From: an uncultured archaeon
GTDB lineage: Archaea > Nanobdellota > Nanobdellia > Woesearchaeales > CAIVOO01
Reading direction: 5' to 3'
Assembly (NCBI GenBank): GCA_903842985.1
Contig: CAIMOB010000038.1
Location: 1-38,960 of the forward strand
DNA: 38,960 nucleotides
Under the pieces are notes generated by a model. It made no database searches. It had not been told where the DNA came from and was given only the letters and a program-made list of their open reading frames with translations. The translations under genes were made by a program, and so were the position numbers. Positions within the stretch are counted from its first letter, which is position 1; each line of letters opens with the position of its first letter. This document shows, piece after piece, positions 1 to 38,960 of this stretch.

Positions 1-48
1 CTCCTTGAACCCCACAAGATTTATGTTTCCGCCAAGGTTTATGGTCAT
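1..48 (-). CDS. 5' fragment of a hypothetical protein (MTINLGGNINLVGFKE...), runs off window start
   Basis: Manual translation; ATG at 48 preceded by a G-rich SD-like GGGGGTAG; divergent from the MtaB-like gene. Confidence 0.6.
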   Translation of the reverse strand, partial: MTINLGGNINLVGFKE

Positions 49-151
49 GTTTCTACCCCCGCTTGCTTTTCGTAAGAACCCGTTTAAAACACATTATAAG
101 GGGTTATAAGACAATATTATTTATAAATGTTTCGCGATTTTTACAACTAAA

Positions 152-1378
152 ATGAGAGTATATATTGAAACCTATGGCTGCTCAGCAAACCTGAACAATG
201 CAGAGATAATGAAAGGTCTGCTTGCGAAAAAACACAAGATTGTTTCTTCTGAGAAAGATGCAGACTTAGTTATCCTAAACACCTGCGTTGTGAAAGGACC
301 AACAAGGAACAAGATCATGGGAAGGATGCAGAGCATAAAGAAAAAATTAGTCATAACAGGTTGCATGCCTGCTGCAGAACTTGAAACAATACAGAGGATA
401 AAGCCAAGCGCTGTCTGCGTTGGAATCAACAGCATCAAAAGGATTGAAGAAGCTATAAGCGCAGGAAAAAATATCCTGGACAAGGAAAAAGAAGTAAAAT
501 TAGGAACAGAAAAGATAAATGAAAACAGATTAATTGATATAATCCAGATAAGCGAAGGCTGCCTTGGGAACTGCAGCTATTGCCTGACAAAGCTGGCAAA
601 AGGAAACTTGTTTTCTTATCCAGAGGAAAGGATAATTGCTGAAATAAAGAAATCAAAATGCAAAGAAATCTGGCTAACTTCGCAGGACTGCGCAGCCTAC
701 GGCTTGGATAAAAAGACAAATTTGGTTAATCTGCTAAAAAAGATAACTGCGCTTGATAAAAACATTAAAATCAGGATAGGAATGATGAACCCTGACAATA
801 TCCTAAAGATTCTCGACGATTTAGTTCAAATATACAAGAATCCAAAAATATTCAAGTTCATTCACATCCCGCTTCAGAGCGGAAGCAACACTGTCCTGAG
901 AAATATGAACAGATTCTACAATGCAGATGATTTCAGGAAGATAATAAAAAGGTTAAGGGATGAAATCCCTGAAATCCAGATAATGACTGACATCATCTGC
1001 GGTTTCCCAGGCGAAACAAGCAAGCAATTCAACGATTCAACAAAATTAATCAGGGAAATAAAGCCAGATGCTGTCCACGTTTCAAGATACTGGCAGATGA
1101 AGAAGACAAAGGCAGCTGGAATGGAGCAGACAGCTGAAAAAATAATAATGGAAAGGTCAAAAGCAATGAATGAGCTTGTCAGGAAAATCTCAGCAGAAAA
1201 AAACAGGGAATTAGTCGGCTGGAAAGGAAAAGTGTTTTTTAATGAAGAAGAAAACAAAGGAAGAAATGATTCTTACAGGCAAGTCATAGTCAAGTGCAAA
1301 TCAGATTTAAAAGGCAAAGAAGCTGATGTTGAAGTTATCGATTCAGGAACATATTACCTCATCGCAAAGCTTCAGTAA
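152..1378 (+). CDS. mtaB: tRNA t6A37 C2-methylthiotransferase (MtaB/MiaB-like radical SAM)
   Basis: UPF0004 N-terminus IETYGCSAN...LNTCVVK...VITGC, radical SAM CLGNCSYC, HIPLQSGS, DIICGFPGET, short TRAM-like C-terminus. Confidence 0.88.
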   Translation: MRVYIETYGCSANLNNAEIMKGLLAKKHKIVSSEKDADLVILNTCVVKGPTRNKIMGRMQSIKKKLVITGCMPAAELETIQRIKPSAVCVGINSIKRIEEAISAGKNILDKEKEVKLGTEKINENRLIDIIQISEGCLGNCSYCLTKLAKGNLFSYPEERIIAEIKKSKCKEIWLTSQDCAAYGLDKKTNLVNLLKKITALDKNIKIRIGMMNPDNILKILDDLVQIYKNPKIFKFIHIPLQSGSNTVLRNMNRFYNADDFRKIIKRLRDEIPEIQIMTDIICGFPGETSKQFNDSTKLIREIKPDAVHVSRYWQMKKTKAAGMEQTAEKIIMERSKAMNELVRKISAEKNRELVGWKGKVFFNEEENKGRNDSYRQVIVKCKSDLKGKEADVEVIDSGTYYLIAKLQ

Positions 1379-1503
1379 ATCTCAGGCAATTTTTCTTTCT
1401 CTTTGTCCACAACTGTAACTATCTTGTCGCAGTCCCTGCAGTAGAACACTTCTTTTCCAACCTGCAGCGCTTTAGCACCGCATAAATCGCAAATTACGTC
1501 CAT
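1372..1503 (-). CDS. Small Zn-ribbon protein, 43 aa (MDVICDLCGAKALQVGKEVFYCRDCDKIVTVVDKEKEKLPEIY)
   Basis: Manual translation (below the ORF-track cutoff); two CxxC motifs; GGGGGC upstream of ATG. Confidence 0.7.
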   Translation of the reverse strand: MDVICDLCGAKALQVGKEVFYCRDCDKIVTVVDKEKEKLPEIY

Positions 1504-1562
1504 ATTGCCCCCAATATCCTAAAGCGCTGCGACTATATAATCATTTCGCTGAAATAGAGAAA

Positions 1563-1820
1563 TTATGCTTTGTAGACCAAGTCGCCTGCTTTAACGTCTT
1601 CCTTAACTTCAAGGCCAATTGCGTCGCCTGCTTTTGCCTCTTTTATAGGCTTCCTGTCAACCTGCATCGAATCAACGTTCTGCTCGAAACTGCTTCCATG
1701 GCCCTCAACAAGAATCTTGTCGCCGACCTTCAGCTTCTTGCCCTTTTCAATGACAACAACAGCTGCCTTGACATTGGGGAAGTAATGCGTTATTTTTCCA
1801 ATCAAAACTTTTTCAGCCAT
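1563..1820 (-). CDS. Stand-alone translation-factor domain II-like beta-barrel protein
   Basis: IGKITHYF...LKVGDKI...VDSMQVDRKPIKEAKAGDAIG resembles EF-Tu domain II / U32 peptidase C-terminal barrel; GAGGTG SD. Confidence 0.75.
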   Translation of the reverse strand: MAEKVLIGKITHYFPNVKAAVVVIEKGKKLKVGDKILVEGHGSSFEQNVDSMQVDRKPIKEAKAGDAIGLEVKEDVKAGDLVYKA

Positions 1821-1869
1821 TTTGCACCTCTATATGTTATTAGAATTTATGAGTATTTAAATATTTGCT

Positions 1870-3333
1870 TCAGTAACTCTTCGCAATATATGTCACAGCA
1901 GTTGCCTTCTTCCCGCAGATGACGCAGTTTCCAGATGCTTTCTCTTCTTTGTCAATTCTTTTGCCCCTGACATTCGCTTCTAGTTCCTTTTCAATAATCT
2001 CTGCGCATTTCTCTCCGTCAATTTCAAGCGAGCAGAAATTAACCCTTGCAATCTTATTGTTCTTGATTGCATTTTCAACATCCTTCTTTGTCTTTGCATC
2101 AATAACATTGCCTTCAAAGTTCTTCTCTGATTTTTTGATTAAATTTGCAGTGAATGTTTTTTCTATTTCCTTTATCTCTTTCAATAAATCCGCTTCTTTC
2201 ACCTGCTTTTTCTCTCCCAAGTCCCTTCTGAAAACAACAACGGACTTATTCTGCATGTCTTTCGGACCAATTTCTATTCTTATCGGCACTCCCTTCATCT
2301 CCCAGTAGTTGAATTTCCAGCCGGGTGTCTGGTCTCTTTCATCAAGAATAACGTCATATCCGGCAAGTTTTTCCTTTAATTCATTTGCCTTTTTCAAAAC
2401 CTCTTCTTTTCCATCTGTAAATAAAATAGGCACAATAACTATCTGCTTCGGCGCAACATCCCAAGGCAGTACAAGCCCTTTGTCGTCTCCGTGCAGGGCA
2501 ATCATCGCGCCGTAGATTCTTGAGATTGCGGGGCCATAGCAAGTTATGTAAGCCAGTTTTTCTTCGCTTTTCTCATCAACGAATTTGACATTGAATGGCT
2601 TTGAGAAATTCTGCCCAAGCATATGCGTTGAAGGCAGCTGAAGGACTTTTCCTGAGCCCATTAAAGCGTCTGCTGCATATGTATTCACCGCCCCTGCGAA
2701 TTTATCCCACTGCGGGCGCTGGAAAAATATAAATGGTATTGCAAACTTTTCAAGCAGGGTTTCCTTTGTTGTTTCCATGTCCTCCTTGACCTGCGCAAGC
2801 GCTTCTTTTTCAGTTGCAAAAACGTCGTGCGCCTCAATCCAGTGGAATTCCCTGCCCCTAAAAAAAGGCCTTGTCATCTTTCCCTCGTATCTCCAGACCT
2901 GGCAGGACTGATAGCGCTTGAAAGGCAAATCCTTGTAGCTTCTTATCCACAATGAATACATTTGGTACAATGCTGTTTCAGAAGTCGGACGCAAGGCCAT
3001 CTTTTCTTCAAACTTCTCGCCTGCGCCGTGCTCTGTTACCCAGAAAACTTCTGGAGCAAATCCCTTTACATGCTCTCCTTCCAGCTTGAAATTTGATTCA
3101 GGAATCAATGATGGCATTATCAATGGCTCGTGCCCCTTTCTTTCAAGAATATCCTCTGTTAGCTTGTACATTTTCTTTATGCTTTTTGTAGCCCATGGCA
3201 TGTAAACAACCAGCCCCTTGATGTTGTACCTGACATCGCCAAGCTCTGCCTTCTGGACTAGCTGGGTGTACCATTCTGAGAAATCATCTGACTTCTTTAC
3301 AGTTATTCCGGTGTCCACTTCTTTTTTTGCCAT
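1870..3333 (-). CDS. proS: Proline--tRNA ligase, archaeal/eukaryotic type
   Basis: FSEWY, LRPTSET, motif 2 WRYE...RPFFRGREFHWIEAH, anticodon domain PGWKFNYWEMKGVPIRIEIGPKD, C-terminal CVICG...AKSY; start moved to ATG 3333 because the longer ORF runs into tRNA-Pro. Confidence 0.96.
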   Translation of the reverse strand: MAKKEVDTGITVKKSDDFSEWYTQLVQKAELGDVRYNIKGLVVYMPWATKSIKKMYKLTEDILERKGHEPLIMPSLIPESNFKLEGEHVKGFAPEVFWVTEHGAGEKFEEKMALRPTSETALYQMYSLWIRSYKDLPFKRYQSCQVWRYEGKMTRPFFRGREFHWIEAHDVFATEKEALAQVKEDMETTKETLLEKFAIPFIFFQRPQWDKFAGAVNTYAADALMGSGKVLQLPSTHMLGQNFSKPFNVKFVDEKSEEKLAYITCYGPAISRIYGAMIALHGDDKGLVLPWDVAPKQIVIVPILFTDGKEEVLKKANELKEKLAGYDVILDERDQTPGWKFNYWEMKGVPIRIEIGPKDMQNKSVVVFRRDLGEKKQVKEADLLKEIKEIEKTFTANLIKKSEKNFEGNVIDAKTKKDVENAIKNNKIARVNFCSLEIDGEKCAEIIEKELEANVRGKRIDKEEKASGNCVICGKKATAVTYIAKSY

Positions 3334-3339
3334 GTTAAA

Positions 3340-3413
3340 TGGGGCTGCCCGGATTTGAACCGGGGTCATCCGGTCCCAAGCCGGAAAGGATAACCAAGCT
3401 ACCCCACAGCCCC
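3340..3413 (-). tRNA. tRNA-Pro(TGG)
   Basis: Acceptor GGGGCTG/CAGCCCC-A, anticodon arm TCCGG-CTTGGGA-CCGGA, T-loop GGTTCAAATCC; no encoded CCA. Confidence 0.96.
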
Positions 3414-3498
3414 CTGATATTTGTTAGGATAGAATTTGTTTTTAAATTTATCGTTATTTTCAATAAGATTTATAAATATAAAAAATAAAACAGTATAT

Positions 3499-3669
3499 AT
3501 GAAATGCAAAGGATGCAGTTCCGAGCCAGGGGAGCTTGACCACTACTGCCGCAAATGCGGCTCTGACCTGGAAAATCCCTACTGTTCTGAGTGCAACTCA
3601 ATCATTAAAAAAGACGATGCTTTCTGCTGGAAATGCGGCGCAAACCTTGAGAAAGATGAAAAAAAGTAG
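3499..3669 (+). CDS. Double zinc-ribbon (DZR) protein
   Basis: Four CxxC motifs (CKGC, CRKC, CSEC, CWKC); ATG 3499 lies ~25 nt after TTTATAAATA. Confidence 0.8.
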   Translation: MKCKGCSSEPGELDHYCRKCGSDLENPYCSECNSIIKKDDAFCWKCGANLEKDEKK

Positions 3670-3946
3670 TCTCTTGTTTATTGTTCTTGTCTGTTTCCTG
3701 CTGATGGGCTGCGCCAAGGCCAAAAAAGCGTCTGATGTTGAATGCCTTTATGATTCTGACTGCGCAACAGCAGGCTGCTCAGGAGAAGTGTGTGCTGTAA
3801 AAGAGAAGGCAAAAGATATCATTACAACCTGCGTTTACAAGGAAGAATACGACTGCCTGAAAAAGACATCCTGCTCCTGCGTTGATTACAGATGCAAATG
3901 GGATGAGACAACCCAGTACAAGGACTGCATGAAATCATTTAAGTAA
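3656..3946 (+). CDS. Secreted/lipoprotein-like eight-cysteine-cluster domain protein
   Basis: Signal MKKSSLLFIVLVCFLLMGC, then C-x-x-DSDC...GCSGEVC...TTC...YDC...CSCVDYRCKW. Confidence 0.78.
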   Translation: MKKSSLLFIVLVCFLLMGCAKAKKASDVECLYDSDCATAGCSGEVCAVKEKAKDIITTCVYKEEYDCLKKTSCSCVDYRCKWDETTQYKDCMKSFK

Positions 3947-4330
3947 TGCAGACCAGTCAGCTTCTTTGCTCCACTTCCCCTTGCTGAAGAACAGCGAGTT
4001 GCTTTTTGATTTTTCCAGCGCCTCGCCTGCTGTGTCAATCGCCTTCTCCATCTGCTTCGCATCAACTTCGCCAAGATAAGCTGTCTTCTTCCCAAACTCA
4101 AGGACAAAACTCGGCTTTTTGGCTGCAAGCTTCTTAAGAATGCCTTTTAATTTCTGCCTGTCAAGTTTTTCAAAATCATCAAAGCTGATAAAAATCTCAT
4201 GCTGGTTCTTGACTGCGCCTTCGCCAACAAGCGAGCGGTTCACTTTTGCATCGCACAAATCGCAGAACATCTTCTCTATCTCCTTTGCTTCCTTTTCGCT
4301 GTATGTCTTGCTCAATGCAACTTCTATCAT
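3935..4330 (-). CDS. Hypothetical protein (~131 aa)
   Basis: ORF with GAGGTG SD before ATG 4330; the upstream ORF extension overlaps tRNA-Arg and is discarded. Confidence 0.7.
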   Translation of the reverse strand: MIEVALSKTYSEKEAKEIEKMFCDLCDAKVNRSLVGEGAVKNQHEIFISFDDFEKLDRQKLKGILKKLAAKKPSFVLEFGKKTAYLGEVDAKQMEKAIDTAGEALEKSKSNSLFFSKGKWSKEADWSALLK

Positions 4331-4357
4331 CTCAAACACCTCTTCCAATAATTTAAG

Positions 4358-4429
4358 CGGGCCCGCCAGGATTCGAACCCGGATCAATCGGTCCGAAGCC
4401 GACCGCACTATCCGTTATGCTACGGGCCC
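4358..4429 (-). tRNA. tRNA-Arg(TCG)
   Basis: Acceptor GGGCCCG/CGGGCCC-G, anticodon arm GTCGG-CTTCGGA-CCGAT, GGTTCGAATCC; upstream TTTTTAAATA. Confidence 0.95.
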
Positions 4430-4532
4430 GAATCAATTGAATGAGAATATATTTAAAAATGTATTGGTAAATTAAACCTTGACATAAAGATAATCCCGAC
4501 TTCATCGAGATTATCAGACGTGCAAATCCCTT

Positions 4533-5066
4533 TTAGCGGACTTGCACATAAACCTTGTGCGTCAGGCTGTCATAAGCTTTAGTGTCAGAAATCACTTTCA
4601 CTTCAACATTTATTATGTAAGTCCCGCTTCCTGCATTCTTATTTATTGATATCACCAAAGGCGAAATCTTCTGCTCGTTGTTTTTCAGCGCAATGTCCTG
4701 CTTGACAAATGAAACCATTGGCTTATTGCAGTCAGTTATCGCGCCTGCCAAGCTGATTGTTGCATTGCATACTGCATTTATGCTGAATGTCTTGTCTGCG
4801 CCGGCGCTGTTCAGTATTCCAATGCCAATTGCGCTGCTTTTGCCTCCTGCTATCTCAATATTTCTTGGGTAAACCGCAACCTTCTCTCCCTCTGCGAGTA
4901 TCCTCTGCGCCTCACTGACAAAGCTCTGGTCAAGCTCTGCCCTCTTCTGCTCACTCTGTCCCATCAGCCTGTAGGAAAGAAGTACTGCAAGGCCCAATAC
5001 AACAACAGCTAAAATAAGTATTACAATGAAGTTTGTCGACAATGAAACTGCTGATTTTTTGTTCAT
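4533..5066 (-). CDS. Archaeal prepilin-like (class III signal peptide) protein
   Basis: MNKKSA-VSLSTNFIVILILAVVVL basic leader plus hydrophobic helix; Ig-like C-terminus (GTYIINVEV); paralogous to 5063-5572. Confidence 0.75.
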   Translation of the reverse strand: MNKKSAVSLSTNFIVILILAVVVLGLAVLLSYRLMGQSEQKRAELDQSFVSEAQRILAEGEKVAVYPRNIEIAGGKSSAIGIGILNSAGADKTFSINAVCNATISLAGAITDCNKPMVSFVKQDIALKNNEQKISPLVISINKNAGSGTYIINVEVKVISDTKAYDSLTHKVYVQVR

Positions 5067-5572
5067 ATTTTCACGTAAACTTTCTGCAATCCGCCGTATG
5101 GGTCGCTTGAACCAGGATAGGTAACAGTTACATCAAATATGTATGTTCCCGGATTTGCGCCGTTTGATTTTATGACTAGCACAGCAACATCATCCTTGTT
5201 GTTTGGTATTGTTAGCTTATTGTTGTATACTGCTTTCATACTGCTGCAGCTACATCCAGTTCCTATGCAGGTTTTGCATTGAACTGTGATTATAAAATCT
5301 GTTTGTGCCCCGAGAATGTTCAGTATGCCTATTCCCATTACCTCCTGCTTTCCTTTGTACTCTATCTGCGTCGGATAAACAGCAACTTTCATCCCCTGGT
5401 CCATTATCATAGACCGCAGCGCTGCCGTTGTCTGCTGGTCAATGCTTGCGGTCAGTACTGATGATTTGCTGAAGAAATTATATGCAAATGATATTGCAAG
5501 GACAAATACAACAATTGTTATGATTAGCGTAACAAGAAAATTTATGCTTAGCTCGAATCCTTTCTTTTTCAT
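5063..5572 (-). CDS. Archaeal prepilin-like (class III signal peptide) protein
   Basis: MKKKG-FELSINFLVTLII; shares KVAVYP...GIGILN...GTYI with neighbour. Confidence 0.78.
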   Translation of the reverse strand: MKKKGFELSINFLVTLIITIVVFVLAISFAYNFFSKSSVLTASIDQQTTAALRSMIMDQGMKVAVYPTQIEYKGKQEVMGIGILNILGAQTDFIITVQCKTCIGTGCSCSSMKAVYNNKLTIPNNKDDVAVLVIKSNGANPGTYIFDVTVTYPGSSDPYGGLQKVYVKI

Positions 5573-5615
5573 TTTATTGTTTTAAAAAATAATTAAAAAA
5601 GAAAAAAGAGGGATT

Positions 5616-5843
5616 TTATCCCTTTCGTTTTGTCCATTCGTAATGCTTGCTTACCATCACAATAAAGATAATAAACACTGCAGCTGACAAAACTATTATC
5701 AGGAAGGAATCAACAATTGCGTCAATGCCTCCTGTCCACATGACATATAGTCCGTAAATCAGGATAATTGTGGCAATCCACAATATCTTGTCCATGACAA
5801 GTCGCATCATGTCAAATTCCTGCTCAGGTGTAAATTTTGTCAT
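5616..5843 (-). CDS. Small two-TM membrane protein
   Basis: Two hydrophobic segments in 75 aa; GAGG SD. Confidence 0.7.
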   Translation of the reverse strand: MTKFTPEQEFDMMRLVMDKILWIATIILIYGLYVMWTGGIDAIVDSFLIIVLSAAVFIIFIVMVSKHYEWTKRKG

Positions 5844-5857
5844 TTTTCAGTGCCTCT

Positions 5858-6418
5858 TTAGTCTGTAATAGTTACTATCATCTGCTCTGATGCAACAGTG
5901 GTTGCAGTACATGCAGTGATAGCACCGCCTGCTGGAGGCGCGGCATTGCAAATGACAACAGTACAGATTCCAGTGTCTCCTGAATTTCCTGCAGCAAGTT
6001 TTAAAATTGTTTTCCAGTTTGCCGGTTTTCCTGCTATCATGGATTGGTCTGCGGCAGTTAATGTTGGAACATCAGCTGTTGGAAGTCCAGTACAACTTGT
6101 TATTCTTGGACCTGAATCAGAATACGTTGTTGCACTGTACCCACTGATAATTATTTGTGCTCCTGTTGTCAATTGAGACTTGCTTATTGACACCTGCGAT
6201 GGATCCAATGTCATTGGGTCGTCTGGCGTTGCTGGCTTGGTAACCTCGGTATCAGTTATAGAGGTTGTAACTTTTGCGCTAATCTTCCCAAACATACCTC
6301 TTACAAACAATACTCCGATTCCTAGAACTATCAGTGCTATAATCAATATGACAATTGCATTGATAGAAAGCTCTAATCCTGCTTTTTTGTACTTTCTTAA
6401 TTTCTTTAAAAAGCTCAC
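5858..6418 (-). CDS. Archaeal prepilin-like protein (possible major pilin)
   Basis: KKAG-LELSINAIVILIIALIVL; Thr/Ala/Gly-rich head with 4 Cys; GTG start with GAGGTG SD. Confidence 0.75.
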   Translation of the reverse strand: MSFLKKLRKYKKAGLELSINAIVILIIALIVLGIGVLFVRGMFGKISAKVTTSITDTEVTKPATPDDPMTLDPSQVSISKSQLTTGAQIIISGYSATTYSDSGPRITSCTGLPTADVPTLTAADQSMIAGKPANWKTILKLAAGNSGDTGICTVVICNAAPPAGGAITACTATTVASEQMIVTITD

Positions 6419-6547
6419 TTTCTCACCTCTGGGTTTTTTTGAAAATAACTAGATTAAGTATATATAATGTTTATTTATAAATTTTTCGCTATTTTTAGGC
6501 GTTTTAAAGCGAAATATTTAAAAACAAGTCCCTTAAATTTCAAGTAT

Positions 6548-7093
6548 ATGGCAAGAATAAGGAAGTTCGTGAGCTACAGAAACGTGAAAAGACCGTATAC
6601 TCGAAAGTCTAAATTCACAAAAAAGAACTATGTCAGGGTTGCGCCTACATTAAGGATACAGAGGTTTGAAGCCGGCAATCCTAATAAGAAGTTTGAGTAT
6701 TTTGTACTAATAAGGCCAAAAACCAGGCTGCAGATAAGAGACAATGCGATTGAAGCTGCAAGGCAGGCTTCAAACAGAGTTCTTGCAAAGAACATGACAA
6801 AGGATGATTATTACTTTAAGACAAGGGTTTATCCGCATCACATTCTAAGGGAGAATCCGTTGGCTTCAGGTGCAGGCGCAGACAGAATGAGCACAGGAAT
6901 GGCAAGATCATTTGGAAAGAACATAGGCATTGCTGCTCAGGTTGATAAGACAAAGCCGATTTTCCAGATAAACGTAAACAAACAGAATCTGAAGCACGCG
7001 AAAAGAGCAATGAAGCTTGCTTCAACAAAGATGCCCTGCAAATGCTACATTGACATATTCGATTCAGTTACTAAGAAGAGAGTATTTGTTTAA
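6548..7093 (+). CDS. rpl10e: 50S ribosomal protein uL16 (L10e)
   Basis: RPYTR, QIRDNAIEAAR, YPHHILRENPLASGAGADRMSTGMARSFGK; start ATG 6548. Confidence 0.96.
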   Translation: MARIRKFVSYRNVKRPYTRKSKFTKKNYVRVAPTLRIQRFEAGNPNKKFEYFVLIRPKTRLQIRDNAIEAARQASNRVLAKNMTKDDYYFKTRVYPHHILRENPLASGAGADRMSTGMARSFGKNIGIAAQVDKTKPIFQINVNKQNLKHAKRAMKLASTKMPCKCYIDIFDSVTKKRVFV

Positions 7094-7994
7094 GTTCTTC
7101 AATCGTTGTGACTGCGTTGTGCTTTTTTGCAAATTCTTTGTAATCATCAAGAATGTCTGTCTTGCTCAGGTAGATTATAACTGGCTTCTTGAATTCCTTC
7201 ACTACATCCAGAAGTTTTAGCTGGTCTTCAATCGGGTAGATTTCTGTCAGGTCAAAAATATAAATTATCTTGTCAGCGACATATCTCATTGCAAGGACTG
7301 CCTGCCTTTCTATGGTGTTCATTTTTTCAAACCTGTTTAATGTGCCGGGCGTGTCAATGAACTGGATGTCATTAGAGTAACCGATGTTAAGCCTTTTTGT
7401 CGTGAATGAATAAGATGCAATTTCAGGCTTAGATTTCGTGAGCTTTGAAAGCAGTGTTGTCTTGCCGACATTCGGGAAGCCGGCGATGCAGACTGTATTC
7501 ATCTTCTTGACGACAGGGAAATCATTCAAAATTTTTCTTGCTTCCTCAAGAAGCTGGAGATTCTTGTTTATCTGCCTCATTGTTGACGAAGCCCTTCCGT
7601 AGAACTCTGTCCTGAACTGGTTTATTTTCTGCAGCTGGGTGCACTTCACTATTTTATGCTTGTACATCTTGTAGAATTCATTTATCTTCTCTGACGCCCA
7701 CATCATCGCTGCCAGCGATTTCCTAAAGTCGCCGACATCAAAATAGCATTTTATCAATTCCTGGTAGAAAGGTGATAATTCCCTATAGTTTGGAAATGCC
7801 CTCTGTATTTTTTCAAGAAAGTCTGACAGCGTTTCCTTGATTGTTTCAAGCTTGATTGTTTCAACCATCTGCGATTTTTGCAGCCTTGACCCGCTTGTCT
7901 TCAGCCTTATCAGCCTTGCGCTTTCATTCGCCCTCTTGAAAGCTACTCCTATGTAGAACTCGTTGCTCTCTATTTTTCCAGTTGGGATGTTCAT
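7071..7994 (-). CDS. NOG1-family (Obg-related) GTP-binding protein
   Basis: N-terminal helical NOG1 region (LSPFYQELI), G1 GFPNVGKTT, G2 YSFTT, G3 DTPG, G4 SKTD; start at ATG 7994 after tRNA-Thr. Confidence 0.9.
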   Translation of the reverse strand: MNIPTGKIESNEFYIGVAFKRANESARLIRLKTSGSRLQKSQMVETIKLETIKETLSDFLEKIQRAFPNYRELSPFYQELIKCYFDVGDFRKSLAAMMWASEKINEFYKMYKHKIVKCTQLQKINQFRTEFYGRASSTMRQINKNLQLLEEARKILNDFPVVKKMNTVCIAGFPNVGKTTLLSKLTKSKPEIASYSFTTKRLNIGYSNDIQFIDTPGTLNRFEKMNTIERQAVLAMRYVADKIIYIFDLTEIYPIEDQLKLLDVVKEFKKPVIIYLSKTDILDDYKEFAKKHNAVTTIEELKQILSS

Positions 7995-7999
7995 AGGTA

Positions 8000-8072
8000 A
8001 GCCCCGGGGGGGAATTGAACCCCCGACCTCCGCCTTACCAAGGCGGCGCTCTACCGACTGAGCCACCGGGGC
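8000..8072 (-). tRNA. tRNA-Thr(GGT)
   Basis: Acceptor GCCCCGG/CCGGGGC-T, anticodon arm CCGCC-TTGGTAA-GGCGG, GGTTCAATTCC; upstream TTTATAAA. Confidence 0.96.
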
Positions 8073-8126
8073 ATATACCTTAAAAATAACGATATCTTTA
8101 TAAAATATTACCCTTTTTTTATATCA

Positions 8127-8244
8127 TAAAAATCCGTTTAGCGCGGATTTTTAGGATGCTCAGAAACGAGCGCGTTTCTGACATACAGAAAATGCTGAGC
8201 CGCCCTAAATGGGTGATTCCAACAGGAGTCTAGGGCTCGGGAGG
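8127..8244 (+). promoter_or_regulatory. Putative structured 5' leader of rps6e
   Basis: Perfect stems TAAAAATCCG/CGGATTTTTA and TCAGAAACG/CGTTTCTGA, then a three-way junction abutting the GGAGG SD. Confidence 0.45.
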
Positions 8245-8249
8245 AAAAA

Positions 8250-8657
8250 ATGGCAGAAATAAAAGTTGTGCTTTCTAACCCAAAGACAGGAAAGAGTTAT
8301 CAGAAGGTCCTTAAGGACGAAGATTCTAAAAGACTGATGGGATTGAAGATAGGGGACAAAATAAAAGGCGAGACAATGGATCTTGCAGGCTACGAGTTCG
8401 AGGTAACCGGCGGCTCTGATTTCGCAGGCTTCCCAATGAGGAAGGATGTGCAGGGAATCGGAAGGAAAAAGATACTTGCAACAGAGGGTGTCGGCCTGAG
8501 AAAGAAAAGAAACGCAAGGGGCGTAAAAATCAGGAAGAGCGTTGCATCGAACACAATCTACGAGAAGACAGCGCAGGTTAACATGAAGGTGCTTAAGGAA
8601 GGAAAGATGCCTTTAGGAGAGGATAAGAAGAAAGAGGAAGAGAAAAAAGAGGGCTAA
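8250..8657 (+). CDS. rps6e: 30S ribosomal protein eS6
   Basis: LMGLKIGD...GYEFEVTGGSDFAGFPMRKDVQG...IRKSV...AQVNMKV. Confidence 0.96.
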   Translation: MAEIKVVLSNPKTGKSYQKVLKDEDSKRLMGLKIGDKIKGETMDLAGYEFEVTGGSDFAGFPMRKDVQGIGRKKILATEGVGLRKKRNARGVKIRKSVASNTIYEKTAQVNMKVLKEGKMPLGEDKKKEEEKKEG

Positions 8658-8709
8658 GATGACACAAATCAAGGATTTGCGAACATTTTAACTCATGAGG
8701 TTCGTTAAA

Positions 8710-8844
8710 ATGAACAACAAAAAAATAAGTTTTGACCCAAAAGCCTTGCTCGACAAAATAAAAAATATACCTACAAACAAGCTGATTGCCTATGCAGTCA
8801 TAATTTTGGGTGCGATATTGTTGATAATTGGATTGTTGATATAA
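8710..8844 (+). CDS. Small membrane protein, 44 aa (MNNKKISFDPKALLDKIKNIPTNKLIAYAVIILGAILLIIGLLI)
   Basis: Manual translation; GAGGT SD; C-terminal TM helix; its TAA overlaps the aIF2-gamma ATG (TAATG). Confidence 0.7.
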   Translation: MNNKKISFDPKALLDKIKNIPTNKLIAYAVIILGAILLIIGLLI

Positions 8845-10058
8845 TGGAACAACAGCCTGAAATAAACATTGAACTGGTTGGCCACGTTGACCACGGAAAG
8901 ACAACGCTAACTGAAAGGCTGTCGGGCAAATGGACAGACACACATTCTGAGGAAATCAAGAAGGGAATCACAATAAGGCTGGGCTATGCAGATGTTATTA
9001 TAAGGAAATGCGAGAAATGCGGCACCTACACAACAAAGGAAGAATGCGAATGCGGCGGAAAATCAAAGCCCGAAAGAGTAATCTCGCTTGTTGACGCGCC
9101 TGGGCACGAAAGCCTGATGGCGACAATGATTTCAGGCGCTACAATAATTGACGGCGCGCTGCTAATAATCGCCGCTGACGAAGCGTGCCCCCAGCCACAG
9201 ACAATGGAGCACCTGATGGCGCTCAAGATTATCGGGATTAAAAATATCATAGTTGTGCAGAACAAGATTGACATGGTGAGCAAGGAGGATGCTGTGAAGA
9301 ATTACCAGCAGGTGAAGGCATTTCTCAAGGACACGCCCTATGAAAACTCGCCAATCATCCCTATTTCTGCAAAGTATGGATTAAACATTGACATTCTTCT
9401 GGAAGCGATACAGGAATACATGCCGACGCCTGAGCGTGACCCGAAAAAGGACACGATTATGCTTGTTGCAAGGTCATTCGACATAAACAGGCCGGGAACT
9501 TTGCCGTCGAAAATGGTTGGAGGAGTTCTTGGAGGGGCATTGACACAGGGAATTTTCAAGGTTGGCGATGAAATAGAGCTCAAGCCGGGAAGAAAACTGG
9601 AGAAAGAGGGAAAAACAAGCTGGATTCCAATAGCAACAAAAATTGCTTCGTTGAGGACAGGAGATTTATCTGTAAAGCAGGTAAGGCCTGGCGGCTCAAT
9701 CGGATTGATGACAGAGCTTGACCCTTCGATTGTCAAGTCAGATCAGCTTGTTGGGAATGTTGTGGGACAGAAAGGGAAGCTTCCGCCCATCTGGAATGAT
9801 TTTGAGCTTGAGATACATCTATTGGAGAGGGTTGTTGGCGTCAGGGACAAAGTCGATGTCGAGCCAGTAAAGATGAACGAGCCTCTGATGCTGAATGTCA
9901 ATGCTGGAACAACAGTTGGGGTTGTTACTAAATTAGGAAAGGAAGGTGCTCACTGCGTCCTGAAACTGCCTGTCTGCGCTGAGAAGGGCGCAAGGGTGAC
10001 AATTTCAAGAAGAATCGGAACAAGATTTAGATTGATAGGGTATGGGATTATTAAGTGA
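8844..10058 (+). CDS. eif2g: Translation initiation factor 2 subunit gamma
   Basis: QPEINI..VGHVDHGKTT, KGITIRLGYAD, Zn knuckle, DAPGHESLMATM, CPQPQT, QNKID, RLIGYG. Confidence 0.97.
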   Translation: MEQQPEINIELVGHVDHGKTTLTERLSGKWTDTHSEEIKKGITIRLGYADVIIRKCEKCGTYTTKEECECGGKSKPERVISLVDAPGHESLMATMISGATIIDGALLIIAADEACPQPQTMEHLMALKIIGIKNIIVVQNKIDMVSKEDAVKNYQQVKAFLKDTPYENSPIIPISAKYGLNIDILLEAIQEYMPTPERDPKKDTIMLVARSFDINRPGTLPSKMVGGVLGGALTQGIFKVGDEIELKPGRKLEKEGKTSWIPIATKIASLRTGDLSVKQVRPGGSIGLMTELDPSIVKSDQLVGNVVGQKGKLPPIWNDFELEIHLLERVVGVRDKVDVEPVKMNEPLMLNVNAGTTVGVVTKLGKEGAHCVLKLPVCAEKGARVTISRRIGTRFRLIGYGIIK

Positions 10059-10662
10059 GAATCCACTTCAATAAAGAAATCTTCTTTGTTTCATTAACTG
10101 TCTCTTCCTTAGAGTTTGTCACATTGATGGTGTAATTTTTCTTCACAAGTCTCTGTGTTGTTGTGTAAAAGTTTGGATACGGATATTCGCATCTGAGGAA
10201 TTCCTGTATTTCACCTTCTTTGAATGCGCAGGAAATCGGATGCTCTGTTGCAACATTCTGCACCCACATGAAAAGCTCCTCAGCACCTGGCTTTATTTCT
10301 TTTTTTATGTCGCCATAGTCATATGTCCTGTCTTCTGTTGTAACAGTAACATAAAATGTGAAATTGCCTGGCTTGCTTTCAATGTTCTTTGCGTAAAGCC
10401 TGCAGACATTATACAATGAGCCGTTGATTGACTCGTATGTCTGGGTAAATCTTGGCTCATATTTGTATGCTGTTTTCTCGCATTCCCTGGCGCCATACGG
10501 CTTTGTCTCGTTGACAAGCTCATCAGAGTACCTTGTTTCTTGGGTTATGTATGGCACCTGTTTTTTGACTTCAACAAAAGTATTAACAGTGACTAATGAA
10601 AGAAATAAGAGAAATGCCAGTAGCGCAACAACTGCGATTCCCACCCAAACACCATTTCGCAT
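10051..10662 (-). CDS. Membrane-anchored hypothetical protein
   Basis: N-terminal TM helix; many N-x-S/T sequons; 4 Cys. Confidence 0.7.
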   Translation of the reverse strand: MRNGVWVGIAVVALLAFLLFLSLVTVNTFVEVKKQVPYITQETRYSDELVNETKPYGARECEKTAYKYEPRFTQTYESINGSLYNVCRLYAKNIESKPGNFTFYVTVTTEDRTYDYGDIKKEIKPGAEELFMWVQNVATEHPISCAFKEGEIQEFLRCEYPYPNFYTTTQRLVKKNYTINVTNSKEETVNETKKISLLKWILT

Positions 10663-10756
10663 GGTGTCTTATATGCACCGAACTTATATTTAAGGATTGC
10701 TATATGTATATTGGATTTGTGATAAAATTTATAAAACAACCTTGCAACCTAGAATC

Positions 10757-11689
10757 ATGCTTGAGCCGTTTCCCAATATAAATGAGGTTGTATTCAAGGA
10801 CAAGTTTGTAGAGCGGTACAGCAAGCTGACTGACTTTGAAGCATTCAGGAAACATTCGCTTTCTTATCCGCGCAAATCAATCAGAGTGAACACTTTGAAG
10901 ATTTCTGTTGCTGATTTGAAGAAAAGGCTTTCAAATAACTGGAAGCTGACGCAAATTCCCTGGTGCAAGGAGGGATTCTGGATTGAGGGCGAAAGAAGGG
11001 ATATTGGAAATCTGCCTGAGCATGTTCTCGGCTACATTTATGTGCAGGAAGCTGCCTCGATGATTCCTCCAATTGTCCTCCAGCCGGAGCCAGGTGAAAT
11101 AATCCTTGATATGTGCGCTGCGCCAGGAAGCAAGACAACCCAGATTGCGCAGTACATGAAAAATGAAGGTGTGCTTGTGACAAATGACCTAACAGTTGAA
11201 AGACTTGCTGCATTGGCAGTAAATGTCCAGAGGATGGGTATAACAAATGAGATAATCACAAGGATGCCGGGCCACAGGTTTAAGGAATTTGAATTTGACA
11301 GGATTCTTGTTGACGCGCCCTGCTCTGGAACAGGGACAATAAACAAGAGCATCAAGACAATTGAGATGTGGAATCCAGATATGGTCAGGAGACTGTCTGC
11401 AAACCAGAAACAGCTTCTTGTGACAGCGTTCAATAATTTGAAGCAAGGCGGAACAATTGTTTATTCGACATGCACAATGGAGCCAGAGGAAGACGAATGT
11501 GTTGTAGATTTCCTGGTAAACAAGTACGGCGCAAAAGTCGAGAAGATTGATTTGGACATAAAAAGAAGCGAGCCAATAACAGAATTTGAAGGCAAAACAT
11601 ACTCAGATGAAGTCAAGAAATGCCTCAGAATCTGGCCCCAGGACAATGGGACTGAGGGGTTCTTTGTAGCGAAGCTAAGGAAAGTTTAG
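10757..11689 (+). CDS. RsmB/NOL1/NOP2/Sun family RNA m5C methyltransferase (Trm4/RsmF-like)
   Basis: IRVNTLK, YVQEAASMIPP, LDMCAAPGSKTTQ, FDRILVDAPCSGTG, VYSTCT, GFFVAKL. Confidence 0.93.
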   Translation: MLEPFPNINEVVFKDKFVERYSKLTDFEAFRKHSLSYPRKSIRVNTLKISVADLKKRLSNNWKLTQIPWCKEGFWIEGERRDIGNLPEHVLGYIYVQEAASMIPPIVLQPEPGEIILDMCAAPGSKTTQIAQYMKNEGVLVTNDLTVERLAALAVNVQRMGITNEIITRMPGHRFKEFEFDRILVDAPCSGTGTINKSIKTIEMWNPDMVRRLSANQKQLLVTAFNNLKQGGTIVYSTCTMEPEEDECVVDFLVNKYGAKVEKIDLDIKRSEPITEFEGKTYSDEVKKCLRIWPQDNGTEGFFVAKLRKV

Positions 11690-12627
11690 CGTTTGGAAGA
11701 TTTTTTATCAGCATAAATCAAGTTTTCTTTTTCCTTGAACGCTGAGATGAATTCTGATTTCTTGCTGATAACGTAGAAAATCTCGCTGTCGAACTCTATC
11801 AATATGCAGCCGAAGTTTAATCTTTTGCACATCAACTCAACCCACCCCCTGTACGGGTGCCTCATGTCTTCTTTTGAAAGCGTCTTTGTTGAGAAGCTTG
11901 CGACTATGAAGTCAGAATTTATTGAATTTACAAGTTTTTCAGCAAGCTTATGCCCTGTTGTCTCAATTGTGTCAAGCACTTTGAAAAGGAAGCAGACATC
12001 TGTCTTTGGAAAAAACATCAGGATGTTGCCCTTATCTATCTCCCGCAGGTCAATCGGGATTGCCTCGCCAGTAATATTGATTTTTTTGAAATAACTGTTT
12101 ATCAGATTGCAGTCCTCTTTTGAGATGTCTGAAGCATAATAAGAAGGATGCGCCTTAAGGAAAGGGTAGGAAAACGGGTTCATGCCACAGCCCAAATCAA
12201 GTATTGATTTTGGCTTTCCTGTGATTTTGAAAATTTTCTCGTAGAGTTCAGGATAAATCGCCATCCTTTCTTTTGTAGATTCGTGCGTCCGGAGCATTTC
12301 AGTATGTGCATCAGTATCTGACAAGCTTCTCATCCTCTCCAGAATATTTCCCCTCTGGCTTGCATCAACAACAAACATGCCGTAGGATTTCCTCAGGACG
12401 CTTCTCACATGCTTTATGACAACCGCGTAATCTTCTGCCCTTTCAAACTGCTTCAGTGTCCTGTTTGTCGCAAGAAAAGCAACTGTCTTCGGGCTCTGCT
12501 TAAGAAACTTGACTATCTCGCTTCTTACAATTTCTGAATCAACATTCCTCAATTCCTTCTTCGCCCTTATATCAAACACTAATTTCTTAATCAGGCTTTG
12601 CTTTATTTGCTTGTTATTTATTATCAT
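11686..12627 (-). CDS. ArmA/Rmt (FmrO-family) 16S rRNA G1405-N7 methyltransferase-like protein
   Basis: Family-like motifs HESTKER, SILDLGCGMNPFSYP, YYASDI, DVCFLFKVLDTIE, VASFSTKTLS, EIFYVI. Confidence 0.75.
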   Translation of the reverse strand: MIINNKQIKQSLIKKLVFDIRAKKELRNVDSEIVRSEIVKFLKQSPKTVAFLATNRTLKQFERAEDYAVVIKHVRSVLRKSYGMFVVDASQRGNILERMRSLSDTDAHTEMLRTHESTKERMAIYPELYEKIFKITGKPKSILDLGCGMNPFSYPFLKAHPSYYASDISKEDCNLINSYFKKINITGEAIPIDLREIDKGNILMFFPKTDVCFLFKVLDTIETTGHKLAEKLVNSINSDFIVASFSTKTLSKEDMRHPYRGWVELMCKRLNFGCILIEFDSEIFYVISKKSEFISAFKEKENLIYADKKSSKR

Positions 12628-13861
12628 CTTTAATCCTCAAAAACAGTATTATTGCAGGGATATAAATGAACGCAGATATAAATATTGTCATTCGGGGGCC
12701 GAATGCGTCAATCAAAAATCCTGCTATTAATAGCGAAATGGTGGCGCTTGCTGCGCTAAACATCGAGTCAACAGATGTTATAGTTGCCCTCATTTCAGAA
12801 GGAACATGTTTTTGGAAATAAGGCGAGTAAATAGGGTAGACAAAGCGGGACATGTTTGCTGTAATCAGATAAAAGATAAATGCAGGGACAGGTCCGACAA
12901 AGAAAAAAACAGCTGAAATCCACAGCAAATCCGCAAAAACTATAAGTGCAAAATAATTTTTCTTATTTTTGAATTTTCCTGCCAGGTGCTTTGCGAGCAG
13001 GGGTATGAAAATTCCTGCTCCTGCAACAATAGTAAAAAGAAAGCCGAATGTTTTTATTTCAAGGTTGTTTAATACTAAAAATGGCTGGTAGGCAGTGAAC
13101 CACAGTTCAGATGCGAACGATCCGATTGCCGTAGCAATCATCAGATAGATAAGAACAGGATGCCCTACAGCGTATTTGATTCCTTCTTTGGAAACCTTAA
13201 TTGATTTTATGAATTCATTAATGATATGCTCCTCTTTCTCTCTTTTGAAATGCGCTTCAGAGACAAAAAATAATATTATGAGCGAGACGAAAAGCATACC
13301 TATGCCCTGGACAAGCCACACAATATCTATCCCTAAAAAAGCATGGCCAAGGAAAGTGTAGGTATTTTGTGTGGGAAAAATCAAAAGAAGCCCGCTGAGC
13401 AGAAGGCCGGCAAAAATCCCTCCCAGAGACAACAAACTTGAAAATGTTGCATAATAATCATCAATCAGGTCTGTCCTCTTTTTATGCCTTAAGAAGTCAA
13501 CGACCAGGGCGTCTTCTGCGCCAGAAATAAGAGTCGCTGCAAAACCCCATGCAACATAAAGAGCAACAAGCCAGAAAAAACTATCAATAAATGGCACAGT
13601 CAAAGGCAACAGCCCAAAAAGAAAAAATGCAGCAAGCACTGTCTTCTTCCTTCCAAAAATATCAGCTAAGGCGCCTGTTGGAATTTCAAAAATAAAGATA
13701 GCAGCAGTAAAAACGGCAAGTGATATCGAGATTTCAGTGAATGAAAATCCTTTGAGATTAAAATAAATAACCCAAACAAGCGGAGCTATTCCTAAGAAAT
13801 GCTCAAAGAACAAATAAGTGTAATAAGGCCAAAGCAGTTTTAATTCATCTTTCTTAAACAT
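12614..13861 (-). CDS. MFS transporter
   Basis: ~12 TM helices; FEIPTGALADIFGRKKT motif A; SGAEDAL; PSEMRATITS. Confidence 0.9.
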   Translation of the reverse strand: MFKKDELKLLWPYYTYLFFEHFLGIAPLVWVIYFNLKGFSFTEISISLAVFTAAIFIFEIPTGALADIFGRKKTVLAAFFLFGLLPLTVPFIDSFFWLVALYVAWGFAATLISGAEDALVVDFLRHKKRTDLIDDYYATFSSLLSLGGIFAGLLLSGLLLIFPTQNTYTFLGHAFLGIDIVWLVQGIGMLFVSLIILFFVSEAHFKREKEEHIINEFIKSIKVSKEGIKYAVGHPVLIYLMIATAIGSFASELWFTAYQPFLVLNNLEIKTFGFLFTIVAGAGIFIPLLAKHLAGKFKNKKNYFALIVFADLLWISAVFFFVGPVPAFIFYLITANMSRFVYPIYSPYFQKHVPSEMRATITSVDSMFSAASATISLLIAGFLIDAFGPRMTIFISAFIYIPAIILFLRIKDDNK

Positions 13862-13905
13862 ATTAAAAAACAAATGCATTGAATATAAAAATCTTTCTTT
13901 GAAGC

Positions 13906-14673
13906 TTACTTCTTGATTATCTTCCCGTCTCCGGGCAGAAAGAGCATTATCTCATCCAAGTCCCCGCCAATCTCTTTTTTAACCTGTTTTGCCAAGTCTG
14001 ACTTCTTTACATCGCCCTGCACAATTATTACATATTTCTCTGCATGCTTCTGGACAGCTGTTATCGGTCCGCCGATTACCTGCCCTTCTTTTATCCCCAC
14101 TGCAATTCGCATGTCAAAGTCCTTGACAAAGTTCTTCTTGCCATAAATCATGAAAGCGCCCCTTGCTATGTATTCGCCAGGCTTTGCTGTTTTTGTCACC
14201 TGCTCGGGCGCCACGTAAAAAACATCCGGGGAAATGCCAATCTTCCACGCCCTTGAATATGCTGCGCAGACACTTGCAGCTTCCCTGATTGTCGCTTCCG
14301 GAATCTTTCCTGCTGACTTTATGGTAACAAACGGCGAACCTGCCATTTCCGTATGAAACACCAAATCGTTCTTGTCAGTGTATTTCTTTACAACAATCTC
14401 ATTTGTTGTGGCGTCCCTCCCGCCTATAACGAGCAGATTGTCAGAAGATAGGAACCAGTGGAATTTTTCGTACCATGCCTTTTCCCTGCGCACAATTACC
14501 TTTCTTGTCTTCTCCTCTTCAGCAAAGCCCTTTTTCAGCTCTTCCAATTTTTTCTTCTGGGACTCTATGACTTTCTTGACTGTCTCTATTTTCTTTTTTG
14601 ATTTTTTTGATTTTTCAAAATAGTCAGAAGCATTTTGTTCAATTGATTTCTTGATATTTATTGTCAGTTTCAT
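13906..14673 (-). CDS. NFACT RNA-binding domain (DUF814) protein, Rqc2 C-terminal-like
   Basis: EQNASDYFEKSKK coiled coil, WYEKFHWFLSSD..LVIGGRDATTNE, FHTEMAGSP, AAYSRAW, GAFMIYGKKN. Confidence 0.88.
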   Translation of the reverse strand: MKLTINIKKSIEQNASDYFEKSKKSKKKIETVKKVIESQKKKLEELKKGFAEEEKTRKVIVRREKAWYEKFHWFLSSDNLLVIGGRDATTNEIVVKKYTDKNDLVFHTEMAGSPFVTIKSAGKIPEATIREAASVCAAYSRAWKIGISPDVFYVAPEQVTKTAKPGEYIARGAFMIYGKKNFVKDFDMRIAVGIKEGQVIGGPITAVQKHAEKYVIIVQGDVKKSDLAKQVKKEIGGDLDEIMLFLPGDGKIIKK

Positions 14674-14705
14674 TTTTTGAACACGCGCGGTTACGCGCTT
14701 ATTAT

Positions 14706-14772
14706 TATGACACTTGTAAAATAGCTTTTTCCCGCCCTAACGCCTTTTTCTCTGAAAAAGGGGTTTGTTTTA
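14706..14772 (-). repeat. Dispersed 67-bp intergenic element, copy A
   Basis: Reverse complement matches 34633-34699 at 58/67 positions without gaps. Confidence 0.9.
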
Positions 14773-15657
14773 TAACAGTCCCTGCGCCAGCGAAAGTATG
14801 AAAACAGCAATTGTAATCAGTATCAGAGAATGCTTTATGCCCTGCATCGCTGCGCCTTCTGCAAGTTTTCCAATGACAAGCCCTGCAAACAGCCCCTGCA
14901 GCGAGGCGAGCATTATCAGCACGCCGTGAAGGCTGACAAACCAGTCCCTAACTGAAGTTACGAATGCGGGAAATGATGAGAAAGCAATGTGGACTGTCTT
15001 TGTCATCCCACTGAATCCTGTTTTCATAATTCCTACTGTAGACTGCGCCTGTTCAAGGTTTGACATGTAGGGAATCAATAAGTTCTGTATGACAATCATA
15101 ACAACCAGGAAAACCATGAAAATCACATAGCTTTGGATTATTTGAGTGTTCGCAGCTGCCCTTCTTTTCTGCTTTATTCTCCTTATTTCAACAACAGATG
15201 AGGTTATTGCTTCAAGAACATCCTCTATGTTGCCGCCGCTCATCTCTGCCTCTATCACAGAAGCTATTGCTCTTTTGATTACTGCGTTTTTTGTTTCGTT
15301 TGCAAATACTGTCAGCGACTTGTGAATTGGGATTGCCCACTCTATCTGGTGTGCAAGCTTTACAACATAGGGTGTCAGGGCGCCGTAATCTATTGTAGAT
15401 ACGTGAAGTATTGCCTTTGGTGCAGGCATGCCTGACCTTATGGAACCTACAAGGTTTCTTACAAACTCAGGGAATTTTGACTCTATTTCACGCTGGTGGG
15501 CAAGTTTTACCAGGAATCCCACCCAGAAAGGAAGCCATCCAACGGTCACTACAATAATAAGCAAAGGAATAAACCAGGGTGTTGTGCGAAAGAACAGTAT
15601 GTCTATGAAAAATAATGTCAGCGCGAAAACGATTCCGATGATGTAATTCTTTTTCAT
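14770..15657 (-). CDS. Type II secretion system F / TadC-like membrane platform protein
   Basis: IESKFPEFVRNLVGSIRSGM, DYGALT, EAEMSGGNIEDVL, AGLVIGKLAEG...GIKHS. Confidence 0.88.
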   Translation of the reverse strand: MKKNYIIGIVFALTLFFIDILFFRTTPWFIPLLIIVVTVGWLPFWVGFLVKLAHQREIESKFPEFVRNLVGSIRSGMPAPKAILHVSTIDYGALTPYVVKLAHQIEWAIPIHKSLTVFANETKNAVIKRAIASVIEAEMSGGNIEDVLEAITSSVVEIRRIKQKRRAAANTQIIQSYVIFMVFLVVMIVIQNLLIPYMSNLEQAQSTVGIMKTGFSGMTKTVHIAFSSFPAFVTSVRDWFVSLHGVLIMLASLQGLFAGLVIGKLAEGAAMQGIKHSLILITIAVFILSLAQGLL

Positions 15658-17696
15658 TATACCTCTGGCTGTGTCAGTTGCAGGAACATGAGGAATACTA
15701 TATTTAATATTGGAATGACGATATAGGATCCTACAACAACAAGGGTGTCAACAGGCAGTCCTGCCACTGTTCCTCCAAGCAAGCTTATCATGGATAATGC
15801 TGCTATGAAGAAAAGCGGTGCAGCAATAAGTATTCCTGTATAAATATCTGAATAGGTCGAAATTGTTTCCTCATATTTTGACCTCTCGAGCTCATACTCT
15901 GTCATCGCCTCTTCAGATTTCTCGCTCATGTATGTCTTAAGGTCGCCGCCGCTCTCTATTGTGCTCACCATACCGTCAATGAATTCCTTAAATGTGGGGG
16001 AAGGTGTTGTCAGCGCAATTGTCTTAAGGGCGGTGACAAAGTCATAGCCAAATATATTTATGTATTCAACCACCTTGTTTACTTCAACTGATATCTCCCC
16101 GTATTCCTCTGATTCTGCAATCAATTCAAACATCTTAGTGGGAGGAACTCCTGAAGATGCAACAGCAGCCATGTGATTTATTGCGAAAGGCAGATTTGTC
16201 CTTATGTTTCTTCTTCTCTGCTTTATCTTGCTGAAGGGATAGCCATAAAATGAAATAAACGAAATTGTGGTTGTGAGTATTGTAAGCAGCAGCGATTTGA
16301 ATAGCACAAGAAAAAAGGGATTGCCAAGGGCTGAAAATAAAAAGAGGAAAAGCACAAATGAAACAATTGATACAGTCATTGATACAAATACCATTATGTT
16401 GACGTATGTATTGGCAAGCATCTGTATGTTTGCAAGTCTCAGTGCATTGTAAAGATACTTGAAGAAATCAGGAAATGTGTCAATCAGGAAAATGCTTATT
16501 CTTTTGACAAATATGTTCGCAAGCGAGCCCAAAAATGATGGCTTGTAAATTTTTGACAGGGCCCTCGCTTCCAGAAGCTTTCTTATCCTTGATGCCTCCT
16601 CTGCTATCGCTGTCTTGGGTGCAGATTCAGGTGTAACCGGAACAAGTTTTTTCCTTCTTAGCTCAAGCGCCCTTTTCGGAACCTCTGTGCTTTCGGAGAT
16701 GTATGTCATCTCTTTTATCCCGAAAAACTTTTTAACCATGCTTATTATATACTCGCTTGTAGAAACAAACCTTCTTTTTTCTTTTTCCAGGGCTGTGGGC
16801 CTGGGCACCTTTGGTCTTCTGGGAACCTTTCCAAACAAAACCTTGAAAAAGCTTATCAAAACAAATTCTTTTTTAAGCTTCGATGCCGGTTTTTCGATTT
16901 TGGGAGGCGCTTCAATCTTCTGGGGTGCTGATTTTTCGATTTTAACCATAACTTGCTTTGCTTCAGAAGGTTTAATCTCGGGAATTTTTTTAACTTCAAT
17001 CGGCTTGATTGCAGGAACAGTTATTTTTTCTTCTCTTCTTCTTTTTGTGAATATCTTCCTGACTGACTCTTTTATCCTGCTGAAAATTCCTGCAAACGCA
17101 GAAGGCTTCTTCATTTCAGGAACATGTATCTCTTTCAGCTGGATATGATATTCCTTCGGGACAAATTTAATGTGCGGCATTTCTGTCTTGATTTTCTCAA
17201 GATGAAGTCGCTCATAGGGCAATAGTATTGGTTTAGTGGTGGCTTCTTTCGGCGGCGCAGGCAGCCTGATTTGCTTCCTGCTGGACCACGAAAACCACCT
17301 TTTCTTTTCCTGCGGTCTTCTGGTTGCAGCTGCCTCTGCAATTATTTCGCGCGTCGGTATTCTCATTCCTGTCTCTTTTGCCGCAAACTCAGATATCTTT
17401 TCAAGATATTCCCTGTCTTTGGAGGTTTCGTAGAATATTTTTGCATTAAGCAGCTCTATTTTCTTAAGCAGGGAATAAATGTAAGAATTGTATCCGGCAA
17501 TCCACTCCCTTTTTGATTTTCCCTTAAGAAGCTGAGCAAGCTTTTTTTTGTACTCAAAATAGCTGTATTTCCCGCCCTGGTATTCATCAAACAGGGTGGT
17601 TGAATTCTTTATCAGGCTGTCCTTGTAGTGCTCGTAAAGCTCTACTTCGCGCAGCAGTTCAAGCACATTTCTGACATCAGACTTTATGTTCTTCAT
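15657..17696 (-). CDS. Type II secretion system F / TadB-FlaJ-like protein with long N-terminal extension
   Basis: C-terminal NLPFAINHMAAVASSG, EYGEISVEV, TPSPTFKEFIDGMVSTIESGGDL plus TM helices; ~380-aa soluble K/E/P-rich N-terminus. Confidence 0.87.
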   Translation of the reverse strand: MKNIKSDVRNVLELLREVELYEHYKDSLIKNSTTLFDEYQGGKYSYFEYKKKLAQLLKGKSKREWIAGYNSYIYSLLKKIELLNAKIFYETSKDREYLEKISEFAAKETGMRIPTREIIAEAAATRRPQEKKRWFSWSSRKQIRLPAPPKEATTKPILLPYERLHLEKIKTEMPHIKFVPKEYHIQLKEIHVPEMKKPSAFAGIFSRIKESVRKIFTKRRREEKITVPAIKPIEVKKIPEIKPSEAKQVMVKIEKSAPQKIEAPPKIEKPASKLKKEFVLISFFKVLFGKVPRRPKVPRPTALEKEKRRFVSTSEYIISMVKKFFGIKEMTYISESTEVPKRALELRRKKLVPVTPESAPKTAIAEEASRIRKLLEARALSKIYKPSFLGSLANIFVKRISIFLIDTFPDFFKYLYNALRLANIQMLANTYVNIMVFVSMTVSIVSFVLFLFLFSALGNPFFLVLFKSLLLTILTTTISFISFYGYPFSKIKQRRRNIRTNLPFAINHMAAVASSGVPPTKMFELIAESEEYGEISVEVNKVVEYINIFGYDFVTALKTIALTTPSPTFKEFIDGMVSTIESGGDLKTYMSEKSEEAMTEYELERSKYEETISTYSDIYTGILIAAPLFFIAALSMISLLGGTVAGLPVDTLVVVGSYIVIPILNIVFLMFLQLTQPEV

Positions 17697-17905
17697 GGTT
17701 TGTCTTTTATTTCTGTTGTTCTCACAAGCCTCCTGCTCTCTGCTGTTAACTGAAGAACCTTATTTTTCAGATAATTGTATCTTATCATTGCTTCTTCAGC
17801 TTCGCTGCCGCTGTTTACTCTTTTGCCAAGAAGTTCATCGTACATGTCAGATACTACCAGCAACTTTTCCATGTTTCCCCTCAGCTGTTTTATTGTGTCT
17901 TTCAT
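17693..17905 (-). CDS. Small coiled-coil hypothetical protein
   Basis: ATGA overlaps with both neighbours (translational coupling). Confidence 0.65.
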   Translation of the reverse strand: MKDTIKQLRGNMEKLLVVSDMYDELLGKRVNSGSEAEEAMIRYNYLKNKVLQLTAESRRLVRTTEIKDKP

Positions 17906-18609
17906 GGAGCTGCCTCTGGCGTAGGTGCTGGTGGAGTTACCGGTGCTGGCGCAGGCACTGGTACTGCTGCTGGCGGAGTTGCGGATGCCGGTGCTGTTGG
18001 CATCTGCATCTGCTTTGCCATTTTAACTTCATTCCTGCACATATCCTGTGACATTGTGTTCGCAAGTTGGCTGCACTGGCTTTCATCACCATTCTTTATC
18101 GCCATTCTGTAATGCCAGCTTTCCTTGCAGCTGTCTGCGCGCCCCTCGGGCGCCTGATTGCAAAGCTCGATATTCTCCTGCGCAACCGCAAGCTCAGTTA
18201 CAACTGATGCTGTACAGTCTGTCTTCATTAGCTCCTCGGTGATTTTCTCGCAGTAGCTCTTGTCTTTTTCAGCGAGCGCCTTTGCGCTGTAGATGCTGTT
18301 TGCACAGCTTGTTCTCGCCCATTCTTCGCTCATCTGGCTGCAGAAGCTTTCATCGCGTTTATTCATCGCAGAATCCCTAAGCAGCGAGTCTTTGCAGTTG
18401 ACTTCGCATTTTCCGCAGGTGTTTACACACATTTTATAGTTCTGATACTCAAAACTGTCATTTGTAACGCCTGCAAATTTATCATAGCTTGGCGCTTTAT
18501 TCAATGCTCCCTTCTGCAGGAACTGCAGACCAATTAAAACAAGGCATACAAATGCAAGCACGACAATTGCAACTGTCTTGCCTGTAGATTTTTCTCCTAA
18601 TCCATCCAT
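17902..18609 (-). CDS. Membrane-anchored Cys-pair repeat protein with Pro/Ala-rich tail
   Basis: TM helix; ~28-aa repeats D/N-x-x-x-C-x9/10-C; tail PTAPASATPPAAVPVPAPAP; ATG 18609 preceded by GGGGGG SD. Confidence 0.75.
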   Translation of the reverse strand: MDGLGEKSTGKTVAIVVLAFVCLVLIGLQFLQKGALNKAPSYDKFAGVTNDSFEYQNYKMCVNTCGKCEVNCKDSLLRDSAMNKRDESFCSQMSEEWARTSCANSIYSAKALAEKDKSYCEKITEELMKTDCTASVVTELAVAQENIELCNQAPEGRADSCKESWHYRMAIKNGDESQCSQLANTMSQDMCRNEVKMAKQMQMPTAPASATPPAAVPVPAPAPVTPPAPTPEAAP

Positions 18610-18619
18610 TTTAACCCCC

Positions 18620-20251
18620 CTATAAACCAAATCTTTTCAATACTGATTTTTTATCTTTGTAATAGCTGTTTATTATTTCAGCAACTTCCTTGAATCCTGC
18701 TATTTTCTGGTCAGCCATCTTCTGCAGGAGTTTTTGCCTTATCTTTACTTCTGCTTCAAGCTCGCTGATGGGCGTTCCTGTGTTCTTATTTACTTTTTTC
18801 AGCACAACTGAATTGCCGTTGAACTTGAAATTGTCTTTTGCAGGATCCCATTCAAACAGCTTGTTTGATTTTATCCCTTCCATTCCTCCTCCGGCACTAA
18901 CCTCAATTATCTCAACCATCTCAGTCATTCGCCTGAAGCTTTTTTCAGGCGTCTTTATGTGCGTTGTGACAGCAACAATGTCAAGAGATTCAATTAGAGA
19001 AGCGGGTAATTCGATAGGTGGCGTCTCCAGTCTCTTGACCATTGTTGCAACAGAGCCTGCGTGAAATGTTGCGAGTGATGGGTGGCCTGATGCCATTCCC
19101 TGGAACAAGACAAATGTTTCCTTGCCCCTTGTTTCCCCAAGAATGACATAATCCGGCGCCTGCCTGAATGTTTCCCTCAGCAAATCAAACAATGTTATTT
19201 CGCCGTACTGCTCGCCAAGAACAGTCGGTATTCCGAAGCCCGCCCTTGTGACAGAAGGCAGCCAGTTGATGTGGGGCAGGTTCAATTCGCGCGTATCCTC
19301 AATTGAGCATATTCTTGCTTCAGGCGGTATGAACTGCGATATCGCGTTCATGAATGTTGTCTTGCCTGAGGCTGTTTCCCCGACAGTCATTATGTTCAGC
19401 TTGTGCTCCAGCGCAAACCAGAGGTACGCAACTGAAAGCGCGTCTGCTGTGTTGAACATTATCAAATGTATTGGGGTCCAGGGCTCCTCTGTGAATTTCC
19501 TTATCGTGAATGTCGGGCCTCTTGTCGTGATGTCCTCTGTATAAGTTGCATTGACTCTTGAGCCGTCCGGAAGTGTTCCGTCAAGAAGCGGTTTTGCGTA
19601 TGAGACATACCTTCCTGCACGCTGTGAAAGCTTTTCAACGAAATCTATAAGCTGCTGCCTCTCTTGAAACGTCACGTTTGTCCTTAGGTTTGCATATTTC
19701 CTGTGGACAATGTAAAGCGGAAAGCCGTCGCCGTTGCATTCTATGTCCTCTATGTAATAATCGCGGATCATGGGCTCAATCTCATTCAGCCCGATTGAAT
19801 TCCTGTAAATGTAATACATCAGCTTGTTGTAGGTTTCCTCTGAAACTCTTATTCCAAGCTCGAGCAGTATCGACTGCATGCTCTTCTCAAGGTACTTCAG
19901 TATCGCCGGAGTTGTCTTTGTTTTTACAAAGCTTATGTTTATCATTTCCTCAAGCCCTATCTGGAGAAGCTCGAGAAGCTCTTTTTCAGTGTCAGAAAGC
20001 ACCGGTTCCTCAACAGAATACATAAGCTCCTTGTCTGTTTCATCCCAATAAATGTGGGCAAATGAGTAAGGCGGAATCAGCGGGTATCTTATGTCTATTT
20101 TTGTTTTATCTTCTGTTTCAGGAAGTGTTATTATCTTGGGTCTTAAATCAATGTAGAACGTGCTTGTTGATTTTTCCTCTTCTTTTGGCGCTTCTGCAGC
20201 TAAAGCTGGCGCTTTTGCAATCATTCCTTTACCTAAAAACCGTAGTGCCAC
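18620..20251 (-). CDS. Type IV pilus/type II secretion assembly ATPase (FlaI/TadA/VirB11 family)
   Basis: IEDIECNG, LPDGSRV, FTIRKF, Walker A GETASGKTT, SIEDTREL, Walker B VILGETRG, GHPSLATFHA. Confidence 0.93.
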   Translation of the reverse strand: MALRFLGKGMIAKAPALAAEAPKEEEKSTSTFYIDLRPKIITLPETEDKTKIDIRYPLIPPYSFAHIYWDETDKELMYSVEEPVLSDTEKELLELLQIGLEEMINISFVKTKTTPAILKYLEKSMQSILLELGIRVSEETYNKLMYYIYRNSIGLNEIEPMIRDYYIEDIECNGDGFPLYIVHRKYANLRTNVTFQERQQLIDFVEKLSQRAGRYVSYAKPLLDGTLPDGSRVNATYTEDITTRGPTFTIRKFTEEPWTPIHLIMFNTADALSVAYLWFALEHKLNIMTVGETASGKTTFMNAISQFIPPEARICSIEDTRELNLPHINWLPSVTRAGFGIPTVLGEQYGEITLFDLLRETFRQAPDYVILGETRGKETFVLFQGMASGHPSLATFHAGSVATMVKRLETPPIELPASLIESLDIVAVTTHIKTPEKSFRRMTEMVEIIEVSAGGGMEGIKSNKLFEWDPAKDNFKFNGNSVVLKKVNKNTGTPISELEAEVKIRQKLLQKMADQKIAGFKEVAEIINSYYKDKKSVLKRFGL

Positions 20252-20320
20252 CTATCTTACACCTCTTTTGTATAGAATATTTAAAAAGTATTTATTAACT
20301 TTTCGTACATTAATCAAATA

Positions 20321-21052
20321 TTAGATAATTGGCTGTGCTTCTACTATCAAGTAGTCAGCTTCAGAATCAAGCGTGAAAACAAGGTCATACTCTTTGTCAA
20401 ATGTTGAATTTTTTACATGAACTGTTACAGTCGAATAGCCCAGGTAGTTCCCTGTTTTGCCGATTTCAGAGTAGCCAGTATCTAATGATGATGCTGACCC
20501 ATCCTCACCATTGACATAGAATTTGAAAAGACGGGTTGACGGCGATGCAACCTCTGTCTCCGTATCCTGCGTCTTGTAATAAATATAATTAATTATCTGG
20601 TCGGAAGTGAAATTTGTGTAGTTGTTTTCTGAGCCAAGCCTTGAGAAATTAACTTTGATGATTGAATTTTCAAGAATGAATGAATTGTTATATTCTGCTG
20701 CGCTGACCTCTGCGTTTGCTGTTACCAGCACATTCCCAAGCTCATTCTGTGTTCTCGGCTCCAATATATCTGCCTTTGTATCCATCTCCCACTTCAATAC
20801 ATTGTCCGCAACTGTTAATGTTCCTTTGTAAACTTCTATTGGTATCATGCGCTGGGAGCCCTTGCCCTCAAGGCCAACCTCCCTCACCTGCTGGTTTATG
20901 CTCAGGAACGCGTCCTTCATCCTCACAAAAACAGATTTGTCTTTTATGCTGTCCAATACGGGTGTCAGCGCTTCAAGCACAAGCACCATTATGAAAACAG
21001 AAATAAGTATGTAAAGCACTGCTGAAATCCAAACCTGTGATTTTTTGTGCAT
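20321..21052 (-). CDS. Prepilin-like (class III signal) protein
   Basis: MHKKS-QVWISAVLYILISVFIMVLV; many N-glycosylation sequons. Confidence 0.75.
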   Translation of the reverse strand: MHKKSQVWISAVLYILISVFIMVLVLEALTPVLDSIKDKSVFVRMKDAFLSINQQVREVGLEGKGSQRMIPIEVYKGTLTVADNVLKWEMDTKADILEPRTQNELGNVLVTANAEVSAAEYNNSFILENSIIKVNFSRLGSENNYTNFTSDQIINYIYYKTQDTETEVASPSTRLFKFYVNGEDGSASSLDTGYSEIGKTGNYLGYSTVTVHVKNSTFDKEYDLVFTLDSEADYLIVEAQPII

Positions 21053-21092
21053 ATTGCAAGAATAGTTTTCTTCTTTTTATATATCTTTCGCG

Positions 21093-21518
21093 CTATTTTA
21101 AAATGATGCAATCCTTCAAATCGCATTCCTTAACATTATAGGACTGGCATCCTTCAGGGTATATTGTGAATTTATCTTTTATTGTAATGTTGCTTATTTT
21201 TATCTTCCTGTCAACCCTTGCCCTGAAATCCATTTGGGGCGTGTACTTTGTTTCATTGCCTGCGGATACAACAAGCCTTGCGGCCGAGCCTCCGCCGAAT
21301 GATTCGACTCTAAATGCCAGGATATTATCCTCATATGACATCGAATCGCCGACAATCCTGAATGTTATCCCTGCGCACTCGATTGAGGATTTTGATACCT
21401 CCGAGCTGTAGTTCCCGCCAGAAGTTGTTGTCGTATAGCCTAGCACGAATATGAATATTCCTAAAAAGACAAAAAGCGCGAAAAGAAAAAGCGTTATTGT
21501 TATTTTTCTTTCTGGCAT
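21093..21518 (-). CDS. Membrane-anchored pilin-associated protein
   Basis: N-terminal TM helix; SIEC motif echoing the neighbouring pilin heads. Confidence 0.65.
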   Translation of the reverse strand: MPERKITITLFLFALFVFLGIFIFVLGYTTTTSGGNYSSEVSKSSIECAGITFRIVGDSMSYEDNILAFRVESFGGGSAARLVVSAGNETKYTPQMDFRARVDRKIKISNITIKDKFTIYPEGCQSYNVKECDLKDCIILK

Positions 21519-21523
21519 TTCCT

Positions 21524-22033
21524 TCAGTCACATTCGTGGATGTCTGTCTCAACCAGTGAGTTTGAAGGGCATGAAATAATATTGCCTTCAATTTTTATTT
21601 TTGGTATTATATTGATCTGTTCTATTGTTCCTATTTCATCACTATAGTTCAATTCAGCCACTTTGTATACCCTTGAACGCAGTATTGGATTTTTTTCAAG
21701 ATTTATATCTGTTGTGTTGACATCTATAGAACCTATTAAGTTGACCTGAAGATCATAGATATCTGACGTGCCGTCATTTTCAACAAAGAATTCCATGTAC
21801 TTCGGATCTGTTGTGTTTGAATAGCAAAGCCTTTTTTCATCCTTGACCTTCAGAAATTCCAGCTTCACGTCGGTGGTGCACTTGATTTCAGTGTTTGATT
21901 TGTCCTTTGCGAATTTGGCTGTGTCCTCAACATAGGTTCTGCCCCAGTTCATGACAACTGCGCCAAGCGCAACTGCGAATGCTATAAGCAGGACTGTCGC
22001 TATCAGTGGAGATACTGCTTTTTTTGACATCAT
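21524..22033 (-). CDS. Archaeal type IV pilin
   Basis: Canonical KKA-VSPLIATVLLIAFAVALGAVV archaellin/pilin N-terminus. Confidence 0.88.
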   Translation of the reverse strand: MMSKKAVSPLIATVLLIAFAVALGAVVMNWGRTYVEDTAKFAKDKSNTEIKCTTDVKLEFLKVKDEKRLCYSNTTDPKYMEFFVENDGTSDIYDLQVNLIGSIDVNTTDINLEKNPILRSRVYKVAELNYSDEIGTIEQINIIPKIKIEGNIISCPSNSLVETDIHECD

Positions 22034-22323
22034 CTTTTCAGCCCCCTTATTATATCATCAAGCTTTTTTTCCTCTGCCTTCATTGTCCTGACATAAGGAA
22101 CTGTGCCGATTATCAAGGCAAGCAGACCCACAACTATGAGTACGTTAAGCATGTTCTTTGAAATGTATGCGTTGATGAATCCGATAACAGCAACAAACAA
22201 AAAGCAGAAATATATGAAAAGGCTTTTGTTGAGGACAAGCATCGCCTTTTCGCGGTTAAGCCTTGATTTTTCAACCTCAACCTCAATTATCTCCTTTTCT
22301 ATGTTTGAAAGTGTCTTTTTCAC
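22030..22323 (-). CDS. Two-TM membrane protein
   Basis: Charged ends flanking two TM helices; GTG start with GAGGTG SD. Confidence 0.7.
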   Translation of the reverse strand: MKKTLSNIEKEIIEVEVEKSRLNREKAMLVLNKSLFIYFCFLFVAVIGFINAYISKNMLNVLIVVGLLALIIGTVPYVRTMKAEEKKLDDIIRGLKR

Positions 22324-22335
22324 TTTGCACCTCTT

Positions 22336-22815
22336 TTAACAATTCTTTACGTTGCTTATCATTGCCTTCTTTTCCGGGCAGACAATTTCAAGGTCGCCTT
22401 TCGCTGTAACAGGCACAAGTTCTATGTAGCCAACGGAATCAAGCGAGGAAATGTTTGATATGCGCTTCATGCGCGCGGGTTTTATTATTTGTGTGCTTTC
22501 AATCACTTCCCAGTTTGCAAGCGTTGTTAAATTGTCGTATATCCTTAATATTTGTTTTGTAATTCTTAAATTACCTCTGTTAGTTACATTGATATATAAA
22601 TTTATCGGTGTTGAATTGGCCTGGCAGGCCCCATCTATTGAGACTGCAACGCTGTCGCACAATTCTGTGCTGTAATGCCTGTCCTTGATATTCTGCGTTG
22701 TTTCTGTTGTGTAATCCTTCATCCAGTTGTTCAGGAAAATGCTCAATGCCACTGCAAAACCCATCAGCAGTACAAATTCAATCCAAAGTGAAACGCCTTT
22801 TTTATTCATAAACAT
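22336..22815 (-). CDS. Archaeal type IV pilin-like protein
   Basis: NKKG-VSLWIEFVLLMGFAVAL; head motif INVTNRGN. Confidence 0.8.
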   Translation of the reverse strand: MFMNKKGVSLWIEFVLLMGFAVALSIFLNNWMKDYTTETTQNIKDRHYSTELCDSVAVSIDGACQANSTPINLYINVTNRGNLRITKQILRIYDNLTTLANWEVIESTQIIKPARMKRISNISSLDSVGYIELVPVTAKGDLEIVCPEKKAMISNVKNC

Positions 22816-23266
22816 ATACCCTCTTTGCTGTTTTGCTTTCAGTCTTGAATATTGCCTTTATGCTGCCTGCCGGCGCTGAAAAATAATAAATATCCTCGTC
22901 AGTTATTACAGCCACTTTTCCCGTCCTGTTTATGCTGCCTGCTTCATTGTCCTGTAACGGGAGCTGGTTATTTATATTTATTGTTTTCCCGTATGCGTTG
23001 TAAACATAAACTCCTGACTGCGATGAGTAAATTGAAATAAACCTGAAATTCTTGTCTCTTGCTTTTGCAAACTCTGCAAATTTCTGTGTGAAATCCTCAA
23101 ACTTCCCCTGGTTCGCCGCGAACGGAGCCTCTTTCACATAGTTTTTCCACAGCTCGGTGAATTCTTTTTCTGGTTTCACAGTTGATTTTGTTGAAAGGAC
23201 TGTGCCAAACGCCATTGAAATCAGCAGCACTGCAATAATTATGTACATCTGTGATTTTTTGTTCAT
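22802..23266 (-). CDS. Prepilin-like (class III signal) protein
   Basis: MNKKS-QMYIIIAVLLISMA. Confidence 0.7.
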   Translation of the reverse strand: MNKKSQMYIIIAVLLISMAFGTVLSTKSTVKPEKEFTELWKNYVKEAPFAANQGKFEDFTQKFAEFAKARDKNFRFISIYSSQSGVYVYNAYGKTININNQLPLQDNEAGSINRTGKVAVITDEDIYYFSAPAGSIKAIFKTESKTAKRVYVYE

Positions 23267-26200
23267 ATTATCTCTATTGAAACATTCGGCACTCCGTTTG
23301 CCAGCCCGTTGTTCTTTATCACCAGCGTGTATTTTCCCTCCTGCACATAATCTTTTCCGCTAATCAGCAGGTCCGCATAGTTCAAAAGTATGTTTAGTTG
23401 GTATTCATCAGGGTTAAGGTCAAAGCCCATCGATGGGCTGATTTTGTCAAACAATGTCCTGTCTTCAAGCAGTTTGTTTCTCTCGCTAAGGGGCGCTTCG
23501 GGCTTTGTTACGAAAATGAATGTGTCTGAGTCCACTGCACCTGTTACCTTTCCTCCTGCAACAGGTGTTCCGCCTGTGTTTGTGCCTGCGCCGTATTTTG
23601 GATATCTTGAAGTGCCAGGTATCGCGTCTGATGAAGTGCCGTAAACTATTCTTGAATTCGAGACGCTGCAGCCGCTGCATTCTATTGTCAGCTCTGTCAC
23701 ATCAACCCTTGTTTTCGATATTCTCTTGACGTAGATTGTGTTAGACGTTCCGACAGCTGAACCATTAATATAGGCAACTGCATAGATTGAATTTATTCCG
23801 GCAGGTATGGATACGTTATTGAATTCAAACTCCAAATCAACAAGCTTTAATTCAACTGAAACATTGCTTGCAATGCCGTTGACAAACAAAGTCATGTTTG
23901 TCACATTCTGGCTGATTGTTCCTTTCAAATCTATCAAATCTTTTTTTGTCGGTGATTCATGAGGATAGAGCATGACATTGACTGCCCCTGCTGCCACAAT
24001 CGTGAGCTTATAGTGCCTTACAACATAGTTGCCTGCATTATCAAGTGTCTTGAAATGGAACCAGCTTGTTCCCGAAGGAGCTGTTATTGTCATCCCTGTC
24101 GATGATGCAGGAAGCTCTATTGCATTGTCAGGCATTGTTGTCGGATTCGAGTCAATAAGGTAGCTGAAGCCGTAGATGCCCGAAGGCGTGTCAGACGCTG
24201 TCCAGCTGAAGCTCACAGCTGTGCTGTAATAAGTCAGATTTTGATTTGGATGCGTTGAAGACGTAAGTGTTATTGTTGGAGGTATTGTATCAATCTTGAT
24301 TCCGTCGGATAAATCGCTTGCAATTTCTGTTATGTCTGTTGAAAGCTCCCAGGTGTCGTTGAAGCGAGTAGATGTAGGATTGTTGTATCCGCCGAACATC
24401 ACGATTTTATTCCTTGAACTATCAAAGACCATGCCCTGCTGATATCTTCCAAGAGGCCCGTTTGCTGGATTCAATTGTGTCCAGGATGTTCCATCGAACA
24501 GCCAGGTGTCATTTACTGTGTTTCCACTTGATATCAATCCGCCAAAAATCACCACATTTCCTGTCGAGCTGTCAAAAGCTGTTGATTGGGAATAACGCGC
24601 CGCAGGACTTGCCAGATTAATCTTTTTCCAATCTGTGCCGTTGAATTCCCATGTATCACTGAAAAAGTTTGCCGAGCCTCCTGTTTTGTTTATGCCGCCG
24701 AACAAGACGACTTTATTTCTTGAACTGTCAAATTCCATTCCATTATCGCAGTACCTGTTTGGAGGTGAAGTTGCTGTGCTTACGTTAACCCAATTAATTC
24801 CGTCGTATTCCCAGGTTTGGTCAGAACAACTAAGCACGAAAGGACTAAGCGAGACATTCATGCAGCCGCCGAACATCACTATTTTTCCCCTGCTGCTGTC
24901 GTATGTCATTGCAGGACCATTTAATCTTGGCGGATTTGTTGAAGTTGATATCTTTGTCCAGGTTCTTGCAGCAGGACTGTACTCCCAAGTCTCGTTAAGA
25001 CTTTCTTGGGAGATGTCTTGTCCGCCATAAAGAACAACCTTTCCCCTGCTGCTGTCATATGCCATTCCGTAACTGCTGCCTTCCTCTGGTGCGCTGGTTG
25101 TTGTTATTTCAGTCCAGGTGCTTGTGGCAGGATTATATTCCCAAGTGTCATTTTTGAAACCTGCTCCAGTTGTATACCCTCCAAACACAATAATCCTGTT
25201 TCTATTGGAGTCATAAACCATGCCTTGGTTTGTTCTTTTATCTGGCGCACCTATTGTGCTAATATTTTCCCAGCTGTAATCCCCGCTTCCATTGTACATC
25301 TTCACTTCAAATGTGTAATTGTGATTGTTTGTCAATGCCAGTCCTGTTGCATTCACAAACATTGCAGAACTTACACCAGTCCATCCTCTTATGTAGCTTG
25401 ACGCTGTCACATCCTTTATTCTGTAGCTGTAAGTGAAGTTTCCTGCAAGATTAGTTATCCAGTGGGCATACAGCGAGCTGTTGTGATTGCTCCAGTCTCC
25501 CTCGTCGTAAACCGCGAGCGTCGCATTAATCTGTGGCGCTGTCCCGTTCACTGAATAATAAATTGTATCACTGTCTTCTGCGATGTTTCCAGCCTGGTCC
25601 CTCACCTGATAGTAAACTGTCTTGTAGCCATAGCCGCCTGAAAGAACCCACGCCATTGTCGGCATGCATGGAACCCATTCTGTCCACTCGCCAACCTCAT
25701 TCCTATACCTGCAGTCCTTGACAGGAATCTCAATTTTTATTCCTCCTATGTTTGACATCTGCATTGTGCCTCCTGTTGGGCTTGTGTACGTTCCAAAGTT
25801 TCCTGTTGTGATGCTTGCTTCCCAGGTGTCATTATATATTATAGAAGAGCTGGCATTAGTTCCTCCAAAGAGAATTATTTTGTTTCTTACAGGATCAAAG
25901 ACAGAGCCATAAGGACCTGGATTTACTGGAGGCGAGCCAACTGTTGATGCCGGCTCCCAGGTAGTGTCATAGAATTCCCAGGTATCAAAATAGGTCATTG
26001 GACCATAGTCTCCACCTCCGAACATGACTGCCCTGTGCCTGATTGAATCGTACAGAAGCGAAGGCCTTACTCTTGGAAGAGGGTTGTTCACTGTATTAAC
26101 CAGCGCCCAATGATCAGTATACTTGTAGGTCAGGCTTGGGAAATAAATCCAGCCTATTCCGCCAAAAAATAATATTCCATTAATGCTTGGTATGTAATCT

Positions 26201-28518
26201 GCGCCTGCGAGGATTGTGCCTCCAAATGGCGGGTTGGTTGTTGAAGCCACATAACGCCATTGAGCGCCGTCGTATTCCCAAACCTGTGTATTCGTCGGCC
26301 CGAAAAGCTTTACCACATTTTTATCGCTGTCAAAAATCATCAAGTACGGATCGCTGGAGCCGGGCGGGATTTGGTTTGCACTGCTGATTTCTGTGCAGGT
26401 TCTTGCGGGAATGTCGCATTCAATTGTCCTGCTCATGTTAACGCCAGATCCGCTTCTGTCATAATAAAATGCAACAACCCTGTCCCTTTTGCTGTCATAG
26501 GTCCAGTCCCTTGAATTCCAAGCATGGTGGCACATGATTGTGGTGTTTCCTATTCCGCTGACATTAATTTCCTGCCATGCATGTGTTGCAGGATCATATT
26601 CCCAGGAACCATCGATGCAGTATGAGCCTGCAACTCCTGTATTCATTCCGCCGAGAAGGACAACCTTGTTCCTGTTGCGGTCAAAATACATTGTAGAGAT
26701 TCTTGGCGACGGCCTACTGCCTGTGGTGGTTATTTTCTGCCAGGAATACCGAGTTGTCATTGGAATGGCTGTTTCCTTCAGCGAGAATTCCCAAGTTATA
26801 ATACCAAAATAAATGATGCCAACCTCTCTTACTGGGTCATAAACAACAGGCGCCTGTATCGGATAAAATACTGCATTTACTAAACCGCCGGTGGTGCCGT
26901 TATAAACCGCAAGCGCTCCGCCCATGTGAATTATTATCTGGTCAAGCGAAGAATCATAAGCCAGCCTTGCCCCGCAGCTGCCGCTGCTTCCGCCAAAAGA
27001 AAGCTGCGTCCAGGTGGTATTGTTGGGGTTGTATTCCCATCCATTTTCACCATCGAAAAAAATCCTGTCCCTTGAAGGATAATAAACCATATGAGGCAAA
27101 TCACTTCCCCAGCATTCGTTTGGGGCATTTGTTGTTGTTATTTTCTGCCAGTTGGTGCCGTCGTATTCCCATGTATCATTAAAATTGGCGCTTCCGTTGT
27201 ATCCGCCAAACAGCACAATCCTATTTCTTGAACTGTCAAAAGTCATTGCAACAACTTTTCTTGGCTCAGGTGCGTTTGCTGTGGTTATTTTCTGCCAGTT
27301 GGTGCCGTCGTATTCCCAGGTGTCGTTGTAATACAATGTGTTGTATCCGCTACTGTTATAATACGAACCGCCGAATAATACAACCTTGTTTCTTGAACTA
27401 TCATAAGCCATTGCATAATTTGCCCTTGGCGAAGGTGCGTTTGCTGTATTGATTTTTTCCCAACTTGTCTTTGATTTTGTGCCTGCATATTCCAAATAAG
27501 GCGGGCTTGTTGCACCTGACACCAATGACAGGGGATTCTGCCAGGTGTAGTCGCTTCCTGCGCCGTTTGCCTGCCAGGCATTCGCATCAAAGTAAACGCA
27601 ATCAGCAGATAATCCGCTTAATGCAAAAAAGTTTTCAACAGCTGTGCAATTGCTGGCAAAAGAGCTGTATAAATAAACAGTTGCATAAGCGCCTGAACTA
27701 TTTATCAGCGCAACTGAAATATTCTCTGTGCCTGACAAGTCCACAGTACTGTTGTCCGCAGTTATTTCTGGGGATCCAAGAAGATAATTGCTTATAACGT
27801 ACCCAACAGAAATATAGTCCCTGCCGCCGTAGACCAGCGGAGCATAAGAAGCATGGTAATAAGGATAAGGCGCTGGCTCCAGATACTCCCACGTGTCGTT
27901 CAAATAAATATCCTGATATGAAGGACTTACCTTGCCTCCAAAAATAACAGACCTTTGCCTGCTGCTGTCATACACCATTGAGAAAGCGCTCCTTGTGCTC
28001 TGCGAAGTTTCAGGTGTCGGGCTGTTTACAGGGGTTACCCAGCCCAATCCCCGCTGATTTGTCATGTAATCAGAATAATTCAGAAGCAATGTCACTTCCT
28101 TTGTTGTTGTCATCCCATCATTGTTCTCATCGAATATTGCTATGGAGGCGTTCGGCGGCGTATTGTCAAGAATAACATTTGTCTCTGCTGTGGATAAGTT
28201 TGCGCCTGCTGACACGTTTGTTGTTATTGTCAGATTTTCGTTTTCTGTTGAAGTGACTAATATGCTTCCTTCATAGACAGCATCATTGTTCGGGTCTGTA
28301 AGATTGAGCGTGGGTGTGCCTGCATTGATTTTGAATGTGTTAACTGTGACATTCAAACCAAGAGTTTGTGCCGCATATTTGAAATTTAATGTGGTGCCGT
28401 TGCTGACGTATGGCGGCGTTGCTGTAAATACTCCGAATGTTGCAGCAAACACAGCAGGCAGTGCTATCAGAACTAAAGCTATCACCAAGCCAAGCCTTGC
28501 CTTTTTACTTATTGCCAA
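23263..28518 (-). CDS. Large secreted Kelch-repeat / Ig-FN3-like surface protein (putative pilus adhesin), 1751 aa
   Basis: Signal peptide (PAVFA); ~17-18 Kelch-like repeats (YDSSRNKVVLFGG...NDTWEYDGTNW); Ig-like segments (GYKTVYYQVRDQAGN, SDGIKIDTIPP, HFKTLDNAGN); TTG start with GGTG SD. Confidence 0.85.
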   Translation of the reverse strand: MAISKKARLGLVIALVLIALPAVFAATFGVFTATPPYVSNGTTLNFKYAAQTLGLNVTVNTFKINAGTPTLNLTDPNNDAVYEGSILVTSTENENLTITTNVSAGANLSTAETNVILDNTPPNASIAIFDENNDGMTTTKEVTLLLNYSDYMTNQRGLGWVTPVNSPTPETSQSTRSAFSMVYDSSRQRSVIFGGKVSPSYQDIYLNDTWEYLEPAPYPYYHASYAPLVYGGRDYISVGYVISNYLLGSPEITADNSTVDLSGTENISVALINSSGAYATVYLYSSFASNCTAVENFFALSGLSADCVYFDANAWQANGAGSDYTWQNPLSLVSGATSPPYLEYAGTKSKTSWEKINTANAPSPRANYAMAYDSSRNKVVLFGGSYYNSSGYNTLYYNDTWEYDGTNWQKITTANAPEPRKVVAMTFDSSRNRIVLFGGYNGSANFNDTWEYDGTNWQKITTTNAPNECWGSDLPHMVYYPSRDRIFFDGENGWEYNPNNTTWTQLSFGGSSGSCGARLAYDSSLDQIIIHMGGALAVYNGTTGGLVNAVFYPIQAPVVYDPVREVGIIYFGIITWEFSLKETAIPMTTRYSWQKITTTGSRPSPRISTMYFDRNRNKVVLLGGMNTGVAGSYCIDGSWEYDPATHAWQEINVSGIGNTTIMCHHAWNSRDWTYDSKRDRVVAFYYDRSGSGVNMSRTIECDIPARTCTEISSANQIPPGSSDPYLMIFDSDKNVVKLFGPTNTQVWEYDGAQWRYVASTTNPPFGGTILAGADYIPSINGILFFGGIGWIYFPSLTYKYTDHWALVNTVNNPLPRVRPSLLYDSIRHRAVMFGGGDYGPMTYFDTWEFYDTTWEPASTVGSPPVNPGPYGSVFDPVRNKIILFGGTNASSSIIYNDTWEASITTGNFGTYTSPTGGTMQMSNIGGIKIEIPVKDCRYRNEVGEWTEWVPCMPTMAWVLSGGYGYKTVYYQVRDQAGNIAEDSDTIYYSVNGTAPQINATLAVYDEGDWSNHNSSLYAHWITNLAGNFTYSYRIKDVTASSYIRGWTGVSSAMFVNATGLALTNNHNYTFEVKMYNGSGDYSWENISTIGAPDKRTNQGMVYDSNRNRIIVFGGYTTGAGFKNDTWEYNPATSTWTEITTTSAPEEGSSYGMAYDSSRGKVVLYGGQDISQESLNETWEYSPAARTWTKISTSTNPPRLNGPAMTYDSSRGKIVMFGGCMNVSLSPFVLSCSDQTWEYDGINWVNVSTATSPPNRYCDNGMEFDSSRNKVVLFGGINKTGGSANFFSDTWEFNGTDWKKINLASPAARYSQSTAFDSSTGNVVIFGGLISSGNTVNDTWLFDGTSWTQLNPANGPLGRYQQGMVFDSSRNKIVMFGGYNNPTSTRFNDTWELSTDITEIASDLSDGIKIDTIPPTITLTSSTHPNQNLTYYSTAVSFSWTASDTPSGIYGFSYLIDSNPTTMPDNAIELPASSTGMTITAPSGTSWFHFKTLDNAGNYVVRHYKLTIVAAGAVNVMLYPHESPTKKDLIDLKGTISQNVTNMTLFVNGIASNVSVELKLVDLEFEFNNVSIPAGINSIYAVAYINGSAVGTSNTIYVKRISKTRVDVTELTIECSGCSVSNSRIVYGTSSDAIPGTSRYPKYGAGTNTGGTPVAGGKVTGAVDSDTFIFVTKPEAPLSERNKLLEDRTLFDKISPSMGFDLNPDEYQLNILLNYADLLISGKDYVQEGKYTLVIKNNGLANGVPNVSIEII
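27137..27318. repeat. Identical 35-bp direct repeat (27137-27171 and 27284-27318) in adjacent Kelch blades
   Basis: GTTATTTTCTGCCAGTTGGTGCCGTCGTATTCCCA occurs twice, 147 bp (49 codons) apart. Confidence 0.9.
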
Positions 28519-28558
28519 TTCCTAAACACCTTTTTTGTTTTTTATATCCTATTTCAAT

Positions 28559-28738
28559 TTAAACCTTTTTATTTTTCTCTGATAAGTCTGACCTCAATTC
28601 TTTCATCGCAAGCAGCTCTCTTCTTATGCCTGCTCTTATTATGTCTGTGATATTAGTATAAAGTCCAGAAGCTATTGCTTTTTCTATCTCAATATAGAGT
28701 TCTTCAGGTACTGTGATTGTTGTTTTCCTAAATTTCAT
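28559..28738 (-). CDS. Ribbon-helix-helix (CopG/Arc/MetJ) transcriptional regulator
   Basis: KTTITVPEELYIEIEKAIASGLYTNITDIIRAGIRREL; ATG 28738. Confidence 0.85.
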   Translation of the reverse strand: MKFRKTTITVPEELYIEIEKAIASGLYTNITDIIRAGIRRELLAMKELRSDLSEKNKKV

Positions 28739-28782
28739 ATTCAATACATTCTAAGTAAGTTTTGAGTATGTATTGAATACAT
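28738..28782. promoter_or_regulatory. Putative RHH operator
   Basis: Palindrome ATGTATT-G-AATACAT (28768-28782) plus 12-bp inverted copy TATTCAATACAT (28738-28749), between a minus-strand TTAAATA box and the start codon. Confidence 0.5.
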
Positions 28783-28864
28783 CTATTTAAGCTTTTTCAT
28801 TAAAAAGATTATTTACAATATTAAAACAAATAATTTTATATATACTAGTATATTAACGCAGTAT

Positions 28865-29404
28865 ATGGAAGCAACGCAATGCATATTCTGCAACCTCGCA
28901 ACAGGGCAGATGCCTTCTAAAAAAATATATGAGGATGAATTAATTACTGCAATACTTGACATATATCCGGCGAACCCTGCGCACCTTCTTGTTATGCCGA
29001 AAGAGCACAAAGCAATATTTGCACAGCTCCCGAAAGCAACAGCTGAGAGATTCGGGCTTGTTGCAAAAAAACTTTCTGAGCTGATTTTCAGGGTGTTGAG
29101 GCCTGAAGGGCTGAACATTTTCATAGCAAACGGCGCAATCGCAGGGCAGAAGGCGCCTCATTTCATAATGCATGTAATTCCGAGGTTCCAGGGCGACGGG
29201 ATAAATTTTGAGATTGCCGAGAAAGAGGCAAAAATAGATGACGTCGATGCGCTCTGCAGCAAACTAAGAAAGGATGTTTTGAATTATTTTCCTGAACAGA
29301 AGTTTGAAGAAGAAAAAGAGGAGAAAAGCGTCGAGCAAAGGCTTGAAGAAAGAAAGAAGCCAAAAAATATAGACCTCGACAGGATAACAAAGATGTTCGA
29401 ATGA
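28865..29404 (+). CDS. HIT-family protein, degenerate motif
   Basis: CIFC, IYEDE..AILDIYPANPAHLLVMPKEH, AGQKAPHFIMHVIPR. Confidence 0.88.
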   Translation: MEATQCIFCNLATGQMPSKKIYEDELITAILDIYPANPAHLLVMPKEHKAIFAQLPKATAERFGLVAKKLSELIFRVLRPEGLNIFIANGAIAGQKAPHFIMHVIPRFQGDGINFEIAEKEAKIDDVDALCSKLRKDVLNYFPEQKFEEEKEEKSVEQRLEERKKPKNIDLDRITKMFE

Positions 29405-29901
29405 CATGCCTGATATGCAGTTTAATCGAGAAGAAACAGAAAAAGATTTACGAGGACGATGAGATCATCGCCTTCCTCAACCCGACGCCTGCAGTGCACG
29501 GGCACACGCTTGTTGCGCCGAAGAGGCACCTGCAGATAATAACACAGCTCGAAGACAAAACAGTTGAAAAAATGTTTTTCGTGAGCCAGCAGCTCTCTTC
29601 GCTGCTCTATGACGCAGTCGGCGCAGAAGGCACAAACATCATAGTGCAGAACGGCGTTGTCGCCGGGCAAAAGCACGCCCACTTCCTCATCAACATCATC
29701 CCGAGGTCAAAGGACGACGGGATGAGCTTTGAGTGGGCGCAGAAGCAGATACCTGAAGACAACATGAACAAGATTCAGGAGGCGCTCCAAGCAACAGAAG
29801 CAAAAGAGGAAAAAAAGGAAGCAGTTGCCGAAGAAAAAAAGAAAGAAGAGCCAAAGGGAGCGGATGATTATTTAATTAAACAGCTAAGAAGACTGCCATA
29901 A
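29401..29901 (+). CDS. HIT-family protein, degenerate motif
   Basis: CLIC, IYEDDE..AFL, GHTLVAPKRH, AGQKHAHFLINIIPR. Confidence 0.88.
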   Translation: MTCLICSLIEKKQKKIYEDDEIIAFLNPTPAVHGHTLVAPKRHLQIITQLEDKTVEKMFFVSQQLSSLLYDAVGAEGTNIIVQNGVVAGQKHAHFLINIIPRSKDDGMSFEWAQKQIPEDNMNKIQEALQATEAKEEKKEAVAEEKKKEEPKGADDYLIKQLRRLP

Positions 29902-29929
29902 TCCAAAAAAAACCAAAAGAGGTGCAAAA

Positions 29930-30079
29930 ATGCCAACAGCAAGATGCATGAAATGCAAGAAGCAGGTAGACATAAAGGACGCCAAGGAAGTCATCAGCAA
30001 GAACAAGATGAAAATGTGCAAAGGCGTCTGCCCAAAATGCGGCACAAAAGTCTGCAGAATACTTGGAAAGGTTAAGTAA
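29930..30079 (+). CDS. Small basic Zn-ribbon protein (DUF5679-like), 49 aa
   Basis: MPTARCMKCKKQVDIKDAKEVISKNKMKMCKGVCPKCGTKVCRILGKVK; GAGGTG SD. Confidence 0.8.
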   Translation: MPTARCMKCKKQVDIKDAKEVISKNKMKMCKGVCPKCGTKVCRILGKVK

Positions 30080-30147
30080 ATTTTTGCGGTGAGAACTGCG
30101 GCCATGCTTTTGCTAGGTCGCAAATCGCACTATTTTAAACAGCAATG

Positions 30148-30255
30148 TTTATAAATAACCTCCTTTCCCCAGATGTAAAGCCTATGACTAATGAGGACAA
30201 ATGTTCGAATGAGGCGAAATGTTCTCGATTAAGGCATACTTAAGAGGTAGCTAAA
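30148..30255 (+). promoter_or_regulatory. Promoter (TTTATAAATA) and structured 5'UTR of rpl7ae, candidate K-turn
   Basis: TATA at 30148-30157; duplicated AATGAGGnnAAATGTTC; GA-flanked stems; GAGGT SD. Confidence 0.5.
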
Positions 30256-30594
30256 ATGGCAGAAAAAGACATCATTGAAAAGGCTCTTGAAGCAATCGAA
30301 ATAGCCAGGAACACCGGAAAGATAAAGAAAGGCACGAATGAGGTTACAAAGGCTGTTGAGAAGGGACTTGCAAAGCTTGTTGCAGTTGCAAAGGATGTAA
30401 GCCCTCCTGAGATTGTTATGCACCTGCCTCTGCTTTGCCAGGAAAAAGGAGTTCCCTATGTCGAAGTTCCGACAAAGGAAGAGCTTGGCGTTGCAGCAGG
30501 GATAACTGTTTCGACAGTGAGTGTTGCAGTTGTCCAGGAAGGCGATGCGAAGAACCTTATCAAGGAAATAAACAACGCTTTGAAAAAAGGATAA
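30256..30594 (+). CDS. rpl7ae: 50S ribosomal protein eL8 (L7Ae)
   Basis: [44 protein letters not shown]. Confidence 0.97.
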
Positions 30595-30651
30595 AAATGG
30601 GCAGCGCAAATTTAAAATTTGCTGGTCCGTTTTATTTCCAGAGGACATAAA

Positions 30652-30930
30652 ATGGGAGAACAAAGAAGAAAGGATAATGCGGGAGAGGACACTAGAAAGT
30701 TTGCCACAGAGACAAGAAGCAGCGATGCAGTTCCTGCAAGAGTCGAAGAAGTAATAGGAATGACAGGAACAAGAGGCGAGGCAATTCAGGTGAGATGCAA
30801 AGTCCTTGACGGAAGGGACGCAAACAAAATCCTGAGAAGAAACGTAAAAGGGCCTATCAAAGTTGGCGATATCTTGATGCTTAGGGAAACGGAATTCGAG
30901 GCAAGGCCTCTAACAGGAGGAAGAAGATGA
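30652..30930 (+). CDS. rps28e: 30S ribosomal protein eS28
   Basis: PARVEEVIGMTGTRGEAIQVRCKVLDGRD..KILRRNVKGPIKVGDILMLRETE. Confidence 0.95.
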   Translation: MGEQRRKDNAGEDTRKFATETRSSDAVPARVEEVIGMTGTRGEAIQVRCKVLDGRDANKILRRNVKGPIKVGDILMLRETEFEARPLTGGRR

Positions 30931-31097
30931 GCAAATGCGATTTCTGCAAGCGCGAGCTGACACCCGGCACAGGGAAAATGCTCGTGAAAAATGACGGCAA
31001 GGTGCTTTATTTCTGCTCAAACAAGTGCCAGAAGAATCTCATCAAGCTGAGAAGAACTCCTCACGCTGTCAAGTGGGTCACAAAGAAGGTGAAATAA
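30927..31097 (+). CDS. rpl24e: 50S ribosomal protein eL24
   Basis: Manual translation MSKCDFCKRELTPGTGKMLVKNDGKVLYFCSNKCQKNLIKLRRTPHAVKWVTKKVK; conserved L7Ae-S28e-L24e-ndk order. Confidence 0.95.
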   Translation: MSKCDFCKRELTPGTGKMLVKNDGKVLYFCSNKCQKNLIKLRRTPHAVKWVTKKVK

Positions 31098-31100
31098 ATA

Positions 31101-31682
31101 ATGATTGAAAGGACGCTTGTTCTTGTAAAGCCAGATGGTGTTCAGAGGGGACTGGTCGGCGAAGTGATTTCAAGGATTGAAAGATGCGGGCTGAAAATAA
31201 TCGGCCTGAAGATGGTTTATGCCGATGAAAAAACTGCAGGCGAGCACTACGCAGACGACGAAGCGTGGATGAAAAGCACAGGCGAGAAGGCGATTGCAAA
31301 TGCGCTGAAAGAGGGAAGGCCTGTGAAGGAAACGGCGCTGGAAATCGGCAAGAGGGTAAGGCGGGCATTAATCGCATTCATATCAATGTCGCCGACAGTG
31401 GCGATTGCAGTTGAAGGGCACAGGGCTGTGCCGAAGATAAGGTCGCTTATCGGGGATACGAATCCGCAGAACGCAGCTCCGGGAACAATAAGGGGCGACT
31501 TCACAATTGATTCTTATTATTTGTCAGACAATTCAGGAAGACCAATACAGAACATAGTCCATGCTTCCGGAACAAAGGACGAGGGACTGAGGGAAATAAA
31601 TGTCTGGTTCAATGAAAATGAACTTCATCCCTACAAAAGAATAGAAGAAGATTTGATTTACAGAAGAGCTAACGAGGTATAA
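31101..31682 (+). CDS. ndk: Nucleoside diphosphate kinase
   Basis: ERTLVLVKPDGVQRGLVGEVI, PGTIRGDF, NIVHAS. Confidence 0.95.
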   Translation: MIERTLVLVKPDGVQRGLVGEVISRIERCGLKIIGLKMVYADEKTAGEHYADDEAWMKSTGEKAIANALKEGRPVKETALEIGKRVRRALIAFISMSPTVAIAVEGHRAVPKIRSLIGDTNPQNAAPGTIRGDFTIDSYYLSDNSGRPIQNIVHASGTKDEGLREINVWFNENELHPYKRIEEDLIYRRANEV

Positions 31683-31683
31683 A

Positions 31684-33864
31684 ATGGCAGAAAAAATGGT
31701 TGACAAGGTCATGAGGATTATGGGCAATAAGAAGAATATCAGAAACATCTGCACCTCTGCCCACATCGACCACGGAAAGACAACATTTTCAGACAATCTT
31801 CTATACGGCGCCGGAATGATGTCAGAGGCGCTTGCCGGAAAGGCGTGCGTTCTTGATTTTCACGAAGACGAGCAGGCAAGGGGAATAACAATTGACGCTG
31901 CAAACGTCTCAATGGTCCACGAGTGCGAAGGAGAGGAGTATTTAATTAACTTGATCGACACGCCCGGGCACGTTGATTTCGGCGGGGACGTAACAAGAGC
32001 CATGAGAGCTTGCGACGGCACAATTGTCCTGTGCTGTGCTGTTGAAGGTGTCATGCCGCAGACAGAAACTGTGCTGAGGCAGGCGCTGAGAGAAAGAGTA
32101 AAGCCGGTTCTTTTCATAAACAAAGTTGACAGGCTAATCAAGGAATTGCAGCTTACGCCTGAAGCTATGCAGGAAAGGTTTCTCAAGATAATAGAATTCG
32201 TGAACAGGCTGATAAAGCAGATTGCTGAGGAGGAGTACGGGGAAAAATGGGCAATCAATGTCAATGAAGGAAGCGTTGCATTCGGCTCAGCTGCCCACAA
32301 GTGGGCATTGTCTATCCCTTACATGAAAAAAACAGGTGTCACATTCAAGGATGTCATTGAAGTTTACAGCAAGGGCGGGGACGAGTCGTCTGTCAAGGCG
32401 CTCGCGCAAAAGGCGCCGCTGCATAAGGTTATTCTTGACATGTCGATAAAGCACCATCCAAATCCAATGGATGCGCAGAAATACAGGATTCCAAAAATCT
32501 GGAAGGGCGAGATTGAAGGCACGCAGGGTCAGGCGCTGGTTAACTGCGACGAAAAAGGCCCGCTTGCTTTTGTTGTCACAAAAATTGTTGTTGACCCCCA
32601 TGCAGGCGAAGTAAGCGCAGGAAGATTATTTTCAGGGACAGTCAAGAAAGGCGATACTGTCTACATGAACAGGGCAAAGCAGAATGTGAGAGTCCAGCAG
32701 GTTTCTATTTACAACGGGGCGAAGAGGGAGCTTATTGATGCCGCACCTTCAGGAAACATAATTGGGATTGTGGGATTGAAAGACTGTTTGCCTGGCGAAA
32801 CAATAACTGCAGAGCCTTCAACTCCGTTCGAGCAGATAACTTATATTTTCGAGCCTGTTGTCACAAAGGCAATTGAAGCTAAAAATCCAGCTGACCTGCC
32901 GAAGCTTGTAGAGGTTTTGAGGCAGGTTCACAAGGAAGACCCGACAATAAAGATCGAAATCAATGAAGAAACGGGCGAGCACCTGATGCACGGCATGGGC
33001 GAGCTTCATCTTGAAGTCATAGAAAACAGGATAAGGACAGAGAAAAAAGTTGATGTGCAGACAAGCCCGCCGATTGTTGTTTACAGGGAAACAATTGTGG
33101 GCACGACTCCGCAGGCAGCAGAGGGAAAGTCCCCGAACAAGCACAACAAATTCTATTTCACAGTCGAGCCTGTTGATGAAAGAATTACAGAAGCCATCAA
33201 GAAAGGCGACATACCAAATGCAAGGCTGAAGAAAAAAGAGCAGGAACTATGGGAAGTTCTTGAAAAGGCAGGAATGAAAACCATTGAATCAAGGGCAGTC
33301 AGGGAGGTCTTTAACGGAAATCTCCTGCTTGACAAGACAAAGGGAGAGGTTCACATCGGCGAAGTCATTGAGCTTGTCATGGACGGCTTTGAGCAGGTGA
33401 TGGAAAAAGGCTCGTTGGCAAGGGAGCCATGCATGAAAGTAAAAGTCAATCTGCTTGACATCAAGCTTCACGAGGACGCAATTCACAGGGGGCCGGCGCA
33501 GGTCCTTCCGGCGGTAAGGGACGGAATAAGAGAGGCGATTTTCAATGCAAAGCCATTGATGCTCGAGCCGGTGCAGGTGCTTGACTTTGAAGCGCCGATA
33601 GATTTCATGGGAAATGTTTCAAAACTAATACAAAACAAAAGAGGACAGCTGCTTGATGCACAGCAGGAAGGCGAGATGATAAAGATAAAGGCAAAGATGC
33701 CTGTTGCAGAGATGTTCGGCATGACTTCTGAATTAAGGTCTGCAACAGAAGGCAGGGCAACATTCTTCCTGGTAGACCAGGCATTTGAAAGGCTGCCTGA
33801 TGAACTGCAGGGAAAGATAATCCAGCAGATAAGGACAAGAAAAGGGCTGACTGGGAACCAGTAA
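31684..33864 (+). CDS. fusA: Elongation factor 2 (aEF-2)
   Basis: AHIDHGKTT, RGITI, DTPGHVDFGGDVTRAMRA, INKVD, diphthamide loop HEDAIHRGPAQ. Confidence 0.97.
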   Translation: MAEKMVDKVMRIMGNKKNIRNICTSAHIDHGKTTFSDNLLYGAGMMSEALAGKACVLDFHEDEQARGITIDAANVSMVHECEGEEYLINLIDTPGHVDFGGDVTRAMRACDGTIVLCCAVEGVMPQTETVLRQALRERVKPVLFINKVDRLIKELQLTPEAMQERFLKIIEFVNRLIKQIAEEEYGEKWAINVNEGSVAFGSAAHKWALSIPYMKKTGVTFKDVIEVYSKGGDESSVKALAQKAPLHKVILDMSIKHHPNPMDAQKYRIPKIWKGEIEGTQGQALVNCDEKGPLAFVVTKIVVDPHAGEVSAGRLFSGTVKKGDTVYMNRAKQNVRVQQVSIYNGAKRELIDAAPSGNIIGIVGLKDCLPGETITAEPSTPFEQITYIFEPVVTKAIEAKNPADLPKLVEVLRQVHKEDPTIKIEINEETGEHLMHGMGELHLEVIENRIRTEKKVDVQTSPPIVVYRETIVGTTPQAAEGKSPNKHNKFYFTVEPVDERITEAIKKGDIPNARLKKKEQELWEVLEKAGMKTIESRAVREVFNGNLLLDKTKGEVHIGEVIELVMDGFEQVMEKGSLAREPCMKVKVNLLDIKLHEDAIHRGPAQVLPAVRDGIREAIFNAKPLMLEPVQVLDFEAPIDFMGNVSKLIQNKRGQLLDAQQEGEMIKIKAKMPVAEMFGMTSELRSATEGRATFFLVDQAFERLPDELQGKIIQQIRTRKGLTGNQ

Positions 33865-33941
33865 TTATTTTTATTAATTTTTTATTAAATTCTTCCGGCA
33901 AAGAAAGTCATGAATACTGGCAATAAATAAAAAAGGTAATT

Positions 33942-34580
33942 TTAAAACAGAGCTCCTGAATACCAGGTCGCAATCCCTGCAATCGCAGTCATAACTACCC
34001 ACATTATTTTGCTTCCTTGAAATATTTTATATCCATCAAACATTCCAAATGGAATCATGTTGAATAATGCGATAAATGAATTAATTGCAAATCCATATCC
34101 AGAAACCTTACCTAATAAAGAAAGTGGATTTGAAACAAGATATAAAATTAAAAATATCAGTGCGATTGAAAGGCTCATAATTGGTCCTGCTGCTCCAATA
34201 TAACCCAGCCTTTTTCTATCTACCTGGTGTCCTGATATCATTACCGCCCCGGGCGCCGCAAAGACAATTCTAATAGCAATAGCCAGAACAATCGCAAAAA
34301 CTAGCATCATGTTATCTGCACGGAATTCCGCAAAACAGCCGTATTTCTGCGCAATAACCTTGTGCCCCATCTCATGAGCAATAAATCCAAGCCCGACGGT
34401 TATCGCAGAGAGAAGGAAATACATGAGAAAATTAATGCTGAATACTGCAGAAACACCAACATTGATTATTGCAAATGCAACTGAAATTGCTATCCATGCC
34501 TTTGCAAGGTCTGTTATCTCTACCTCTGATGAATAGAACGGCCCAATCTTATAGGTTCTGTGCGGTGTTATCATTTCCAT
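33942..34580 (-). CDS. M50 (site-2) family intramembrane metalloprotease
   Basis: HEMGH, AAGP, FNMIPFGMFDG; multiple TM helices. Confidence 0.88.
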   Translation of the reverse strand: MEMITPHRTYKIGPFYSSEVEITDLAKAWIAISVAFAIINVGVSAVFSINFLMYFLLSAITVGLGFIAHEMGHKVIAQKYGCFAEFRADNMMLVFAIVLAIAIRIVFAAPGAVMISGHQVDRKRLGYIGAAGPIMSLSIALIFLILYLVSNPLSLLGKVSGYGFAINSFIALFNMIPFGMFDGYKIFQGSKIMWVVMTAIAGIATWYSGALF

Positions 34581-34632
34581 ATCTCTACAGGAGAATAATA
34601 GGTTTTTTAAACTTTTGCCTGCAAAAACTGTT

Positions 34633-34699
34633 TAAAACAAACCCTTTCTTTAGAAAAGAAAGCGTTAGGGCGGAAAGAAACTATTTTACAAGTGTCATA
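34633..34699 (+). repeat. Dispersed 67-bp intergenic element, copy B
   Basis: 58/67 ungapped identity to the reverse complement of 14706-14772. Confidence 0.9.
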
Positions 34700-34820
34700 T
34701 TAGGCTAGTTTCCAGCCAAGCTGGAAACGTATTCTAAAAGATTAGCTGCGCATGTTCTATTAGCAAATTAAAAAACTTTTTAAATAACACTCATATATTA
34801 TTATAAAAAGAGGTGTTGCA

Positions 34821-36248
34821 TTGTCAAAACTTGAGGATTTCGGCTTCAAAAAGGCAGAGAGAGTAGAAGTTGAAAGACTGCAGCCAAAGGTTGATACAGA
34901 TTATCCTGAGCCTGTAAAGCGCTTCAGGATGGTATACGAGAGCTATGCTGCCTCAATAGAAGAAGCATATTTCTGGATTCTGCACCATTTGAGGCAAGAC
35001 CAGGGTTTCTCAAAGGTTGAAAAAATTTCTGATGTGTTCACAACAGCAGAGGTTTCTGCGCTTGGAGGAACAATACAGCAGAGGCTTGCAGCACAGCAGG
35101 ATAAGGCAGCCGGCTACCTGAGGGGAATCCACGAGATGACTAAACAGCTTTTCCAGCTCGTCAGGGAAATAAGAATACTGGCTGAAAGGCTTGAATACTA
35201 TGAAAAAAGCAAGGTAAATGACGAGTCAGGACAGAACGCCGAGATGGCGCTGAAGGATACCTGGGTCACAATGGTTGAAGGCGGGACAAAAAATCCTGCG
35301 TCTGTTTTCGGGCTTGCGCAGCAGGTTGGCTTTGTCGCACTGCCTGATGTCTTTTTCAGGATGAGAAAAAGGCCGGGAGAATCTGACAACGAGTTTGCAG
35401 GGAGGATTTCAAAGCTGGAGTTTAACGAGCATTTCAAGGATGTGCTCAAGAGAAAGCTTGCGCAGTTCTACATCTGGAAGGAAAAAACCTATCACGAGCT
35501 TTCGACAAGAAAAACTTTTGTTCTCAAGCTGCTGAGGCAGTACTATGACACAATAAGGCTTTACATAAGCTGGCTCAAACCTTACCTAAAGACAATCCAA
35601 AGGCTCGGCGGAGATATATCGAAATTCAAGAGGCCTGAACTGATTGCCGCGTTTGAAACATCTGTTATTGATATAGAAATACTTGCGTGCAAGCAGACAG
35701 TTGCCGGCATCTACAAGCCAGTCATACTTGCAACATTCGAGTACAGGACGCTGCCTTCAATGAATTACAATGCAGACCAGTTCCAGCGCGGGCCGATTCA
35801 CGTCGGGCAGATGGTGATGACACTGCGCTCCTATGTGTGGACAGATAAGGAAATTGAAAATTACAAAAGATACAGAGAGGCGCAGGATTTTGAAGTGCTT
35901 GAGGGCATTGACAGCACACTAAAAGAAGCAATGGATGCGCTTGGCGACGAGCTTAAGGCATATCTTCTTGAAAGCGGAGAGAGATTTCCGGAGAAAAAAC
36001 TGCCTGAAAAGGAAAAAGAAAAGAAGCCGGGATTTGCTGAAAGCGCGCTTGACCCGTTTGTCTCTGTTTTCAAAGGATTTGGTGAATTGTTCGGGATGTC
36101 TGGAAATGAAGAAAAGAAGAAGGGAAAAGAAGGGCCGACTGAATTTGAAAAAGAAAAACAGAAGAAGATTGCAGCAGGGCACATAGCATTCGCGCTGTAC
36201 CAGACATACAAAAATTACAAGAAGTCGCACGGGTTCCTGAGCTGGTAG
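34821..36248 (+). CDS. Soluble hypothetical protein, 475 aa
   Basis: Long ORF, TTG start with GAGGTG SD and upstream TTTAAATA; no motif recognised. Confidence 0.8.
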   Translation: MSKLEDFGFKKAERVEVERLQPKVDTDYPEPVKRFRMVYESYAASIEEAYFWILHHLRQDQGFSKVEKISDVFTTAEVSALGGTIQQRLAAQQDKAAGYLRGIHEMTKQLFQLVREIRILAERLEYYEKSKVNDESGQNAEMALKDTWVTMVEGGTKNPASVFGLAQQVGFVALPDVFFRMRKRPGESDNEFAGRISKLEFNEHFKDVLKRKLAQFYIWKEKTYHELSTRKTFVLKLLRQYYDTIRLYISWLKPYLKTIQRLGGDISKFKRPELIAAFETSVIDIEILACKQTVAGIYKPVILATFEYRTLPSMNYNADQFQRGPIHVGQMVMTLRSYVWTDKEIENYKRYREAQDFEVLEGIDSTLKEAMDALGDELKAYLLESGERFPEKKLPEKEKEKKPGFAESALDPFVSVFKGFGELFGMSGNEEKKKGKEGPTEFEKEKQKKIAAGHIAFALYQTYKNYKKSHGFLSW

Positions 36249-36287
36249 AGAAAAAGTTTATAAGCCTTCTTTATATACAATACATTA

Positions 36288-36884
36288 ATGGCAAAGACGC
36301 TTGCAGAACTGCTTGATGAGATAAAAACGCTTCCTCCTACTGAAAGGATAAAAAAGCTGCTGGAGCTTAGGAAGGGTGTAAAGGAAGCTGTGGAAAAAAG
36401 GCAGAAAGAGCTTGAAGAGGCTGAAAAGACCGCAATTGTTGAAGTTGAAAAGGAAGAAATAAAGAAAGAAGCAAGGAAAAAACAAGAGGAAGAGGAGCAG
36501 ATAAAAATCATCCAGCCGGCTGTCAGGCCTGCGCCGCCTGAAGAGATAAATCTTGAGGAGATTCTTCTGGCAGAAAAAAAGCAGGCAGTTGAGGCGCCTG
36601 CAAGCTACGGCAGGATAATCGATGAAATAAAAACAACACTCTATGAAGCAGCGCCTTCAATTTACAAGGGAATGCAGGAGCTGAGGAACAAGGCAAGCGA
36701 AGGCGAGCTTTCAAGAGATGACAAACGGAGATTTGAATCATACAATGAAATGCTTGAACAGCTTTCAAATGTAACGCCGGGTGCGATTAAAAACAAGGAA
36801 GCAAAGGAAAACCTTTTAAAGATGCAATACGCTATGAGACAGACAGAGCAATACTCAGCAGGTAATACAGGAGGCGGCTACTGA
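36288..36884 (+). CDS. Charged coiled-coil hypothetical protein
   Basis: E/K-rich helical sequence; TGATG overlap with next gene. Confidence 0.75.
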   Translation: MAKTLAELLDEIKTLPPTERIKKLLELRKGVKEAVEKRQKELEEAEKTAIVEVEKEEIKKEARKKQEEEEQIKIIQPAVRPAPPEEINLEEILLAEKKQAVEAPASYGRIIDEIKTTLYEAAPSIYKGMQELRNKASEGELSRDDKRRFESYNEMLEQLSNVTPGAIKNKEAKENLLKMQYAMRQTEQYSAGNTGGGY

Positions 36885-38758
36885 TGGTTGATTTTGGAAG
36901 GGATTATGCAACTCCGATGGACAGAGGATATGAAGTCGGGGCAGAAAATTATGTCAGCGGAACAGGATTGAGCGTTGGAGAGGTAGCCATATCAACTATC
37001 GCTACAAAGGATGCACTTCAGAATGTTGTTGCAAAAATGAGAGAAGGTGCTGCTGCTGTTGAGATTGGTTTTCTTGGTGCTGGCAAGGGAGATGTTTTCG
37101 GCGGAAGAATAACGCCTGAAAGTGTAGGCAGGGAGCAGAGGGAAGCTATAAGGGAGCTTGCAAAACTGAATAAGGTTGAGATTTCTACGCATGCATCAGT
37201 CGGGATAACAGGCGCAGCCGGCCTTACGGAGCAGGGATTTTCTGACGAGGCAAGGGAGAAAAATATTTTTGAGATAAAAAGGGCAATTGATTTTGCAGCT
37301 GATGCAGCAGGCGGCGGACCTGTTGTCTTTCACACAGGCGAGTGGCAGAGGCCGATCTATAAAGCAGGAGAGAAATATGGTGGGAAGTTTCTTGAATACC
37401 CTACAGAAAAGGAAAAGGCAAATGTAATTCTTGCAGACAAGGAAAGAGGACAGCTTGTTGCAATTCCAAAAGACATGATTTTCTGGGACCCTGTTGTTTC
37501 AGAGTGGGGAACTGACCCTGATACAGGAAAGAAGGTTCCTGCAAGATACAAATACAATCCTGACGGGACAATAATGATGAAAGAGATGAAGTATGATGGC
37601 ATAGTAAAGGAGGAGATTGAAAAGAATCCAAACATAACGCCTGAAGAGGCATTCGTGAAGCATTATTTTGATGTCCAGCTAAGAAACTCCCACGCCCAGT
37701 CACTAAGGTGGGCAAAGGATGCGCAGGATGTGGAAAAAACACTTGATAAAATAAAAAAAGCGATTCCTGTTTGGAAAGACATTGAAAAGAACGTGCCAGA
37801 GGGGGATAAATGGAGGTTCATGCAGCAAGAACTGGGAGAGCAGACAATGAACCATCTTGCACAGCTGGGGCTGATTACACCAGGAGAAAAAAAGATAACA
37901 AGCGAGTACCTGAATGATATTGCCAAGGATATGGAAAAGAAAGTCCTGTTCGAAAGAGAATATTCAATCGCTTCTGGAAAAGAGGCTGAAAGGCTCAAAA
38001 AAACAATGAGGGACCTGAGGCCTGTTGAGGAAGTCGGGATGATAAAAACAGCTGATTCGCTTGCAAGAACTGCGATGTATGCTTATGATGTAGAGCAGAA
38101 AAAAGGGCTGAAAAAGCCGCTTTTTATTGCACCTGAAAACCTTTTCCCTGAGACAGGATTCGGCGGTCATCCGCAGGAGCTGAAAGAGATTGTACAGAAG
38201 TCAAGGGAGAAGATGGTTGACCTGCTGAAGGTTCAGAAAGGCATGGGTGAGTCAGATGCAAGAAGTGTTGCAAGCGAGCACATAAAAGCGACATTTGACA
38301 TCGGCCACGCAACAACCTGGAGAAAATATTTTCAGGGAAGCGATAAGGAATTCAAGGATTGGGTTGTCGGGCAGGTAAAGGACCTTGTGAAGTCCGGCAT
38401 TATTGGACATGTTCATATCGCTGACAATTTCGGGTATTACGACGAGCATCTGACTCCGGGTGAGGGAATTGCGCCGATAAAGGAGATGGTTGAAGAGATA
38501 AAAAAGGCAGGCGTGAAAGTGAGTTACACTGTTGAGCCTGGCGCGCAGGACCCCACAAAACAATATGAGGCATTGTACGGCACATGGAAACTGTTCGGCT
38601 CGAATATTTATGCTGCTGTTGCGCCCGGCGGTTGGACAGATACCTGGACAAATGTCCAGCAGTCATATTTCGGAAGGACACAGTCGCCAAACTACCTTGT
38701 GGGGGACATAAGGCCTTCAGAGGATTGGACTCTGTGGACTGGTGTGCCTTTAGAATAG
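36884..38758 (+). CDS. Xylose-isomerase-like/AP-endonuclease-2 TIM-barrel metalloprotein with a large helical insertion
   Basis: ISTHAS, AIDFAA...PVVFHTGE, IAPEN, ATFDIGH, HVHIADNFG..DEHL.PG.G. Confidence 0.75.
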   Translation: MVDFGRDYATPMDRGYEVGAENYVSGTGLSVGEVAISTIATKDALQNVVAKMREGAAAVEIGFLGAGKGDVFGGRITPESVGREQREAIRELAKLNKVEISTHASVGITGAAGLTEQGFSDEAREKNIFEIKRAIDFAADAAGGGPVVFHTGEWQRPIYKAGEKYGGKFLEYPTEKEKANVILADKERGQLVAIPKDMIFWDPVVSEWGTDPDTGKKVPARYKYNPDGTIMMKEMKYDGIVKEEIEKNPNITPEEAFVKHYFDVQLRNSHAQSLRWAKDAQDVEKTLDKIKKAIPVWKDIEKNVPEGDKWRFMQQELGEQTMNHLAQLGLITPGEKKITSEYLNDIAKDMEKKVLFEREYSIASGKEAERLKKTMRDLRPVEEVGMIKTADSLARTAMYAYDVEQKKGLKKPLFIAPENLFPETGFGGHPQELKEIVQKSREKMVDLLKVQKGMGESDARSVASEHIKATFDIGHATTWRKYFQGSDKEFKDWVVGQVKDLVKSGIIGHVHIADNFGYYDEHLTPGEGIAPIKEMVEEIKKAGVKVSYTVEPGAQDPTKQYEALYGTWKLFGSNIYAAVAPGGWTDTWTNVQQSYFGRTQSPNYLVGDIRPSEDWTLWTGVPLE

Positions 38759-38797
38759 TCACAAAAATATATATAAAAAAGAGGTTAAAATAAAAAT

Positions 38798-38960
38798 ATG
38801 AGGTTTCCAATAACGCCAAATGAGCTGGCAAATGTATCAAAGTATTCTACAGAAGATGTAAACATTGCAAGGAAATTCGCAAAAAGGGTTCATGACGAAT
38901 TCGGAAATTTCATAAGGGCCATTGTCATTTTCGGAAGCTCTGCAAGAAAAGAAGGAGAAA
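38798..38960 (+). CDS. Nucleotidyltransferase-domain (MNT/Pol-beta-like) protein, 5' part, runs off window end
   Basis: MRFPITPNELANVSKYSTEDVNIARKFAKRVHDEFGNFIRAIVIFGSSARKEGE with the hFGSxAR motif. Confidence 0.7.
   Translation, partial: MRFPITPNELANVSKYSTEDVNIARKFAKRVHDEFGNFIRAIVIFGSSARKEGE

Follow-up and report, generated by a model that had tools for sequence, protein, structure and literature searches.

The stretch of DNA analysed here (the window) is the whole 38,960-nt contig C38 of an uncultured woesearchaeal genome, G000 (879 kb, 92.65% complete). Its longest inverted repeat is formed by two intergenic copies, 14706-14772 on the plus strand (copy A) and 34633-34699 on the minus strand (copy B), which are identical at 58/67 positions. 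The nine mismatches (14725, 14728, 14731, 14744, 14747, 14750, 14754, 14757 and 14760 in copy A) fall at positions 1, 4 and 7 of each of three heptamers, and on recount both the identity and this placement agree exactly with a preliminary description of the locus. The 67-bp match reported there is real, but it does not delimit the element: a short head and a hairpin add ~27-37 nt on the 5' side, and the 3' end falls inside the match, at GGGTTTG (14767 in copy A, 34638 in copy B). The features of both copies are collected in Table 1. In the genome G006, the T2SSF/FlaJ-like and NFACT-like genes that flank copy A lie 6 nt apart, without the element. Most direct repeats in the window stem from a gene for a 1751-aa Kelch-repeat protein (23263-28518, minus strand). 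In addition, a sigma-70 consensus matched at 12/12 positions was observed at 34827-34800 (minus strand), ~60 nt before copy B and facing it; it is not conserved at the corresponding empty site of the congeneric genome G001 and thus possibly arose by chance.

Table 1. Coordinates of the two element copies and associated features in the window.
Feature	Position	Strand	Remarks
Copy A, whole element	14679..14767	+	In a T-run between two co-oriented minus-strand genes
Genes flanking copy A	T2SSF/FlaJ-like 14770-15657; NFACT-like 13906-14673	-	Open reading frames
Copy A, 5' head and type-1 GC hairpin	14679..14698	+	5-bp stem, 4-nt loop; leading TA of TAGAAYAC absent
Copy A, middle segment	14699..14724	+	Contains ATGACAC core
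Copy A, third strand	14725..14732	+	Heptamer plus triad 8; parallel match to purine tract
Copy A, terminal hairpin	14737..14767	+	14737-14750 pairs with 14754-14767; TCT loop
Copy A, duplex of the putative triplex	14743-14750 with 14754-14761	+	Within terminal hairpin
Copy B, whole element	34638..34736	-	Divergent intergenic region; empty site in G001
Copy B, type-2 hairpin	34728-34708	-	Within element
Copy B, third strand	34680-34673	-	Terminal hairpin ends at 34638
Truncated head of older element	34737..34759	-	Stacked directly 5' of copy B
14-nt target duplication, upstream copy	34771..34784	-	TATA-like box; identical to single copy at empty G001 site
14-nt target duplication, downstream copy	34623..34636	-	13/14 identical; 1 nt past element 3' end

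Across the family, the element is 92-101 nt long and intergenic. From 5' to 3', it comprises a head (consensus TAGAAYAC), a GC hairpin that comes in two types, and a middle part whose ATGACAC core hardly varies and which contains a weak hairpin in some copies. A pyrimidine tract and a linker follow, and then the terminal hairpin, which has at most 14 pairs around a TCT loop and ends at the last base of the element; the terminal stem of copy A is likewise flush with the 3' end. A second register of the layout scan revealed an eighth triad (C14732, G14761, C14743) that lengthens the predicted triplex. Over 18 copies, two-sided changes were found in 5/14 pairs of the terminal hairpin, with a covariation score of 0.216 versus 0.107 for a shuffled control that can be inflated by relatedness, and the hairpin of the middle segment is paired in 82% of cells, without two-sided change. 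Two features taken as general from copies A and B did not extend to the family: the linker is variable and covaries with the 3' tail, and each heptamer is mirror-symmetric in these two copies only by accident, the purine tracts of 8/20 copies being asymmetric.

Eleven copies, one of them (C46) divergent, were detected in G000 by structure scan, profile HMM, covariance model and pattern search in concordance, and the congener G001 contains five full copies and one rearranged copy. Among six metagenome loci, four are copies; the other two, L032 and L033, matched the seed only and were dropped. A model (R1) was built from 18 of these copies, which it therefore matches by construction; with strict filters and 28 candidates scored per genome, it gave no match in 150 other genomes of the order or in five non-congeneric genomes of the family. 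A relaxed pattern applied to 401 genomes matched 11 times in G000, five times in G001 and once in G169, where the match was attributed to chance (it is not a hairpin, and a reversed control matched four times), so that no copy was found in the 399 other genomes of the order apart from this chance match. A BLAST-type search of 60 relatives returned just 18-20-nt chance matches outside the genus, searches of viral contigs gave 0, 1 (by chance) and 0 matches, and none was found in plasmid and phage searches. The genome G003, read whole, has no member and two unrelated triplex-like layouts. Copies are present in contigs from four public sequencing runs of two studies, which argues against an artefact of a single assembly, although the runs of one study (P1) may be the source of the window itself; no RNA run was among the runs holding the element. 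The comparison with Rfam proposed in the preliminary description yielded seven matches (E up to 5) across the window, with neither copy A nor copy B among them, and no match to a known MITE or REP family arose. The statement that no named family applies thus stood as far as Rfam is concerned but not in terms of layout, which is that of the PIT repeats according to the accessible text of PMC4666352. A literature search that covered few subscription papers and no supplements retrieved nothing on this element or on triplex repeats in DPANN archaea, and the ITxF tables of PMC4666352 cover archaea only up to 2014.

Comparison of the two congeners revealed a property that the preliminary description had missed, namely mobility. 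Seven G000 sites have both flanks or their neighbourhood covered in G001, and five of these (B, C14, C41, C43 and C46) are empty there, with C58 and C6 differing in more complex ways; the remaining four G000 sites (A, C2, C12 and C31) lie outside G001 coverage. Conversely, the sites of L013, L025 and L036 are empty in G000, which retains just a head with a compensated hairpin at the site of L019, and has different upstream DNA at those of L021, L023 and L031. The C58 and L035 copies occupy the same site in two genomes, with the same 3' junction and with a different heptamer and 5' flank. All copies are intergenic or at gene ends, with the sole exception of L001, which truncates a gene; their neighbours are for the most part genes for proteins. 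These patterns of presence and absence indicate that the element is almost certainly mobile. Double hairpins were also observed within copies of the element, as an insertion in C58 (G000:C58:7416-7463) and in place of the third strand in L025 (G001:C13).

The preliminary description offered three explanations for the concerted changes in the heptamers, a triplex, two mutually exclusive pairings and a templated copying process, between which copies A and B cannot decide because they lack asymmetry; the asymmetric copies can. Among 20 copies (L025 was omitted, its third strand being replaced by two hairpins, and L017, the same as L001, was counted once), triads 1, 2, 4 and 7 switch as whole T-A-T or C-G-C sets. 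The distal tract carries the parallel (mirror, Hoogsteen) match in 13 of 16 informative cells, A in the other three and the direct or Watson-Crick match in none; the eight asymmetric copies represent four related haplotypes, so that the independent evidence is smaller than this cell count. Only 2/720 permutations of the six distinct haplotypes attain the observed match score. The only broken states are an A at triad 6 in three related copies and damage to a hairpin arm in two copies, and variation of the third heptamer independently of the hairpin, which had been named as a point against the original pattern, was not seen in further copies. A further asymmetric mirror haplotype occurs in three contigs of another study (run X5), and in the divergent copy C46 triads 8 and 9 are T-A-T and the outer stem is compensated. 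Perfect seven-triad layouts of the pyrimidine motif were found at eight loci in the 879 kb of G000, all of them family members, and at none in each of three locally shuffled genomes, which shows that the layout is not due to chance. A switch of two Watson-Crick pairings, or a copying process rewriting three tracts, is very improbable, because the pairing of distal and purine tracts that is conceivable in the 12 symmetric copies falls to 5/7 in all eight asymmetric ones, against a triplex match of 6-7/7, and because a direct copy was followed in 0/16 informative cells. To our knowledge, polymerases cannot template a mirror image, which makes selection on the three-stranded fold the simplest cause. 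Thus, the comparison among copies supports an intrastrand triplex rather than a pairing switch or templated copying, and this triplex is very probably the selected structure of the element. By analogy, a result from Escherichia coli may count against this triplex-based reading: in vivo footprinting of a triplex repeat gave no stable triplex, according to the portion of PMC4666352 at hand.

Geometrically, either strand fits a triplex. The plus strand would adopt the parallel pyrimidine motif, which is possible as RNA or DNA, and the A/T-rich make-up suits T.A-T or U.A-U triads better than A.A-T. G-U wobble cells also favour the plus strand by 10 to 1, all of them in three columns of the weak middle hairpin. 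For the minus strand, the lone tolerated change in the third strand gives T.A-T, a standard triad of the purine motif; the antiparallel purine motif (class II) of this strand cannot form in RNA, as stated in the accessible text of PMC4666352. The folding energies of the two strands are close and do not choose between them. On balance, the sequences lean towards the plus strand as the one that would form the triplex.

The scars left at filled sites are asymmetric. Every copy stops at the same base on its 3' side, and the 5' side carries 0-60 nt of target-like flank, in one case ~2 kb. Duplications range from none (C46 and L036) through ~6 nt (L013), 8 nt with a diverged extension (C41), 13 nt exact (C14), 14 nt with one change (copy B) and 18 nt exact (C43) to diverged duplicates of ~35-50 nt (L034 and C31). 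At L001, the 3' end of the element truncates a gene, an intact paralogue of which (53% identical) lies in the 5' flank, within ~2 kb. At C43, the sequence 3' of the element is the vertical orthologue, and the 40 nt on its 5' side match the promoter of a paralogous tRNA-Gln gene (79% to G000:C14, 83% to G001); the two tRNA-Gln genes at C43 and C14 share an 18-nt anchor. The L034 copy has a 3' flank that corresponds to the G001 allele and a 5' flank that corresponds to an allele of G000 type. Truncated older heads are stacked 5' of copy B, L023 and L019 (three at the last), and a fragment nearly identical to the head stacked at copy B is stacked at L019, a G001 copy. In 6/20 loci (L035, which shares its site with C58, was omitted), a TATA box follows the 3' end at a distance of 9-10 nt, compared with 0.6% of intergenic positions (binomial 2e-9, for a spacing picked post hoc), and in five more loci the 3' end meets the start of a TATA-like word on the other strand. 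Sparing of promoters by selection would account for part of this distribution, and not obviously for the exact TATA spacing. Two other hairpin-ended inserts, at the tRNA-Glu gene of C46 and in C57, bear the same duplication scar, which suggests a general insertion route.

We propose, with a probability of roughly 45% for the mechanism as a whole, that the element is a triplex-capped single strand inserted by homology anchoring. The 3' 43 nt, when single-stranded, would fold into an intrastrand triple helix of eight triads, in which pyrimidine and purine tracts form a hairpin and the upstream pyrimidine tract lies parallel in its major groove. The element would travel as a single strand, of DNA or of RNA/cDNA, and the folded end would resist 3' trimming and thus provide the exact terminus. 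The carried 5' flank, or the head, would pair with a similar stretch of the recipient, such as an orthologous gene end, a paralogous tRNA, a TATA box or an older copy; the 5' side would then be joined through this homology by host recombination or repair, and the folded end would be joined to the cut strand of the recipient, often at the edge of a promoter-bound complex. Such insertion would leave imperfect duplications, replaced copies and stacked heads, with no need for a dedicated transposase. Copies that lose a triad would spread less, and this would produce three-way covariation without any host function. That the element is in addition a minimal selfish one, with neither a gene nor a dedicated transposase, and that its triplex is selected purely as a mobility device, appears to us a doubtful extension of the proposal.

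Several observations weigh against this proposal. That the head and the ATGACAC core are conserved suggests that a protein recognises them, which counts against a transposase-free reading. The 13-nt exact duplication at C14 and the 14-nt near-exact one at copy B fit an ordinary target-site duplication equally well, and C46 and L036, where no duplication is apparent from the sequence, would count against homology anchoring. In addition, searches of G000 and G001 recovered neither DprA nor ComEC, which leaves the passage of DNA between lineages without a candidate route and also counts against the mechanism.

The alternative that survives best, which we consider unlikely, is a SINE-like retro-element. 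Target-primed insertion typically gives a precise 3' end, duplications of varying length and a 5' side that differs between copies. All three are seen here, with duplications of 0-18 nt exact, and the element therefore has a SINE-like scar. Its plus-strand RNA, capped by a triple helix of U.A-U and C.G-C triads, would be reverse-transcribed from a nick in the target, possibly by the resident reverse transcriptase (RT) of a diversity-generating retroelement (DGR), and its 5' flank would come from read-through transcripts. G000 does encode an intact DGR RT, with a template and two variable repeats, the wobble cells favour the plus strand as described above, and a copy follows a same-sense gene in 13/20 loci, judged by reading the flanking open reading frames (ORFs). 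Triple helices are reported to shield eukaryotic retrotransposon RNAs in the available part of PMC13541005. Against these points, the upstream gene is antisense in the other 7/20 loci, the DGR is not linked to the element, its hairpin and repeats are unrelated to it, and no model match lies near the RT gene. No RT was found in the carrier G001, which is 64% complete, and G005 has an RT without the element. The differences between duplicated flanks are not of the adenine-specific kind that DGR copying would give, and the flank of L034 derived from another lineage would still require exchange of DNA or RNA between cells. The DGR itself is located at G000:C54:27704-29218 and G000:C13:21-108, with the template repeat just upstream of the RT gene; its variable repeats show adenine-type differences, each is followed by a short hairpin with a GAA loop, and both targets lie at contig ends.

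It is also quite unlikely, in our estimation, that the element is a non-autonomous transposon of the MITE, PATE or REP kind, mobilised in trans by a transposase (HUH or another type) that has been lost or is missing from the assemblies, with the 5' flank acquired by one-ended transfer with read-through. Read-through past one end that captures flanking DNA is known for IS91/ISCR and Helitrons, and the element is short, intergenic and confined to the genus, has hairpins at both ends and shows conservation of its head. The incompleteness of the assemblies (92.65% and 64%), which also speaks for this explanation, limits all negative results on a mover. MITEs have terminal inverted repeats and fixed-length duplications; the ends of this element are unlike each other, its duplications are 0-18 nt exact or longer and diverged, and there is no fixed target word. 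Y1 TnpA and IS110 transposases were each found in 0/2 carrier genomes and an IS91-type Y2 transposase in 0/7 genomes, the last with a control that gave a weak signal, and in the IscB search the control gave no match. TnpB was not found in G000; TnpB and IS630 are present in G001 only, with ends unlike those of the element, and an integrase is likewise restricted to G001. No tnpB gene occurs among the ORFs flanking any of 21 copies, and the element model had no match at the two tnpB loci of G001, so that an identity as TnpB omega RNA was dropped. A scan of 131/132 G001 genes that are shared with G000 and missing from G003, many of them without a Pfam match, revealed no transposase or recombinase; 190 ORFs specific to G000 were covered by family searches and a motif regular expression only, so an enzyme could be missed.

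Further candidates were discarded on inspection: a weak resolvase match resembles a TrmB-like regulator by reading, the 3' TA at copy A and L025 that resembled an IS630-type TA duplication belongs to host stop codons, and an integron attC was dropped on the basis of size and core sequence. Among the transposase genes of G001, a tnpB-like gene (L067:1117-2240 in G001:C12) is bounded by 13-nt inverted repeats, and a hairpin near its 3' end shares 13 nt with a family of 20-nt palindromes described below. The IS630-type transposase (L216:1-1200, at the start of G001:C13) is G+C-rich, unlike the host, and lies at a contig end; it may be a recent arrival or the result of mis-binning.

An explanation of another kind, that the element is a host-selected cis element (a terminator, an RNA-stabilising cap or a promoter insulator) retained for its triplex, is improbable. 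Strict structural conservation and the many copies positioned just after a stop codon or before a promoter are what it would predict. Copies nevertheless occur in both orientations relative to flanking genes that share no function, sites have been gained, replaced or reduced to remnants between congeners, and one copy (L001) truncates a gene. PIT repeats were without promoter or terminator activity in earlier work, as cited in the accessible part of PMC4666352.

The genomes contain other small repeats and unusual genes. A 20-nt palindrome, likely an operator or a second small element, is present in 11 copies in G000 (C2:3655, C6:987, C57:4788, C8, C9, C32, C51, C52, C54 and two in C4), each followed by a TATA-like box within ~5 nt, and two triplex copies lie immediately next to it. 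Members of a double-hairpin repeat family (~60 nt) occur at ~8660-8715 of the window, at about a dozen other places in G000 and also in G001. After the tRNA-Glu gene in G000:C46:8440-8560, a double-hairpin insert has the same GTTTG stem end without a triplex, and beyond it lies a decayed copy of the tRNA 3' end. In G000:C57:4500-4820, a 300-nt insert comprises a tRNA-like sequence not called by ARAGORN, with the 20-nt palindrome at its end, and the end of the upstream gene is duplicated behind it; in another genome, the triplex element occupies this site. Finally, L112:9117-10355 (G001:C19) encodes a 412-aa protein with sigma-70 regions 2, 3 and 4, which has a match in G000 and none in G003. 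A sigma-70-type protein is unexpected in an archaeon.

The family provides comparative evidence for a triplex under natural selection, in the form of whole-triad switches and of mirror rather than copy symmetry, and its filled and empty sites record the mode of insertion. If the proposed mechanism is true, homology-driven repair of the host would write the element in along with promoters, gene ends and, at times, entire genes that stem from paralogous loci or other lineages, which would constitute a route for swapping promoters and gene ends in a reduced archaeal genome. The same route could then explain the spread of the bacterial BoxC/PIT repeats.

Known systems share parts of this combination. 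In homology-facilitated illegitimate recombination and in IS91/ISCR transposition, one side is joined by homology and the other illegitimately, and flanking DNA is carried along. The element differs in that its illegitimate joint always falls on the same nucleotide and that its anchors go down to ~18 nt, and the searches described above recovered no competence genes and no Y2 transposase. The TnpB omega RNA of ISDra2 is likewise a mobile-element nucleic acid with a triple helix; in the available text of PMC10097598, it is a 116-nt scaffold with a pseudoknot to its 3' end and overlaps tnpB, whereas the 3' end of the element is paired in a stem and no tnpB is linked to it, which sets it apart from this class. 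As RNA, the element would share with the ENEs a 3'-terminal triplex in the major groove that is rich in U.A-U and interspersed with C.G-C triads, and ENEs have been proposed to block decay and aid transposition (PMC13541005, as far as accessible). However, an ENE is a U-rich internal loop that binds an A-rich tail, whereas in the element a 5' strand would lie on a terminal hairpin, and ENEs are eukaryotic or viral RNAs, whereas the element is known from DNA sequence (ENE features again from the accessible part of PMC13541005). Among archaea, G-rich hairpin/triplex repeats of Methanomicrobiaceae are also intergenic, repeated and near gene ends, and their antiparallel triplex has been demonstrated in vitro; they differ in being G-quadruplex-prone and G/C-rich, with another tract order and, in the portion of PMC8044849 at hand, no evidence of mobility.

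The bacterial triplex repeats come closer. According to the accessible text of PMC4666352, which is the source for all features of these repeats given here, PIT, BoxC and TMECO repeats are dispersed, intergenic and in either orientation, with a hairpin and a mirror-image third tract, and are patchy in relatives, with unstable flanks and no linked transposase, as is the case here. Copies A and B, with eight triads and loops of 3 and 10 nt, fall within the PIT definition cited there from Hoyne (more than seven perfectly matched triads, loops of 0-10 nt). Read on the minus strand, the tract order is pyrimidine-purine-purine (class II), and on the plus strand it is third strand-pyrimidine-purine; the ITxF classes require both loops to be 1-6 nt (PMC4666352, in part), and the second loop here is 10-12 nt. 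The element is A/T-rich, with 5-6 of the seven variable triads T-A-T, unlike the G/C-rich PIT and TMECO repeats; its A/T-rich heptamers, its eight triads and its 10-nt second loop, partly paired as an extension of the stem, do not correspond to the G/C-rich TMECO/BoxC consensus of nine triads with a 3-nt second loop (same source, same extent). Further differences from PIT repeats as described there are the switching of whole triads between copies and the additional 5' head and hairpin. In the accessible part of PMC4666352, no function or means of spread is given for TMECO, which is read as a cause of instability without a route of mobility, whereas the scars of the present element show gain. 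Taken together, the closest known relatives by layout are the bacterial PIT/BoxC triplex repeats, and the scars are most like those of a one-ended, homology-assisted integration.
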